A stretch of 64,000 nucleotides of DNA from Candidatus Aenigmatarchaeota archaeon (GTDB lineage: Archaea; Aenigmatarchaeota; Aenigmatarchaeia; CG10238-14; SCSR01), in assembly GCA_030615205.1 (NCBI GenBank), contig JAUWZS010000002.1, positions 131,212 through 195,211 on the forward strand, in the 5' to 3' direction. This document shows, one piece after another, positions 1-64,000 of the stretch; within the stretch, counting starts at the first letter, position 1; every line of letters starts with the position of its first letter. The position numbers and the translations under genes are program-made. The notes beneath the pieces are model-generated. The model was not told the origin of the DNA and ran no database searches. It saw only the letters and a list, made by a program, of their open reading frames with translations.

Positions 1-92
1 GTAAGCTTGACAGAACGGAAGGAGTGATCCTGCTCTTCATCTATATAGTATTCCTTATTTCAACATTTGGAGTGCAGATAACGATAATCTAG
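1..92 (+). CDS. 3' end of a membrane transporter gene (CaCA Na+/Ca2+ exchanger-like C-terminus), partial
   Basis: Frame 3 reads KLDRTEGVILLFIYIVFLISTFGVQITII then TAG at 90-92. The R-x-EG motif followed by a hydrophobic tail resembles CaCA antiporter C-termini. The start lies outside the window. Confidence 0.35.
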   Translation, partial: KLDRTEGVILLFIYIVFLISTFGVQITII

Positions 93-113
93 CGGGCAAA
101 TGACAGTTTCAGA

Positions 114-638
114 CTATCTCCAGTCTATGCCAATGATACTGTTAAAAAGACGGAAAAATAACTCATAAAGTTTTCCAGGTCTTGCTTGATAAACAAAAAT
201 TATTGTTTCAACGTCTTTCTTGACTTTTTCACTTCTCTGAGATTCTTCTTCAAGAGTTTCAGACATAGTCCTTAAACCGCTAGCATGTAAAGCGTCTGTC
301 ACTTCTCCCATTTGCCATTCCTTCTTTTTAATCTCCATAAAAGCAGCAGCTCTTTTCTTTGAATCTAATCCGATAAAGTCTTGTATAGTATAAATCCTTT
401 TTTCTTTATCTCCAGATTCTTCTTTAACTTCGATAGGATTTCTAAGGTATAACCCCCATTTTCTGACAAGTCTCCAGTTATAAAGCTGATTTAGAACTAA
501 AAATGTTTCCATGCCCATCCCAAAATATCTATCCCATCCCATATGTTTTGTAATTTCTTCTATTGTAGAAAATGGGTGGGTCTCCACATATTCGAATATT
601 CTTTTCCTTTCCCAACGATGTTGATTAGAAGGTGGCAT
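114..638 (-). CDS. hypothetical protein
   Basis: 174-aa ORF with no competing frame. I recognised no motif. Confidence 0.5.
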   Translation of the reverse strand: MPPSNQHRWERKRIFEYVETHPFSTIEEITKHMGWDRYFGMGMETFLVLNQLYNWRLVRKWGLYLRNPIEVKEESGDKEKRIYTIQDFIGLDSKKRAAAFMEIKKKEWQMGEVTDALHASGLRTMSETLEEESQRSEKVKKDVETIIFVYQARPGKLYELFFRLFNSIIGIDWR

Positions 639-774
639 AAAATTCTAAATTATAATTTGTAAATTATCTTTAAATGTCCATATGAATTTTTTCCCAATTT
701 ATAAGTTTTTAAAAAATCATAGACCATCCTATCTGATTTAGATTGTTTCAATATGGCAAGAGTACGCATGGATT

Positions 775-1050
775 CTAAACGCATGCAGTACCGTCAAAGC
801 ATTTACCTTCTGGACATTCGCAGATTTCCACTTCATGACTATGTTGTGGAGCGCAACCACAAGCTCCGACCAGACAGATATTTGGGAAATTGCCTGCTGA
901 CTTGCAACACGCCGACATTCTGACAGCACCGCCTGAATTTATGCAAGCCTGTTCCTTTCCTGATGCTTCTGACGTTGGAGTATTTTTAATGTTCGCGACT
1001 GTGAAAGCTATGGCCACGAACAACAAAGCTGCGATAAATACCTTTTTCAT
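775..1050 (-). CDS. small secreted cysteine-rich protein
   Basis: N-terminal signal-like segment MKKVFIAALLFVAIAFTVA. The mature part carries about 11 Cys (CCKSAGNFPNICLVGACGCAP...CECPEGKCFDGTAC). Confidence 0.6.
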   Translation of the reverse strand: MKKVFIAALLFVAIAFTVANIKNTPTSEASGKEQACINSGGAVRMSACCKSAGNFPNICLVGACGCAPQHSHEVEICECPEGKCFDGTACV

Positions 1051-1201
1051 AGTTAAGATATAGTAAAAAGGAGTTAAAAAATCAATTTATCCTATCTGAT
1101 TCGGATTATTTAGATTTTTCTCTTCCCAATATTTCACAACCAAATTTGGGTAGCACACAAAAGACATATATTTATATATCAGTGCTACCCATAATAATTT
1201 T

Positions 1202-2137
1202 ATGGCGTATACACTGGTTAAAATTAGAAATAAAAAGAAATATTATTATCTTATAAAAAATATTAGAATAAACAATAAATGGAAAAAATTCACAGTTTAT
1301 TTGGGTTCTAATTTAAATAAAAAACAGCTAATAGATAAGAAGAAAAAATATTCTAAGATATTGGAACAAAGATCTAAAGAGTATCTCAAAAGAATAGATA
1401 TTTTACGAAATCTTATTTCCGATAAAGATTTAAAATTTTTAGAATTAGCCAAACAAAAATATAAAAAATTTTCTAAGCAGAGTATAGCTACCAGAGAAAA
1501 ATATTACGAATGGTTTGTGACAACTTTTACTTACAACTCTAATGCTATAGAGGGCTCAACAATAACATTAGAAGAAACTTCTATGATTTTATTTGAAAAA
1601 ATAACTCCATCAAATAGAACTTTGAGAGAAGTGAGAGAAGTAGAAAATCATAAAAAAGCTTTTGATTATATGTTAACATATAAAGGCGATATAAATAAGA
1701 AATTTGTATTGAGACTTCATAGAATTCTTACAATAGATATACTGCAAAAAGAAGAATCTGGTAAATTTAGAAAAGTTCAAGTTTTCATAAGAGGTGAAAA
1801 ACAAATGCCTCCAAAACCAAAATTAATTTCTCTTGAACTTAATAAACTTATGAAATGGTATAATAAAAATAAGAAAAAATACCATCCTGTTATTGTAGCG
1901 TCCTATTTTCATACTGCTTTTGAAGGAGTACATCCATTTGTAGATTTTAACGGAAGGACAGGACGTTTATTACTCAATTTTATTTTATTAAAAAACAGAT
2001 TTCCAGCGATAGATATACGAACCAAAGAGAAAATACAATATTATAGAGCTATAAAACGTGCGATTAAAGAAGGGAATTTAAAACCATTTGTAAATTTGGT
2101 TATTAAATACATTAAAGAGATGGTTGATAAATTTTAG
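1202..2137 (+). CDS. Fic/DOC family protein (AMPylase-type Fido domain)
   Basis: Fic motif HPFVDFNGRTGR within FEGVHPFVDFNGRTGRLLLNFIL. The gene is very AT-rich compared with its neighbours. Confidence 0.85.
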   Translation: MAYTLVKIRNKKKYYYLIKNIRINNKWKKFTVYLGSNLNKKQLIDKKKKYSKILEQRSKEYLKRIDILRNLISDKDLKFLELAKQKYKKFSKQSIATREKYYEWFVTTFTYNSNAIEGSTITLEETSMILFEKITPSNRTLREVREVENHKKAFDYMLTYKGDINKKFVLRLHRILTIDILQKEESGKFRKVQVFIRGEKQMPPKPKLISLELNKLMKWYNKNKKKYHPVIVASYFHTAFEGVHPFVDFNGRTGRLLLNFILLKNRFPAIDIRTKEKIQYYRAIKRAIKEGNLKPFVNLVIKYIKEMVDKF

Positions 2138-2157
2138 AATCGATTAAATTATTCTTT

Positions 2158-2553
2158 CTATTCTTTCTTTTCTTTCTCTAAAACCACAGCGCTTACTACA
2201 GCATGCTGGGAAGGCCTGCTGGTAACGCGCGCCAAGCCAAGCTCGGTTTCTATTGTTGTGCCTTTTGTTATTATTCCACGTCGTATGAAATGCGGGTTTG
2301 CTGGATTCTTAATAACGTCTATTATTTTCACTTTCTGGGTTTTCTTCGTTGCCGGATCGTAGACATTGGCAGTTTGCGCAGCAAGAGCTCTTAATTTCCT
2401 GCCCCCGCCTTTTGTTCGCACAAGACTCTTACGTTCCTTTCCTAGCTTTGTCATCAAAGGATTGCTGCCTCGTTCAAACTTCCTCTTTCTTCTATACAAA
2501 TTTATTTTTCCACCAGTTTTCTTCTTTCCGCGCTCACCGTGCCATATCGGCAT
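2158..2553 (-). CDS. rps8e: 30S ribosomal protein S8e
   Basis: MPIWHGERGKKKTGGK...RKRKFERG...GGGRKLR pattern typical of S8e. ATG at 2553 is preferred over the TTG at 2562. Confidence 0.9.
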   Translation of the reverse strand: MPIWHGERGKKKTGGKINLYRRKRKFERGSNPLMTKLGKERKSLVRTKGGGRKLRALAAQTANVYDPATKKTQKVKIIDVIKNPANPHFIRRGIITKGTTIETELGLARVTSRPSQHAVVSAVVLEKEKKE

Positions 2554-2742
2554 ATTTCTCAACCTCTCTCAAAAAACTTTACTAAAAGTTTAACGGAATT
2601 TGAATATAAATACTTTTAAGTTCGAATAAACAAAAGTAAATAAAATAAAGGAAACAGAAATAGAACTAAATAAATCCAAAAATAAAATTAAATAAAACTA
2701 AAAACGGAAACAATTCAAGGATGATTCAAGGTGAATAATAAA

Positions 2743-2967
2743 ATGACAGAAAGGCCAATAGATGCACTCGATAGAGCCAAAGGAAAAAAGATATTTGCAA
2801 AGTTAAAAAACGGTGACGAAATAACAGGCGTACTAAGAGCGCTTGATTTGCATTTGAACCTTTGGATTGATGAAGCAGAAATTCAGAAGGACGGCAACAA
2901 AGTGCGCTTGGGCACTGTTCTCGTACGCGGCGACACTATTGTTTATGCTTCTCCTGTGCAAGTTTAA
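2743..2967 (+). CDS. Sm-like archaeal protein (LSm/SmAP)
   Basis: Sm1/Sm2-like sequence IFAKLKNGDEITGVLRALDLHLNLWIDEAE...VLVRGDTIVYASP. It sits directly upstream of L37e, the usual archaeal pairing. ATG at 2743 lies inside the ORF that opens at 2731. Confidence 0.85.
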   Translation: MTERPIDALDRAKGKKIFAKLKNGDEITGVLRALDLHLNLWIDEAEIQKDGNKVRLGTVLVRGDTIVYASPVQV

Positions 2968-3092
2968 TCCCATAATTGCATAAATAAACATTTCGGATTT
3001 TTAAAGATTTCTTTATTATACAAAAATAATATAATCTAAAATAAAATAAAAGTAACAATAAAAGTAAAAATAAAAGTAACGAGCGTGGTAAA

Positions 3093-3332
3093 ATGACAAA
3101 AGGAACACCAGCATTCGGAAGGAAAATAGGCGTTAAACATATCAGATGCAGGCGCTGCGGACGCGTTGCTTTCCATGTGAAGAAAAGCAAATGCGCAGCG
3201 TGCGGTTTTGGTAAAACGAGAAAGATCCGAAAGTTCAATTGGCAGATGAAGAACTACCGCAGGCTCAGAAAACAGCAAAAAGTAAGACCAAAAACCGGCA
3301 AAATTAGAAAAGATAAAAAGAAGAAAAAATGA
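3093..3332 (+). CDS. rpl37e: 50S ribosomal protein L37e
   Basis: [11 protein letters not shown]...[23 protein letters not shown] zinc-ribbon signature of L37e. Confidence 0.9.
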
Positions 3333-3357
3333 ATTTTTTTATGGGCTCAGGGAAAAG

Positions 3358-3477
3358 GGGCTCGTAGCTCAGCATGGTAGAGCAGCTGGCTTTTAGCATT
3401 AAGCGAAAAAGCGCTGATTCCAATATGACGAAACGGAAGAAACCAGTTGGTCGAGGGTTCGAATCCCTCCGAGCCCA
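3358..3477 (+). tRNA. tRNA-Lys(UUU) with a canonical 37/38 intron of about 46 nt
   Basis: Acceptor GGGCTCG/CGAGCCC. D-arm GCTC-AGCATGGTA-GAGC. Anticodon stem GCTGG/CCAGT with loop CT-TTT-A, interrupted at 3396-3441. T-arm GAGGG-TTCGAAT-CCCTC. Discriminator A; CCA is not encoded. Confidence 0.85.
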
Positions 3478-3491
3478 TTAATTCCTTAAGT

Positions 3492-4091
3492 TTAGAAGCA
3501 ACTGAATTCTTTCGTACCAAGTTCATCGTTTGCTTCGGTTGTGCATTTTATTGTGTTGCTCTCTACATAATAGTACTTTAAGTTCGGATTGTATATTTTC
3601 TGCGCACAGCATATGCTTTTCGCCGAGTTCGCACTTAGGGAATCATATTCTTCCTGGGCTGCAGCTAGTTTGCTTTCCAGCTCATTTACTTCACTCATCA
3701 ATTTGTCTACCTGGGCCATCCAATTACTAATATCGAACTCGCATGATGTTAAATCGGATCGCAATCTCTCAATCTGGTTTTTGTATTCTGAGATTTCTTC
3801 TTCCAGCTCGAGCTTATTCAAATCACAAACAACCAATTTATCCTGTGTCCCATTGGCAAACTCAGACAACATCTCCAAATTGCTTTTGCAAATATCAAGT
3901 TCGGCTGATAACTGGGCTGATACTTGAATACAATCTTTGGTTGTAATGTTCGACGATGCTGTAGAAAGAATATAAGTTGCATATCCACTAACTGAGCCTA
4001 CAACTACAGCAAGTGCCGCAATAGCTATAATAACTGATAGATATTTTTTGAAAAACCATCTAAAACTAGTCTGAGGAATCCAATAACCCAT
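3492..4091 (-). CDS. membrane-anchored coiled-coil protein, Cys-containing ectodomain
   Basis: N-terminal TM (SVIIAIAALAVVVGSVSGYATYIL) followed by heptad-like E/L/K-rich sequence. No family recognised. Confidence 0.55.
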   Translation of the reverse strand: MGYWIPQTSFRWFFKKYLSVIIAIAALAVVVGSVSGYATYILSTASSNITTKDCIQVSAQLSAELDICKSNLEMLSEFANGTQDKLVVCDLNKLELEEEISEYKNQIERLRSDLTSCEFDISNWMAQVDKLMSEVNELESKLAAAQEEYDSLSANSAKSICCAQKIYNPNLKYYYVESNTIKCTTEANDELGTKEFSCF

Positions 4092-4207
4092 AATAAATTA
4101 TTTGTCTTTATAAAAATTAAAATAGATGGATATTATAAAATAAATGATGGATATTATAATAATCCCCGAAACCATAGAAATTTATAGAAATAACAGATGA
4201 TTACAAC

Positions 4208-4618
4208 ATGGCTGAAAAATCAAAGCAACCAAGTCAGACAGAAGCCAAAGAGGGTAAAGAGACTAAAAAAGAAACTGCCGAGGATAGGGTGGAGAAAAAA
4301 GTACGATCTAGGCTCTCGCCTTATGAATGGAGACTTTTGAGGGAGCGGTTGGGCATAAAGAAGAAATTGACAGCGTTCCAACGTGAATTTCGCAGGCGAC
4401 TTGCAACTTTTATTACAGGAGCATTTGCATTCGTTGCTGCTTTGCTTTGGAGAGACGCAATAAAGTCGTTTTTAGAAAAATATCAAAGTCTAATAGAAGA
4501 GTCGTTGCCAATAAAAGAAGTTTGGGTTACCGAAGTGTTTACTGCTTTTGTTGTCTCAGCCATAGCAATAGTGGTGATAATTCTAGTAACAAAATCATTA
4601 AAAGTAAACGAAAAATAA
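4208..4618 (+). CDS. small membrane protein with charged N-terminus
   Basis: K/E-rich N-terminus followed by two hydrophobic helices (FITGAFAFVAALLW, FTAFVVSAIAIVVIILV). Confidence 0.55.
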   Translation: MAEKSKQPSQTEAKEGKETKKETAEDRVEKKVRSRLSPYEWRLLRERLGIKKKLTAFQREFRRRLATFITGAFAFVAALLWRDAIKSFLEKYQSLIEESLPIKEVWVTEVFTAFVVSAIAIVVIILVTKSLKVNEK

Positions 4619-4686
4619 TAAAACATAACATTTAATACATTATACAAAAGAAGATATAGTGAACGTTGCAAACTTAAGGGGCCCAA

Positions 4687-4805
4687 GGGCCCATAACAAC
4701 TAACGTTGTGGGTATAGCTCAGCATGGTAGAGCAGCTGGCTCTTAACCAGTTGGTCGTGGGTTCGAAAGCAATATATTATATCGCCGAAATTCCCACTGG
4801 GCCCA
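4687..4805 (+). tRNA. tRNA-Lys(CUU) with two non-canonical introns (after the 5' acceptor strand, and in the T-loop at 59/60)
   Basis: Exons assemble to GGGCCCA-TA-GCTC-AGCATGGTA-GAGC-A-GCTGG-CTCTTAA-CCAGT-TGGTC-GTGGG-TTCGAAT-CCCAC-TGGGCCC-A. Inserted segments are about 4694-4714 (21 nt) and 4768-4791 (24 nt). A second GGGCCCA copy at 4679-4685 makes the 5' boundary ambiguous. Confidence 0.7.
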
Positions 4806-4904
4806 CTTTATACACATAAAAATTTAAGTTTCTTTACAGAGAGATTATTTACAGAAAGATCATTTAGAGAGAGGCTATTTACAAAAAGATAATCCAGTGG
4901 TATA

Positions 4905-6287
4905 ATGACGGACGATTTTTTTCCAGAACCTTTCAAAATAAAGATGGTTGAACGGATTAAATTAAAACCAAAAAAAGAAAGGGAAAGGTTGATCAAAGAA
5001 GCTGGCTACAATGTTTTCATGCTGAAGATAGAGGATATTTTCATTGACCTATTGACAGACAGTGGGACATCTGCAATGAGCGATAATCAATGGTCTGGGA
5101 TGTTCAAAACAAAACAGGCTTATGCAGGCAGTGACAGTTACTACAGCTTAGAAGCTGCTATGAAAGATGTGTTTGGTTTTAAGCACTTTGTTCCTGTGCA
5201 TCAAGGACGGGCCGCTGAAAACATACTATTTTCAACAATTATAACAAAAGGCGACTATGTTCCGAATAACATGCATTTTGACACAACTGAAGCCAATATC
5301 ACGCGCAATGGCGGAATTCCTGTTAATCTCATTATCGAAGACGCTTATGACACAGCAAAGATCCTGCTGTTCAAAGGGAATATGGACATACAAAAATTAG
5401 AAAAATTCATAGAAGAAAAGACGCCAGATAAGATCCCGCTAATCATGGTCACTATCACGAACAACGGTGGTGGCGGGCAACCAGTGTCGATGGAGAACAT
5501 AAGGCAGATCAGCAATATCGCAAAAAAACATAATATCCCGTTCTTTATAGATGCATGCAGATTCGCGGAGAATTGTTACTTTATCCAGCAAAGAGAAGAA
5601 GGGTACAAAAATAAAACAATAAAACAAATAGCAAAAGAGCTTTTTTCATACGCGGATGGCTGCACGTTCAGCGGCAAAAAAGAAGCTCTGGTGAACATAG
5701 GCGGGATGTTATGCACGAATGACGAGAAGCTTCATACAAAGTTAAAAAACTTGCTGATAATCATAGAAGGTTTCCCGACTTACGGCGGAATGGCATGCAG
5801 AGACCTTGAAGCAATGGCAAGAGGAATCTATGAAGCGATCGATGATGATTACCAAAAATACAGGCATGCTCAAATGAAATTCTTGGCTGATCTTCTAAGA
5901 AAAGGCGGAGTGCCGATAGTTGAACCAACTGGCGGACACGCGGTTTATGTTGATGCAAGGAAATTCCTGCCACATATACCGATTGAAAATTTTGCTGCTC
6001 AGGCATTACTAGCTCAACTGTTCATAGAATCAGGAGTGAGAGGAGCTGAACTTGGCTGCTCATGCTTCGGAAAAACAGACCCAAAAACCGGAAAGTTCAT
6101 TCCTCCGAGACTGGATCTGCTGCGATTGACAATACCCCGGAGAGTTTACACAAACAATCATATGAAGCATGTTGCAAATGGCCTTATAGAATTATACAAG
6201 AAGCGAAAAGAAATAAAAGGTCTAAAAAGAACTTATGCACCAAAACTCCTCGGTCACTTTACTGCAAAATTTGAACCGATAAAATAA
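4905..6287 (+). CDS. PLP-dependent beta-eliminating lyase (tryptophanase / tyrosine phenol-lyase family)
   Basis: N-terminus FPEPFKIKMVE...DLLTDSGTSAMSDNQW and the PLP-lysine region FSGKKEALVNIGG match the TnaA/TPL family over the full length. Confidence 0.8.
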   Translation: MTDDFFPEPFKIKMVERIKLKPKKERERLIKEAGYNVFMLKIEDIFIDLLTDSGTSAMSDNQWSGMFKTKQAYAGSDSYYSLEAAMKDVFGFKHFVPVHQGRAAENILFSTIITKGDYVPNNMHFDTTEANITRNGGIPVNLIIEDAYDTAKILLFKGNMDIQKLEKFIEEKTPDKIPLIMVTITNNGGGGQPVSMENIRQISNIAKKHNIPFFIDACRFAENCYFIQQREEGYKNKTIKQIAKELFSYADGCTFSGKKEALVNIGGMLCTNDEKLHTKLKNLLIIIEGFPTYGGMACRDLEAMARGIYEAIDDDYQKYRHAQMKFLADLLRKGGVPIVEPTGGHAVYVDARKFLPHIPIENFAAQALLAQLFIESGVRGAELGCSCFGKTDPKTGKFIPPRLDLLRLTIPRRVYTNNHMKHVANGLIELYKKRKEIKGLKRTYAPKLLGHFTAKFEPIK

Positions 6288-6321
6288 ATCTATTTTAATT
6301 CTGTTTGCTAATTTTAGAGTA

Positions 6322-6585
6322 GTGAATATCTTGAAGAGTTTAAAGAAACTGACAAAGGCAGAAGGATTACAAATACATGAAGGTAAAAGGAGAAGTTTAG
6401 TTAAAGCAGTAACTTGGCGTGTGATAGCAACATTAACAACAATGGTTCTTGTTTTCATAGCCACAGGGGAACTGACTGTAACATTGGGCGTCGGTGTGCT
6501 GGATGTTGTCACAAAATTAATCTTCTATTTCGGCCATGAAAGAATGTGGAACCTGATCACTTGGGGAAAATATAAAAAGAATTAG
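6322..6585 (+). CDS. DUF2061-type small membrane protein
   Basis: KRRSLVKAVTWRVIATLTTMVLVFIATGE...FYFGHERMWN pattern. GTG start. Confidence 0.6.
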   Translation: MNILKSLKKLTKAEGLQIHEGKRRSLVKAVTWRVIATLTTMVLVFIATGELTVTLGVGVLDVVTKLIFYFGHERMWNLITWGKYKKN

Positions 6586-6598
6586 ATGGATTTAAAAT

Positions 6599-7054
6599 CT
6601 ATTTTTCGTCTTCTTTATCAAATTCTCTTACTAGTTCTAACAAGAGTTTATAAACTTCTTCAGGAGACTTGCCACTTCTTTGAACAAGAGATTTACCAAT
6701 TGTATCAAATATATGACCTGCGAATTCTTCTTTAGTTTTTATTTTTGAGGAATCTACCATACTTTCGCCTTTTTGTGTTAGTTCATAATATTTTCCTGAT
6801 GAAGGGATATAATCTCTCTCAATGCCATTTTTGTCAAAACCGCCAACAAGACCAAGCATCTGTAATTTTGTTAAATGATAGTGGATGCTCTTTCTAGATC
6901 GAAGGAAATGAGGTATAGGCTCTAATAGTTTGTGTTTGAGATTTTCAGGTAATCTATTTTCTATTTCATGCCCTTGAAGATAACCTTTTTCTTTTGATAA
7001 TATTCTTAATATCGAAAAATGTAGTCTAATGGTTTCTTTATCAAGATATTTCAT
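6599..7054 (-). CDS. winged-helix transcriptional regulator-like protein
   Basis: KSIHYHLTKLQMLGLVGG resembles an ArsR/wHTH recognition helix plus wing. ATG at 7054 avoids the overlap created by the TTG at 7099. Confidence 0.4.
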   Translation of the reverse strand: MKYLDKETIRLHFSILRILSKEKGYLQGHEIENRLPENLKHKLLEPIPHFLRSRKSIHYHLTKLQMLGLVGGFDKNGIERDYIPSSGKYYELTQKGESMVDSSKIKTKEEFAGHIFDTIGKSLVQRSGKSPEEVYKLLLELVREFDKEDEK

Positions 7055-7073
7055 TTTTTGACACCATTTTCTG

Positions 7074-7511
7074 TTACGATGGGCTCGCAACACCTTCAAC
7101 TTTATCTATAATCCAAGAAACTCTACGTTTGTCTCCGACTTTTAAGCCTAGTTTTTTATGGAGCTCCTTCAAGATTTCTTCTGAAGCCTTGCGCTCACAA
7201 TATGCTCTCCTTTTGTTACAGCCTGTAGGACCTAACTCACAAATATCATCTATACTGGCTACAACTTCTAAATGCGCTTCTCTATTTCCTAACAATTCAT
7301 CATAATATTTAATTAAAGAACTGATGAACTCTTTGCTATATTCTTTAGGCACACCCTCGATATTATGGAGATCTATTTCAAATTGCTCTACGTCGCCTAT
7401 ACTACCTATTACATAGGATTCTATACTTTTTCCATCCGAACGTCTAGCTGAAATTAAACAGCACAAGAGATTGAGATGATGTGGCCTCAGCCTGTAAATC
7501 TTGCTAGTCAT
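7074..7511 (-). CDS. DUF1284-like protein
   Basis: N-terminal YRLRPHHLNLLCCL and the later DDICELGPTGC resemble the DUF1284 pattern (RxHHLLC ... C..C). Weak call. Confidence 0.4.
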   Translation of the reverse strand: MTSKIYRLRPHHLNLLCCLISARRSDGKSIESYVIGSIGDVEQFEIDLHNIEGVPKEYSKEFISSLIKYYDELLGNREAHLEVVASIDDICELGPTGCNKRRAYCERKASEEILKELHKKLGLKVGDKRRVSWIIDKVEGVASPS

Positions 7512-7626
7512 AATCAAACACTAAAACTATAAAGTAACAGTAAAAATTTAAACCCATTCCTCTTGAAAACTCACAAATCAACCCAAAACAGATAGATTTA
7601 AAAGTTTAATCTCTGTTCTTATTCTC

Positions 7627-8034
7627 ATGAAAATGGCTAACTTAATAGAGCAACTGAAAGAAGTAGGCTATTATGCTTCGTATTTTATACCAGGGGTAGG
7701 CGTAATTAGAGCATACAAAGCTAGTCGACAAGTTTCGGAATTGACTGAAGGCATAATGTTGGATCAGATTCCTTATGATATTGGAAGTAAAGGTAGATTA
7801 GATTCTTTAACAACTCTAAGGAAATATGGTGGTGAAGTTGCTTTATCTACAGAAGCGCTTAGAGGTTATGGATTATTAACTTGGTACGTATTGAGATCTA
7901 TGCCAGAACCATTCAACTATATAGGAGACGCCATCGGTATATTAACCAATATACTTACACCCATTTCTCAGATATGGCTCAGTCGGAGATCGAGGGTGTA
8001 TGTGTCAAAAATAGAAAATAATAAAGCAGATTGA
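7627..8034 (+). CDS. hypothetical protein
   Basis: 135-aa ORF in a clean intergenic context. No motif recognised. Confidence 0.45.
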   Translation: MKMANLIEQLKEVGYYASYFIPGVGVIRAYKASRQVSELTEGIMLDQIPYDIGSKGRLDSLTTLRKYGGEVALSTEALRGYGLLTWYVLRSMPEPFNYIGDAIGILTNILTPISQIWLSRRSRVYVSKIENNKAD

Positions 8035-8085
8035 ATCATATAGATTTTTGTTCTTGGAAAATAAATATTATAACTGAGAAAGGTG

Positions 8086-8655
8086 ATGAAAATTAAATTA
8101 AGTTTTGTCGTGAGTGTGATAATAGTTGTTTTAATAGTTGGTACTGCAACACTCTTTCTATATCCAGCAGTTGGCCAAGGAACTTTAGTTCTGAAAATTA
8201 CAGATAAAGTTGATTTAACAAATGTAAGTTCTATTGACATTACCATAGATAAGGTCGAGGTGTATAAAGCTGTAATTGGTGAGATAGTAAACGAGACGAA
8301 CGAAACCATAGAAACGAATGAAACAACAACAGCAGGCTGGGAAACTGTGGTCAATGAGAGCAAGTCCTTTGATTTGATAGAAATAACTGGTGTTGAGGAA
8401 TTTCTTGGAGAGAAAACATTAACAGCTGGAAGGTATACTCAAATAAGATTAGAGATCAGTGATGCTAAGATAACTATTGAAGATATACAGCATGATTTGA
8501 AGATACCGAGTAAGAAAATCAAATTAATCCATCCCTTTACCATAGAAGCAAACAAGACAACAACATTGGTATTGGATTTTGACGCATCGGAATCTGTAGT
8601 GAAAGCTGGGCCACAATACATTCTAAAACCAGTTATCAAAATCATAGAGAAGTGA
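8086..8655 (+). CDS. DUF4382-like membrane-anchored protein
   Basis: N-terminal TM, then GTLVLKITDK...FDLIEITG...LTAGRYTQIRLEISDAKITIED...LKIPSKKIKL...TLVLDFDASESV, as in DUF4382 beta-sandwich proteins. Confidence 0.6.
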   Translation: MKIKLSFVVSVIIVVLIVGTATLFLYPAVGQGTLVLKITDKVDLTNVSSIDITIDKVEVYKAVIGEIVNETNETIETNETTTAGWETVVNESKSFDLIEITGVEEFLGEKTLTAGRYTQIRLEISDAKITIEDIQHDLKIPSKKIKLIHPFTIEANKTTTLVLDFDASESVVKAGPQYILKPVIKIIEK

Positions 8656-8795
8656 TTTTTTTATCTTTCAATCAACTCAAATCGGATAGATTTTTGTTCT
8701 GAGGAGAGCTTAAGCTTTAAACCATCTATGATAAAAATGAAAAGAAACATTAAGAAAAGTTAAAAGTAACAGAAATAAAATTTTTGAACTATAGT

Positions 8796-9548
8796 TTAAA
8801 AAGTGAGCCAGCCGCCGTCAACAAAGATTGTTTCGCCTGTTATATAATTGGATTCGTCCGATGCTAAGAAAGCAGCAACATTCGCTATTTCTTCTGGCTG
8901 TCCGAGCCTGCCGAGCGGAATGCGCGCAAGAATCTGTTTAAGATATTTCGGATCGTCTTCGAGTTGCTTTGTCATATCTGTCTGGATCGCGCCTGGGCCG
9001 ATAGAGGTAACGTTTATCCTGTGCGGTGCGAGCTCCAGTGCCATTTGTTTTGTCAGCTCTATGACGCCAGCCTTTGCAGCACAGTAATGTGGAAGGTTAT
9101 GAAATCCTATAAAGCCTGCGATCGATGATATGTTTATTATTTTTCCGCCATTGCCTTGCTTAATCATTTGTTTAGCAGCTGCCTGTGAGCATAGAAAAAC
9201 ACCTTTCAAATCAACATCCATCAGAGCATCCCACTGTTCCTCTTTCAAATCCAAAAAATTCGCATAGGTAATCGTGCCAGCATTATTCACAAATATATCC
9301 AAACTGCCAAATCCTTTCACAGCCGCATCAACAAGTTTTTTTGCAGTTTCAGCTTTGCTTACATCGCCTTCCACAGCAACAGCCTTTCCACCAGCTTTTA
9401 CAATCTCATCAACAACCTTTTGCGCGCTTTCTTTCTTCCTGCTATTCACAACAACAGCCGCGCCTTCTTTTGCAAGCTTGATTGCTATTGCTTTTCCGAT
9501 ACCGCGTGAGGAGCCTGTGACAACTGCAACCTTATCCTTTAGTCTCAT
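8796..9548 (-). CDS. short-chain dehydrogenase/reductase (FabG / glucose dehydrogenase-like)
   Basis: TGSSRGIGKAIA (TGxxxGxG), NNAG and the YCAAK catalytic YxxxK. The start is moved to MRLKDKVAVVTG at 9548. Confidence 0.85.
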   Translation of the reverse strand: MRLKDKVAVVTGSSRGIGKAIAIKLAKEGAAVVVNSRKKESAQKVVDEIVKAGGKAVAVEGDVSKAETAKKLVDAAVKGFGSLDIFVNNAGTITYANFLDLKEEQWDALMDVDLKGVFLCSQAAAKQMIKQGNGGKIINISSIAGFIGFHNLPHYCAAKAGVIELTKQMALELAPHRINVTSIGPGAIQTDMTKQLEDDPKYLKQILARIPLGRLGQPEEIANVAAFLASDESNYITGETIFVDGGWLTF

Positions 9549-9589
9549 ATAATTTAATTTGTAGTTTAGTAACATAAAACTTCTATAAA

Positions 9590-10411
9590 TCAAAAATATG
9601 CATAAATCAAAGCAACCATTCCTACAATCCAACAATAATACGCGAAGAAATAGAATTTTCCTTTATTCAAGATGCCCCACAGAAATTTAAGCGAGAGGTA
9701 TCCAACAACCGCAGCAATAACCGCGCCTGCAACCATTTCAAAGCCAATCGCAGCTAAATTCAAATTCACAGTTGCTCTGTACAGCTCAAACACGCTCGCC
9801 CCGATTATGGCAGGAATTGCAAGTAGAAATGAAAAAACGAATGCTTGTTGTCTGTTGATCTTCCTAAAAAGCGCTGAGGAAATTGTAATTCCGCTTCTTG
9901 AAATTCCCGGTAGCAGAGAAAATGCTTGTACGATGCCGACGAAGAAAGCATTTTTAGAATTTAATCTTTTTTCAACCCTGCCTCGAAAAATTTTTGTAAA
10001 ATATAAAATAGAACCTGTGATTATCAAAGCCGAACCGACTGCAACAAGGCTATTGAAAAGAGGCGTAATAAGATCGTAAAGAAAGAATCCTGCTAAAGCT
10101 ATTGGTATGCTGCCAATCAAAATAAACAAACCGAGCTTCCCATCGCCAGATTTAAAATCCAGCCGTACTATTGCCTGTAATATTTTCAAAATATCTTTCC
10201 AGAAAAATGCAAATAGAGCAAACAGCGTACCAGCGTGCAGCATAATATCAAAGAACAATGGCACTTGCATCCCAAACGCCTGCTGAGCAATGACCAGATG
10301 GCCTGAACTGGAAATCGGAAGCCATTCTGTCAGTCCTTGCACAATGCCTAGAAAAACTGCTTCGAATAAATTTACCACATCTACCACATTTACTATATCC
10401 GCCACATTCAT
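9590..10411 (-). CDS. uppP: undecaprenyl-diphosphatase
   Basis: QGLTEWLPISSSGHL and LPGISRSGITIS motifs of the BacA/UppP family; multi-TM protein. Confidence 0.85.
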   Translation of the reverse strand: MNVADIVNVVDVVNLFEAVFLGIVQGLTEWLPISSSGHLVIAQQAFGMQVPLFFDIMLHAGTLFALFAFFWKDILKILQAIVRLDFKSGDGKLGLFILIGSIPIALAGFFLYDLITPLFNSLVAVGSALIITGSILYFTKIFRGRVEKRLNSKNAFFVGIVQAFSLLPGISRSGITISSALFRKINRQQAFVFSFLLAIPAIIGASVFELYRATVNLNLAAIGFEMVAGAVIAAVVGYLSLKFLWGILNKGKFYFFAYYCWIVGMVALIYAYF

Positions 10412-10511
10412 ATCGTTATACTTAATTTAACTTACTTATTATTAAAAAAATAAATGAATAATTATGACTGAGAATAATCCCGGAAGCAAAACTGGGAGCA
10501 AACCAAAAACA

Positions 10512-13007
10512 ATGATAAACAGAATAACAATGCAGGGATTCAAAAGCTTCAACAGGCGCGTGAGTGTGCCGTTGCTTATGGGCTTCAACATATTTTGCGG
10601 TCCGAACGGCGTCGGTAAATCGAATGTCGTCGATGCCATTTGTTTCGTGCTTGGCCGGACAAGTGCAAAGAGCATGCGTGCTGGCAGGCTTCATGAGATG
10701 ATTTTCCATGGCGGAGACGGAAAGGCTGCAGCCAAGCAGGCCGTTGTTACGCTTTATTTGGACAACAGCAGTGGTGCTTTCAAATTTGATGATGACGAAG
10801 TCTCTGTGACACGCAAAGTGAACAAAAAGGGCGTCTCTGTTTACAAACTCAACGGCCGCACGACAACGAGGCAGAAGGTGCTCGAGTTTCTTTCGAGTGC
10901 GCGGATATATCCAGACGGCCATAACATCGTGATGCAAGGCGATATAACGCAGATCATCGAGATGAACCCGATAGAGCGACGCGGGATGATAGATGAGATA
11001 TCTGGCATAGCAGAATACAATGATAAAAAAGCAAAAGCTAACCGGGATCTGGAAAAAGTTGACCAAAGACTGCGCGAAGCAGAGATAGTTATAAGTGAAA
11101 GATATGAACGTTTCAGGCGGCTTGAGCAGGAGCGCAATGCTGCGATAAAATACCAAAACCTGCAAAAACAGTTGGCATTGTTGCGTGCGTCATTGGCACA
11201 TAAAAAAGTAGAAACATTGGAAAATAAAATCAGGAAAACAGATGAAGACATAGAACGCAAGCAAATGCAAAGCGAACGGGTGGATTCGACAATAGAAAAG
11301 CTGGAAGCTGACATAGATGAGCGCGAAGAAAATATGCGTGACATAGCCGACAAGCTTATCGAGATGTCAAAACGTGTGGGTGAGGAAAAGAAAGTCTCCG
11401 AGCTTCGCTCAAGGATGCTGATCGTGAAGAGCCAGATAGATTCGAACATGCGCGAGATCGAAAGGCTCACAGCGCTTACAGACAAGCTTGAGGCCCTTGA
11501 ATCAAGAAAAATAGAGCTCACAGGCAGGATGCCGCGAGCTGTTAAGGCTATTCTCAAGCTCAAATTGCGGGGCGTTCATGGTGTTGTACGCGATCTTATC
11601 AGCGTGCCGGAAAAGTACTCTGTTGCTATCGAAATCACAGCAGGCAGGCATTTGAACGATATTGTTGTTGAAAGCGATGATATAGCCAGCTACTGTATAG
11701 ATTATTTGAAAAGGGAAAAGATCGGACGTGCTACTTTTTTGCCGCTCAATAAAATCCGGTCAGGCCTGTTCAAAAACACAAACCTGCTTCACAGGCCAGG
11801 CGTTGTAGGAGTTGCTTCCAAACTTATAAAATATAATACAAAGTTCATGCGGGCAATAGAATTTGTTTTCGGTCGTACGCTTGTTGTCGAGAATTTGGAT
11901 GCAGCACGAGCAATCGGCATAGGCTCAGCACGTATGGTGACATTGGATGGCGATCTGGTCGAGCGCTCAGGTGCAATGATAGGTGGCCATTTCATACGAA
12001 CGCATCTGAAAACAATCACCACATCAGCTGCAGAGGAAATCGAAAGATACGGCAAGCATAGAAAAAAGCTTGAAGAGGAAATCGAAACTCTGCGGGCAGG
12101 GCTTGAGGGCATGGAAAAAGAACTGGGAAAATATGCAAAATCCGAATCGATTGGAGAAGCTGTGAATCTTGAAAAGCTTCGCATAAGCTCGGAGCGCGAA
12201 ATGGATGAGCTTCGTACAAAACGCAAACGAACGTATGAACGTAAAGTGCGACTGCAGACCGATTTGAACAAATTGAACATAGAAAAAGCAAAAGCAGAAG
12301 CCGAGCTGCAAAACGCGAAAATAGAAATCAGCCAATACGGTGAGCTGGAGTATATAGACGATACTGTGCCAGGTTTGCAAAAGTTCATACGAAAAGCCGC
12401 AGACGAGCTTCAATCAATCGGCCTAGTAAATATGAAAGCAATTGAAGAATATGAGCTCTTCCGCTCGCACTTCGATGAATACAAAAAGAAATATGAAAAA
12501 ATCCTAGAAGAGAAGAAAGCTGTAATAGATATGATGGAAGAGATAGAGGGCAAAAGAATGGAAGTTTTCTACAACTGCTTGAAAATAGTCAGCCAGCATT
12601 TTAGCAACACCTTTACCAAAATGACAAACGGTACAGCCTCCTTGCAGCTTGAAGATCAATCAAATCTTGAAAGCGGTCTCTTAATCCAAGCAAACCCAGG
12701 AGGCAAACGCATGCTGAATATAGATTCGATGTCCGGCGGAGAGAAAACCATAACAGCACTTGCATTTATTTTCGCAATCCAAAAATACAAGCCTGCTCCA
12801 TTCTACATACTCGACGAGGTAGACGCGGCGCTGGACAAGGAAAACAGCCAGAAAATGGCAGAACTCATAAAAGCACTGTCCACAAACGAGCAATTCGTAA
12901 TGATCACGCATAATGACCAGACAATAAAATACGGCGACCGAGTGTATGGAATGACAATGGAGCGTGGTGAATCAAAGATATTGGGCGTTGAGCTGCCGAA
13001 AAGTTAG
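10512..13007 (+). CDS. smc: SMC chromosome-condensation ATPase, unusually short (about 831 aa)
   Basis: Walker A GPNGVGKSN. Hinge GVHGVVRDLISVPEKYSVAIEITAGRHLNDIVV...GRATFLPLN. Signature SGGEKT. Walker B FYILDEVDAALD. Followed directly by scpA. Start taken at MINRITMQGFKSF. Confidence 0.85.
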   Translation: MINRITMQGFKSFNRRVSVPLLMGFNIFCGPNGVGKSNVVDAICFVLGRTSAKSMRAGRLHEMIFHGGDGKAAAKQAVVTLYLDNSSGAFKFDDDEVSVTRKVNKKGVSVYKLNGRTTTRQKVLEFLSSARIYPDGHNIVMQGDITQIIEMNPIERRGMIDEISGIAEYNDKKAKANRDLEKVDQRLREAEIVISERYERFRRLEQERNAAIKYQNLQKQLALLRASLAHKKVETLENKIRKTDEDIERKQMQSERVDSTIEKLEADIDEREENMRDIADKLIEMSKRVGEEKKVSELRSRMLIVKSQIDSNMREIERLTALTDKLEALESRKIELTGRMPRAVKAILKLKLRGVHGVVRDLISVPEKYSVAIEITAGRHLNDIVVESDDIASYCIDYLKREKIGRATFLPLNKIRSGLFKNTNLLHRPGVVGVASKLIKYNTKFMRAIEFVFGRTLVVENLDAARAIGIGSARMVTLDGDLVERSGAMIGGHFIRTHLKTITTSAAEEIERYGKHRKKLEEEIETLRAGLEGMEKELGKYAKSESIGEAVNLEKLRISSEREMDELRTKRKRTYERKVRLQTDLNKLNIEKAKAEAELQNAKIEISQYGELEYIDDTVPGLQKFIRKAADELQSIGLVNMKAIEEYELFRSHFDEYKKKYEKILEEKKAVIDMMEEIEGKRMEVFYNCLKIVSQHFSNTFTKMTNGTASLQLEDQSNLESGLLIQANPGGKRMLNIDSMSGGEKTITALAFIFAIQKYKPAPFYILDEVDAALDKENSQKMAELIKALSTNEQFVMITHNDQTIKYGDRVYGMTMERGESKILGVELPKS

Positions 13008-13040
13008 ACTGCTGAAAGGTTAGACTATGGTGAATTAAAA

Positions 13041-13751
13041 ATGGTGGAAGAGGACAATCTTTTGAAAATGATACTCGAAAAGGAAAGTTGGGAAGAAATA
13101 ATCTATCAAATCGTCAGTCTTGAACAGATAGATCCGTGGGATGTAGACCTTATCAAGCTAACAGAAGGTTTCTTACGCTTCATCCGACCAGCCGAGCAGC
13201 TCGACTTTCGCATACCTGCAAAGATTGTTTTTGTAGCAGCAATCCTTCTCCGGCTAAAATCCGATTATCTATCAATCTTCGAAGAACGCTCTGCAGTTGA
13301 GGAGGTGCTAGAGCGGGAAAAACCGTTTGTTGATCTGGGTATTGACCCAAATCTAGTAAAGCTTGGTCTGCCAATGAAGCGCGTGCCAAAGCGTCAAGTC
13401 ACGCTAGACGAGCTCATAGTCGCATTGAAGAAAGCTGTGACAGTACGCGAGAGGAAAGTTGAAAGAAAGCACCGCATACGTGCACGGCTGCGTGCAGAAC
13501 TCAAAGCAGAAGAAGATATAACAAAACGAATAGAAAAAGTCATGGCTGATATAGAACACCGCATGCAAGCAGCACGCTCGGACAAACTGAAATTCAGGGA
13601 TCTCGTAGAAAAATGGGAACGTGAAGAAGTCTTGAATCACTTCATCCCAATTCTACACCTCGAAAAAAACCAAAAAATATCCACAGAACAAGAAGAATTT
13701 TTCAAAGAGATATATATCAGCAGGAGGAATTTCCCTGAAAAATACATTTAA
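13041..13751 (+). CDS. scpA: segregation and condensation protein A (kleisin)
   Basis: WEEIIYQIVSLEQIDPWDVDLIKLTEGFLRFI N-terminal ScpA signature. Adjacent to smc. Confidence 0.75.
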   Translation: MVEEDNLLKMILEKESWEEIIYQIVSLEQIDPWDVDLIKLTEGFLRFIRPAEQLDFRIPAKIVFVAAILLRLKSDYLSIFEERSAVEEVLEREKPFVDLGIDPNLVKLGLPMKRVPKRQVTLDELIVALKKAVTVRERKVERKHRIRARLRAELKAEEDITKRIEKVMADIEHRMQAARSDKLKFRDLVEKWEREEVLNHFIPILHLEKNQKISTEQEEFFKEIYISRRNFPEKYI

Positions 13752-13774
13752 AGTACAAATTTTATAAATTAACT

Positions 13775-14044
13775 ATGAGATTTAAGGAGTTTTCTAAAAA
13801 ATATTGGTTTATATTCGTTATCATAATCGTGATGATTATCGCAATATTTTTATTTTTACCAACTCAGATGTATAATTGCAACCAGGATTTTGATTGCAAA
13901 AGAGTTGAATTATGCGAGTGTAAATGCATTAATAAAAATCTCGAATGGTTTTATCAATTAACTACTCAACCTTGTTTATATGGTCTTTGCTATGGAGATT
14001 GTGTTTGCCAAAATAATAAATGTACTTTAACTAATTATCCTTAA
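13775..14044 (+). CDS. small membrane-anchored cysteine-rich protein
   Basis: TM (WFIFVIIIVMIIAIFLFL) followed by a 10-Cys ectodomain (CNQDFDCKRVELCECKCIN...CLYGLCYGDCVCQNNKC). Confidence 0.5.
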   Translation: MRFKEFSKKYWFIFVIIIVMIIAIFLFLPTQMYNCNQDFDCKRVELCECKCINKNLEWFYQLTTQPCLYGLCYGDCVCQNNKCTLTNYP

Positions 14045-14160
14045 TTTTGGTTTTAGGTAATTCCTCTTGGTTGTATAGTTTATTCAAGGAAATATTCATA
14101 TGTTTGAGCATCGAAAGTCTTAAAATGTATTGAACTAAACTAATATTAGGTGGTATAAAA

Positions 14161-14427
14161 ATGGTTAAGGTAAAAAAGAGGAATGGAAGAATAGAAGATT
14201 TCATGGAATCAAAAATCACAACAGGTTGTCAAAAGGCAGGTGCAACTGCTGAAGAGGCTGCACAAGTAGTAAAGGATGTTTCTATGAGCATTGTAAATAT
14301 GGCCATAGTTCCGGCTGAACAGTTATCACAAATGGTAGTAACATCACTTAGGAAAGTCAATAATGCCGCTGCAGATGCATTCGTTAAATTCAGAGATGAA
14401 AAATTGAAAACCAAAAAATCAGAATAA
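14161..14427 (+). CDS. stand-alone ATP-cone domain protein
   Basis: VKVKKRNGRIEDFMESKITTGCQKAG...AAQVVKDV matches the ATP-cone start (V.KRdG..e.F...Ki). Confidence 0.6.
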   Translation: MVKVKKRNGRIEDFMESKITTGCQKAGATAEEAAQVVKDVSMSIVNMAIVPAEQLSQMVVTSLRKVNNAAADAFVKFRDEKLKTKKSE

Positions 14428-14523
14428 TATCAAATAACTATTCTTCAAGGAGATCTACATATCAAGAAGAATCTCCACTTCGGACCAATCGGAAAGTTGT
14501 GAATAGTTGTCAACCTTACAATT

Positions 14524-15174
14524 TTAAAATGTATTACTTGTCTTTCGGCTAAACGATATTTTTATAGAATATAAAATTCTCAGTGCCCATTCCAACATGA
14601 TACAGAATGATAAAAATTTGAATATTTCCCAACCCATAGAAGACGTAGTAGCCAATCGCCCCATTAATAAATCCCAAGAAAAGAAATTGGGATCGATTAG
14701 GAATATAGCCAATAGAGCGAAGGGAACAAGCTTTGCCAAATCTCGTGATAAATCTTCATTTAAATAGGAAATAATTCTAACCGCGGATACGAGGGTTATT
14801 GAAATGAGTATTATTTGTCTAACAGGAACATCTTTTGTCATTACAAACATTAAGACAGAGAGAACTGCAAACCAGAAACCAACATAAAATGGAAAAGCTA
14901 TACCATATTTTAAAATGTAGAGAAAAACACTTGCTGCTTTTTTTGTTCTGTTCCATTTCATCCCTGGAATTTCGTATTTGCTCAAATCCAATTTGAACAA
15001 GTCCCTTTTTGACAAAATTCTATAGAAAAACCAAATGAAAACTACGTAGAAAAAAATACCTATAGTAAAAATTAACAATTCCAAATAAGTCGTGGTTATC
15101 ATATTATAAAATATAGAGAAGTAATTTGCAGATTGTAAAGTTTGGATAAAACCAGTAACATTAAATTCAAACAT
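14524..15174 (-). CDS. polytopic membrane protein
   Basis: 216 aa with about 6 hydrophobic helices. No family recognised. Confidence 0.55.
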   Translation of the reverse strand: MFEFNVTGFIQTLQSANYFSIFYNMITTTYLELLIFTIGIFFYVVFIWFFYRILSKRDLFKLDLSKYEIPGMKWNRTKKAASVFLYILKYGIAFPFYVGFWFAVLSVLMFVMTKDVPVRQIILISITLVSAVRIISYLNEDLSRDLAKLVPFALLAIFLIDPNFFSWDLLMGRLATTSSMGWEIFKFLSFCIMLEWALRILYSIKISFSRKTSNTF

Positions 15175-15302
15175 AATCTATTTAACGTGAGTTCTTTTAA
15201 ATAAGTCTTTTAGAACGCCCGGAGTGGGATTTGAAGACACGAATATTCGTTCTAGAATGAATAAACTTTTATTTTATATATCCTTACATAATTCTGATTG
15301 AA

Positions 15303-16574
15303 TTGAGTTGGTTAGACAGGATTTTTGGAAAAAAAGAAGAAGAAAGGTTTGAAGAAACAAAGATGTCGCTGAAAGAGGTAGAAGATTTTCTAGCGAACAA
15401 AATGAAAAAAGATTTTGAACCTTTTAAAAAGTCAGCTAAAAAAGAATATGGAAACTTACAGCTAGTTGCCGATACCATGCAAGATCAACTGAAAAGCCTT
15501 ATACAGGCGCCTTATTCTGAAAGAACCTATCCCATACTTATAAGAAAATCTGTGGGAAGTAGAAAAAGTTTTGTCTATAAGATGAGGAGCTTGGTCAAAC
15601 AGATACAAAAACCAATTGGAGAAGACATGACTTCTATTCTTAATTTCCATAATGAAACTGCTAAATCAATCAATATCACAAACACAAAAACACTGAGAGA
15701 ATACGCATTTGTGAAAGAATTGTTCGAAAAGGAAGCAAAAAAAGTATTACAAAGCTTTCGCCAGATAGTTGAAATAGACAAGAAATTGGGAAATATAGTC
15801 AAAGAGTTCATAGAATCTAATGCACAACTGTTAAAGGTACAAGAGGTTGCTGCTGAAGTATTAAAATTAACAGAAGAACTGAAAAAGAAAAATGAAACGA
15901 ACGGATTAGAAAAAATGCTGAAAGAAATAGGGAATAAAAATAAGAAAATTGAAGATGAGTTGAAAAAATTACTTGATAGCAATGAGTGGAAAACATTTTT
16001 GGGGATGCAAAGAATTAGGGAAGATATGAAAACAAGTCTGCAGAATAAAAAATCTGATTTTATACAATCTGTCACAAAAGTAGAAAAACCCTTGAAGAAA
16101 TACAAATGGTCTGTTGAAAATAAAATTTTGGATGATTATGCACAACATTCGTTTGAATCTATTTTATCTGAAGATCCTAAGGGGGAAGTTTTCATGTCCG
16201 CCATCAAAGATATGAAAATAAAGATAATTGAAGGGAAGATGGATTTGAAGGATAGTGACAAATGTCTGGCTGTTATAGAAAGAATGATAGAAGACAATAC
16301 CATAGGAAAAATCCTTGAGGAATATTTAAAGCTTTCAGAGGAATTGAGAAACCAAGAAGAAAAAATAGCATTACAAGAAGTTCCAAAAAGAAAGAGTAAT
16401 TTAGAAACTGAGATGAGTAAATTAAAAAGAGAAATGGAAGAAATCAAAGCTGAGAAGGAAAGAGTTGAAGAGCGAAGAAAAAGAATGCAAACAGATAAAG
16501 AACAAAAATTAAAAGAATTGGAAAATTTGCTAAATGATGTTGCTGGTAAAAGAATTTTATTAGAAATAAACTAA
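15303..16574 (+). CDS. long coiled-coil protein
   Basis: 423 aa, K/E/L-rich with heptad-like sequence throughout. TTG start at 15303, so the true start is uncertain. Confidence 0.55.
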   Translation: MSWLDRIFGKKEEERFEETKMSLKEVEDFLANKMKKDFEPFKKSAKKEYGNLQLVADTMQDQLKSLIQAPYSERTYPILIRKSVGSRKSFVYKMRSLVKQIQKPIGEDMTSILNFHNETAKSINITNTKTLREYAFVKELFEKEAKKVLQSFRQIVEIDKKLGNIVKEFIESNAQLLKVQEVAAEVLKLTEELKKKNETNGLEKMLKEIGNKNKKIEDELKKLLDSNEWKTFLGMQRIREDMKTSLQNKKSDFIQSVTKVEKPLKKYKWSVENKILDDYAQHSFESILSEDPKGEVFMSAIKDMKIKIIEGKMDLKDSDKCLAVIERMIEDNTIGKILEEYLKLSEELRNQEEKIALQEVPKRKSNLETEMSKLKREMEEIKAEKERVEERRKRMQTDKEQKLKELENLLNDVAGKRILLEIN

Positions 16575-16604
16575 CTTATAATTTTGAAAAACAAAAATAA
16601 TTAT

Positions 16605-16862
16605 ATGGAAACTTACAGTCCTGAAGAAGTTAAAAAAATCATAGGAATGTTGAGTTCAATCAATGCTAAAGTCAAAAAGACTAAAGGTGATGAACCCACC
16701 AAACTTGAAAAGCAGATAGGATATCTGAAGCAAAGGCTCAAGTTTTTCAACCCGACAAAGAAAATGCTCGGTTACATAATTAATCAAGCTGAACATAGCA
16801 AAGTAAAACTAGATCCAGTTCTTTTGGAAAAACTAAAAAACGAGTTTATCAAGAAAGGTTAG
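16605..16862 (+). CDS. hypothetical protein
   Basis: ATG at 16605 inside the ORF that opens at 16584 (TTG). No motif recognised. Confidence 0.4.
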   Translation: METYSPEEVKKIIGMLSSINAKVKKTKGDEPTKLEKQIGYLKQRLKFFNPTKKMLGYIINQAEHSKVKLDPVLLEKLKNEFIKKG

Positions 16863-16963
16863 CACTCGAACTCTTTCTATCATTATTTGACAGTTCTATA
16901 GTTTTAAAAAATAAATCAAAGAAAAAAATCTTAAACTGGTAATCTAAAACATTTTTGATACAA

Positions 16964-17116
16964 TCAGTATTTTCTATGTTTTGGATAACATTCTTTACAA
17001 TAAACTGGTCTGTCTCCAGAAGGCTTGAAAGGAACTTCACACTCTTTTCCGCAATCTGCACAAGTTGCCTTATGCATCTCACGTGGTCCGCCAAACCCGC
17101 GTTCTTGGAATACCAT
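16964..17116 (-). CDS. small CxxC-x17-CxxC zinc-ribbon protein (50 aa)
   Basis: Hand translation gives MVFQERGFGGPREMHKATCADCGKECEVPFKPSGDRPVYCKECYPKHRKY. It is below the 60-aa cut-off of the ORF track and in a different frame from the tracked 91-aa ORF 16849..17124. Confidence 0.7.
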   Translation of the reverse strand: MVFQERGFGGPREMHKATCADCGKECEVPFKPSGDRPVYCKECYPKHRKY

Positions 17117-17309
17117 ATATTCACCTTTTTTGTTTTGAAATATACAAAGACTTACTAGGAGTAGAATCTGTTGTATACTGTAAAGTTTATTATGAAATGG
17201 GGTTTAAATACCTTCGTCTAACGCTTCAAACCAATTTTCTCCCTCCATTGACAATATCTTATTATACTATTTTTAAATATTAATTATTAAGCCAAATCAA
17301 ATATAATCT

Positions 17310-17513
17310 ATGGTTAAGAAAAAAATAAAACGGATTAAACAAATGAAACCGTGTATGCCAGATCATTTGCATTTCGCAAAGAAGAAGATGGTCTTCGGCT
17401 TCATGCTGTTCCTATTTGGTCTTATTATATATTTGGGATACAGTTGGGAAATCGCTTTCATGGTCATCGGAGCATTAATATTCTTGAAAGGATTGATGCA
17501 CCTTAAGAAATAA
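17310..17513 (+). CDS. small two-helix membrane protein
   Basis: 67 aa with two hydrophobic segments (VFGFMLFLFGLIIYLGY, IAFMVIGALIFL). Confidence 0.4.
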   Translation: MVKKKIKRIKQMKPCMPDHLHFAKKKMVFGFMLFLFGLIIYLGYSWEIAFMVIGALIFLKGLMHLKK

Positions 17514-17532
17514 TAGCAACTATCGCAAATGG

Positions 17533-18054
17533 TCAGCTGATAAGAAATAGGAAGACCAAATACCCAGCAACGATCCCAGCAACACTCGAGATCATCATTA
17601 TCAATATCCTCCTTTTAGTGAACAACCCTGGTCTACGTTCTGACAGCTTTGGCATTTTAGGTATTGAAAACTCTTCCGAATGTCCAGGCTCTTCTACTGG
17701 CAGTCCCTCTTTTACAGCAGGCTCATATGCAACAGGCTCTTTTCCATCAACAACTTTCTGTACATATTCTGAGATTTTCTCTTCTACGTCAACAGAACCA
17801 TTTATCGGCTGTTCGATTTCTGGCCGTTGTTTGACTTCATGTTCCTTTTTGACTTCTTTCTTAACTTCTATCTCTTTCTCGACTTTTTCAGGTTCTTCTT
17901 GCACATGTTCTGCTGCTGGGCTTGGGGTTGGAGCTGCTATTGAGGGTGGAGTTGGGACTGTAATAGAGGCTGAAGTAGATTGCGATAAAACACTTTCTCC
18001 TTCACTGATTGTTTGCAGCTTCTTTTTTACCCATTCTCGGACTTGCTCATCCAT
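17533..18054 (-). CDS. tail-anchored P/E-rich protein
   Basis: Start at MDEQVREW. P/E/V-rich low-complexity middle. C-terminal TM ILIMMISSVAGIVAGYLVFLFLI. Confidence 0.5.
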   Translation of the reverse strand: MDEQVREWVKKKLQTISEGESVLSQSTSASITVPTPPSIAAPTPSPAAEHVQEEPEKVEKEIEVKKEVKKEHEVKQRPEIEQPINGSVDVEEKISEYVQKVVDGKEPVAYEPAVKEGLPVEEPGHSEEFSIPKMPKLSERRPGLFTKRRILIMMISSVAGIVAGYLVFLFLIS

Positions 18055-18177
18055 AATTATCTCTAAAATTAATTTAGTTTGTGTGAAATAAAAATAAAGC
18101 ATTTAAGAAAAGAAATTATCTGTTTTTTTCAAAACTTTTATCCAAATAAAAACAAATAATATTCTATTGGCGATTGA

Positions 18178-18705
18178 ATGAATAAAAAAGCCCTTCTTGA
18201 AGCAGCGCTGTTCGTGTCCGATACGCCGTTAACAGTAGAGCGTTTGGCGAATATTGTAGGCATAGGCTCAGAAGAGCAGATCAGACAGCTGCTATCGCAA
18301 ATCAGGGACGAGCTCAAAGCAGCAGATCGTGGCATAGTGCTCGAAGAAACGCCTGAAGGATTTGAACTGCGCATCAAGCAAGAATACAGAAACCAAGTTG
18401 CAAAGCTTGCGCCGTTTTCTGATCTATCTGAGGGCATGCTGCGTACGCTTGCGATTGTGGCAGCAAGGCAACCGATAAAGCAGTCTATAATCGTAAAGTA
18501 CCAAGGAAATAAAGTATACGGTTATATAAGAGACCTAGAATCTAAGGGGCTCATTAAAGCCGAAAAGTTTGGTCGTACTAAGCTTGTTACTGTGACAAGT
18601 GGTTTTGAAAATTATTTCGGTAAGAGCACTGATGAAATAAAACAAATGCTCAATTCTAAATCGGGAAAAGAAGCGAAAGAAGAAGTAAAAGAGAAAGCCA
18701 AATAA
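18178..18705 (+). CDS. scpB: segregation and condensation protein B
   Basis: LLEAALFVSDTPLTVERLANIVG...GFELRIKQEY...LRTLAIVAARQPI, the tandem winged-helix ScpB pattern. Confidence 0.8.
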   Translation: MNKKALLEAALFVSDTPLTVERLANIVGIGSEEQIRQLLSQIRDELKAADRGIVLEETPEGFELRIKQEYRNQVAKLAPFSDLSEGMLRTLAIVAARQPIKQSIIVKYQGNKVYGYIRDLESKGLIKAEKFGRTKLVTVTSGFENYFGKSTDEIKQMLNSKSGKEAKEEVKEKAK

Positions 18706-18762
18706 AAATATTAATACATAAAAATTGATTTTAAGGTATTAGAGAATAAGTTAGTGTTTGTG

Positions 18763-19248
18763 ATGTTTATGGCGAAGCGACCGAGCTGGGATAGGTATTT
18801 TTTGGATTTGTGCGAAGCTGTTTCTAAACGTGCAACCTGCGATCGTGGCCGCTCGGGCTGTGTGATAGTAAAAGATAAGCGGATCCTAGCAACTGGTTAT
18901 GTTGGTGCGCCGACTGGGTTACTGCATTGCGATGATGTGGGTCATGATATGCGAAAGGTCTTCGACGACGCAGGCGAAGTAACACAGCACTGCGTGCGCA
19001 CGCTGCATGCAGAGCAGAATGCAATATTACAAGTGGCAAAGTTTGGCATATCCATCAATGGTGCAACGCTTTACTGCAAGCTGACGCCTTGTCGCATATG
19101 TGCAATGATGATAATAAACGCTGGGATCAAACGCGTGGTCTGCGAGAAGCGCTATCATGCAGATAAAGACACAGTCGAAGTGTTCAAGAAGGCTGGAGTA
19201 GAGCTAGTTGTAATTAATCAAGACGTAGAAGAATACGATAAGCAATAA
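18763..19248 (+). CDS. dCMP deaminase (cytidine/deoxycytidylate deaminase family)
   Basis: RPSWDRYFLDLC start, zinc motifs HAEQNAI and PCRICAMMI. Confidence 0.85.
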   Translation: MFMAKRPSWDRYFLDLCEAVSKRATCDRGRSGCVIVKDKRILATGYVGAPTGLLHCDDVGHDMRKVFDDAGEVTQHCVRTLHAEQNAILQVAKFGISINGATLYCKLTPCRICAMMIINAGIKRVVCEKRYHADKDTVEVFKKAGVELVVINQDVEEYDKQ

Positions 19249-19284
19249 AAATACGACAAGCAATAAAATTTACATTTCTAAAAT

Positions 19285-20730
19285 TTACACTTCATGAGTG
19301 ATCCGTTTCTTCTTAGGCGACAGGATCTTGGTTTTCCACAGGACTAGTAGCACTGTCACTATTATGATTCCTACAATTATGTATATGTACGTCTCTGTTG
19401 TCAGCTCTGGTAATTCAAGTGGAACTGTTGTAGTAGTTGTAGTTGGTCCGATTGTCGTTGTAGTTGTAGCTGGAACTGTAGTTGTTGTAACCGCCCCAAC
19501 TATTTCTCCGCTTATTGCAAAGTAAGAAAAGCCTGGTGTAACTGCTTCGTAATATATATAATCGTCATCCTCGTCAATTTTAGTCGTGTTTAATTTATTC
19601 CATTTATCAGCAGCAAATCTGTTCAAAGCTATTGTAGCTGAGTCGATGTCATTATCGGTAATCCAAGGCTTCTCAACTTTAAATTTCATTGTCGCTGTTA
19701 AAATATCTTCATCCTCTATCTTTTCTTTTACAACGCTTATATAATGATATACCTTACCAGAGGCTTCTGCAATTTCAGTTGGTTTCGCATCAAGTTTTCT
19801 GATCGTTATATAAACTGAATTTACTTTATTTACAACCTGTATGTTTATTTCAGTAAAGTCCACTCCCTCTGTCTTTTCGATTGTCACCCTTGTTTTACTT
19901 GCTGCTGCTATTAATGGAATATATACCACAGCTTTGCCAGGCGTTGTTGATGCAACTGGGGAGGGCGGGCCCGGAGAATAAGGTTGCGTTGTAGTTGTAG
20001 TGGTTGTGGTAGGTGGAGATGTAATAGTTAACCAATAGGTTTGCGAATCACTGGTGAAATTTGCATCGCCCTCGAAAAAGCCAGTAATATTATACTTACC
20101 AGCTGTATATGAAAGAGTGATACTATTCTCTAGAGGCGAATTTCCAGAAGTGTTATAGGTAGAAGTGAAATTTGTAGATAAATTGACAAGCACTGTGTAC
20201 GATGTTTTTATATCAACAGTTATATTTGCCACTCGGTTTTGTGTGTATGATTTGTTTCCTTCAGTTCCATTCAGAAATAGACTTACATTGGTAGTAGAGT
20301 TCACAGCCAAAGTCCAGTTGTGCGTCTGCGAGCTATTCCATATATCGTCAGTATTGTTTGCATACCATGTAAAATTGTAACTCTCCGCACGGCCGAGCTG
20401 ATTCTGCGTGAAGTTAATCCACCACATTCCTGTTGTGTCGTTCTGAATTATAACACCCAACGTATTGTTAGTATAGTTAGTGTAAGTGTCAGTAGTTATT
20501 CTACCAAGCTGGAATGTAGTATTAGCGAAGACTATAACCTCAGTAGAATTGTAAATTCCTGACACATTGCTTATATTCATCTGGAATCCGTAGTTATTGT
20601 TCTGGTTGTACTCCGTGCCTGTCACATATGTAGAAGTGTTCGAATTGAACTGCGGAGTAGCGAATGCGGGTATCGGTACTATTGAAAACAAGAAAACCAA
20701 TCCCAAAATCAATAGTAAAATCTTTTTCAT
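19285..20730 (-). CDS. surface glycoprotein candidate with PGF-pre-PGF-like domain, Thr linkers and a C-terminal anchor
   Basis: Signal MKKILLLILGLVFLFSIVPIPAFA and many NxS/T sequons. VYHYISVVKEKIEDEDILTATMKFKVEKPWI...LNRFAADKWNKLNTTKI...YYEAVTPGFSYFAISGE. C-terminus TTTTVPLELPEL + TM + KTKILSPKKKR. Confidence 0.75.
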   Translation of the reverse strand: MKKILLLILGLVFLFSIVPIPAFATPQFNSNTSTYVTGTEYNQNNNYGFQMNISNVSGIYNSTEVIVFANTTFQLGRITTDTYTNYTNNTLGVIIQNDTTGMWWINFTQNQLGRAESYNFTWYANNTDDIWNSSQTHNWTLAVNSTTNVSLFLNGTEGNKSYTQNRVANITVDIKTSYTVLVNLSTNFTSTYNTSGNSPLENSITLSYTAGKYNITGFFEGDANFTSDSQTYWLTITSPPTTTTTTTTQPYSPGPPSPVASTTPGKAVVYIPLIAAASKTRVTIEKTEGVDFTEINIQVVNKVNSVYITIRKLDAKPTEIAEASGKVYHYISVVKEKIEDEDILTATMKFKVEKPWITDNDIDSATIALNRFAADKWNKLNTTKIDEDDDYIYYEAVTPGFSYFAISGEIVGAVTTTTVPATTTTTIGPTTTTTTVPLELPELTTETYIYIIVGIIIVTVLLVLWKTKILSPKKKRITHEV

Positions 20731-20752
20731 CAATTCACCTTTTCCCAATCTT

Positions 20753-20962
20753 TTATTTCCTCTTTCCTTTCTTTGTCCTGTAAACCTTGCTACGGCCAAT
20801 GCGGATGACTTTAACCTCACCCTCATGTCTCATCGCTTCTAAGTAACCACTAACAAAATCCCGTCTGAGCTTTAATCTTCTAGAAAGCTCGCTGAGAGAC
20901 ATGGGCTCCTTTTTAAGTGTAGAAATAATTCTACGTTTTATGTCTGTCGATGCATCGGACAT
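20753..20962 (-). CDS. small winged-helix DNA-binding protein
   Basis: MSDASTDIKRRIISTLKKEPMSLSELSRRLKLRRDFVSGYLEAMRHEGEVKVIRIGRSKVY. Start moved to the ATG at 20962. Confidence 0.55.
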   Translation of the reverse strand: MSDASTDIKRRIISTLKKEPMSLSELSRRLKLRRDFVSGYLEAMRHEGEVKVIRIGRSKVYRTKKGKRK

Positions 20963-21138
20963 TATATAGTATTTCGTATTGTACGCTATATAAAGCATTA
21001 TATCGTATTCCACAATTACCTGAAAGTGACACTGAGCATACTCGAAAACCGAGCAATTCGCATATTTTGCTCGGTTTTTTACAGAGAACATATAGACTGA
21101 CTAAAAATTATAAACAAAATGTGAAAATAGAGGTGAAA

Positions 21139-21624
21139 TTATTTTGAAGAAAGAATTTGCTCGACAAAACGGACGTCTATCCCGACTTTATATCCTTCGG
21201 GGTCTCTAATTTGCGTTAAAGGCACGTTGTACTCATTCCTAAGCTCTGCTATATACGCCCGAGCTCTAGATTGGGATATGTTCAGATTTTTTGCAATCTG
21301 CTTGTATGTATGAAAACCGTTATTTATCAGCATAGCTATTATTTCTCTGTGTCTGCCTCGTATACTGCTCAAGTTCGCGGATTTGAGCGGTCGCTCGAAA
21401 TGCTCTCTTTGCTCGCCAAACTGCTCGGTTTTTGCTCGAAAAGTACTGAGCTGCTCGGTCAGATTTAAATTCTTGCCTTTTTTATAAATTAATGCCCCGC
21501 TTACAATAACGCCTGTAAGGTATTCTATTTTCGAGTTTGTTTTCTCAAGTTTTTTTTCAAAAGAAGCAAGCGTTTTACTCAAAATTTCAATTTTCCTCTC
21601 AAGTGATTTGTTTCTTTTCATCAA
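21139..21624 (-). CDS. HTH DNA-binding protein with N-terminal coiled coil
   Basis: C-terminal HTH-like HTYKQIAKNLNISQSRARAYIAELR. Confidence 0.5.
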   Translation of the reverse strand: MMKRNKSLERKIEILSKTLASFEKKLEKTNSKIEYLTGVIVSGALIYKKGKNLNLTEQLSTFRAKTEQFGEQREHFERPLKSANLSSIRGRHREIIAMLINNGFHTYKQIAKNLNISQSRARAYIAELRNEYNVPLTQIRDPEGYKVGIDVRFVEQILSSK

Positions 21625-21694
21625 TAGTTATCTTGAAACCCGAGTATATAAGTTTAACTTAATAAATTGCCCAAAAGTACTAGAAAACGAGTGA

Positions 21695-24571
21695 TTAAAA
21701 ATTAATTATTCCTTTTTTGTAAAGTACGAATATAATAATCAAGGCTACAACTATTATTATTGCTATAATCTCCAATGCTCCAATTTCGAATGGCAGACCA
21801 GCTGGCAGTGTAGTTGTAGTTGTTGATGGCAGTTTTTCTCCTCCAATTGCAAACACAGACAAGCCTGTGGACTCTGCTTCATAATGTACATAATTCGCAT
21901 CACTGCTCACCTTGGTTGTTGTAAGGTTTTCCCATGCAGCATCTGAGTATCTGTACAAATAGACTTTGTCTTCATCTATGTCATTAGATATAATCCATGT
22001 TTTCTCGACTTTGAATTTTATAGTCGCTGTAGTTATATCATCGTCAGTAAATTCGCTTTTTTCAAGCTCGAGATATTTGTATACTGCGCCGACATCAGAC
22101 GCAATCGGTGCCGATGCTTCTGACGGCAACGAGCTTTCCTTTACAGTAACTGCTATATTGGCAAGTGCCTTGTTTGCCACAATCGCAACGCTTTCTATCC
22201 TTAACTCAGCTGTTTCAAATTCGAACTCGGCAGTTTCACCAGCAGCAACGATGTCTACAGTTGTAGTTTCCTCGGCCGGGATTGTTGTAGTAGTTGTAGT
22301 AGGAGCTGCAGTAGTGGTAGTTGTTGGTAAATAAATTGAGGGTGAAGTAGTTGTGGTTGTAGTTGTAGCCGCTGCTCTCGTATATACTATAGTAACTGAA
22401 TGTGTGCCCGAAGAGTCGAAGACGACTTCAAAACTGCCAGTGTTGTATCTATCACTACTGCAATTTCCATCTATACAAAAAGAAGTGATAGTTGCGTCTG
22501 TCGCATTGATATTCGGCACCTTATCGTATAGATCTATAGAACCAGCAGAAGGTGTTGAAATTGTTGCGTTATACCTACTAGTTCCAATGCTTCCTGAAGG
22601 CACTGTAGTCTCGCTCATAATACTGACATTTAATGAAGCTGTCATATTTAATGTGATATTGGATAACGAATTGTTTGGAGACCAACCATTAACTGCTGAA
22701 AGATTGAAATCAAATTGGTGGAAACACAGTGTTATATTATTTCCTATATTTGGCCCTGGGAGATTATCAGTCATGTTTGTACAATTGCTGAACGTATCAA
22801 CTATTCCAGCCTCGCTCCATGTTTCATTAGCAACCTTAACCCAATCATTACCAGTCTTATTATATAGGGTAAAATTAGAGCCCATAGTAGCTTGAAATAC
22901 TATATCCTCAGTACTGTTATAACCAGTAACATTTATTGGGTATAGGAAACGGACATACAGCTTCGAGTCTGTTATATTGAAATCTGTGAGGCTGTTGTTG
23001 ACGCTCACCACCATTTCTATGTTTGTTGCCGTCCCTGGCTGTGGCGGGCTTGCTTCCGGGCCTGGAATAAACCCTCCTGTTAATGTCTGGTTTGTTAAGA
23101 AAATTGGTGAGGAAAGTGAGGCGCCTGTTTGACCTTCAAATGAAGGTGGAGCCAGAGAGAATAAAGATGTTAATGTAGCAGATCCAGCACCAGCGGCTTC
23201 AACGGTGATTGGCAAATCGATTAGACCAACGCTAGACTGGCCATAATTGTAAAGTACTAATCTTGAACAATTTGCATTTAAGCTCGTACTATTGTCGTAA
23301 TAATAGCTACCTTCTTGGCCACTTGCGCTCTGATTATCATAAGGACCGCACACCGTGTTATTGTAAATATAATATATCGCAGCACCAGTCGGACTAAGAG
23401 ATGGTGATAAGATTGTCCTATTTATTGTTTCGCCCATGAAAATTTCTTCATGCGTAACATACCATGCTGGTATCAAGTTCGATTCATTTTTGAAATTTAT
23501 TGAATCGTATCTCGCTCCGTATGTTATGTTTGTTTTATCACCAGCGGTGCCATTAAATGTCAAGTTCACTGTAAGATTTAGCGCCAGCAACTCCATAACA
23601 TCTGGATTTTCAAAAACAGGCTTATCAAAATACATTGCATCGATAAACCCAGAGCTTGCAATATACGGCCTATTTGAAGTGACATTGAATTGCATTATCG
23701 GCACTATAGCATAATATTCCGATTTTCGAGCTCCCCATTTCAGTATACTTACGTTTGTCAAACAATCAGTTACACCATATTCGGTTTTAACTATTGGTTT
23801 TGAGTTTGGCATGCTTTCTCCAAGCAATATTCCATTGTCGATGTAATCAGTTAGGTTTACAGAAATCCACGTTCCATTTATCACTGAGCTTGATAACAAA
23901 TTGGTTGTTGCATTTACAGCGCTACAATTATATGGTACTTCTGTCGATGTGTTATATAAATTTCCAAAATTCCAATCATCACAGACATATACATAATCAG
24001 GAACAACGCCCCTTCTGGCATAAGTAAAGTTCGCACTTGTAGCACTCGAATTGGTTGTATCATAATCAATAGCAAAAGCGCTTACTATTCTGTAACCCCC
24101 GGTTGAATTTGCAAAATTATACTCCGTAGATGGGATCAGCTGAAAGTTTAATGTGGAATTGGGCTCTGTTACATTAAAGCCGCTTATTGTTACAGAGGAA
24201 TTATAGGTCTCATTAGCTCCAACCTTAATAACAGCATCGTTTATAATCAATTCAACAGTATAAGTACAATTACTTTGATTCAATTCAACAGTGAAATCTG
24301 CTCTTGGCGGGTATGAGAAGTTACTTGAATTCATAACTGCATCAAAACAATTTGCCTCGTTTGCAGTGAAAGTTAGGTTAGCTGCGAATTCTCCATATAG
24401 ACCGAATACAGGTGGCGTTGAAACATTACCAATATAAGTGGTTATATTAACGGATACGAATGTAACATTTCCTATTACGGTTGTGTTGGGCCAAGCAAAC
24501 ACCGATGTGGATGACAAAATTATTGAAAAAAATGTTAGGAATAGCATTAAAACCAAAAACTTTATATTCAT
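21695..24571 (-). CDS. large surface (S-layer-like) glycoprotein candidate with PGF-pre-PGF-like domain
   Basis: Signal peptide and dozens of NxS/T sequons. AVYKYLELEKSEFTDDDITTATIKFKVEKTWI...LYRYSDAAWENLTTTKV...YEAESTGLSVFAIGGE. C-terminus TTTTLPAGLPFE + TM + YKKG. Confidence 0.75.
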   Translation of the reverse strand: MNIKFLVLMLFLTFFSIILSSTSVFAWPNTTVIGNVTFVSVNITTYIGNVSTPPVFGLYGEFAANLTFTANEANCFDAVMNSSNFSYPPRADFTVELNQSNCTYTVELIINDAVIKVGANETYNSSVTISGFNVTEPNSTLNFQLIPSTEYNFANSTGGYRIVSAFAIDYDTTNSSATSANFTYARRGVVPDYVYVCDDWNFGNLYNTSTEVPYNCSAVNATTNLLSSSVINGTWISVNLTDYIDNGILLGESMPNSKPIVKTEYGVTDCLTNVSILKWGARKSEYYAIVPIMQFNVTSNRPYIASSGFIDAMYFDKPVFENPDVMELLALNLTVNLTFNGTAGDKTNITYGARYDSINFKNESNLIPAWYVTHEEIFMGETINRTILSPSLSPTGAAIYYIYNNTVCGPYDNQSASGQEGSYYYDNSTSLNANCSRLVLYNYGQSSVGLIDLPITVEAAGAGSATLTSLFSLAPPSFEGQTGASLSSPIFLTNQTLTGGFIPGPEASPPQPGTATNIEMVVSVNNSLTDFNITDSKLYVRFLYPINVTGYNSTEDIVFQATMGSNFTLYNKTGNDWVKVANETWSEAGIVDTFSNCTNMTDNLPGPNIGNNITLCFHQFDFNLSAVNGWSPNNSLSNITLNMTASLNVSIMSETTVPSGSIGTSRYNATISTPSAGSIDLYDKVPNINATDATITSFCIDGNCSSDRYNTGSFEVVFDSSGTHSVTIVYTRAAATTTTTTTSPSIYLPTTTTTAAPTTTTTTIPAEETTTVDIVAAGETAEFEFETAELRIESVAIVANKALANIAVTVKESSLPSEASAPIASDVGAVYKYLELEKSEFTDDDITTATIKFKVEKTWIISNDIDEDKVYLYRYSDAAWENLTTTKVSSDANYVHYEAESTGLSVFAIGGEKLPSTTTTTLPAGLPFEIGALEIIAIIIVVALIIIFVLYKKGIINF

Positions 24572-24722
24572 TTAGCCACCTATCTTATAAAATTTTGTAT
24601 TTTTTGCTAAATAAAGTTTTTTTGGAATTTTCCAAATAAGCGCGTATTTTTTGCCATCCGAGCTATTGCTTAGAACGAGTGCTTTAAACAACTTTATCCT
24701 ACAAAAAACAGAATCTCTATTA

Positions 24723-25553
24723 ATGATTTATGTAACAAAGTTCGACGGACGCAAACAGCTGTTCAACAAACGGAAAATAATGCGGACCTGCATGCGGATG
24801 CACGCTACACCAAAAACTGCAAAAGAAATAGCAGAGAAAATCGAAGCGCACGCGTACGACGGCATAAGCACCAAAAAAATCATGCAGATGATTTTTGCGT
24901 ACATGCGAAAGCACCGGCCAGAAGTCAAGCATATAATCGACTTGCGAACAGCAATCAGCATGCTCAGACCCAAACCGGATTTCGAACTTTTTATTGCTCA
25001 ACTGCTCCGTGCACATGGCTATAAAGTCAAATCGAACCGCATGATACACGGCAAATGCATAGAGCACGAGATCGATGCGATCGCGGAAAAAGGCAAAGAT
25101 GTTTTTTATGTTGAAGTAAAGCACCATTACAAGCCGCATACGTACACTGGATTGGATGTTTTTCTCGAAGCGCGTGCAACGTTCGAAGATCTACTTGACG
25201 GCAAAAAAACCGGCGCAAACAAAATAAAATTCAACAAAGCAATGGTAATAAGCAATACAAAGCTCTCCAACCATGCAAGGCGATATGCTGATTGCCGAAG
25301 CATAATATATATCGGATGGAAAGCTCCGGTCGAGCGCGGACTGGAGCGCCTGATAGAAGAGAAGCAGTTGCATCCAATAACGTTTCTGCGCGACATTGAC
25401 CCAGCAGACGAGATAAAACTAGGTGATGCAGGGATTGTAACACTTAAACAGCTCATGGAACTCAGTCTGGACGAGCTGTGGAAAAAGACAAAAATCTCCA
25501 AAAAGACTTTGAAGGAATTTAAGCTTAAAGCGCAAAAGATACTATCAGCATGA
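24723..25553 (+). CDS. ATP-cone + Mrr-like restriction-endonuclease-fold + helix-hairpin-helix fusion protein
   Basis: ATP-cone start MIYVTKFDGRKQLFNKRKI. PD-(D/E)xK-like HEIDAIAEKGKDVFYVEVKHH. C-terminal HhH-like LGDAGIVTLKQLMELSLDELWKKTKI. Confidence 0.6.
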   Translation: MIYVTKFDGRKQLFNKRKIMRTCMRMHATPKTAKEIAEKIEAHAYDGISTKKIMQMIFAYMRKHRPEVKHIIDLRTAISMLRPKPDFELFIAQLLRAHGYKVKSNRMIHGKCIEHEIDAIAEKGKDVFYVEVKHHYKPHTYTGLDVFLEARATFEDLLDGKKTGANKIKFNKAMVISNTKLSNHARRYADCRSIIYIGWKAPVERGLERLIEEKQLHPITFLRDIDPADEIKLGDAGIVTLKQLMELSLDELWKKTKISKKTLKEFKLKAQKILSA

Positions 25554-26236
25554 GAACAACAAATGGAAAAATCATTGAATGTAAAAACGTATGGAAGATC
25601 TATAATGAAGGAACTGCTGCAGAAGTGCGCGCGCTGCAAGGGATAAATCTGGAAATTTTTGAAAAAGACTTTGTAGCGATACAGGGCGTATCTGGCAGTG
25701 GCAAGAGCACATTGCTGCATTGCATAGGATGCTTGGACACGCCTACACGTGGAAAAGTCTATATCGAAAATGAAGACATATCAAAGATGAACGAAGATGA
25801 GCTGGCGCTGATTCGCAGGGAAAAGATAGGTTTTGTTTTTCAATTCTTCAATATTATCTCAAGTTTGACAGCTTTGCAGAATGTAGAGCTTCCGATGATT
25901 TTTTCAGGACTCGACGGTACAAAAAGAAAAAAGAAAGCCAGAGAGCTGCTCGAAAAGGTAGGACTTGGTGGAAGGCTAAAGCACAAGCCGAGCGAACTTT
26001 CAGGCGGAGAGGCTCAGCGTGTTGCTATTGCGCGTGCACTGGCGAACGATCCCATACTCATGATGGCAGACGAACCGACCGGCAACCTTGATTCAAGCTC
26101 AGGAAAAGAAGTAATAAATATTTTTAATACCCTTAATAGTGAAGGTAGAACCGTTGTAATTATAACGCACGATCCGTCCATCACGAAATGCGCAAAAAGA
26201 AAAATAAAAATCAAAGATGGAAAGATTGTCGGATGA
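25550..26236 (+). CDS. ABC transporter ATP-binding protein (MacB/LolD-type)
   Basis: Walker A GVSGSGKST, signature LSGGEAQR, Walker B LMMADEPTGNLD. Confidence 0.9.
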   Translation: MRTTNGKIIECKNVWKIYNEGTAAEVRALQGINLEIFEKDFVAIQGVSGSGKSTLLHCIGCLDTPTRGKVYIENEDISKMNEDELALIRREKIGFVFQFFNIISSLTALQNVELPMIFSGLDGTKRKKKARELLEKVGLGGRLKHKPSELSGGEAQRVAIARALANDPILMMADEPTGNLDSSSGKEVINIFNTLNSEGRTVVIITHDPSITKCAKRKIKIKDGKIVG

Positions 26237-26266
26237 ATTAAATGAAATATTAAATGGTGTGTAGAA

Positions 26267-27496
26267 ATGAAAGCAAATGTAAAAAGAAATGTGGCATTGT
26301 TAGCGATATTCGCAATTTTTGTATTATCTGCATTTTCTGTACTATCTTTGAGCGCTGTTTCTGTGCGATCAGCAAGCACTTATGTATCATTAACTGTATC
26401 AAGCCAAATCGTGCCGTCAACCATAGGACCAGGCGACAGCGGAAACCTCATATTGACCATAACGAATGGCGGAACAGAATATGCACGACGTGTAAAATTA
26501 ACTGTAATATCGCATAGTTCAATAACTTTCGGCAGTAGAAGCTATGACTTGGGCATAATAGCACCGAGCGGTTCTACGCAGATCAGCATACCAATAGCAA
26601 TCTCATCATCGATCGAAGTGTACACAACTACAGTGTTTTTCTCCATATCTTATTCAGAGGGCGACAGTGCAAGCACAGCCACTATAGATGCATCAACATC
26701 AATCTCAATATCAAGACGCTCACTTGTCCAAATAGAGTCTGTGACTTGGGACAAAGAACTTATAGAACCAGGGGACGTGGTTGACGTGGACATATATGTG
26801 AAAAATGGAGGGATGGGCGATTTAAAGGATATGACTGTTGAACTCGGCAACGCGACTTTGCCATTTGTATCTGCGAGCGGCGACATAGAGACATATTTAG
26901 GTGATTTGTCCGTCAATGAGTTGCGAAAAGCTGCTTTTTCTATTATAGTGAATAAGGGCGCGGAAACTATTGCATACCGCGTGCCAGTCACAATCAAATA
27001 TTACGACGAGTCGAGCGTGCTGCATACTGACATAAAATACATAGGATTGAAGATATCTGGACAGCCGGACTTCATTGTTACTCTGGAAGACGACAGTGCG
27101 ATGTACGCTGGCAGCAGCAGTGGTGAACTTGTGATATCTCTAGCAAATCGTGGAACAGCAACAGCAAGTTTTCTCACTTTACGCTTTAATTCAACTTTTG
27201 ACATAATACCTGCAGAATACTATGTTGGCAACCTGGACCCGGATGATTATGAAACAGTCACATTATCAGTAGATCTGACATCTGTTCCTGCAGGCAAGCA
27301 CTCGCTGCCCATAGAAATGGCATATAAAGATCCATATAATCAAGAGATGTCCGAATCTGTGTCAATAGACTTTACAGCACATAGGATCCAGCCCGCAGGA
27401 ATACCACTCATAGCCCAACTGGCAATAGTCGGCATAGTGATTATAATACTATATTGGAAAAGAAAATTCTTTATCGGGCTTTTTAGAAAAAAGTAA
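26267..27496 (+). CDS. COG1361/CARDB-like surface protein associated with the ABC transporter
   Basis: Signal peptide and repeated beta-rich modules (PGDSGNLILTITNGG, PGDVVDVDIYVKNGG, SSGELVISLANRG). C-terminus QPAGIPLIAQLAIVGIVIIILYWKRK. Lies between the ATPase and permease genes. Confidence 0.6.
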   Translation: MKANVKRNVALLAIFAIFVLSAFSVLSLSAVSVRSASTYVSLTVSSQIVPSTIGPGDSGNLILTITNGGTEYARRVKLTVISHSSITFGSRSYDLGIIAPSGSTQISIPIAISSSIEVYTTTVFFSISYSEGDSASTATIDASTSISISRRSLVQIESVTWDKELIEPGDVVDVDIYVKNGGMGDLKDMTVELGNATLPFVSASGDIETYLGDLSVNELRKAAFSIIVNKGAETIAYRVPVTIKYYDESSVLHTDIKYIGLKISGQPDFIVTLEDDSAMYAGSSSGELVISLANRGTATASFLTLRFNSTFDIIPAEYYVGNLDPDDYETVTLSVDLTSVPAGKHSLPIEMAYKDPYNQEMSESVSIDFTAHRIQPAGIPLIAQLAIVGIVIIILYWKRKFFIGLFRKK

Positions 27497-27517
27497 AGTG
27501 AAAAGTCGGAGAGAGAA

Positions 27518-28750
27518 TTGAAAGTAAAGAAAAAAAGTGATCCTTTGACTTTTGATTTTGAGAAAGAAAGCATCCGCATGGCAGCACAAAGCATCCGTGA
27601 GCGGAAGCTGCGCAGTGCGTTGACAATCATAGGAATAGTAATAGGTATAGCTGCTATCATTTCCCTTGTATCGATCGGCGAAGGCACTAACATGTACATA
27701 AGGGAACAGTTCGAGCAGTTTGGCGCTAATAAAATAATTATAATGCCTTCATTCCAAATGGGCCAGGGCGCTTTAGGCAGCACGCAACAGCTTTCGGAGA
27801 AAGACATAGATATAATAAAACGCGTACGTGGGATCGACAGTGCATTACCGATATTGTCCAAGAGTCTGCAAGTCGAGTATAATGGTGCAACGAATATTCT
27901 GCAGATCATGGGCATAAACACCGGAGAAGCAGAGGAATTCTTCTCAGACATACAGTCGTTCGAACTCAGGAGTGGCCGTTTCCCACGGGCTGGAGACAAA
28001 TATGTTGTTGTGGCTGGCAGTATAATCGCAAAAAGCAGTTTTGACAAAGAACTGAGAATTCGCGATAAACTTATCATAAAAGACAAGACGTTCAACATCA
28101 TAGGTATACTGAAAGAGACAGGAAACAGCCAGGATGACTCGTCTATGATTATGCCGTTGGAGACTATGCGTGACATTACCGGAGAGGAAGATGAGATATC
28201 TCTTATAATGGCAAGCACCAGTGATGCAAGCAATGTGGACAAAGTAGCTGAGCTCGTAGAGCAGAAATTAGACAATAAATACGGTGAAAAATCTTTTATG
28301 GTGCTTAGCACATCTCAGCTGGCCGAGCAGATATCAACTATGACAAGAACTCTTTCGCTCGTATTAGGCGGGATCGCAGGCATATCCCTACTCGTCGCTG
28401 GCATAGGAATAGCAAATACAATGTACATGTCCATACTCGAACGTACAAAAGAAATCGGGATAATGAAATCTATCGGCGCTACGAACAAGAACATACTTGA
28501 GATATTTATGATAGAAGCTGCCATCATCGGATTAATCGGCGGCATCATCGGCGCGACTGTAGGCACAATCATGTCACAAATTATCGGCATCGCGCTCGAA
28601 TCTTACGGCATGCCGCTGAAGACTGTTGTCACGCCCGAACTCTTGACAATTGGAATAAGCTTCTCGGTCGTGGTCGGCGTGCTTTCAGGCTTGATGCCTG
28701 CCCGCAAAGCATCTAGGCTAAACCCAATAGAAGCACTAAGGTACGAGTAG
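27518..28750 (+). CDS. ABC transporter permease (MacB/FtsX family)
   Basis: N-terminal TM, large periplasmic-type domain, C-terminal FtsX-like 3-TM block (...MKSIGATNKNILEIFMIEA...PARKASRLNPIEALRYE). TTG start at 27518. Confidence 0.85.
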   Translation: MKVKKKSDPLTFDFEKESIRMAAQSIRERKLRSALTIIGIVIGIAAIISLVSIGEGTNMYIREQFEQFGANKIIIMPSFQMGQGALGSTQQLSEKDIDIIKRVRGIDSALPILSKSLQVEYNGATNILQIMGINTGEAEEFFSDIQSFELRSGRFPRAGDKYVVVAGSIIAKSSFDKELRIRDKLIIKDKTFNIIGILKETGNSQDDSSMIMPLETMRDITGEEDEISLIMASTSDASNVDKVAELVEQKLDNKYGEKSFMVLSTSQLAEQISTMTRTLSLVLGGIAGISLLVAGIGIANTMYMSILERTKEIGIMKSIGATNKNILEIFMIEAAIIGLIGGIIGATVGTIMSQIIGIALESYGMPLKTVVTPELLTIGISFSVVVGVLSGLMPARKASRLNPIEALRYE

Positions 28751-28766
28751 AATATACTTTTTTCTC

Positions 28767-28868
28767 CTACTCTGCAGGTTTTTCTTCTTTAGTTTCTTCG
28801 GTCTTTTCTTCTTCAGTTTTTTCTTCTTCTTTCTCTTCTTCCTCTTTCTTTTCTTCTTCTTCAACCAT
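28767..28868 (-). CDS. possible 33-aa highly acidic E/K peptide
   Basis: Hand translation MVEEEEKKEEEEKEEEKTEEEKTEETKEEKPAE. AGGAG lies 8 nt upstream of the ATG and a TATA-like TTATATAAC further upstream. Low complexity, so this could be noise. Confidence 0.25.
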   Translation of the reverse strand: MVEEEEKKEEEEKEEEKTEEEKTEETKEEKPAE

Positions 28869-28989
28869 CTAATTCATCTCCTTTTTGTTTTGAAAAGTAA
28901 ATCTAATTGATTTTTAAGTTATATAAGTATAAAAGAAAAGTTTATTTTTTATTCAATCTTAAAAAAGTAAAAGATTATTTCTTCTTATA

Positions 28990-31692
28990 TCAATCTGGTG
29001 TAAATAAAGGAGGCGGACCTCCTCCCCCACCTCCTGGAGGAACAGTGGTAGTTGTAGTGGTTACCACTTCACAAGCATCTCCACATTTTGGGTCTGAATA
29101 ATACGGTGGTGAAGGACAAGTTACTCCCCATGTATCAGCCTGATCTGGATTTGGAACATACCAACAATTGTCACAAGCATCTCCTACACCATCTGCATCT
29201 GCGTCTGGTTGATAAGGTTCTCTAAATTGCACATTTGTTCGATAGTAGAACCAATCTGTTGGGCTCCTAATTCTTAAGTAAAACGGTTCTCCAGGATTTA
29301 TACCATAATCACCTAAGTCAATTTCATCAGATGTAATAATATTGCAATCTGAAGCAGAAGCTACAGTCCAGACTAATGTTCCTGCACCTCCACATTCTCC
29401 AGTTACAATATAATAATCCACTGGTCCTGTTATGAGATTACCAGGCTTGAATTGCAATCTCATCATATTAGAAGCTGGGCTTACAAAATCATACCAAAGG
29501 TCAAATGAATCTACTCCCCAACCACAGCTTGCACCACTATAACCATTAGCTCCTGTTCCACAACTCCAAGTTCCAGTAAACTTATGTCTGACATCTTCAT
29601 GATCAATAACTTCAGTAGTTGTATAAGTATATTCGACGTTTGCTATGTTAGGACAGTTATCTATATAATCTGGAACACCATCATTATCATCGTCATTAAG
29701 TGGATGATAATCTTTCCCATCACCATCTCCTGGAATTTCATAATAATTTGGAAGTCCTGGGTTACTTAACAAGTCAGACCAGTAATTACCAACATCGCTA
29801 AGATTCCAATTGTTGTTAGTCGATTTATCAGTTTCATAAGCATTCTCCTCATTATCTATGAAAGTGTTGTTCCAATAATTATTATAATCTGAATCACCGA
29901 GGGATGCTCCATAATTGTTATTTCCGATCAACTCATTGCTAGTGACGTCGTTGTAAGAGCTTTCAGCCAAATAAATTCCATCCCAACCATTGTAGTTTGC
30001 AGTATTACCAGTAAGGGCGTTGTTGTTAGAGTTGAAAGCCACAAAAAAGCCATTAGCACCATTGTAGTTTGCAGTATTAGCGATTAGATTGTTGTAAGAG
30101 CTCGTATATAAAAAAACGCCATCACCATCGTTATCGTTCGCAGTATTACCAGTTAGATTGTTGTAAGAGCTTTGATACAAAGCAATTCCATGATAAAACT
30201 CCTGTACATTGCAATTCTTAATAGTAACTCCATCCTTATTATCAAGATAAATTCCAATACCAAGACCGGTATTGTCTCCATCAATAAAACGACCAGCACA
30301 ATCAAGAGTTATATCACTAGCACCGATTATTAATCCATCCTCCGGGCAGTTTGTAAGGTTAGCAATCAATAGCGTATCATCTGTTATTGTTTCTCCGCAA
30401 CTGGCTACATAACCTTTATCTGCATAATAAATCATCTCTTCAACTCCGCACTCTCCATACCCAACAAAAAAATAACCATCATGGGGATCTGGTTCTTTTA
30501 GTGTTGTTCCATCCCAACCTATTCCCCAACTGTTTTTAGCAATCCAATACCCTTCGTACCATAAAAAGCCAGTATCCTTATAACCAGTAATAATCACATT
30601 ATGCCTGTTTAGTGAGACTGGGAAACACCTAAGAATATCTTCATCCCAGAAACTATCAACTTCATTCATAAATATACTAGTTACAAGAGGTCCCTTCTCA
30701 ATAAGATGTTGTTTAATGGTTTGTTGATTACTCGAAACAGGACCATAATCATCTATTTTTTCTAATCTACTTTCCCAATCCCCACACAATTCACAAGGAA
30801 CATTTGCTTGATAAGGTTTGTTAGGGAAGCAATCCTCATCAACTACTCCTTCATTCTTAATGTATTCAAAGACTATATTAGGAAATCCGCCAGTGCTACA
30901 AGAACCACAACCAGTACAACAATCATCTCCATTTGAAATTAATTGTTGCTCTGATAAGTCTAAATCAAGGTTAGGGTTATTCTTACGAATATTGTACATA
31001 GCTTCCACTACCCCAATAGAGGCAAATGCCCAGCAGGAACCACACATAGTACCTTGGTTCTTTACAGAAGTCATCCAATCTTCCCCATTTTTATCTCTCC
31101 AGTCAAATGAATCGGGTAAACTCATTGTTGAAACCCTTTCTTCTGGAGCAGTTGAGGTTTGTTCTATGGAAATGCTTCCTCTAGTAGCCTTTTTACTCAA
31201 ACCAAACAAATCTGTGACAGAACCAATTTCCTTTTTTTTACGAACACAAACAGCATAATGTCTTGAAAAAGGATTCTTACCATCAGTCTTTACTATCAAA
31301 TCATAGCCTTGTCTAGCACAATAAGAATATTCTTGTCCACATTTTCCTGTCAAGAATTGCCATTCTTCGCATTCGCTTTTATCAGGAAATATGCATATAC
31401 CTTTCTGTCCTCGGTCTGTATCAACTATTTTGTATTCATATCCCAGATCATGACAATATACAGCAGCAGGGTTAGCCATTCCATAAGAATCGATATTAAT
31501 GGAGCTTTCACAGATCTTTTTCTGTTGACCAGGGGCTCTCTCTAATCCTGATGGAGATGCTTGTGACGATGCTCCCCTTGATTTGATGCTTGGGTCTGCA
31601 CTGACCATAGAGTTAACGATAAAGACAGATAGACATATCAGCATTACCAGGAACAATATAACTATTTTTTTGTTGATATTCACACCCCCCAA
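28990..31692 (-). CDS. secreted multidomain papain-family (C1) cysteine protease: DUF333-like + C1 + beta-helix repeats + TSP3-like Ca-binding repeats
   Basis: Signal peptide. DUF333-like MANPAAVYCHDLGYEY...CEEWQFLTGKC. Catalytic CGSCWAFAS and AKNSWG. Repeated NNLTGNTANxNDGDG units (parallel beta-helix). DDDNDGVPDYIDNCPN and DADADGVGDACDNCWYVPNPDQAD. Tail TTTTTTVPPGGGGGGPPPLFTPD. Start is TTG 31692 or GTG 31683. Confidence 0.8.
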   Translation of the reverse strand: MGGVNINKKIVILFLVMLICLSVFIVNSMVSADPSIKSRGASSQASPSGLERAPGQQKKICESSINIDSYGMANPAAVYCHDLGYEYKIVDTDRGQKGICIFPDKSECEEWQFLTGKCGQEYSYCARQGYDLIVKTDGKNPFSRHYAVCVRKKKEIGSVTDLFGLSKKATRGSISIEQTSTAPEERVSTMSLPDSFDWRDKNGEDWMTSVKNQGTMCGSCWAFASIGVVEAMYNIRKNNPNLDLDLSEQQLISNGDDCCTGCGSCSTGGFPNIVFEYIKNEGVVDEDCFPNKPYQANVPCELCGDWESRLEKIDDYGPVSSNQQTIKQHLIEKGPLVTSIFMNEVDSFWDEDILRCFPVSLNRHNVIITGYKDTGFLWYEGYWIAKNSWGIGWDGTTLKEPDPHDGYFFVGYGECGVEEMIYYADKGYVASCGETITDDTLLIANLTNCPEDGLIIGASDITLDCAGRFIDGDNTGLGIGIYLDNKDGVTIKNCNVQEFYHGIALYQSSYNNLTGNTANDNDGDGVFLYTSSYNNLIANTANYNGANGFFVAFNSNNNALTGNTANYNGWDGIYLAESSYNDVTSNELIGNNNYGASLGDSDYNNYWNNTFIDNEENAYETDKSTNNNWNLSDVGNYWSDLLSNPGLPNYYEIPGDGDGKDYHPLNDDDNDGVPDYIDNCPNIANVEYTYTTTEVIDHEDVRHKFTGTWSCGTGANGYSGASCGWGVDSFDLWYDFVSPASNMMRLQFKPGNLITGPVDYYIVTGECGGAGTLVWTVASASDCNIITSDEIDLGDYGINPGEPFYLRIRSPTDWFYYRTNVQFREPYQPDADADGVGDACDNCWYVPNPDQADTWGVTCPSPPYYSDPKCGDACEVVTTTTTTVPPGGGGGGPPPLFTPD

Positions 31693-31805
31693 CCAAGATA
31701 CTTACAGAATTTAAGAAATAAATAGATATTACCCGAACCAAAAAAATATACTTTCTACTCTAAGATTGTAAAAAAATAAAAAAAATAAAAAATCAAAAAC
31801 ATTTT

Positions 31806-32141
31806 TTATTTTCCTAGTTCGTATACTGCTTTCAAAGCGACTATCACTGCAGCTGGAGCAACGAATGTTGCAATGTTTAGTAGTATCGGTCCTACATACG
31901 TTCCTATTAGTGGCAGGGCCCCTAAGCCTGCAGCACCTGTCAATAGCAACGCCATTGCTGCTATCAAGAAGTTGTACACTTCTTTTTCTGATATGTTCAA
32001 GAAACCGACGATTACTCCTAGGACCACTAAGAGCATAACAATTGTTTCAGCGTAAGCTGTCCCTAGTAATGGTAGCCCTGCTAATATCGCTATTATTACT
32101 CCAAGAATGAAAGACCAGTGTCCTATTTCTTCTAGTTTCAT
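31806..32141 (-). CDS. small polytopic membrane protein
   Basis: 111 aa with 3-4 hydrophobic helices rich in G/A/L/I/V. Confidence 0.55.
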   Translation of the reverse strand: MKLEEIGHWSFILGVIIAILAGLPLLGTAYAETIVMLLVVLGVIVGFLNISEKEVYNFLIAAMALLLTGAAGLGALPLIGTYVGPILLNIATFVAPAAVIVALKAVYELGK

Positions 32142-32365
32142 TTTTACACCTTATATTTCTTTAAGAAAGGCTGGCTTATAAACCTTCGTTAATCTTCGTT
32201 AAATTAAAAATCTTTTAAACTCAGTACTTTCGTAACAATAAATTTCTGGGACAGCTTTTCATTTTGATTAAATTTGATTATACTGATTTTCTGTTTTTGG
32301 TCAGACTTTTAATGTTATCGTTTTTTGATTGACACTTAAATAATTTTTGATTTAGGTTATAATTA

Positions 32366-32884
32366 GTGGGAAAAATGGGTAGTTTAAAAGATGCTGCTGC
32401 TAAGGTCATTGGTCGGATAAGTTCGAACAGGCTTACTCCTTATAATAAACTTACTCCTTATCTTTTCGATTCTGATATGAGTGCAGAAGATGTCCAAGGC
32501 CTCGCACCAGAAACAGGAAGTAATACTGCTTATGTTGCTGGCTCACCTTCAGGGCAAAATGCTAGTATTGGCAAAAGATATAAACTTGCCGGAATCATTC
32601 TAGGAGCTACTGATCTTCTTTGCGCGGGTATATATAAAATAGTTGTTGAACATGGTATGGATTTGTATTACAAGTTTGTTCCAGGCTCAGAAGCATATAA
32701 TGGACTACATCCCGCTCAGAAGTTACTTCGTCATCTTGTGTCTGCTGATGCTCCAAAACTTGGTCCTATTACACCAGTCTCAGCAGGTTGGATTGCTTTA
32801 ACCGCAGCATGGTTAGTAGGTTTAGGATTATATCTCCATGGCAGAGACAAGGAGGGGGAAAAAGAAATAAGGTCTTTCGAATGA
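32366..32884 (+). CDS. hypothetical protein with C-terminal TM, translationally coupled to the S8 protease
   Basis: The stop overlaps the protease ATG (ATGA at 32881-32884). Hydrophobic AGWIALTAAWLVGLGLYL near the C-terminus. Start is GTG 32366 or ATG 32375. Confidence 0.5.
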   Translation: MGKMGSLKDAAAKVIGRISSNRLTPYNKLTPYLFDSDMSAEDVQGLAPETGSNTAYVAGSPSGQNASIGKRYKLAGIILGATDLLCAGIYKIVVEHGMDLYYKFVPGSEAYNGLHPAQKLLRHLVSADAPKLGPITPVSAGWIALTAAWLVGLGLYLHGRDKEGEKEIRSFE

Positions 32885-35529
32885 TTCCAAAATATCTTCA
32901 AAAAAATTCAGGGAAGTTTTTATTACTTTTTTCTATATTTTTTTTGCTAATAACACCAAATCTTGCAAACGCAATTTATTCTCAGTATTCCCAGATTCCA
33001 ACCAAAGTCTTTGAACTTGACAAAACCATTCCACAGGAAAACGTGACGATGAAAGGAATCGTCGTGGTTTCTCCTACTCGTCCAAATAAACCAAAGTTAT
33101 TAAAGAAAGGGGAAATAAAGAACGACAAAAAACTCTCAAATATTGTGAGAAAATATGATGGAAACATAGCGTTTACATCAAAATATGGTCATTCCTATAT
33201 AGATGTACCTGAAGAAAATTATGAAGCAATCATAACTAAGCTAAGGGCCGTGGGGTATAAAGTAAGAGACGAATTGATATTACAACCTATGCTCGACGAA
33301 TCATTGGTTGTCATAAGTGCACCTTATACTTGGTACAGCAGCGGCCAAGAATTAACTCTCACTGGAAATAACAGGGTCATTGCAATACTTGATACAGGAA
33401 TAGATGATACCCACAGCGATCTTCAAGGCAAGGTCCTTGCATGGAGAGATTCAATCGAAATCGTCGATAATGAAAATTATGGAAGTATTACTCCTTACGA
33501 TGACAACGGACATGGAACCTTTGTAAGTTCTATAGCTGTTGGAACTGGTGAAGCATCAAGCGGTCAATACACAGGAGTTGCACCCGGTGCAAACCTTTTG
33601 GTGGCCAGAGTCTGTGGACCAGTATACAACTGGGGATACTTACGGTGGGAATGTAGAGAACGCTATCTGGAAGATGCGTTGCAATGGATAATCGATCTCT
33701 TTGATTCCGGAGCATACCAAGCGGATGTGATAAGCATGAGCCTTGGGGCATCGAACCCAGAACCAAATAAATGCACGGACATGAACTCTGGTATGAATGA
33801 ATTGATCTCAGATGCCATTTCAAGAGGCATTCCTGTAGTTGCAGCTGCTGGAAACGATGGTCCTGCAAATGATATAAAGGTAGGTGGGATATTTGAAGGG
33901 GCTATAACTTGGCCAGCTTGCGTACAAGATGTGATTGCTGTAGGCGCAACGTACAAAAAGGCCTACCAAGGTTACAGTTTTGGTTTGGATATCCAAGAGC
34001 GTTTGTTAGTAAGTACTAAAGTCCATGTCAAAATTGATTGGGTTGATCCTGATGGTATAGCTCGCTCTGATGAGTATGAATGGGAAGCTTTCAATGCATC
34101 ATGGTCGGGCTTATATGAAAAGTCAGGTTTCGACAAAGTAATTAATCCTGGTCCATATACTGAAGACGTTTGGGTTAGTTATGAAGTGATGGAAAGAGTT
34201 ATAGGTTGTCACCTATTATTTGGTTGTCCACATATCGACGAAATATGGTATCCATCAGGAAGTGAAGAAAAGGGAGTGGCTTATTTTGGGAGACAATGTT
34301 ATGTGCCTTTTGGGTATGATAATCAAATGGTAGTTCAATTCTCAGCATGGCCGATGGTTGAAGAGATACCGGGCATACTAGGATGGACATATTATCATAC
34401 CTACTTTCCTCGTTATGAACCAGAGCCAGGCATACATGGCGAACCCAAAGGAATAAATATTAACTGTTATAAGAACATTCATGACTGGGAACTTATGACA
34501 GATTTCATTCCCTTCTGGAGTAGCAGAGGTCCTCCTCCTCAAGGTGGAATAATGAAACCTGATGTTGTCGCACCTGGTTATCATATATGTGCAGCTCATG
34601 CAGAAAATACAGAAATAGGAGAAGATATTTGCGGCAATGATCAATATACAGCTGCTATGGGAACTTCTGCTTCAACACCTTTTGTTTCTGGATTGATCGC
34701 ATTACTAAAAGAGGCAAAGCCAAATGCGGACATCAACTTGGTCAAAGATTCCATATTCAATACAGCAGATGATGTTTGCGGGGTTAATGGTTATGATGGT
34801 TATTGGAATGACAAATATTCTTGTGCAGGAGAAGGTCATGGCAGAATAAATGTACAGAAGGCCGTGGATTATATAACAGACTGCAGCCTTAAAGATGGCT
34901 GGAATTGTAACAGGAATAGTAGAGAATACTGGGATTATTATTATGATAGTGAATCTGGATCTTGTACATATTCTATAACTGCAAATGAAGATTGTAGAGT
35001 CGATGCATCTGATTCTGATGGAGGTCTAGCATACAAAACAAGAGGAACATGCACGGATTACACAGGCTGCTTAAATGGAAATTGTCAAAGCAGTAGTTAT
35101 ACAGATGTTTGTGCCAAGGACGCTACTCCAGACTGTAGAGATGAACCATTCAACTGTCCCTCTGGAAATTGTAAGACTCTGGGTTTTGATTCTGGAAAAT
35201 GTTTTCATGATGTCAGTTGTAACCCACCATATTTACCAGTCTGTGAAGTAGACTGTGTCGCAACTTATGGCTCTGGTTGGAGTTGTGCCTGGGACCCTTG
35301 GTATGGATGCTACTGTAAAAAACAAGCCAGTATAACAGCAGGCCATGAAAACTATGTAAAAGAATATTATGTTTCTGGAACGGGCGATTCAACCACTTGT
35401 AGCTATACTTATAAGAACTGTAAGGATTATGGGACATATTGGACTTGTTCTGATGGAAGATGTGTGTATACTAGTAGTGATGGCGGTGGGGGTGGAGGTG
35501 GTGGACCTCCTAGATTTACTGTGAAATAA
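32881..35529 (+). CDS. secreted subtilisin-family (S8) serine protease with Cys-rich C-terminal region
   Basis: Signal MIPKYLQKNSGKFLLLFSIFFLLITPNLANA. Catalytic triad in AILDTGIDDTH, DDNGHGTFVSS and GTSASTPFVSGL. Many Cys in the last 230 aa. Tail SSDGGGGGGGGPPRFTVK. Confidence 0.85.
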   Translation: MIPKYLQKNSGKFLLLFSIFFLLITPNLANAIYSQYSQIPTKVFELDKTIPQENVTMKGIVVVSPTRPNKPKLLKKGEIKNDKKLSNIVRKYDGNIAFTSKYGHSYIDVPEENYEAIITKLRAVGYKVRDELILQPMLDESLVVISAPYTWYSSGQELTLTGNNRVIAILDTGIDDTHSDLQGKVLAWRDSIEIVDNENYGSITPYDDNGHGTFVSSIAVGTGEASSGQYTGVAPGANLLVARVCGPVYNWGYLRWECRERYLEDALQWIIDLFDSGAYQADVISMSLGASNPEPNKCTDMNSGMNELISDAISRGIPVVAAAGNDGPANDIKVGGIFEGAITWPACVQDVIAVGATYKKAYQGYSFGLDIQERLLVSTKVHVKIDWVDPDGIARSDEYEWEAFNASWSGLYEKSGFDKVINPGPYTEDVWVSYEVMERVIGCHLLFGCPHIDEIWYPSGSEEKGVAYFGRQCYVPFGYDNQMVVQFSAWPMVEEIPGILGWTYYHTYFPRYEPEPGIHGEPKGININCYKNIHDWELMTDFIPFWSSRGPPPQGGIMKPDVVAPGYHICAAHAENTEIGEDICGNDQYTAAMGTSASTPFVSGLIALLKEAKPNADINLVKDSIFNTADDVCGVNGYDGYWNDKYSCAGEGHGRINVQKAVDYITDCSLKDGWNCNRNSREYWDYYYDSESGSCTYSITANEDCRVDASDSDGGLAYKTRGTCTDYTGCLNGNCQSSSYTDVCAKDATPDCRDEPFNCPSGNCKTLGFDSGKCFHDVSCNPPYLPVCEVDCVATYGSGWSCAWDPWYGCYCKKQASITAGHENYVKEYYVSGTGDSTTCSYTYKNCKDYGTYWTCSDGRCVYTSSDGGGGGGGGPPRFTVK

Positions 35530-35659
35530 ATCCTTGTTATTGATAAAATCTCTCCATTTCTTCAAAAAGATGGTTATGTCTTCGTGATGACAGTAAACAA
35601 AACTATAGAAATAATCAGTTGTTAAGAAAAAAGTAAGGGCATCACAGCCCTGTCTAAAT

Positions 35660-36367
35660 TTAAGCTACGTAATATCCATCTACATAGACATCAAGAGCTT
35701 TGCTGCTGTCCAACTCGAGTGTCAGCAGATATTCCCCGTTGCTGTTGCTTGTGCCTTCGGTCACCGCAGTTGTATTATCTGAATCTGCATCGTTTTCAAA
35801 TGCAAGCACTCTCACATCGCCAACGAACGCACCAGTCAAATCATCAATTATGTATCCGTTGATCCATGCAGGAGTAGGAGCTGTTTCCAAACTCACAGTC
35901 ACATATGCTTTTGTGCCTACAGTCGACAACACCGGCACTTGATCCACAACGTCTTCGTATCCGCTGATATTATACACAGAAACTGTAGCTATTGCCGCAA
36001 GCGCTGAATTGTTTATCAAATCATACGAATAGCCGTTCTCAATGCCGACCAGCCTAAGCAACTCATTTCCTTCTGCATCCTTTAACACTATTACGCTTTC
36101 ATTGTCATCAAACTTCAAATAGCTAGTGCTATTTCCCTTCCTGAACCTGACACTAGCATTATAAAACATACGCACAGTTATATTGCGCTCGTAGTATTCG
36201 CCAGGCGCAAGTGTTTTGTCAAAAGCCTTGAAAAATCCAGTAAAGCTTATGCCAGATGCAAATGAAGCCACAGCAAGCAAAGTAATCGCAGCAAAAACTC
36301 CGATTCCAGCCAGCACATATCTGTTCGTTAATTTTTTCGTTATTAAATTATTCTTTATGTCTTTCAT
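35660..36367 (-). CDS. membrane-anchored protein with carboxypeptidase-regulatory-like domain
   Basis: N-terminal TM (VLAGIGVFAAITLLAVASFA). C-terminal GYIIDDLTGAFVGDVRVLAFE...TSNSNGEYLLTLE typical of the CarboxypepD_reg fold. Confidence 0.5.
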   Translation of the reverse strand: MKDIKNNLITKKLTNRYVLAGIGVFAAITLLAVASFASGISFTGFFKAFDKTLAPGEYYERNITVRMFYNASVRFRKGNSTSYLKFDDNESVIVLKDAEGNELLRLVGIENGYSYDLINNSALAAIATVSVYNISGYEDVVDQVPVLSTVGTKAYVTVSLETAPTPAWINGYIIDDLTGAFVGDVRVLAFENDADSDNTTAVTEGTSNSNGEYLLTLELDSSKALDVYVDGYYVA

Positions 36368-36502
36368 ATTTTTTCTTTTCGCTGTTGACGTCTGTTATAT
36401 ATTTAGGACCATAACTGGTGGTGACAGTTTAGTTGTAACACAACTTAAAGTGTATCGGAAGAAGAATGAATTTGAGTGGAATTTGGACCCACTGAAATAA
36501 TT

Positions 36503-36907
36503 TTATTTTCTTTGTGTTCTTTCGTCTTTAAGTTTTGTGATAAGGGAGGTCAATAGTTTCAGATCAATTTCAGAAATTTTAAATTCATCAATATGTGGGC
36601 AATCTTCATCTAATATAGCACAATTTTTATCTTCGTCATATATTATGGGATATAATTTACATCCTTCTGGTCTATTTTCGTAAATCAAGCATTGTTCACC
36701 ATCATTAAAAACACATCTTCCATCGTAATTTTTTATTTGTAACCAACCATCTTTATTGACAGCAAAATAATCATTGTCGAAACCTAATTGTTTTATCCGT
36801 TCAATGTCTTCGTTTAACAAAGGCATCTCAGTTTCTAAACAACAATTAACGCATTTGTGACGTATACAAGAACTTCTCATATCCTCAGTTTGTTTAAGAA
36901 GATTCAA
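36503..36907 (-). CDS. YkgJ-family (COG0727) cysteine-cluster protein
   Basis: CIRHKCVNCC ... DGRCVFNDGEQCLIYENRPEGCKLYP pattern. TTG start at 36907; alternative ATG at 36880. Confidence 0.65.
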   Translation of the reverse strand: MNLLKQTEDMRSSCIRHKCVNCCLETEMPLLNEDIERIKQLGFDNDYFAVNKDGWLQIKNYDGRCVFNDGEQCLIYENRPEGCKLYPIIYDEDKNCAILDEDCPHIDEFKISEIDLKLLTSLITKLKDERTQRK

Positions 36908-37129
36908 CTATAAAAATATATAATTTCATGTTGGAAGTGGAATTTTTATCCAAAAAAAAATATAAGCCACTCCAAAACTAAATTTATAAGTGCGGACAGA
37001 AACACTGTGGATAGAAATGATGGATAAGGGTTTTCGTCTTATCACGTATCACATCTTAATCCCATAAAATCCGACTCAAAAATTAGCCTATTTTTTAAAA
37101 AGTTTAAATGTTTTACTTGTTTTTTATTA

Positions 37130-37759
37130 ATGACTAAAATGAAACCATCCGACCTTTCAGAAGAGCAAATACAGACACTGTTTGAATTATTCGATAGAGG
37201 GATAAAACCAAAAGAAGCTGCTCGAAAAACCGGCATTGAATATAAGACAGTAGTTTATGTAAGAAGACGTTCGTATTGGCTTAAGAAAAACTGGTCTGGA
37301 TCAATAGCAGCATATAAAAAAGATTTGGCTGGAAGGAAAGGTTTTCCATCACGTGCAAAATACTTTAAGTATTTGATTGAGAAGAAGTTCGGATCAACTG
37401 CAAAATATAACAAATATTTGGCTGAGAAGGCAGGATTTGAATCATCAACAGAACACCAGAAACATCGGATTGAGAAGAGAGGATTTAAAACAGTAGCGGA
37501 CTACCGTAAGGATTTGAGACGTAGTAAGAGTATTAATGCTATAGTCACTATCTTGCATGAAAATGCAGCATCAGCAAAAGAAGTTTCTCAAGAAATAAAA
37601 AAGAGATCAGGTTTTTCAGTAAAACCATCCACAATAGAAAGAAAAATAAGGCAATTCGAATCTGTTGGTCCCTGGGTCAACTTAGATGAAGAAACTAAAA
37701 GATACAAACTATACGAAGATCATTGGTTTGTTAGATCAATGATGCAAGAAATAGTTTAA
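37130..37759 (+). CDS. hypothetical protein with N-terminal HTH-like segment and about 16-aa tandem basic repeats
   Basis: Repeats AAYKKDLAGRKGFPS / RAKYFKYLIEKKFGST / AKYNKYLAEKAGFESS / TEHQKHRIEKRGFKTV / ADYRKDLRR. Confidence 0.5.
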   Translation: MTKMKPSDLSEEQIQTLFELFDRGIKPKEAARKTGIEYKTVVYVRRRSYWLKKNWSGSIAAYKKDLAGRKGFPSRAKYFKYLIEKKFGSTAKYNKYLAEKAGFESSTEHQKHRIEKRGFKTVADYRKDLRRSKSINAIVTILHENAASAKEVSQEIKKRSGFSVKPSTIERKIRQFESVGPWVNLDEETKRYKLYEDHWFVRSMMQEIV

Positions 37760-37807
37760 GAATAATTAAGAAAGGGTATTTTTTAAGAAAGATTACAAAT
37801 AATTAAT

Positions 37808-38392
37808 ATGCCATTAGTAGTCACGCACGTTCTTGTGCCGATAATATTCTTGGAACTTATCAGGGACAATTGGAAAACACGCAAGTTCAAAGCATCCAAA
37901 TTCTTCTCGAAAAGACACATATTCCTTATAGGGCTGGCCGGGCTTTTGCCAGACTTGGACGTGCCTATCTACAGGGCACTCGCACTCGTAGATAAATCAA
38001 TTTCTATTGTCGATATGGGACATAGAGTAATATTTCATAATCTGTGGATCCCGCTAGGTTTCCTCGGGTTTTTTGTTTTGTTTTACTACATCTTGCCGAA
38101 ACTATGGGAACTGAAAAAAAACAAAGCGCAGAAATTGAAATCCTTTGGAAAAGTGTTTCTAGTGCTCCTTATCGGATTCTCGATTCACTTGATGCTCGAC
38201 GCAGTGCTTACAGGACATGTTATGCCTTTTTATCCGTTGGGTAATTACCTCGTGAATTGGGACTTTGTCGGCCGAGCAGCATGTGCAACAGGTATACCTG
38301 GACTCACAATCCTAGTTTCTATGGATGCGTTGCTTTTGATATTCTGGCTCTGGCATGAAGAAATGGGTCATCGAATAAAGGATTATTTTTGA
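37808..38392 (+). CDS. membrane-bound metal-dependent hydrolase (YdjM/DUF457-like)
   Basis: LAGLLPDLD, HRVIFHN and HLMLD histidine/aspartate motifs within a 4-5 TM protein. Confidence 0.6.
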   Translation: MPLVVTHVLVPIIFLELIRDNWKTRKFKASKFFSKRHIFLIGLAGLLPDLDVPIYRALALVDKSISIVDMGHRVIFHNLWIPLGFLGFFVLFYYILPKLWELKKNKAQKLKSFGKVFLVLLIGFSIHLMLDAVLTGHVMPFYPLGNYLVNWDFVGRAACATGIPGLTILVSMDALLLIFWLWHEEMGHRIKDYF

Positions 38393-38612
38393 ATATTTTC
38401 AGATGTAGAGTTGCACCACAAAACTTATTAAGAAGCCGAAATATTACTTTTCTATAGTTCGCTAAGCATATAGCAGTTATAACATTTATGCGAACTGAAA
38501 CAAGGACCTACAGCGCATCGGATGTGCGCAATATAATATATACCCCGCTCGGATGTAGTCATTTCTATCGATTTCTGGATTTTTCAAAAAATGAGAATGG
38601 TAGGTGGTTGTG

Positions 38613-39233
38613 ATGATTAAGGCGATAATTTTCGACATAGGCGGAGTGGTACTTGAATGGCCCACTCGATTGGAAGTTGATGTAATTTATAGATATATTG
38701 CAGAAAGATTTGGATTTAATTTTGAAGAAGTAAAAGAAAAAATCAAAGCCTTGGTATATCCTCTGAAGGGTGGAGAGATAACTGAAAAAGAATGCTGGAG
38801 TAGATTTTTCAATTCCTATGGTAAAGCTCTGCCAGATGATTGGAAAGACCTATGGCAAAAGATATTCAGAGAAAAGGCAAAATTAAATGAAGATGTAATG
38901 AAGACAGTAAAGGCGCTTAAAAGCAATGGTTATCAACTCGCAGTGATCACAAACACTATACCTTCCCATAATGCTTGGGTAGAAAAAATGAAGTGGTACG
39001 AGCCTTTTGATATCTTAGTTATCTCTTGCAAAGATGGAGTAGTAAAGCCCGAGCCTGCTATATTTGAACTTGCATTAAAGAAGCTCGGATTGAAAGGACA
39101 CGAATGTATTTTTATCGATAATGTTGAAAAGAACATCCGCGGTGCTGAGCGTGCGGGCCTGCATGGTATTCTTTTTGAAAATGCTGAACAAATGAAAAAA
39201 GATTTGGAAAAATTTGGTGTTAAAATTGAGTGA
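38613..39233 (+). CDS. HAD-superfamily hydrolase (subfamily IA-like)
   Basis: Motif I IIFDIGGVV, motif II ITNT, motif IV IFIDNVEKNIRGAERAG. Paralogue of 45538..46152. Confidence 0.8.
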   Translation: MIKAIIFDIGGVVLEWPTRLEVDVIYRYIAERFGFNFEEVKEKIKALVYPLKGGEITEKECWSRFFNSYGKALPDDWKDLWQKIFREKAKLNEDVMKTVKALKSNGYQLAVITNTIPSHNAWVEKMKWYEPFDILVISCKDGVVKPEPAIFELALKKLGLKGHECIFIDNVEKNIRGAERAGLHGILFENAEQMKKDLEKFGVKIE

Positions 39234-42063
39234 AAGTGAAATTAAAATTGAAGAAAATATTTTTGGAAAACTGAACCCGCAATTGAAAAAACTTGTGAAA
39301 AAGAGGTTCAAGCAGCCAACGCTCCCGCAAAGCTTGGCCATAACTCCGATTCTCGCAGGCATGAACATAATGGTCATTTCTGAGACAGGAACAGGAAAAA
39401 CAGAGAGTGTAATGCTCCCAATATTTTCGATGCTTTTGGACAAAACTTCGAAACCAATCACAGTGCTTTACATAACACCTCTTAAAGCGCTTAATCGTGA
39501 TTTGCTTGACAGGCTCATCTGGTGGGCGAACAAGCTCGAGTTGGAAATTGCTGTGCGTCATGGCGACACTTCACAATACCAACGAAAGCAGCAAACAGAA
39601 TTCCCGCCACATATGCTTATTGTAACACTTGAAACATTGCAGCCTATTCTTACAGGAAAAAGAATACGTGAGCATTTGCGGAATGTCAAGTATGTAATTT
39701 TAGATGAAGTACACGAGACTGTGGAAAGTAAACGCGGCATACAGCTTGCATTGGGATTGGAGCGGCTTAAAAAACTGTGTGGCGACTTTCAGTTGATTAT
39801 GCTATCTGCAACTGTGGGATCTCCGGAAAAGGTTGCAGCATTTTTCTCAGCCGGCCAGAATGTAAAAATCGTTCGTGCCGAGACGCCGAAGCAGTTCGAA
39901 ATAAAAGTCATAAGCCCACGACCAAAGCCGACGGACGACAAAATTGCAAAGAAAGTTTTTACTTCAAAGGAAACTGCTGCACGGTTGAGGACTATCATGG
40001 AGCTTATTAAAGAATCACGCTCTTCGCTGACGTTTACAAATACGCGCGAGTTTGCTGAGATTCTCGCTTCACGTATAAAAACAATCGACAAAGCATTCCC
40101 TGCAGAGATACACCACAGCAGCCTGAGCAAAAGCGTACGTATAAGCACTGAGAAAAAGTTCAAAGCTGAAGAGATAAAATCAATAATTTGCACATCGTCG
40201 CTGCAGTTGGGCATAGACATAGGAAGCATCGACCAAGTCACACAATACATGTCACCACGTAGTGTCACGCAGCTTATACAACGTGTAGGCCGCAGCGGTC
40301 ATGGCATCGAGCGTGTTAGCAAAGGCATAGTTATTGCAACAGACGAAGATGATTGTTTTGAAGCTACTGTAATTGCGCGCCGGGCGCTTGCCGGGCAGAT
40401 AGAGCCTACAAAATCTCACAGAAATTCATTAGACGTGCTCGCGCATCAGCTGGTCGGCATGACACTGGAAGATTGGAAGATTGATCTACAGCAGGCTTAT
40501 CAAACTATAAGAAAAGCCGGACCGTACAATTCGATGAGCTTTGACGAGTTCATGTCTGTATGCAAGCAGTTGCAGCAGATTGGTCTTGTATTCCTCAACG
40601 GCTACATAAAAAAGAAACGTCGTGGCTTCAGCTATTATTTCCAGAATCTTTCGACTATCCCTAGTATTAAGCAGTATAAAATCTTTAACACGCTGGACCA
40701 GAGCTTTGTCGGCGTGCTGGATGATGGGTTTGTGTCTATACATGGCGATCCAGGCACTACGTTCATTGTAAAAGGCGAGCCGTGGCGGATAATCGAGACA
40801 GAGGAAGACCGTATCCTCGTTGAGCCGTCGAATGACATAGAGGCAGCTGTGCCCGGATGGGAAGGCGAATTGATGCCAGTACATTTTGATGTTGCACAAG
40901 AAGTCGGGAATTTGCGCGGCCGTATATACAAACTGCTTGACAAAATGAAGGAAAAAGAAGTTATTGAAGAGTTGAAGCACGAGTATCCGATAGGCGACAA
41001 TGTAGCGAAAAAAATGGTAAAAATAATAAAGCAGCAGAAAAAGCACGACAAGACAATGATTACGGATGACAAAAATATCCTTGTTGAAGATTATGAAAAC
41101 ATTGTTGTGCTCCACACTTGCTTTGGTTCTATTGTAAACCAGACTATCGGTCGATTTCTGGCTACGTTGCTCACGGCACGGCTCGGCTCGATCGGATTGA
41201 AAACAGACCCGTATCGCATAATGATACAGTTCCAACAAAAGAATCTCGGATTGATTAAAGAGATATTGCTAAAGACAAAACCCGAGCATCTACGAAATTA
41301 TTTAGAACTTTCAATCGCGAAAACCGAATTGTTCCAATGGAAATTCGTGCATGTGGCCAAACGCTTTGGTGCTTTTTCACGCGATGCGCAATTGAGCCGC
41401 AGGAAATTAAAAAGTGTTATAGAAGATTATGTAAACACTCCTGTTTTCAAAGAGACAATGCGCGAGATTGAAACTGAGAAACTTGACATTGAACGCGCAA
41501 CAGAGCTGCTCGGCAAAATGCAGTCCGGTGAGATAAAACTAGTTTTCAAACGCGGCATCTCGCCACTCGGCAAAATCGGCATAAAGCACAAGTATGCAGA
41601 AGTCATTGGTCCAGAGCGTCCAACAAAGGAAATCTTCGAACTTTTCAAACATAGGTTGATGAACACAAAAACACGACTCGCTTGCATGAATTGCGGAGAA
41701 TGGACGCAGAGTTACACAATAAAAGATATGCCTGAAGCTGTCAAATGTTCAAAGTGCGGGGCTTTGCTGCTAGCAGTCGTTCATCCAAGACAAAGCAATA
41801 TCCTAAAAATCATCCAAAAACATTTAAAGAAAAAGCGATTGAGGCCAGACGAGGAAGAACTGCTGAACCGCGCGAAAAAGAGCGCAGACTTGTACATAAC
41901 ATACAAACGTGCAGCTGTGATCATGCTTGCTGGCCGCGGTGTTGGACCGTACACAGCAAAAAGAATTTTGCGAAAATACCACGAGAGCGTCGAAGACCTG
42001 CTGAAAAACATACTTGAAGCAGAGCGTGCATTTTTACGTACGAAAAAATATTGGAAGGTTTAA
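39214..42063 (+). CDS. Lhr-type large DEAD/DEAH-box helicase
   Basis: Motif I SETGTGKT, motif Ia YITPLKALNRD, motif II LDEVHE, motif VI QRVGRSGH, plus a long DEAD-associated C-terminal region with zinc ribbon CMNCGEW...CSKCGA. The start is ambiguous (GTG 39214 or TTG 39226) and overlaps the HAD stop. Confidence 0.85.
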   Translation: MVLKLSESEIKIEENIFGKLNPQLKKLVKKRFKQPTLPQSLAITPILAGMNIMVISETGTGKTESVMLPIFSMLLDKTSKPITVLYITPLKALNRDLLDRLIWWANKLELEIAVRHGDTSQYQRKQQTEFPPHMLIVTLETLQPILTGKRIREHLRNVKYVILDEVHETVESKRGIQLALGLERLKKLCGDFQLIMLSATVGSPEKVAAFFSAGQNVKIVRAETPKQFEIKVISPRPKPTDDKIAKKVFTSKETAARLRTIMELIKESRSSLTFTNTREFAEILASRIKTIDKAFPAEIHHSSLSKSVRISTEKKFKAEEIKSIICTSSLQLGIDIGSIDQVTQYMSPRSVTQLIQRVGRSGHGIERVSKGIVIATDEDDCFEATVIARRALAGQIEPTKSHRNSLDVLAHQLVGMTLEDWKIDLQQAYQTIRKAGPYNSMSFDEFMSVCKQLQQIGLVFLNGYIKKKRRGFSYYFQNLSTIPSIKQYKIFNTLDQSFVGVLDDGFVSIHGDPGTTFIVKGEPWRIIETEEDRILVEPSNDIEAAVPGWEGELMPVHFDVAQEVGNLRGRIYKLLDKMKEKEVIEELKHEYPIGDNVAKKMVKIIKQQKKHDKTMITDDKNILVEDYENIVVLHTCFGSIVNQTIGRFLATLLTARLGSIGLKTDPYRIMIQFQQKNLGLIKEILLKTKPEHLRNYLELSIAKTELFQWKFVHVAKRFGAFSRDAQLSRRKLKSVIEDYVNTPVFKETMREIETEKLDIERATELLGKMQSGEIKLVFKRGISPLGKIGIKHKYAEVIGPERPTKEIFELFKHRLMNTKTRLACMNCGEWTQSYTIKDMPEAVKCSKCGALLLAVVHPRQSNILKIIQKHLKKKRLRPDEEELLNRAKKSADLYITYKRAAVIMLAGRGVGPYTAKRILRKYHESVEDLLKNILEAERAFLRTKKYWKV

Positions 42064-42115
42064 TTATCTGATTCCTACTAAGAATATATATTAACTAAGT
42101 AGAGAAAAATTATAT

Positions 42116-43660
42116 ATGAAAAGTGGCTGTAAAATAGCGTCAATCGCTTTTTTCCTATCTTTGTTTGTTTTTTCTAGTTGTGCCCAAGCGAGTACATCTG
42201 GATTGAATTTTGGGACTGTGACTGCGAATACTGGATTAAGTTATGGAGATTACGTTATATATTCTGATCTTGGATCAAATGATGGATGGGCAAGGATATT
42301 AATAACAGATTCCCAAGAAAAGACCATCGACACTTCTGTAATAACTAAAGGTGAGATGAGAACCTTTTCAGATTTAAAATTTGATATAGCTGTCACAGGT
42401 GTAGAAGCATTGCAAGATGGGACTGTAGTCGGGACTGATATAGCTGTCGATTCTGTTGGTAAAATCAAGATCGGCACAATCGATGCTGATACATCTCTTG
42501 TTGTAAAATACAATGTGTATCCAACTTTAGCTGGTAATGACGGATGGGTTAAAGTAATGATAAAAGACGAGTATGATAATGTTTTGGATACTCTGATAAT
42601 AAACGAGGGTGAAACTAAAGAATCGTCTTCTGCAGGACTAGCGATAAACGCAAATGATGTATTAGCACTAGAAGATGGTACAGTTTTATCTGTAAAACTT
42701 ATCGTTGGAAAAGTGGGAACTGTAACTGCTATAGATACGTTAGAATATATGGGATATTCTATTTACTCTGATTTAGGATCAACTGATTATTGGGCGCAAA
42801 TAAGAATTTTTGACGAGTCTGATAACAGTTACCTCCCAATTATTATCAACGAAGGATCCACTCGCACGTTCTTGGATTTCTACATAAAAGTGCTGGATGT
42901 ACGGGCTTTACAAGACGGCACGATCGTAGGTGTCGACTTGATTATTGGGAACAGTAAAAGTGTGAAAACTAACGGCTTTATAGAGCATTCGGGATTGCTC
43001 ATAAATTCTGATTCTGGAGCAGATAACGAATGGGCCAGTATAAAGATTTCAAATATGGAGAATGTTGTTGACACTTTGATAATAAACAGAATGAGTACAA
43101 GAGATTCGAATACAAACATCAGGATAGGCGTCTCCGATGTGGACGCCCTACAAGATGGCACAGTAATTGGCACAGGAGTTGTGATTGGTTCAATAGATTC
43201 TGAACCACCTACGACTACTACTACAACTACTACGCCAGAGGCTGTAACAACCACAACAACAATTGTACCAACAACAATTATCCCAACAACAACCACAACA
43301 ACTACTCCAGAGGATGTAACGACTACTACAACTACTACGCCTGAAGTAACTACAACCACAACAACAATTGTACCAACAACAACCACAACTGTTGGATGTC
43401 CGTCCGGGTGTATCTATAACGAAACTTGTTTCGATTTCGGTATAAGAATATTAGTTGACAATACGCCAGAGTACTGCAATCCAATATCAAAAACATTCGA
43501 ATCTCAAATAGGGGTTAATGCAACATGTCAAAATAACTACGAATGTTTAAGCAACTCGTGCAGTAATGGTGCTTGCGTAGAACCGATGAGTTTATTGACT
43601 GCAATATTAAACGCGTTAAAAGGATTGATCGACTTCTTCAGTTTTAGTTGGATTAGATAG
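42116..43660 (+). CDS. secreted protein with four to five ~85-aa internal repeats, Thr-rich linker and Cys-rich C-terminal domain
   Basis: Signal peptide. Repeats are marked by GxNDGW(A/V)(R/K)hxIxD ... (A/V)LQDGTh(V/I)G. Linker TTTTTTTTPEAVTTTTTIVPTT... C-terminal CPSGCIYNETC...CQNNYECLSNSCSNGAC. Confidence 0.65.
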   Translation: MKSGCKIASIAFFLSLFVFSSCAQASTSGLNFGTVTANTGLSYGDYVIYSDLGSNDGWARILITDSQEKTIDTSVITKGEMRTFSDLKFDIAVTGVEALQDGTVVGTDIAVDSVGKIKIGTIDADTSLVVKYNVYPTLAGNDGWVKVMIKDEYDNVLDTLIINEGETKESSSAGLAINANDVLALEDGTVLSVKLIVGKVGTVTAIDTLEYMGYSIYSDLGSTDYWAQIRIFDESDNSYLPIIINEGSTRTFLDFYIKVLDVRALQDGTIVGVDLIIGNSKSVKTNGFIEHSGLLINSDSGADNEWASIKISNMENVVDTLIINRMSTRDSNTNIRIGVSDVDALQDGTVIGTGVVIGSIDSEPPTTTTTTTTPEAVTTTTTIVPTTIIPTTTTTTTPEDVTTTTTTTPEVTTTTTTIVPTTTTTVGCPSGCIYNETCFDFGIRILVDNTPEYCNPISKTFESQIGVNATCQNNYECLSNSCSNGACVEPMSLLTAILNALKGLIDFFSFSWIR

Positions 43661-43693
43661 TAGAAGCAGAAGCGAAAAAAAATATTGGAAAGT

Positions 43694-44143
43694 TTAAATC
43701 AATCCAAGTTTTTCAAACCAATACTGCCAGACCGGTTCCAGTCTTTTTTCCGATTTTAATTTTTTAATTTCCTCTATACTATACCAACCAGCAGATTTGG
43801 TTTCTCTGTGGCCGCGCTTGAGCTCGCCAGAGGCCTCGCAAGAAAATAAATACCAATAATGTACGCCTATGCCTTTGACACACCAATTCCAGTCCAGTTC
43901 TTCTTCAGCAATCAGCTTACATTTTTCAATCTTTAGTCCGCTTTCTTCTTCAACTTCACGCGCCAAGGCCTGTTCAGCTGTCTCGCCTTCATCAACATGT
44001 CCAGCAGGTCCTGCAAATCCAAGAGGCGGCACGTTCCTATCAATTAACAAATATTTGCCATCTTTTTCAATCAAAGCTCCGACAGAGTAGTGCATTGGCT
44101 TGCCATGTTTTGATTTACCTAATTTCGGAGTTGCTTTGCTCAT
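43694..44143 (-). CDS. Nudix hydrolase
   Basis: Nudix box GPAGHVDEGETAEQALAREVEEESGL. Confidence 0.85.
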   Translation of the reverse strand: MSKATPKLGKSKHGKPMHYSVGALIEKDGKYLLIDRNVPPLGFAGPAGHVDEGETAEQALAREVEEESGLKIEKCKLIAEEELDWNWCVKGIGVHYWYLFSCEASGELKRGHRETKSAGWYSIEEIKKLKSEKRLEPVWQYWFEKLGLI

Positions 44144-44200
44144 AACAATTAGATAGGAAAGACTCTTTATGAGTTTTTGAGTTTTTAAACGAAAAATAAA

Positions 44201-45460
44201 TTAAACTAAAAATAACTGAATTATAAAAACAATTATCCCGGCAACGAGCAACGGCACAAATGCTTTCTTGATTTCTTTCCAGACTTTCTTGCCGCCTATC
44301 CATCTTGCCAGTAACATTTTTGAGAGCGTATTAGAAAGTGCAGCGATTATTATAGCGTTTATTGCTGTGCTGAGAGGCATGCCGTTGGGCACAGCGGAAA
44401 GAGAAGCCAGGCTTATTGTTATTGCATCCACATCAAAAATCCCAGAAAGCGCGGCTATTGGATAGATAGCAGACGGGAAATAAAGCTTGGCCATATGAGA
44501 AGCGAACAGGACAGCAACAAAAATAATCATGAATTGGAATATCGGCTTGAATGAAATCGGCGAAGTTAATTTAATTGCTGTGCGGGTTCGCCCGATTTTT
44601 TTCCATGTTATATAACTCATAACATAACCAACCACGCCAAGCGCGGCCAACGCAGGCAGCAATGCAAAGGCAATCGCATAGTCAAAAAACGAAACAACAA
44701 AGAGCATCCGGAAAAACATTGTTGATGCTGCAATAATTATTGCGAAAACAGCGGATTTTATTATTTTTTTGTTTCTCTTTGCCATGCTTGCCATCGAGAT
44801 TGTAACTGATGTGCTGCTTGCAAGGCCGCCGAAAAAGCCTGTCAGCCCCAGTCCTCGACTGCCGAGCAGCTTCATCGCAACATAGCCTGCAAAACTTACA
44901 GACATTACAACAACCATGCTGAGCCAGACGAGATAAGGATTTATGGCACCGTATGGATCGATTGGTGCTTTTGGCAACAGCGGGAGCACGATGAAAACAA
45001 GCGCAGCGAATATAATAGCATCACGTACTTCTTTTTTACTACGTTTGTGCGCAAACTTGTGAAGCGGTTCGAGTGAAAACAGAATCAATGTAAGGATTAT
45101 TCCGAGTGATATCGAAATGAAATACGGCTGTGCCTCAAAAAACAACAGCATGCCGATTATATATGTCAAGAAGAACGCTATCTCTGTTGTCAATCCCACA
45201 GAACCGAATTTTTTGAAGTTCACATAATAGCTTATCAACACCATTCCTGCAACCGCGGCCATTCCCACATAGACAAGCCACACACTAGAAATCAGCTGTG
45301 CTATATACGGCGTAAGCACACCAAACAAACAGATAAGTATAAACGTCCTTACACCAGCAAAAATCTCCTTGCTTTTTTTCGCCCGCCATTCCCGTTCTAT
45401 GCCTATCAGCGCACCAATAGCAAGTGATAAAATTATTTTTTCAAACATAAACAAATCCAT
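44201..45460 (-). CDS. MgtC/SapB domain + DUF4010 membrane protein
   Basis: N-terminal LSLAIGALIGIEREW (MgtC signature) followed by about 10 further TM helices. Confidence 0.7.
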   Translation of the reverse strand: MDLFMFEKIILSLAIGALIGIEREWRAKKSKEIFAGVRTFILICLFGVLTPYIAQLISSVWLVYVGMAAVAGMVLISYYVNFKKFGSVGLTTEIAFFLTYIIGMLLFFEAQPYFISISLGIILTLILFSLEPLHKFAHKRSKKEVRDAIIFAALVFIVLPLLPKAPIDPYGAINPYLVWLSMVVVMSVSFAGYVAMKLLGSRGLGLTGFFGGLASSTSVTISMASMAKRNKKIIKSAVFAIIIAASTMFFRMLFVVSFFDYAIAFALLPALAALGVVGYVMSYITWKKIGRTRTAIKLTSPISFKPIFQFMIIFVAVLFASHMAKLYFPSAIYPIAALSGIFDVDAITISLASLSAVPNGMPLSTAINAIIIAALSNTLSKMLLARWIGGKKVWKEIKKAFVPLLVAGIIVFIIQLFLV

Positions 45461-45537
45461 AAAGCTCCCGTAATAGAATTAGAAGCCGTTCAAGATAATA
45501 TTTTGTTTTTTTATTTGTGGAGAAACGAATTTTAATT

Positions 45538-46152
45538 ATGTCTCATGATGAAGAAAATAAGATCAAAGCAGTTATCTTCGATATTGGAGGTGTTTATTTA
45601 AAAGGTAGTAGAAAGGACATATACTCTAGTTTATCGGAACAATCCGAAGTAGACTTTGAATTCATCAAAAGCCAACTCAATAAATTTTACACTGAGTTAG
45701 AAGATACTGATTTCTTCTGGAGAAAAATCGCAGACATATTGAAACAGAAAGATTATGGAAAAGTCAGAAAAATATGGTTGGAAGCAGTAGAAAAGAAATT
45801 TGTAGTTAATAAAAAAGTAAAAGAAATTATAGAAAATCTTAAAAAATCAAATTATAAAATTGCAGCTTTAACCGACACAAACATAGTTCACTCAACTTTT
45901 ATTAAAAAAATGGGGTATTATAAACCTTTTGATGTTGTAATTTTATCTTCTGAAGTTGGAGTAAAAAAACCTGATATCAAAATATATAAGATTGTAACTG
46001 AAAAATTACTCTTGAAGCCAAAAGAATGCATCTACATCGATGACAATAAACGTAATTTAATTCCAGCAAAAAAACTAGGTATGAAAACAATTTTGTTCAA
46101 AAATGCAAAGCAGCTTGAAAACGAATTGAATAAACTTGGAATATTGAATTAA
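45538..46152 (+). CDS. HAD-superfamily hydrolase (paralogue of 38613..39233)
   Basis: VIFDIGGVYL, LTDTN and IYIDDNKRNLIPAKKLGM. ATG at 45538. Confidence 0.8.
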   Translation: MSHDEENKIKAVIFDIGGVYLKGSRKDIYSSLSEQSEVDFEFIKSQLNKFYTELEDTDFFWRKIADILKQKDYGKVRKIWLEAVEKKFVVNKKVKEIIENLKKSNYKIAALTDTNIVHSTFIKKMGYYKPFDVVILSSEVGVKKPDIKIYKIVTEKLLLKPKECIYIDDNKRNLIPAKKLGMKTILFKNAKQLENELNKLGILN

Positions 46153-46187
46153 ACGAAATTGTCTAACCTATTTTCACCAACCTATTT

Positions 46188-47042
46188 TTACCAACCGCCT
46201 CCAGCGCCTCCGCCTCCCGATCCGCCTCCACCAAATCCACCACCACCGAATCCGCCGCCTCCGCCACCGCGACCTCTTCCTCCGCCGGCAAGGAATATAA
46301 AGAAAGGATAACATCTCCTTCTTTTCTTCTTTACACATTTTTTATATCCGCATTTTTTGCAGATATGACAAATCATGTTGCCCTTGCGCTCCACACGCAT
46401 CCATGAATGGCATTTTGGGCATATGTGATTTTTAACAGAGATTATTATAGGAGGTAATATAAAAATAGCCAACATGAATAGAAGCAAGTAGCTATAATCG
46501 AACCATAGCTCATCTAACCCATCAGGCTCAAACTCGCCACTCAAAGTTTCGTTGCCTGCGATTATATCAGCAAGCGTTTTCACAGTAAGGTAAAGCCCTT
46601 CGCCATATTTTTCATCCTGGAAATAACTAGTCATATATGCTCGTCCGATGCGGCCTGCTTTTGCATCGTTTATATCTCCCTCCAGGCCATAACCAACTTC
46701 TATTTTCCATCGCCTGTCGCTGATTGCAGCAACTATAAGTATGCCGTTGTCTATTCCTTTTTGCCCGATGCCATTCTTCTCAAACACCTTTACAGCATAT
46801 TCTTCTATCGGCATTGGCTGCGTACTGTTCACTATAAGCACTGCTATCTCAGCTGTGGTTGCTGATTCGAGCTGCGCGGCGTAATTGTTTATCATACTTT
46901 CATACGAGGAATTGATTACGTTCGCAAAATCGCTCACATATGGTACAATAGTTGGTATGTCCTGTGCATGCACTTGTGCGGAAAAAAATAGTAAAGAAAA
47001 TAAAAAAGTAAAGATTAGTGTGGCAAATATTGTTTTTTTCAT
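46188..47042 (-). CDS. TPM-domain protein (YgcG-like) with zinc-ribbon insert and Gly-rich tail
   Basis: Signal peptide. TPM core VSDFANVINS...AEIAVLIVNS...DNGILIVAAISDRRWKIEVGYGLEG. TM, then CPKCHSW...CHICKKCGYKKC. Tail GGGRGRGGGGGGFGGGGFGGGGSGGGGAGGGW. Adjacent to lemA. Confidence 0.75.
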   Translation of the reverse strand: MKKTIFATLIFTFLFSLLFFSAQVHAQDIPTIVPYVSDFANVINSSYESMINNYAAQLESATTAEIAVLIVNSTQPMPIEEYAVKVFEKNGIGQKGIDNGILIVAAISDRRWKIEVGYGLEGDINDAKAGRIGRAYMTSYFQDEKYGEGLYLTVKTLADIIAGNETLSGEFEPDGLDELWFDYSYLLLFMLAIFILPPIIISVKNHICPKCHSWMRVERKGNMICHICKKCGYKKCVKKKRRRCYPFFIFLAGGGRGRGGGGGGFGGGGFGGGGSGGGGAGGGW

Positions 47043-47075
47043 TTCGAACAACCTTTGATTAATTTGCTCAGCCTG

Positions 47076-47651
47076 TTATGCGAATACTTCTGGCGCAGTC
47101 TCAGCACCTTCAGCTGCCTCGAAGTATATCTTCTCTGTGAATCCGAACGCATTTGCCAACATATTTGTCGGGAATACTTTTATTGCTGTATTGTAACCTC
47201 GTACTGCATCGTTGTATCTCATCCTTCCGACTGCTATTCTGTTTTCAGTACCAGCAAGTTCGTCCATCAGGTTGCTGATTGCTGTGATTGTTTTAAGATC
47301 TGGATAGTTTTCGTACACAAGCAAAAGCCTGGCTATTGCCGAGTCCCATTGCTCAGCCGTATCTATCCGCTCGGTCACACTTGTTGAAGTTGCCCATCGG
47401 CTTCTTAGGGTTGTCAATTCTGTCAATAAACTAGCTTCGAACTGCTCATACTCCCTGACAGTATTAACCAAGCTCGGTATAAGGTCGTATCTTCGCTGGT
47501 ATTGCGTCTCTACTTGCGCCCATTTCTCGGTCACTGTTTGATCAAGCCCGACAAGGCCGTTGTACATCACAACGATCCCTATGCCAATCACTGCAATTAC
47601 CACTATTCCTATGAACCAAGGTTGCATGTAGAATGGTTTTTTCTTTGCCAT
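47076..47651 (-). CDS. lemA: LemA family protein
   Basis: N-terminal TM, then YNGLVGLDQTVTEKWAQVETQYQRRYDLIPSLVNTV, the LemA signature. Confidence 0.85.
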   Translation of the reverse strand: MAKKKPFYMQPWFIGIVVIAVIGIGIVVMYNGLVGLDQTVTEKWAQVETQYQRRYDLIPSLVNTVREYEQFEASLLTELTTLRSRWATSTSVTERIDTAEQWDSAIARLLLVYENYPDLKTITAISNLMDELAGTENRIAVGRMRYNDAVRGYNTAIKVFPTNMLANAFGFTEKIYFEAAEGAETAPEVFA

Positions 47652-47767
47652 ATTATCTTTCTTTATTTTTCTTGTTTAAAAATAAGCAGTATTCGCTCAA
47701 GGTCAAAATTCATTTGATTTATATTGTTAGATAAAGGAATTTAAAGATTATTTTCTTAGTTTTAAAC

Positions 47768-48343
47768 ATGACAACATGGAAGAAAGTTACAAGACAAATA
47801 GCAGATTATATTTATGAGAATTATGAGGCTTTGGTTATAATCCCAAAAAAATTAAAATTCGATGGATACAGATTTGAAAAGGCACTGAAAATAATTAAAT
47901 CTGATATTGAAAAAGATTTTGGTGTGGAAGTCTGTACACACACAGTTAAAGCATATGGTCTCAGAACTTTTAATGAACTTAAAGAAGTTAGAAAGGAGGC
48001 ATATAAAAAAGATAAAAGAAGACGACAACAAAGATTGACAGAAAAGCTAAAAGAAACAAGTCCTGATTATGTTGAATTTGTAGAGTCTGTGAAAAGATTT
48101 GAAAGTGGAGAAAAGCCAGGACCAATAGATCCGGGAAATAATTATGTAAGAGTATTATCAGCTTTGGATAACTATGGTGATTCGATGCTATCAAAGAACT
48201 TGGCTAGAAATGTGGGTGAAGATAGCGTCAAAGAACAATTGAGAGTTTTTGCCATGTATGGCTTAATTGGACATCCTACTCAATCAAAAAGTGCGATATC
48301 ACAAAAAGGTACAAAATATTTAAAAAATATTGAATCTTCTTGA
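47768..48343 (+). CDS. hypothetical protein (possible C-terminal winged helix)
   Basis: 191-aa ORF. The C-terminal SKNLARNVGEDSVKEQLRVFAMYGLI is HTH-like. Weak call. Confidence 0.45.
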   Translation: MTTWKKVTRQIADYIYENYEALVIIPKKLKFDGYRFEKALKIIKSDIEKDFGVEVCTHTVKAYGLRTFNELKEVRKEAYKKDKRRRQQRLTEKLKETSPDYVEFVESVKRFESGEKPGPIDPGNNYVRVLSALDNYGDSMLSKNLARNVGEDSVKEQLRVFAMYGLIGHPTQSKSAISQKGTKYLKNIESS

Positions 48344-48353
48344 CTAACTAGTA

Positions 48354-48608
48354 TTAAGCTTTGATTTTTTTCTGCAACTTTTTTACTTTTGCCAATCTTT
48401 TAACGCGTGCCAACATCTCTTTCTTCAGGCCAATAAAAACTCCGCCTTTTTTGCCAGCGCAGTATGTCGCCTCGCCAGGCTTTATTATTTTGTTCAGCTC
48501 TGAGCTTTCTATGTCTATGTGGATTATTCTCGACCTAGTTTCTTTATCTTTTAGATGTATGTATGCTTTTACTTTAATTGGAATTTTTGATTTTGCAGGA
48601 CCAGACAT
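48354..48608 (-). CDS. small basic protein, unassigned
   Basis: 84 aa and K-rich. No family recognised. Confidence 0.45.
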   Translation of the reverse strand: MSGPAKSKIPIKVKAYIHLKDKETRSRIIHIDIESSELNKIIKPGEATYCAGKKGGVFIGLKKEMLARVKRLAKVKKLQKKIKA

Positions 48609-48691
48609 ATAATCACTTATTACAACAACTTACCTACAATCACTTATCCGCTTAAAAACAATTTAAATTTAGGAAAATAAAAGTGGTACAT

Positions 48692-49318
48692 ATGAGTTTG
48701 TTTGTTGTTTTAGAGGGGCTTGATGGCTCAGGCGGAGAAACGCAGACCAAGCGCTTAGTAGAGTTTTTACACAGCCGCGGAAGAGCAGTAGAAGTCCTGA
48801 CTTATCCAAATCCAAAAAGTCCTTTTGGTAAAATAATATACGATTATCTGAACAAGAAAATCGAACTGTCGCCTGATGCGCAGATGTCCTTATACGCAAC
48901 TGACATGGCGCTCGACCGTGAAAAAATTAATGCAGCATTGCAACAAGGCAAAATAGTCATTGCAACCCGTTACTTTTTATCTACGCTTGCTTACCAGTGT
49001 GGTGCAAAAGGCGTTCCGCTTGAAAAAGCAGTAGAGTTTGCAAAAATGCTCAAGTTGCCAGTTCCCGACCTTGTTATATGTTTGGACATTTCGCCAGAAA
49101 CTTCAATCAAACGCAAGTTCGGTGAACATAAAAAATTGGACAGGCATGAAGAGAGCAAAGCTTTGTTGGCAAAAGTCAGAGAAGCCTATCGCAATCTTGC
49201 AAATAATAAAGTATTTGCAAAAGAATGGGTTGTTGTAGATAGTGAAAAAAGTATAGAAGCTGTTGCTGCAGAAGTGCAAAAAATCGTTTTGAGTAAATTG
49301 AAATTAGAGTCAAAATAA
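48692..49318 (+). CDS. tmk: thymidylate kinase family protein with non-canonical P-loop
   Basis: The overall Tmk pattern is present (VLEGLDGSG..TQ, RYFLSTLAYQ, PDLVICLD). However the P-loop reads GLDGSGGETQ instead of GxDGxGK(S/T)T, and TRY replaces DRY. Confidence 0.7.
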   Translation: MSLFVVLEGLDGSGGETQTKRLVEFLHSRGRAVEVLTYPNPKSPFGKIIYDYLNKKIELSPDAQMSLYATDMALDREKINAALQQGKIVIATRYFLSTLAYQCGAKGVPLEKAVEFAKMLKLPVPDLVICLDISPETSIKRKFGEHKKLDRHEESKALLAKVREAYRNLANNKVFAKEWVVVDSEKSIEAVAAEVQKIVLSKLKLESK

Positions 49319-49325
49319 GATAGAA

Positions 49326-49559
49326 TTATGCAATAATTTTGTAATATACTATACCATTCTCTTTATCAAAAATTCTAGAAATCTTTTCCTTCTTCGCAAG
49401 AAAGATTAAATGATCTCTGATGATTCTCAGATTAACTGTCCTCCCGACAGACTGGTTTACTCTGTAATTGATACCAAGAGTCGTCATTGAGCCTTTAGAT
49501 TCTCTTAATATCTTTAGAATCAACGGATCAACAAAATCATAGCCTGAAGTTCTTCCCAT
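49326..49559 (-). CDS. small winged-helix-like protein
   Basis: 77 aa. LILKILRESKGSMTTLGINYRVNQSVGRTVNLRIIRDHLIFL is wHTH-like. Confidence 0.45.
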   Translation of the reverse strand: MGRTSGYDFVDPLILKILRESKGSMTTLGINYRVNQSVGRTVNLRIIRDHLIFLAKKEKISRIFDKENGIVYYKIIA

Positions 49560-49637
49560 ATGTAATATTTGGTTTTCCTGCCATATAGTCGTAGTCGTGG
49601 TTCATGTATGTGCAAAATAGGGATTTGAACACCCAAA

Positions 49638-49687
49638 TATTCCTAACTCTTGAGAATTAAAAAAAGAAAAAAGAAAGGTAAAAGATT
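49638..49687. repeat. copy A of the 3-copy intergenic element (31-nt perfect core TCCTAACTCTTGAGAATTAAAAAAAGAAAAA)
   Basis: Directly abuts the stop (49688) of the minus-strand gene remnant. On the minus strand it reads as a pyrimidine/oligo-T tract followed by AATTCTCAAGAGTTAGGA. Confidence 0.9.
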
Positions 49688-49999
49688 TTATTCGTCAATT
49701 GGAGTTATTTTGCAAATATAGGAGCCACAAATCTCGATTAGATCAGTATCACTCAAGTAAGAGCTAGGCCAATTAACCCGTGTCCACCCATGAGCTAACT
49801 TTTGGTCTACTTTTTTAGTAGGTAAATCGGCTTCACGGAAACAGTTGTAATGATTACCTGCATACCAGTCTTGCAAATGTGATGGACACTCAAATTCATT
49901 TGCAGTTACTAAAACAGTAGCTGCCCCACTACCATACGTATCTACATGTGGATTAGTTGTCGTTGGTATTGCTAATGCAATTAGTTAAAAGTCCCTCAT
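49688..49999 (-). pseudogene. small secreted-protein gene interrupted by an in-frame TAA at codon 5
   Basis: ATG(49999) AGG GAC TTT TAA(49987-49985) continues in frame as LIALAIPTTTNPHVDTYGSG...CPSHLQDWYAGNHYNCF... to the stop at 49688. No ATG or GTG follows the TAA; the only alternative start is the TTG at 49876. Confidence 0.5.
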
Positions 50000-50160
50000 T
50001 TAACACCTACTTTCAAGTCCCGACCATTTAACAGAACCTTAAATCAGAGGGTTTTTAAATGATGAAATGCTTATTAGAATATTGGAAATGTTTAAAAGGG
50101 TTTCGAAGAAAGAGTAAGTTTTAGAATTAATATTGTAGAACTATTATTTAAGAAATAAAA

Positions 50161-50865
50161 ATGGTGAAAGAAGGGGGGAAAATGGTAACTAAAGAGGAAG
50201 CTATTAAAGCGGTCCCATCATATATAGTACCTCCCGAATGTTTTATTTGGAATTGGACGGGAGCAAAAGATGGGTGGGGCGTCATTCCAGGCACTGGCTG
50301 TGCCCACTATGTGGCACATGAACATAATCCTAATATTAATCTCACGTCCCATAATACTAAACACAAGTGTTATTACTGTAAAAAATCTCAAAAAACTATA
50401 GGTAATCATAATGGAGGACGTGCAATCCGAGTTACACAAGTTAGAGCGTGGGCCAGGATTCACTATAAGAAGCCTAAACCCCTTAAGGAGGTATGCAAAA
50501 ATGATATATGGCTTAGGATAAGGGGAAAAAGCAGTCATAGTGGAATTGTGGAATCGGTAACATATGAAAAAAGTAAGCAGAAAATTGAGATTAGACATTG
50601 TAAGAAATCTGCAGGCGGCGTTACACACGATATACATGGTACTAACGGTGTTAAAGGTGGATTGTTTTATGGTCCTCCTAAGCCTCCACTTAAGTCTAAG
50701 TTCTTAGGTAATAAAAACACGACAGAAGTACACAACCTCAATAATGAACAAACAAATTGTCAGATAAATGAAATAAAAGATAGCAAGAAATTTGAGTCGT
50801 TGAAAGAAGCACATGACGAGGGATATGATAACTGTCATTATTGCTTAGGGGATTCAAAAAGATAG
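50161..50865 (+). CDS. Cys/His papain-fold (CHAP/NlpC-like) domain fused to an Ada-like zinc motif, paralogue 1
   Basis: GTGCAHYVAHE (putative nucleophile), SSHSGIVESV (putative His), C-terminal HNLNNEQTNCQINEIK...FESLKEAHDEGYDNCHYC. The ATG at 50182 is preceded by GAAGGGGGGAAA and may be the true start. Confidence 0.6.
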   Translation: MVKEGGKMVTKEEAIKAVPSYIVPPECFIWNWTGAKDGWGVIPGTGCAHYVAHEHNPNINLTSHNTKHKCYYCKKSQKTIGNHNGGRAIRVTQVRAWARIHYKKPKPLKEVCKNDIWLRIRGKSSHSGIVESVTYEKSKQKIEIRHCKKSAGGVTHDIHGTNGVKGGLFYGPPKPPLKSKFLGNKNTTEVHNLNNEQTNCQINEIKDSKKFESLKEAHDEGYDNCHYCLGDSKR

Positions 50866-50898
50866 AGATATTAAGTTTTATTTTAAAATATATGGTTC

Positions 50899-51201
50899 TT
50901 ATTCAACCAGGTCATCAAGATAACCACTTAGACTTGCCTTCATGCTTACATCATTATCTAGTTCTCTAAGGGAATCTTGTTTGGCTTTTATGAGTCTGGG
51001 CGACATTAGTGGATTGGCTAATGACCTGTACAAAGTCTTGTGGCCGACTTTGGTTTTAGTGTGGTCTATGACACTCATCAAATTCTCTACTTCTATAAGC
51101 CTCCAGGAAAGATCGTCCATGGTTCTATCCGGCATTTTTTCTTTGAGTTCTGAGTAATTCAGCTCTACTTCCAAGCTTCCATAATGAGTATAGTTAAACA
51201 A
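50899..51201 (-). pseudogene. 100-codon fragment of a MutS-family protein (core-domain start only)
   Basis: IDHTKTKVGHKTLYRSLANPLMSPRLIKAKQDSLREL matches the MutS pattern LD.T.T..G.R.L.RWL..P......I..RQ..I..L. The ORF stops after 100 codons and no ATPase domain follows. Confidence 0.55.
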
Positions 51202-51270
51202 AGTATCAAAGATTCTCGGATATGTGAGTTATGCTAAAATACTCAAATTCTCTGCCAAGAAAAGTGAATG

Positions 51271-51320
51271 TATTCCTAACTCTTGAGAATTAAAAAAAGA
51301 AAAAGAGGGAGAAAGTTTTT
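51271..51320. repeat. copy B of the 3-copy intergenic element
   Basis: TATTCCTAACTCTTGAGAATTAAAAAAAGAAAAAGAGGGAGAAAG, lying about 30 nt 3' of the stop of minus-strand gene 51352..51825. Confidence 0.9.
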
Positions 51321-51351
51321 GATTCTTAGAAAGAAGACAATACTAAAAACA

Positions 51352-51825
51352 TCAAAATGATTCAAACTTCCTTTTTAGGGTTTCAAGAGCCTTTTCATAA
51401 TCTATTAAAATTCTGAAGATAAAAATAAGGGCAGGCGACACCAAATACATAATTATTAATAAGTTTTTAAAAATAGATGAAAGAAAATATATACAAAGAG
51501 AACAATAAAAAGAAACAAGCGTAAATGCAGAAATATAATATAACGCCAAAACTATTTCATCCATTTGCTTTTTTAGGTTTTTTGATTTTGCTTTTCTTGA
51601 TGAATAACCCTTTTCATTAAAGAAATAGTCGACTACACCAAAAACGAATATTGGAAAAGAATAAAATATCGAGACCAGCATTAGTTTACCAAATTCCAAA
51701 TTAAGAAACTTTTCATATTCGCTTAAGTATAAATAACCAACACCAGGAATTGTTAATGCTAAAAATAGAAACAGATATGAAAGAATCTGATATCCTTTTA
51801 ATTTTTCCAAATTTGGTATTACCAT
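51352..51825 (-). CDS. polytopic membrane protein
   Basis: Start moved to MVIPNLEKLKG (ATG 51825). About 4 hydrophobic helices; very AT-rich. Confidence 0.5.
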   Translation of the reverse strand: MVIPNLEKLKGYQILSYLFLFLALTIPGVGYLYLSEYEKFLNLEFGKLMLVSIFYSFPIFVFGVVDYFFNEKGYSSRKAKSKNLKKQMDEIVLALYYISAFTLVSFYCSLCIYFLSSIFKNLLIIMYLVSPALIFIFRILIDYEKALETLKRKFESF

Positions 51826-51889
51826 ATAAAAATAGAATGAGTAGGTTAACTTATAACTCTTTTTAGGATATAAACTAATTGGGGATAAA

Positions 51890-52123
51890 ATGGTCAAAAA
51901 GTCTAAACATGAAATCAAAATTCTAAGAGATTATGCTCTTGGAGGTCTTGCTATCATTACAGCAATCTTCTTAGCTACCTGGCAAGAAATTATGAAAATT
52001 CTTAAACCTAACCTAATATCACTTTTGATTACTTTAGCAGGAACAACATTTGTATTCTTCTTTCTTTTGTATGTATATTTTAATCCTGAGAGATTTCTAC
52101 GTGGTAAAAAACCTAAAAAATAA
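51890..52123 (+). CDS. small two-TM membrane protein
   Basis: 77 aa. LGGLAIITAIFLATW and LLITLAGTTFVFFFLLYVYF. Confidence 0.45.
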   Translation: MVKKSKHEIKILRDYALGGLAIITAIFLATWQEIMKILKPNLISLLITLAGTTFVFFFLLYVYFNPERFLRGKKPKK

Positions 52124-52156
52124 ATCTTAATTTTTTATGAAAGTTCCTAATCTCTA

Positions 52157-52699
52157 TTAAGATGCCGAAACATAATACTCTTTATGATATTCCCGTTCGA
52201 TTGGGATAAATTTCAATTTCTTTTTATCTAGAATTAAAATATATGAACAAAATTTGTGTCCAATTTTTTGACGTAAAATTTTTAATTTTTCTCTTTCTTT
52301 TTCTATTACTTTAGGAAATGTTCTGTTTGTCCAAGAGTATTTTTTTCTCCTTAATTTTATTTCTATCACAGCATTAGGCTTTTCAAACGCGTATGCTTTT
52401 GAAGGTAATCTAAAAATACGAGAACCTTTAACTTTTAGCGTAGAAACGTCAATTACCACAATATCAGACCTTAGGTTTAAACTTGCATCGCTTCCATACC
52501 ATCTAACTTCACAATGTAGAGGTATAGACTTTTCTCCATCTTTAGTTGCTTCAATTTTACCAAAATCCTCGAGTAATAAGTGGTAGAGATAACTCCTCAC
52601 GTCTGCTTCTGTAAGAAATTTATCTGGATGCTTTTTGAACTCGTCTATTAATTTACCTATTTCCTTTTCAATTGATTTGTTTAAAACAGATTGAATCAT
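52157..52699 (-). CDS. PD-(D/E)xK (restriction-endonuclease-fold) nuclease-like protein
   Basis: Ordered core motifs TEADVRSYLYH ... SDIVVIDVS ... NAVIEIKL (E ... D ... ExK). Confidence 0.5.
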   Translation of the reverse strand: MIQSVLNKSIEKEIGKLIDEFKKHPDKFLTEADVRSYLYHLLLEDFGKIEATKDGEKSIPLHCEVRWYGSDASLNLRSDIVVIDVSTLKVKGSRIFRLPSKAYAFEKPNAVIEIKLRRKKYSWTNRTFPKVIEKEREKLKILRQKIGHKFCSYILILDKKKLKFIPIEREYHKEYYVSAS

Positions 52700-52840
52700 A
52701 ATTCCAATTTTAAAATTTAAAGATTTATAGAAAGAAAAGTGTAATTGTGCGTATATGAAAAGAAACTCGCTGTTTTTTATAGTGTGTTTAATGAAGTCTG
52801 TTTTTATTAAAGTTTTAAATTAAGACATATTTAGAAGAAT

Positions 52841-53443
52841 ATGGCAAGATGTAGTAAAAAACTGAAAAAAGAAGTATCAATTAAAATAGCTAGAGATAGC
52901 CTCGATAATGCAAAAAGCTATTTGGAAGATTCGAAGAAGATATTAAATTCTAATCCGGGACATGCTTATGCATTAGGCGTTTTGGGTATAGAAGAACTCC
53001 AAAAGGCTACCATTTTTTATGTACTGCCACGATCGACTGATTTTCCCATGAAACTTGATAAATCTCTCAAGAGTCTTTTTAAAAATCACAAAGCAAAACA
53101 ATTTGGTCAGGAACTAACATCATCAAATAGAATCTTTTTAGAGCTTTGGGATAAATATTTTAAACGTACGGGAGTTAAGCCTATTGATTTAATGAAAGAA
53201 CTTATAAAAAATCCATCAGACAAGAAATTTAAAAAAATAAAAGAAAAAGTAAATAAAAAATTGAAAGTTTATGAAAATATTGAGAATTATAAAAAAATAG
53301 GCATGTACGTTGACTTTATTAATGGAAAAGTTGTTGGTCCTAAAGATATTAATAAAAAATTAGCAAAAAAACTCATAAAGCATTTAGAGGAAGAGATTAA
53401 TTACACTGAACGTCTTTTCGATTCTATAAATAAATTTTTATAA
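52841..53443 (+). CDS. AbiV-like abortive-infection protein (HEPN superfamily)
   Basis: SLDNAKSYLEDSKKILNSNPGHAYALGVLGIEELQKATIFY and the downstream FKNHKAKQF match the AbiV-family pattern as I remember it. Confidence 0.55.
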   Translation: MARCSKKLKKEVSIKIARDSLDNAKSYLEDSKKILNSNPGHAYALGVLGIEELQKATIFYVLPRSTDFPMKLDKSLKSLFKNHKAKQFGQELTSSNRIFLELWDKYFKRTGVKPIDLMKELIKNPSDKKFKKIKEKVNKKLKVYENIENYKKIGMYVDFINGKVVGPKDINKKLAKKLIKHLEEEINYTERLFDSINKFL

Positions 53444-53486
53444 GCTTCCTCCCCACTAAAAATAAATAGAAAGAATAGGTTAAAAT

Positions 53487-53660
53487 ATGAAATGGGAAAA
53501 ACAAAAACAAATCAAAAAGGAAATAAATGAACTATTGCCGAGATTTCCAGAAGGAAATGCTAAAAATTATCGAAGGGTGCTCTATTTCCGTTTACGCTTG
53601 GAAGGCAAGACGAAAGAAGAAGCTTTAGAAGAATTGAGAAAGAGGAAACTCTACCCTTGA
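53487..53660 (+). CDS. possible 57-aa basic protein downstream of the AbiV-like gene
   Basis: Hand translation MKWEKQKQIKKEINELLPRFPEGNAKNYRRVLYFRLRLEGKTKEEALEELRKRKLYP. Purine-rich AATAGGT lies upstream. Below the ORF-track cut-off. Confidence 0.3.
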   Translation: MKWEKQKQIKKEINELLPRFPEGNAKNYRRVLYFRLRLEGKTKEEALEELRKRKLYP

Positions 53661-53712
53661 TAAAAATGGTAAGCCATTTAAGATTTACAAAAAATAAGAG
53701 AAAAATTATGAA

Positions 53713-54831
53713 TTAATATTTCTTCTCTATTATGAAAAATAACATATTTAGAATGCTCTGAACAATTTTAGGGAATTCTTTATAAATCGTTTCTCGTTCT
53801 TCTATCTTATGTCCACCAAAATTTCTCAGACAATATGTTAATGCAACGTCAAATTCGATTGCAATAGGATTGGTTACGAATCCTGTATCTGAATAAGTAT
53901 GGTTTGTTAATTTAGTTATTGTATTTTTAAAATTTCTATCTCTTTCTCCATTAAGAAAGTCTAAATTTTCCTTTTTGAGACTCAGATTAATGTCTTCACA
54001 AAAGAAGAGAGTATAATAAAATAAAGTGGGGGTTCGCCTAAGGCCATATCTAGCTTTTACCGAATCTTCTAGATATATGTTCTTTAACAATACCTCCACT
54101 AATTTACACAATTCAAATATTAAAGTTGTCTCCATGTACGAAGCAATAGTATTTTCTCGTATTCTAGGTTCAATTTCATTGATTATTTTTTTTAACTTAT
54201 AGATAGAATAAACGAAAAATAAAGCTTCTTTATAATAGGAACTTTTCTTCAAAAACTTAGTCCTTAATAAATCAATATCAAGAGAGGTTTGATTGATGGT
54301 CCTGTAACATTCTAATCTCTCATTAAGAAAATTTACAGTTTCAACAACTTTTTGTCTAAAGAATTGTTCTTTTACCCCATGTTCCAAAAGTATAAAACAT
54401 TCTGCAGGTGTAGGTTTATCTGTACCAACCCTGCCTAATCTTTTATCTTCTTGATATGCCTGATGCATTAATAATAATCCTTTTTCTATATCTCCTTTTA
54501 GAATGGACACTGTACCATAAAAATAATAAGGTGTGCCTTTGTGAATTTTATCTGGTTTATTTTTATCTTCCCATTCATGGACTAAAGAGAGTATTTTATC
54601 AAAAACTAAATCACAAAGTTGGATAGGTTTTAAAGTATAATCTGGATTTAACCAGAATGAAGTAAAATTTTCAAATAAATGGTCGTGAATTTCATAGCTG
54701 TCATTTTTGTGTTTTGTAAGAAAATCGAATAAGGCCTGTTTAAAAGATAAGTCTAATATAAATTTTCCATTTCGAAAAAAGATTAATGCTTTTTCAAATT
54801 CGTCGTCTATGGGTTCGTTAAATCTATGCAT
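53713..54831 (-). CDS. hypothetical protein with C-terminal HEPN-type Rx4H motif
   Basis: VALTYCLRNFGGHKIEE, with the His codon at 53809-53811. Sequence looks all-helical. No other motif recognised. Confidence 0.5.
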   Translation of the reverse strand: MHRFNEPIDDEFEKALIFFRNGKFILDLSFKQALFDFLTKHKNDSYEIHDHLFENFTSFWLNPDYTLKPIQLCDLVFDKILSLVHEWEDKNKPDKIHKGTPYYFYGTVSILKGDIEKGLLLMHQAYQEDKRLGRVGTDKPTPAECFILLEHGVKEQFFRQKVVETVNFLNERLECYRTINQTSLDIDLLRTKFLKKSSYYKEALFFVYSIYKLKKIINEIEPRIRENTIASYMETTLIFELCKLVEVLLKNIYLEDSVKARYGLRRTPTLFYYTLFFCEDINLSLKKENLDFLNGERDRNFKNTITKLTNHTYSDTGFVTNPIAIEFDVALTYCLRNFGGHKIEERETIYKEFPKIVQSILNMLFFIIEKKY

Positions 54832-55178
54832 ACTAGAGAATAGTCGATTATGATATTAAAAACTTTCTTATTCTCTTCAGCTTAAAAATGGCTCTTATAG
54901 TAAAGGCATTTTATAGGGTACCTATAATTTGAATCAAAATTTGTATAAGGGTTAACAAAATCGCAAGAAAAGCCGTTACTATAGTAACAGCTTCGGGTCT
55001 TGTAAAAATGGTAAACCCTTTTTCATTCCACACACCTAAATGATTACCCACTTTCTATGTTTAAATATTTTATTTTCCATTGTTTAACTTTCTCTGAATT
55101 TTTTTCAAAACAACAAAGATTCTTTTTATTTCTATAATTATATATGATATACAGAAGATTCCAGTCGTCTGTTAATAC

Positions 55179-55823
55179 CTATAAAAAGCCTATAGGTTCG
55201 TAATTCATCCCTGCCTTTACCTTTGTTCTTTCTTTGAAAACATTCAAATTTTTAACAATTTCTTTTGATTCTTCTTTGAAGAAATACGAAAATAAAAATT
55301 CTAATAAATTTAGAATTTGATAATCGATTGTATAAGTACCGTATTGATGAAATTCTAGATGAACCAAATTATTTCTCTTTATTCGAATCCATTCAAAAAC
55401 TTCTTTAATTCTTTTGATTTGTTTTGGTGATAATGTTTTTGGAAGGAACTCTAGTAATTTATTGCTACATTTCTTAAAAGAGAACTTTCTGTTTTCAATG
55501 CTATCTATAAAATATTTATAATCTTCTTTCAAAATTATGGCTTTCAATAGTATTTCTGTCCCTATCCCAATAAGAATTCCTTTAATTTCGGGTTTAGATT
55601 CTCCGAAAAACCATGTTCCAAAACCAGTGCCTTCGTATGCATAAATAATAAGATTCTCAGCTCGTTTCATTAGTATTTCATGTGGTGAGTTTTTTAGACC
55701 AGTGTCTTTCTCTCTCTTGCTCTCTGGAGATGTATAATATTTTTTAATTCTTTCAATTCCTTTTTTATGATAGGTTTTCAAATCTTTTATGTCGTTTTCC
55801 AACTTTGAATATCTTTGAGGCAT
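55179..55823 (-). CDS. HEPN-like protein (Rx4H)
   Basis: GIGTEILLKAIILKE (N-terminal HEPN-like helix) and WIRIKRNNLVHLE (RNxxxH). Confidence 0.5.
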   Translation of the reverse strand: MPQRYSKLENDIKDLKTYHKKGIERIKKYYTSPESKREKDTGLKNSPHEILMKRAENLIIYAYEGTGFGTWFFGESKPEIKGILIGIGTEILLKAIILKEDYKYFIDSIENRKFSFKKCSNKLLEFLPKTLSPKQIKRIKEVFEWIRIKRNNLVHLEFHQYGTYTIDYQILNLLEFLFSYFFKEESKEIVKNLNVFKERTKVKAGMNYEPIGFL

Positions 55824-55915
55824 ATATAAAACTTTATTGTCAAGTTTTTAAATTTTCTTAAAACTTCATTTAAAATGCTTAAATTCGGGTAAAAACTGAG
55901 TTTTAATTGAAAAGT

Positions 55916-56638
55916 ATGAATGAAATAAAAAGATTACAAAAATTTATGGAAAAACTTAACGAGGTAGTTCGACCATCAATGTTGTTTCATTCACAATGGC
56001 AACTTAGAATTATTGATGAGATAACTAAATCTCAAGCTTTTGTAAAAGAATTGAGAGAATTTCATACACCAACCCATAAAAAATTTAGAAAAGAGTGGGG
56101 GTGGTTAGTAGGTAAACGCCCATTTAGGGTTGGGAACTACTGGTATTCTTATTATAAAAAACGGGGGAATAACAAGTTTAGAGATGCTCTTTGCCGGTGG
56201 TTTTCGAGCAAAAGAAATCAGAATTATTTATTAAATGAGATGAATACTGTTTTTCCAGAAAAAAGAATTGAGATAATAAAAGAGGGTTTCAAATACCATA
56301 GAGATAAAAGATACTCAATATCGATACCATTATTACTTCCTCAAGTCGAAGGGGTTCTTTGGGATTTAGGTGCTAAGAAGGGTAAAGTCAGGAAAGCATA
56401 CAATTCAAGGGAAAAAAAATCAGGTGGTGAATGGGAATTGCCCGAATTATCTAAAGAAATTTTTCCAAATGACAAGTTTCATAAAATCATAGTTCGTGAA
56501 ATCTATTCTGAAAAATTTAGACATCCAGTATTACATGGCCGGAATATCCATAAAGGTAAAGAGAAAGAGATATCTCGATGGAGATCTACACTTTTAATTC
56601 TTACACTTTGGAGATTATCGGATGAATTTAAAAGCTAG
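55916..56638 (+). CDS. HEPN-like protein (Rx4H-G)
   Basis: IPLLLPQVEGVLWDL ... EKFRHPVLHGRN ... RSTLLILTLWRL. ATG at 55916 lies inside the TTG-initiated ORF. Confidence 0.45.
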   Translation: MNEIKRLQKFMEKLNEVVRPSMLFHSQWQLRIIDEITKSQAFVKELREFHTPTHKKFRKEWGWLVGKRPFRVGNYWYSYYKKRGNNKFRDALCRWFSSKRNQNYLLNEMNTVFPEKRIEIIKEGFKYHRDKRYSISIPLLLPQVEGVLWDLGAKKGKVRKAYNSREKKSGGEWELPELSKEIFPNDKFHKIIVREIYSEKFRHPVLHGRNIHKGKEKEISRWRSTLLILTLWRLSDEFKS

Positions 56639-56687
56639 AAATATAATCCATTTTAATACTTCCCACTCCGAGCATTAAAGCACTCCA

Positions 56688-56735
56688 TACTCCTAACTCT
56701 TGAGAATTAAAAAAAGAAAAAGAAAGGAAAAGATT
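56688..56735. repeat. copy C of the 3-copy intergenic element
   Basis: TACTCCTAACTCTTGAGAATTAAAAAAAGAAAAAGAAAGGAAAAGATTA, directly abutting the stop (56734) of minus-strand gene 56734..57252. Confidence 0.9.
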
Positions 56736-57252
56736 AAGCTCCGTATCCTGCTGGAATTCCGTGTGCAGCCCACCAATGCCCTGTTGGGCCTGTTCTTTGT
56801 TTGTGTATGACTTCCATTTGTCCCCAGATACAATATCCACCATCTCTCCAATTTGGATTTGTATTATCGCAGGGTGTTCCTACCCAAACTATCTTAGAAT
56901 GATAGCTTCTTCCTGAACCACCCGGAAACATTCCATTCCACTGATTGTTAACCCATGCGTCAGTAGTCCAAGGCGACTCATCGCCACTATATCTAGTGTT
57001 ATCTGGTCCAAAGACCGCATCATGCCAAGCTTGTGACCATTTCATTACTAGGTGGTCATCTGCATCCTCGCCGATTGCGGTTTCACATGCAACCTTATCA
57101 GTTATCCCTAGCTTTTGTTGACAGTATTGCATTCCTGTTCCAACGAATACTAATGCTTTCCAGTTGTATCCTGCTGGTTTAGCAATTACTGTAGTTGCTA
57201 GCATTAACGAAGCCACTAGAACTAATCCAAACAAAGTTTTTTTGTTTTTCAT
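56734..57252 (-). CDS. secreted Trp/Gly-rich protein, unassigned
   Basis: Signal MKNKKTLFGLVLVASLMLATTVIA. The mature part is rich in W, G and N (WVNNQWNGMFPGGSG, GHWWAAHGIPAGYGA). Confidence 0.55.
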   Translation of the reverse strand: MKNKKTLFGLVLVASLMLATTVIAKPAGYNWKALVFVGTGMQYCQQKLGITDKVACETAIGEDADDHLVMKWSQAWHDAVFGPDNTRYSGDESPWTTDAWVNNQWNGMFPGGSGRSYHSKIVWVGTPCDNTNPNWRDGGYCIWGQMEVIHKQRTGPTGHWWAAHGIPAGYGA

Positions 57253-57497
57253 AGTTGTAATTAAGATAGTTAAAGATTAATCTCTATGAGTAAATTCGAA
57301 ACGCTTTAATATGGAAAAATGCGGCAGACAGTTAGTTGCAGAAGAAGAATGTAATAAATTATTCGAAAAAGTTAAGAAAGTTAAAAGAACGGAAATTGGC
57401 AAAAAAGCTAAATTAATTCTTTTTTGAATCAGTTCTAAAATTTAAGAACTTGCAAATCAAAATAATATTCAACATGCTGTTTAAGTGGTGTTTGTAA

Positions 57498-58124
57498 GTG
57501 GTGTTTGTAAGATTTTTCGATTGGTTGTCCGGACTGCTCGGATTTAGAAAAAATATCACTTTAGGTGTGTATGGCGAGATTAACGTAGGCAAAACTACTT
57601 TGGCAAATAAAATTTCTTTGGATTGGGCAGGCGAGGAGGTAGGCATAGTTTCTAAAATCCCGCATGAAACCAGGACTATCCAGAAAAAAGAAAAAGTAGT
57701 GATACCGCTCAACGGAAGAAGAAAGATCGTGCTTAACTTGTTGGACATGCCTGGACTTGCAACAAAAGTTGATTACAAGCAATTTATGAAATATGGGATA
57801 AAACGCAAGGCTGCAAAGAAGCGAGCAAAAGAAGCGACCAGAGGCGTGATAGAAGCGATTAAATGGTTGGACAATGTTGATACAGTACTTGCTGTAATGG
57901 ATGCAACAAAAGATCCGCTCACGCAAGTCAATCTCACATTGCTAGGCAACCTAGAAGCAAAAGGAATACCGGTAATAATCGTTGCAAACAAGATTGACAA
58001 AAAAAGAGCTAAACCCAAAAGGATAAAAAGTGCTTTCCCAGAATATCCTGTAATTCCTATATCTGCACTCAAAGGAAAAAATATTGATAGATTATACAAG
58101 GCGATTGGTAAACATGCGAAATAA
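57498..58124 (+). CDS. small GTP-binding protein (archaeal GTPase of the DUF2073/DUF2072 operon)
   Basis: G1 GEINVGKTT, G3 DMPG, G4 NKID. GTG start inside a 13-nt tandem duplication. Confidence 0.8.
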   Translation: MVFVRFFDWLSGLLGFRKNITLGVYGEINVGKTTLANKISLDWAGEEVGIVSKIPHETRTIQKKEKVVIPLNGRRKIVLNLLDMPGLATKVDYKQFMKYGIKRKAAKKRAKEATRGVIEAIKWLDNVDTVLAVMDATKDPLTQVNLTLLGNLEAKGIPVIIVANKIDKKRAKPKRIKSAFPEYPVIPISALKGKNIDRLYKAIGKHAK

Positions 58125-58656
58125 AAAATTGCGGAATAAAAACTCTAAGAAGAGAAATGCTAGGAAAAACGCTAAGAAAAATGTAAAGAAAAATTCAAAG
58201 AACAAACGAGCTAAGGTAAATGCGAAAAATATCGCAAGATCTAACTTAAAGATAGATTTTATTTCATCAAATGTTTTGAATAAAAAGAGTGAGAAGAGTA
58301 GGATCACTTATATCTTAGATATAGTAAAAGACGGCACTATACTAGTTACAGACGGTGTGATGAGTCCTGATGAAGAGCTGGACTTGATTAGAGAGACTAT
58401 GCGGAAAGTAGATGATGGGTTTCCGGGAATAGAAGTCTGCAGTTTGAAAAGAGAGGCAGAGGGTTATCAAAGATTTGCAGAGCAACTTATGGAACAAAGA
58501 TACAGTATAAGAAAAGTAATTAATAAAATTATAGGAAGGGCGTCGCCGCAGATAGATCTGAAATATGGGATGACCCTTATCGGACCGTCCAGGCTTATCA
58601 AGAAGATAAAGAAAAGTCCTGATTCGTTCTCAGTTTTTGCACAATTACAAAAGTAA
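58114..58656 (+). CDS. DUF2073-like archaeal protein with K/R-rich N-terminal extension
   Basis: ILDIVKDGTILVTDGVMSPDEELDLIRETMRKVDDGFPGIEVCSL. ATG 58114 overlaps the GTPase stop. Confidence 0.65.
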   Translation: MRNKKLRNKNSKKRNARKNAKKNVKKNSKNKRAKVNAKNIARSNLKIDFISSNVLNKKSEKSRITYILDIVKDGTILVTDGVMSPDEELDLIRETMRKVDDGFPGIEVCSLKREAEGYQRFAEQLMEQRYSIRKVINKIIGRASPQIDLKYGMTLIGPSRLIKKIKKSPDSFSVFAQLQK

Positions 58657-58721
58657 TTTCATACAAAAACAATTTCAGGAACGTAATATTTCAGAGTACG
58701 AATATAATTTAAGTGGTTTTG

Positions 58722-59327
58722 ATGCACAAGTGCGTACGTTGTGGCAATACATATAAAGATAATGATAGTAGCATTCTCCGCGGTTGTACTCAATGCAGTG
58801 GCATTTTCTTTCTCTATATTAAAGGCGAAGCAGATACAAAACAGTTGGATGCAGTGCAGAGGGATCTACAGGAAAGAGACACAACATTAGAAAAAGAGCT
58901 TGTTAAACAAATTGAGAAACGAAGATCCAAGAAGCGCGTTAGAAAGAGAGTCAAAAAGAAAATTAAAAGAAAAGTCAAAGTAAAAGCGAAGGTTAAGAAA
59001 AAAGTTGGCAAGAAAAAAGTCAGGAAACGAGCCGTCAAGAAAAAACCAAGAAAGGAGAAAGTAAGAAAGGAAATAGTAAGAAAAGAAAAAGCGGAAAAAA
59101 TAGAGAAACCAGAGAAAATTGTAAGAAAGGAAGTAATAAAAATTGGGAAGGAAAAATTCGCAGTTGAAGATATTTTTGGAATCGAGACAGTCCGCGTGCC
59201 AAAAGATGGCGTATATGAAATTAATATCGATGGACTGATGAAGAAAAGGCCTGTTATAGTTTTAGAACGCGGGCAAGTTTATCTTATCCATTTGCCGCTT
59301 CTTTTTGAGGAACTGAGCGAAATCTAA
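58722..59327 (+). CDS. DUF2072-like zinc-ribbon protein with Lys-rich middle
   Basis: MHKCVRCGNTY...GCTQCSGIFFLYIK zinc ribbon, then a long K/R/V low-complexity stretch. Third gene of the conserved archaeal GTPase operon. Confidence 0.65.
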   Translation: MHKCVRCGNTYKDNDSSILRGCTQCSGIFFLYIKGEADTKQLDAVQRDLQERDTTLEKELVKQIEKRRSKKRVRKRVKKKIKRKVKVKAKVKKKVGKKKVRKRAVKKKPRKEKVRKEIVRKEKAEKIEKPEKIVRKEVIKIGKEKFAVEDIFGIETVRVPKDGVYEINIDGLMKKRPVIVLERGQVYLIHLPLLFEELSEI

Positions 59328-59561
59328 TTATAGCGAGATGTAAACCTCGAATAACACTCAATTTCTATACCTTCTCCGTCACTCAAGAATAAATGTTATA
59401 TTTTAAATCATGTATTTGCAAGTATGGATAAAATCCACAGGTCCGGATAAAGATGATGAGACGCTACTTGATGATAAAAAGATGAAATCGAGTTACCGCC
59501 CTGATTCCGAAACGCTTTAATTTAGCACTAGAAATAAGTTGGCCGGTTACTCGTGGACTCA

Positions 59562-60269
59562 CTATCTTGTAGACTTACCGGGCTTACAGTACGCACAAGG
59601 ATCATAACCATAGTCCAATGCCTCTTTTTTTGACGAAAAGTGTACCTTGCATTTTATTTCATCTATTTGACAATTTTTCTTTTCCTTTTTTAGATCATGA
59701 AACTCAAATTTCCTTTTTGGGTCCGTAGGGTTACAGTTACCCAACCATCTTGTTTTAGGCAACTTAGGACCGTAGAACTCCCCTCCTCTAACTGATTTAC
59801 TGGTGCCGTACGTTACTGTTGTGGGAGCAGCACTCTGAGGATGGTGAGAGACTCGGATAACGGGCTTTCTACCTGGAGTTACGTCAACCACATAGCCACA
59901 ATGTCCACTTACCCCATCTGGGTTCAACCTAGCCCAAATGTCTCCTTTTCTCACTTTGTGCAACTTGCCAAGTGGGTCTTCACTAGTGCGCATTTCCCAG
60001 CCTTTTCCTAGGAAGTATTGTACTACCTGGCCAACTCTAATTGGGTGGTCATTGTAGCATCTGACCCCTCTGGAAATTGTTATTTTTTTCGCACCAGCAA
60101 CATAATGAGCACAAGGAGTGCCCCCAATTGGGCCATATCCTACTTCATTATTTATATGCCAGAAAAGACATCTTGGTGTTATATATGAAGGCACTTTAGC
60201 TTCTGCGCATTTTGGGTCACAGTATCCTTCTTCTTCTGGTTTTTTCTTGTTAGATTTCTTTTTAGTCAT
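59562..60269 (-). CDS. Cys/His papain-fold (CHAP/NlpC-like) domain fused to an Ada-like zinc motif, paralogue 2
   Basis: GTPCAHYVAGA, VSGHCGYVVDV, C-terminal HDLKKEKKNCQIDEIK...FSSKKEALDYGYDPCAYCKPG. Collinear with 50161..50865. Confidence 0.6.
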   Translation of the reverse strand: MTKKKSNKKKPEEEGYCDPKCAEAKVPSYITPRCLFWHINNEVGYGPIGGTPCAHYVAGAKKITISRGVRCYNDHPIRVGQVVQYFLGKGWEMRTSEDPLGKLHKVRKGDIWARLNPDGVSGHCGYVVDVTPGRKPVIRVSHHPQSAAPTTVTYGTSKSVRGGEFYGPKLPKTRWLGNCNPTDPKRKFEFHDLKKEKKNCQIDEIKCKVHFSSKKEALDYGYDPCAYCKPGKSTR

Positions 60270-60502
60270 AGTTTTTATTCATGTTTTCATCCAAATATAT
60301 GCAAATTTATCCAATCTAGCTCCCCCTACGAGACGATGCCTGTCCCGCATACAGCTTTGCTGTTGTTCGGGGTTAGAGCCTGTTTGAAATAAGTTTTTTT
60401 AAATCCCATCTTGGGCGTTGAACCCATTGAGATTTCTATTCTAAGGATTCTGGCGTTTTATATAGATTTCCTTGAAAAATATTTACATCAAAATATTTCT
60501 AA

Positions 60503-60880
60503 CTATATCAATCCTTTCGCCCTGTCCCCTTCTATCAATTTTTTAGTTTCTGGTTTTATTTTTATCAATGCGTCAAAAATAATTTGCTTATGCTCTTCTG
60601 TAATATACCCGTCTTCTTTCAACTGGTTTAGCAAAATAAAAGTATCTAATGTAAGATGTTTTAGCTTGAATTGCTTCGATGGTTCGCAATCTCCTCTTTT
60701 GACTTTAAAATTTCTCCTGCAAGATTCTGCCAGAATTGCGGCATTGATATCGTAAATTTGTGCAACAACAATTTGCTCATTGTAAGCTATAGCCTGCCTC
60801 TCCGCAACATCTCCTTTCATTTTGTCAATCATGCTTTGCATAGCTTTGTGTATACACTCGTCTTTTCCGCAAAGCTTCAT
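60503..60880 (-). CDS. hypothetical protein
   Basis: 125-aa ORF, preferred over the overlapping plus-strand ORFs, which are hydrophobic low-complexity antisense artefacts. Confidence 0.45.
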   Translation of the reverse strand: MKLCGKDECIHKAMQSMIDKMKGDVAERQAIAYNEQIVVAQIYDINAAILAESCRRNFKVKRGDCEPSKQFKLKHLTLDTFILLNQLKEDGYITEEHKQIIFDALIKIKPETKKLIEGDRAKGLI

Positions 60881-60909
60881 AGAATAAGATTATATTTTGT
60901 CGGATTAAA

Positions 60910-61806
60910 TTATCTCTTTCTCTTTGTTTTCTTTTTTATTTCCTTAGGCTCAGCTTTCGCTTTTATTTTTCCCATTTTGAGTTTTTGTTTGTATTTCAAT
61001 TTTATTACAACAAGAACAACAATTAACGAAACCAGAAATGATATTACATACACTGAGTTTTCTGCTAAAGCTGTTGTCATACCAGTTAAAGCGCCAAGTG
61101 CAGACAGACCGCCTCCTGCTTCTTCAACTTCTTCGGGTGAACAAGGTTGTGATTCGAATGGCCTATTTCTATCTGTTCCACATTTATTTTCCTCTTCGCA
61201 TGTTCTTGCCTGCAAACCGTCTACGCATTCTCCCCATTCAGTACAGCTCCACTTCTCTTTGCAAACATAAACACAGGTTTTTGTTTCCTCTGGTTTACCA
61301 ACTTCAGTCCCACAATTGTTTTCATCTGTACATGTTCTTGTTTGTTCTCCTTCTGGTGGGCATTCGCTCCAATCTGTGCATTCCCAAGCTTCTGTACAAG
61401 GTGATGGTCCTGGTCCCGGTGATGGTCCTGGCCCTGGTCCTGGAGGAGAAGTCGTTGTTGGAGATGCTTTTGTAATTGAAAGATTTAGTTCTGTAGTACA
61501 GCCATTACAAAAATATTCAGTTTGGTATGTATCGACATCGTCAACAAAAAAATGAATTTCATCCCCTGGTGAAGCACTAATATAAAATATAGGACTGTAA
61601 CCGTATTTTCCATCTAACGTAGTTGTACTTTCTTCTATTCCATCTACCTTAGCAACAACTGATAAACCGTCTGGTGCTGGTTGACCATTCCAAGTAACAA
61701 AACCATAAAATCGATGAGGTGGGATTGGCTGAGCCAAAACTAAATTAGCAAATAACATAATTCCAATAAAAGTTGTTAACAATAATTTTTGATTCGTTTT
61801 TATCAC
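60910..61806 (-). CDS. surface protein with two Cys/Trp (TSP1-like) repeats and a C-terminal TM anchor
   Basis: Signal peptide, PHRFYGFVTWNGQPAPDG domain and a PGPGPGPSPGPGPSP linker. Two repeats CxxxWxC(T)xWxECxxxxQxRTCx(D/E)ENxCGT. TM followed by a Lys-rich tail. Confidence 0.65.
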   Translation of the reverse strand: MIKTNQKLLLTTFIGIMLFANLVLAQPIPPHRFYGFVTWNGQPAPDGLSVVAKVDGIEESTTTLDGKYGYSPIFYISASPGDEIHFFVDDVDTYQTEYFCNGCTTELNLSITKASPTTTSPPGPGPGPSPGPGPSPCTEAWECTDWSECPPEGEQTRTCTDENNCGTEVGKPEETKTCVYVCKEKWSCTEWGECVDGLQARTCEEENKCGTDRNRPFESQPCSPEEVEEAGGGLSALGALTGMTTALAENSVYVISFLVSLIVVLVVIKLKYKQKLKMGKIKAKAEPKEIKKKTKRKR

Positions 61807-61850
61807 CTACTTATAGTTAAACCATAAAAGATAAAAGGTTAATTGTTCCT

Positions 61851-63995
61851 CTAAGGACATATAAAGTTTTCGTTCCATACGCAAGTTGTTGACGGGACAT
61901 AAGTATCTGAAATACCCATCCCTATCCAATACCCCTTGCCTGCATGCATATTATCACATATATCTAGGCTAACCCAATAGCTGTCATTCCCACAGTTAAC
62001 ATAACTTATTAAAGAGCTCCATCTTGGAAATCCTTCTTGTGCATCTACTAGTGAATTGAGCGCACAATATGCGTAATTACCATATTCATAATTGTCTTCA
62101 CAATCACCATAATCATCTGAGTATTCTTGCCAATTTGTTCCATAGTATCCAATTAAGTTCCAACCTGGTGTCAAAACTCTGCTTGGAGGTGTTACTTGTG
62201 GGTTGAATAAACTGCCGCCGATTACTAAGTCAACTGAATCATTTGCTAATACCCAATAACCCCAACCTGGTTTGATGTTTTCCAAGCTGTTAGGTCCATC
62301 ACTTGTCCATACAAACCAATCTGTACCATTCCAAGTCCAAACTGATAACACTTTGTCTTTTATGTCTTTGAAAACTTCTTCTGGGTCATCATCTAGTAAT
62401 ACAAATGGGATTGAAATTAAGTTCCATTTCTTATACAAATGTATTGTAAATACTGTTCCTTCTACTTTGAATTTTTCAATATCTGTTAAACCTGTATTTC
62501 CTAAACTATCTACACAATAGAATTCTAGAGTATGATTGGATTCTTCTGGAAAATACAAAGTAAATGGTAAATCTTCAACAAAAGTCCAGTTTTGTTCTAA
62601 CTCACCATCTAGATAATACCTATAATATAGTGTTTCATAGTCAACTGGATGAGGCTGAGGGTCTACACAATCTAATATTATAGGTGTTAGGATTGTTATT
62701 TTCCATTCACATTCCTCTTCTTGGCATTCTGTCTTTGGTTCACCCACTGTTTTGTTAGGAATTGGTGGTAGGTTGTCTACGAATACACATTGCCAATTCA
62801 ATTCCTCTTCATTGTCAAAATTGTCTATGCTATAGTATTCTATGAGATGGCAGGATTGCTCTGCAATTGTAAATGAATTTGTATATTCTATAAAATCTCC
62901 TCGACCACCTGTTCCATTGCATTCTTCACAATAACTATCATCCATTAATGTTGTCCTATAATATGTTCTGTTAACCCCAGATGGACATGATTCATCATCT
63001 GTTGAAGAAAGGTTAATCAGTGTGCTTGAATTTATCCAGTTGTATGTTTCGTTTGTATGAAATGGTAAACCATAAATTTTTGTAGTATTGGGGGGTTCTT
63101 CATCAGCTATTGATTCATATAAGCATTGATCTAAATTTTCATCACAATAGCCTAATGTGCATTCAGTTTGACTAGAGCAATCTCTTGTTACTCCTCCACA
63201 AACTCCTGAGGTACATTGATCCTCTATTGTACACCATAAACCGTCATCACAAAAAGTTCCATCTTGCTTATTTCTTGTATTGTTAGTATCTATCCATTGA
63301 TGTTCAGTAATATTATATTGGCATTCTGTGTTACAATAATAATCTCTATATTCCTGTTCTTTTTGTTCCTTTTCTCTGCATTGATTTTCATCTATCCATG
63401 TTATGTTTCCAGTGTCATACCAGTCATCATAACTATCGCAGTCTTCTGGACAAAAAACTTCACATTGGACAATCCCATTCCCATTATTCAAATAGTCAGC
63501 CATATCCTTTGCTCTTTCTAAATCTTCTCCAGAATTTATCAAATCTTCTATTTCTGTCAATGCTTCTTCAACTGTGGTAGCATTAGACAAAGAACCTAAA
63601 TCAATTTGTGTGGATAAAAATAACTTTCTAGAAACCACGTTAAACCATAAAGCCATTGATTGTTGCTTGGCTCTTTGCTCCATAGAAGCTGGTTCTGAAG
63701 GATCTAATATTTGGCATAATTCATCAAAATTAGAAATGCTTGAAAAAATGTCAGAAGAATCATTAACTACATCTAAATAGCTTAGCATAGATTCTATTGT
63801 TTCATGCTGGAAGTGTTCTTTGCAAGGTTGTTTCCAATATCCTATTGTGTGTGGGTTACAGTCATTGTCTAAATAATTTGAAGAATCAGCAGAAATTGAT
63901 GCAATGCTGAAAAGACTCAAGAAAAGAATAGAAATTGGTATCAAAGAAATTTTTGAAATACTAACTAAAGATTTTTTATTCAATAATAACACCAC
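61851..63995 (-). CDS. large secreted Cys-rich protein, unassigned
   Basis: GTG start and signal-like LIPISILFLSLFSIASISA. 714 aa with many Cys and NxS/T sequons. C-terminal WNLISIPF...GWGYWV...GWNLIGYYG beta-rich region. Confidence 0.6.
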   Translation of the reverse strand: MVLLLNKKSLVSISKISLIPISILFLSLFSIASISADSSNYLDNDCNPHTIGYWKQPCKEHFQHETIESMLSYLDVVNDSSDIFSSISNFDELCQILDPSEPASMEQRAKQQSMALWFNVVSRKLFLSTQIDLGSLSNATTVEEALTEIEDLINSGEDLERAKDMADYLNNGNGIVQCEVFCPEDCDSYDDWYDTGNITWIDENQCREKEQKEQEYRDYYCNTECQYNITEHQWIDTNNTRNKQDGTFCDDGLWCTIEDQCTSGVCGGVTRDCSSQTECTLGYCDENLDQCLYESIADEEPPNTTKIYGLPFHTNETYNWINSSTLINLSSTDDESCPSGVNRTYYRTTLMDDSYCEECNGTGGRGDFIEYTNSFTIAEQSCHLIEYYSIDNFDNEEELNWQCVFVDNLPPIPNKTVGEPKTECQEEECEWKITILTPIILDCVDPQPHPVDYETLYYRYYLDGELEQNWTFVEDLPFTLYFPEESNHTLEFYCVDSLGNTGLTDIEKFKVEGTVFTIHLYKKWNLISIPFVLLDDDPEEVFKDIKDKVLSVWTWNGTDWFVWTSDGPNSLENIKPGWGYWVLANDSVDLVIGGSLFNPQVTPPSRVLTPGWNLIGYYGTNWQEYSDDYGDCEDNYEYGNYAYCALNSLVDAQEGFPRWSSLISYVNCGNDSYWVSLDICDNMHAGKGYWIGMGISDTYVPSTTCVWNENFICP

Positions 63996-64000
63996 TAATT

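Follow-up and report, generated by a model that had tools for sequence, protein, structure and literature searches.

The window analysed here, a 64-kb stretch of DNA, contains a strain-specific insert of about 8 kb, with tmk on one side and the origin-associated genes oapABC on the other. Within this insert lies a low-GC segment of 5.4 kb (about 51.27-56.74 kb in window coordinates; GC 0.27–0.30 vs about 0.38 elsewhere) with a cluster of five genes in mixed orientation, encoding proteins of 180, 200 (AbiV), 372, 214 and 243 aa. A preliminary description of this DNA had read the cluster as one multi-effector abortive-infection island of four HEPN-type genes and a PD-(D/E)xK nuclease, in which the lack of an antitoxin or sensor stood unexplained. 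We confirmed the five open reading frames (ORFs) and the motifs quoted from them: SDIVVIDVS…AVIEIKL, GHAYALG…NHKAK, LRNFGGH, KRNNLVH and FRHPVLHG.

Borders and distribution of the island

A direct repeat of about 45 nt flanks the low-GC segment, its left copy (TATTCCTAACTCTTGAGAATTAAAAAAAGAAAAAGA…, 51271..51318) lying at the left edge and its right copy (56688..56735) at the right edge, both on the plus strand. A third, leftmost copy (49638..49685, plus strand) marks off, together with the 51271 copy, another strain-specific block, 1.6 kb long, which adjoins the island, contains a truncated MutS_III fragment and consists of genes missing in relatives (80 loci). The exact 26-nt core of the repeat occurs three times in the window where no occurrence is expected, and the likeness between copies is limited to about 45 nt. 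The ORFs between 49.3 and 57.3 kb matched no integrase or recombinase family, which leaves the direct repeats without an integrase to account for them, and no tRNA or other RNA was found at the repeats. The island adjoins oapABC.

The distance from tmk to oapA, 8.2 kb here, is 0.9 kb in the relative L015, and the genes between 49326 and 57252 were matched in the tmk-oapA interval at 0 of 80 related Aenigmatarchaeota-type loci. All island proteins form singleton clusters in a public protein collection; the island sequence of the window is identical in an independent read-set assembly (Logan contig). Absence from the same locus in relatives, deviant composition and flanking direct repeats together define a genomic island. 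The 5.4 kb segment is foreign, horizontally acquired DNA in an Aenigmatarchaeota-like (DPANN) genome, and the synteny comparison shows that its genes are accessory and not core.

Smaller ORFs accompany the five genes. A 188-aa protein (51352..51918, minus strand), predicted from its hydrophobic sequence to be a multi-pass membrane protein, has no family match in Pfam, PADLOC or NCBIfam, and gene calling on the Logan contig recovered a further predicted membrane protein of 77 aa (51890..52123, plus strand); both are missing from the relatives (80 loci). A 46-aa ORF with a hydrophobic C-terminus (54911..55051, minus strand) lies in the 347 nt that precede the 372-aa gene. It is doubtful as a real gene, and gene calling on the Logan contig did not include it.

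The AbiV gene

The product of 52841..53443 (plus strand), 200 aa in length, belongs to the AbiV family as had been proposed, matching Pfam PF18728 at 60.1 bits (cut-off 27.1; E 3.6e-16; model positions 3-148 of 155) and NCBIfam TIGR04498 at 59.7 bits (cut-off 27; E 3.9e-16), in both cases above the curated cut-off. Its HEPN membership is thereby demonstrated, and of the genes in the segment it is the one recognisable as antiviral. Sequence likeness to solved structures was undetectable. [quoted passage not shown] The archaeal protein resembles the lactococcal one in size (200 vs about 200 aa) and in having N-H-K-x-K as a core in the corresponding position, but its motif, aligned by eye, reads K81-N-H-K-A-K-Q87 in place of R-N-H-K-S-K-H, so that the R91 equivalent and the histidine are both replaced.

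The Lactococcus system has two components, the HEPN RNase encoded by abiV1 being held in check by an RNA antitoxin, abiV2, located upstream of abiV1 (bioRxiv 2024.05.05.592566). No abiV2-like small ORF or RNA lies directly upstream of the gene in the window: the 141 nt preceding it contain no ORF and no stable RNA structure (z +1.05), and no tandem repeats of the RNA-antitoxin type were found near it. The gene does have a small ORF beside it (about 175 bp), but downstream instead of upstream. This ORF (53487..53660, plus strand) begins 44 nt after the AbiV gene and encodes 57 aa of basic character with no family match in Pfam, PADLOC or NCBIfam, and no significant RNA structure was detected in its region (z -0.39). 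That it is an analogue of abiV2 is possible but unsupported.

Three proteins with an Rx4H motif

The 372-, 214- and 243-aa proteins had been labelled HEPN-type for a single R-x4-H motif in each. In its loose form the motif is uninformative, since it is common by chance: of 58 proxy genes in the window, 13 contain Rx4H and 24 contain Rx4-6H. The strict form R-[N/H/D]-x3-H is found at only 3 sites in 17,698 residues, one in each of these three neighbouring proteins of the island. The HEPN Rx4-6H motif sits at the end of a helix and in the following loop (PMC3710099); AlphaFold2 models of the 214-aa and 372-aa proteins both place R at a helix end and H in the next loop, as in HEPN domains. Both residues are invariant in the 372-aa (43 sequences) and 243-aa (22 sequences) families and in full-length 214-aa homologues. 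Comparison of the three families by hhalign gave null-level scores: they are mutually unrelated, in keeping with the earlier remark that they have nothing obvious in common outside the motif. The HEPN-type label thus holds by profile for AbiV and probably applies to the 214-aa protein as well. Motif and context make candidates of the 372-aa and 243-aa proteins, which gave no significant HEPN match in Pfam, PADLOC or NCBIfam.

Motif and weak profile matches suggest that the 214-aa protein (55179..55823, minus strand) probably represents a divergent HEPN protein of the DUF3644/ApeA-like kind. R150, N151 and H155 are kept in all full-length homologues, as is a GxGTExLLKA block with the acidic E90, so that Rx4-6H, a polar residue after R and an upstream acidic residue are all present. 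Weak matches to DUF3644 occur in 15 of 21 family members (best E 3.7e-5) and to HEPN_Apea in 5 of 21, all below the family thresholds; the window protein on its own matches DUF3644 alone, at E 0.016 (PADLOC). A profile search of the family against PDB sequences gave no match. In the all-helical model (pLDDT 83.6) R150 closes helix 133-151, with H155 in the loop that follows; the best Foldseek match, the HEPN domain protein 4nqf, is non-significant (E 0.53, TM 0.26-0.33).

Restriction-modification operons are known to contain members of the HEPN family DUF3644 (PMC3710099), and defence by the DUF3644 protein HEC-08 needs the motif histidine (bioRxiv 2024.01.29.577857). Like DUF3644 proteins such as EC042_2821 and HEC-08, and like ApeA, whose RNKITH its RNxxxH resembles, the 214-aa protein has homologues embedded in a restriction-modification operon, where they are placed between hsdM and hsdS, and no antitoxin. 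It differs from ApeA in being much smaller and without the ~300-aa beta-rich N-terminal domain, from HEC-08 in having no zinc-ribbon tail, and from both in that the gene in the window stands as an orphan, without restriction-modification genes in its vicinity. The placing of a HEPN-motif gene inside hsdMSR, where it presumably provides a second line of defence, also recalls the latent anticodon nucleases of the PrrC/RloC type, which are embedded in Type I restriction-modification operons. Unlike these, the 214-aa protein has no ABC-ATPase domain, its homologues lie between hsdM and hsdS, and the window offers no restriction-modification partner to keep it inactive.

The 372-aa protein (53713..54831, minus strand) is all-helical and a candidate new HEPN-like effector, judging from its sequence. 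Its C-terminal R336-N337-x3-H341 is invariant in 43 sequences with 23-73% identity, from several archaeal phyla and one bacterium, R, N and H being three of 13 invariant positions overall. The N-terminal part carries a block H97-K-G-T…H123…D129, and an acidic helix (E…LLK) is conserved upstream of the motif, in which R is followed by a polar residue. The AlphaFold2 model is very confident (pLDDT 94.6), with R336 ending helix 324-336 and H341 in the following loop. HEPN matches in Pfam were single ones among the 43 members (HEPN_MAE_28990 at 0.011, DUF3644 at 0.056); PADLOC gave no match and the PDB sequence profile search none either. TPR_2 was matched in 6 of the 43, and a whole-model Foldseek comparison against PDB and BFVD returned nothing significant, only TPR/PPR-like proteins at TM <= 0.26. 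Homologues lie beside integrases in one archaeal element and on one IMG/VR contig; homologues also adjoin an MmeI-type methyltransferase and an SNF2 helicase.

The 243-aa protein (55907..56638, plus strand), likewise a helical protein and a candidate HEPN-like effector, has three possible starts (TTG 55907, ATG 55916 and ATG 55946), the last giving the 230-aa form listed in the public protein collection. All 22 sequences of the family share E148-G149 and R205-x4-H210-G211-R212; R205 is followed by H in the window protein and by N in most members, so that a polar residue and an upstream acidic one accompany the motif here as well. The family has no recurrent match in Pfam or PADLOC, and the PDB sequence profile search returned haemagglutinin noise only. 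The N-terminus is about 35 aa shorter than in homologues. The latter form part of a mobile cassette of three to four genes, 110aa-109aa-278aa(-PDDEXK_1), downstream of a PLD-SNF2 helicase and an MmeI-type methyltransferase; the 110- and 109-aa partners are absent from the window.

A candidate PD-(D/E)xK-type nuclease

The 180-aa protein (52157..52699, minus strand) belongs to a family of about 200 representative clusters, and all 55 sequences compared retain E31, H62, D79, E113 and K115. D79 and E113/K115 are set in the contexts DIVVIDV and AVIEIKL, in agreement with PD-(D/E)xK nucleases, where hydrophobic strands carry D…(D/E)xK and a helix upstream of them carries a glutamate. No PD-(D/E)xK profile was matched significantly (single weak matches to VRR_NUC, DpnII-MboI and ArenaCapSnatch among the 55 members), nor was any PDB sequence in a profile search. 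The D…ExK of the restriction-endonuclease-like core described earlier is borne out, as part of an invariant E…D…ExK, and membership in a known profile is not; the protein is probably a PD-(D/E)xK DNase, as far as residues and context can tell. Homologues are embedded in operons of the order MmeI/Eco57I methyltransferase - X - IrrE/M78 - DUF4411 - PLD-SNF2 helicase, and also adjoin Mrr, ResIII, a C5 methyltransferase and a GHKL ATPase.

Discussion

We regard it as likely, with some reserve, that the segment is a horizontally acquired defence island composed as a patchwork of independent modules (AbiV and the 214-, 372-, 243- and 180-aa proteins). Each protein would be made in a latent form and would dimerise to create a composite nuclease site. 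An infection cue sensed by the protein's own non-catalytic part, which may be the N-terminal TPR-like half of the 372-aa protein and the N-terminal helices of the 214-aa and 243-aa proteins, would then activate it, and the active enzyme would cut RNA (DNA in the case of the 180-aa protein) and so stop virus replication. AbiV might additionally be restrained by RNA. The locus would then be of an ordinary kind, a defence island, with three or four uncharacterised candidate nuclease families.

The single multi-effector system proposed earlier fares poorly against the genomic contexts. The island families do not co-occur in any of the neighbourhoods examined (20 loci for the 180-aa family, and those of the 372-, 214- and 243-aa families), and each family has its own, differing conserved neighbourhood, bearing restriction-modification or integrase genes. 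Along with the mixed orientation, this makes the island look like a patchwork of independent single-gene modules and not one coordinated suicide system. One abortive-infection system under an unrecognised common sensor or antitoxin, for which the small ORFs and membrane proteins could serve as regulators, would suit the tight clustering, short intergenic regions, two divergent promoter regions and uniformly defence-type genes, yet we consider it very improbable. The earlier description was right that neither an MNT nucleotidyltransferase nor a cas gene is present; searches of the island ORFs with Pfam, PADLOC and NCBIfam found none, nor any other antitoxin family. This absence is no anomaly, because in ApeA and HEC-08 a single HEPN protein provides defence and carries its sensor in cis (HEC-08: bioRxiv 2024.01.29.577857) and the antitoxin restraining lactococcal AbiV is an RNA. 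HEPN proteins are also common toxins of toxin-antitoxin systems (PMC3710099), and the genes might be addiction modules that stabilise the insert beside the replication-origin gene cluster instead of fighting viruses. The proximity to oapABC would suit this. Against it, beyond the missing protein antitoxins, no tandem-repeat RNA antitoxin or structured RNA was found, and the homologues occur in restriction-modification operons and defence islands, not in two-gene toxin-antitoxin cassettes. We judge it improbable.

The usual partners of these families (hsdM/S, the 110- and 109-aa cassette genes, the methyltransferase and the helicase) are missing in the window, so the island genes could be inactive leftovers. 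The remains of a mobile element that had integrated here and is in decay, its orphaned cargo no longer functional in defence, would also accord with flanking repeats that have no integrase, the MutS_III fragment, the shortened 243-aa N-terminus and the substituted R and H of AbiV (by eye). Against decay, the island ORFs are all intact, with no frameshifts or internal stops, they keep every family-invariant residue, and the independent assembly has the identical sequence; moreover, a stand-alone function of the 372-aa family is plausible because its members in L004 and L003 have no restriction-modification gene nearby. We hold such a remnant to be unlikely, if worth keeping in view. Somewhat better placed, though still doubtful, is the proposal that neither the 372-aa nor the 243-aa protein is a nuclease: both would be helical scaffolds or regulators (TPR-like or coiled-coil), with the conserved R and H structural or ligand-binding, leaving AbiV and perhaps the 214-aa protein as the only HEPN proteins. 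The chance frequency of loose Rx4H agrees with it, as do the TPR_2 matches, the TPR/PPR proteins as best structural neighbours and the failure of so confident a 372-aa model to match a HEPN profile or fold. It accounts less well for R, N and H among so few invariant positions in so diverse a family, for the polar residue after R and the HEPN-like placement at helix end and loop, for the conserved acidic helix upstream (E…LLK and E148-G in the 372-aa and 243-aa proteins, respectively), and for the defence or mobile-element contexts of the homologues.

The patchwork we favour has partial parallels among known systems. Small helical proteins with an Rx4-6H motif recall HEPN-MNT (HepT/MntA) toxin-antitoxin pairs, from which the island differs in having neither an MNT gene nor the two-gene operon structure. 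None of the four non-AbiV families matches a PADLOC v2 model, and here they are collected away from their host systems, which sets the locus apart from described defence islands and from the cases of Payne et al. 2024. The likeness to the guilt-by-embedding of the latter study lies in the homologues, since all four families are nested in or adjoin restriction-modification(-like) systems or integrases.

Genomic setting of the island

The island is a segment of about 5.4 kb (~51.27-56.74 kb of the window) between tmk and oapA, inside a strain-specific insert of about 8 kb. Its GC content is low (0.27-0.30 over 51-56 kb, compared with ~0.36-0.43 across most of the window). The flanking genes are all housekeeping: TPM, LemA and thymidylate kinase (tmk) on the left, and the origin-associated protein genes oapA (a GTPase), oapB and oapC (57498-59327) directly on the right, so the insert adjoins a probable replication-origin neighbourhood. 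The closest relatives of oapA are in uncultured archaea and Aenigmatarchaeota (67-81% identity). A syntenic locus, L015, shows the order TPM-LemA-tmk-oapA-oapB-oapC, with only 0.9 kb and one unrelated secreted-protein gene between tmk and oapA; the same distance in the window is 8.2 kb. Across 80 related loci, no match was obtained to any gene in the interval 49326-57252. This marks the block as strain-specific and upholds the accessory rather than core status proposed in the preliminary description.

A discrete direct repeat of ~45 nt (core TCCTAACTCTTGAGAATTAAAAAAAG) is present in three copies, at 49638-49685, 51271-51318 and 56688-56735, each closely following, on the 3' side, the stop codon of a gene on the minus strand. 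The exact 26-nt core is expected zero times by chance. The copies divide the insert into blocks of 1.6 kb and 5.4 kb, the latter being the low-GC island, and no integrase or recombinase was found to accompany them. A tRNA-derived att site was rejected because tRNA and Rfam matches are absent at or near every copy, and a genome-wide or otherwise widespread element because the genome, viral and metagenome collections and 116 other loci gave no matches. Origin recognition boxes were considered given the adjacent oapABC, and were discarded since every copy has the same orientation and a position 3' of a gene, with kilobases separating one from the next. A 5,444-bp Logan contig, assembled from an independent read set, corresponds exactly to the island at 100% identity. 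Its ends coincide with the k=31 graph break expected at a 33-nt exact repeat; the contig is thus silent on excision and was not taken as a sign of excision or strain variation.

Motifs and families of the island proteins

The five ORFs of the preliminary description are present as described, and the motifs quoted there are found in the sequences. The loose Rx4H motif, on which the assignment of three proteins to HEPN had been based, is common in the window (13 of 58 proxy genes, or 24 of 58 for Rx4-6H). The HEPN-style form R-[N/H/D]-x3-H occurs at only three sites in 17,698 residues, one in each of the adjacent 372-, 214- and 243-aa proteins.

The 214-aa protein (55179..55823, minus strand) has about 20 homologues, and R150-N151-x3-H155 and a GxGTExLLKA block are kept in all full-length ones. 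Weak Pfam matches to DUF3644 were obtained for 15 of 21 family members (best 3.7e-5) and to HEPN_Apea for five. DUF3644 is a HEPN family found in restriction-modification operons (PMC3710099), and phage defence by the DUF3644 protein HEC-08 requires the motif histidine (bioRxiv 2024.01.29.577857). In the AlphaFold2 model (pLDDT 83.6), which is all-helical, a helix ends at R150 and H155 lies in the next loop, the motif position given for HEPN proteins (PMC3710099). Foldseek returned the HEPN domain protein 4nqf as the best PDB match, at a non-significant E value of 0.53. Conservation of the R and H thus agrees with the HEPN proposal, while the profile matches are weak and the fold match falls short of significance. 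Two independent Type I restriction-modification operons each carry a member of this family between hsdM and hsdS, where start and stop codons overlap; two further loci were uninformative.

About 50 homologues of the 372-aa protein (53713..54831, minus strand) were identified in Nanoarchaeota, Euryarchaeota, Bathyarchaeia, Helarchaeota and one bacterium. Just 13 positions are invariant, R336, N337 and H341 among them. Profile and fold comparisons did not add to this: Pfam and PADLOC gave no recurrent match except a weak TPR_2, and the very confident structure model (pLDDT 94.6, pTM 0.90) had no significant neighbour in PDB or BFVD, where the best matches, to TPR/PPR-like proteins, reached a TM of at most 0.26. 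The family member in an integrated element of a euryarchaeon is adjacent to a tyrosine integrase as well as to an Eco57I-type methyltransferase with an SNF2 helicase; in Nanoarchaeota the surroundings are housekeeping genes, and the directly adjacent genes are not conserved. A small conserved partner was sought and rejected, since the upstream 81- and 85-aa genes at two loci (L003, L004) are mutually unrelated and absent from the window. A relative with 23% identity, on a high-GC IMG/VR contig (L119, 5953-7059), retains HKGTPYYF, HKALQED and RNYGAH, the last corresponding to the family RNxxxH, and has a tyrosine integrase on one side and an EVE/NucS-like PD-(D/E)xK gene on the other. This relative shows the family crossing domains on integrative elements.

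The 243-aa gene (55907..56638, plus strand) has alternative starts at 55907 (TTG), 55916 (ATG) and 55946 (ATG), the last giving the 230-aa form recorded in a public protein collection. E148-G149 and R205-x4-H210-G-R are invariant among ~20 homologues of ~278 aa each; this part of the HEPN proposal stood, and family models and PDB sequences supplied no match. The family forms the final gene of a 110aa-109aa-278aa cassette (L010, 6326-7837; L117, 6313-8498), followed in L117 by PDDEXK_1, and the 110-aa protein carries a C-terminal membrane anchor. The cassette is 75-79% identical between the two loci, whereas their adjacent MmeI/Eco57I-type methyltransferases share only ~30%. A PLD-SNF2 helicase and a methyltransferase invariably precede it, with AbiEii, BsaWI restriction-modification, AIPR, integrase and transposase genes nearby. 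The cassette, with or without PDDEXK_1, is a mobile embedded module, and seems to be undescribed so far.

An exhaustive search placed the 180-aa protein (52157..52699, minus strand) in a family of about 200 representative clusters with invariant E31, H62, D79, E113 and K115. By sequence, the pattern is the classic E…D…ExK one, carried by hydrophobic segments that resemble strands, in line with the PD-(D/E)xK nuclease suggested earlier; profile searches gave no significant match, only single weak ones to three PD-(D/E)xK families. The gene is directly 3' of an MmeI/Eco57I-type methyltransferase in six of 20 loci. In three of these (L099, L100 and L101; for example L100, 2300-11442) the operon reads MmeI/Eco57I-type methyltransferase (~1,200 aa), 180-aa E-D-ExK protein, IrrE/M78 peptidase, DUF4411 and PLD-SNF2 helicase (~1,075 aa), and is a restriction-modification-like system carrying embedded accessory genes. 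At other loci the gene adjoins Mrr, ResIII, a C5 methyltransferase or a GHKL ATPase.

The fifth gene (52841..53443, plus strand) belongs to the AbiV family, as had been proposed: PF18728 scored 60.1 bits (cut-off 27.1) and TIGR04498 59.7 (cut-off 27). Compared by eye, it reads K-N-H-K-A-K-Q where lactococcal AbiV has R-N-H-K-S-K-H.

Independent modules and their possible mode of action

We interpret the locus as a defence island gained by horizontal transfer and built from independent modules, each normally an embedded accessory gene of restriction-modification-like systems or integrative-element cargo. It had been viewed as a single multi-effector system, which is not borne out: none of the homologue loci of the 214-, 243-, 372- and 180-aa families contains a second island family, and their contexts differ. 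The three Rx4H families are mutually unrelated, as the preliminary description held, with hhalign comparisons at null level both full-length and trimmed. A likeness by eye between E-x-LLK helices of the 214- and 372-aa proteins was dismissed; its score of 15.8 compares with 9.7-12.6 in reversed controls, and the R…H motifs were not co-aligned. No island-family relatives were found in annotated plasmids and phages. Viral carriage was detected for none of three families, and for the 372-aa family as the one distant relative beside an integrase on the IMG/VR contig.

What restrains lactococcal AbiV is an RNA, transcribed from a small ORF next to its gene (bioRxiv 2024.05.05.592566). A 57-aa ORF (53487..53660, plus strand) starts 44 nt 3' of AbiV in the window, on the opposite side from abiV2 in the lactococcal system. 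A search for an RNA antitoxin near AbiV gave no structure signal and no repeats, and this ORF is only a lead as an abiV2-like counterpart. In ApeA, a HEPN defence consisting of one protein, infection is sensed by a pocket of that protein itself (bioRxiv 2026.03.20.713152), and HEC-08 is a single-gene defence too (bioRxiv 2024.01.29.577857). Because of these precedents and the RNA-restrained lactococcal AbiV, the missing antitoxin or sensor, previously regarded as anomalous, is not an anomaly. Most likely, each island protein would form a homodimeric nuclease that stays latent until its own non-catalytic parts sense infection cues; the HEPN-type proteins would then act on RNA and the 180-aa protein on DNA. 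The HEPN folds of the 372- and 243-aa proteins and the PD-(D/E)xK fold of the 180-aa protein are candidate assignments drawn from conserved residues.

The island may instead be a non-functional remnant, since the usual partner genes are missing from it; the large ORFs of the window encode SMC, proteases, Lhr and similar products, with no restriction-modification genes seen among them. Against this, all island ORFs are intact and keep the family-invariant residues. A more ambitious reading, which we consider improbable, is that the three repeats, found in this genome alone, are the sign of a cassette-type recombination site next to oapABC through which the archaeon stockpiles orphan effectors lifted from restriction-modification operons, the 372-, 243- and 180-aa proteins being three undescribed autonomous nuclease families. 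If true, these nucleases would work without the host systems normally embedding them, and the 372-aa fold would have no solved neighbour.

As an island of independent modules, the locus adds members to a known concept and does not overturn it: defence islands are established, as are embedded defence genes and HEPN effectors lacking an antitoxin. Little is known of the defence repertoires of DPANN archaea. The novelty lies in the membership, three or four candidate nuclease families collected in a DPANN genome, one with a confident fold lacking a solved neighbour. These uncharacterised families (372, 243, 180 and 214 aa) have invariant nuclease-type residues and are consistently tied by 'guilt-by-embedding' to restriction-modification and integrase contexts. 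They are not represented in Pfam, PADLOC, NCBIfam or the PDB, and their window members fall below every Pfam, NCBIfam and PADLOC threshold. They are concrete candidate antiviral effectors with obvious point-mutant targets, and the locus shows that embedded genes can also exist as a stand-alone collection.

Other features of the region

Two tandem copies of a 13-nt sequence (AAGTGGTGTTTGT) overlap the start of oapA. Within the 1.6 kb block delimited by the first two copies of the ~45-nt repeat lies a 100-aa ORF (50899-51201, minus strand) whose sole match is MutS domain III (Pfam E 3.2e-9), and which is apparently a fragment of a MutS-like gene left by truncation. Two Cys-rich paralogues with 38% identity (50161-50865, plus; 59562-60269, minus), each combining a G-x-x-CAHYVA motif with an Ada-like zinc motif at the C-terminus, flank the island and oapABC in inverted relative orientation, and both are missing from all 80 related loci. 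Between LemA and tmk, 47768-48608 holds two genes (191 aa, plus; 84 aa, minus) absent from syntenic L015 and is a second small strain-specific insertion. A 120-nt tRNA at 3358-3477 (plus strand), unreported by ARAGORN, was recognised by Rfam (61 bits) and presumably contains an intron.
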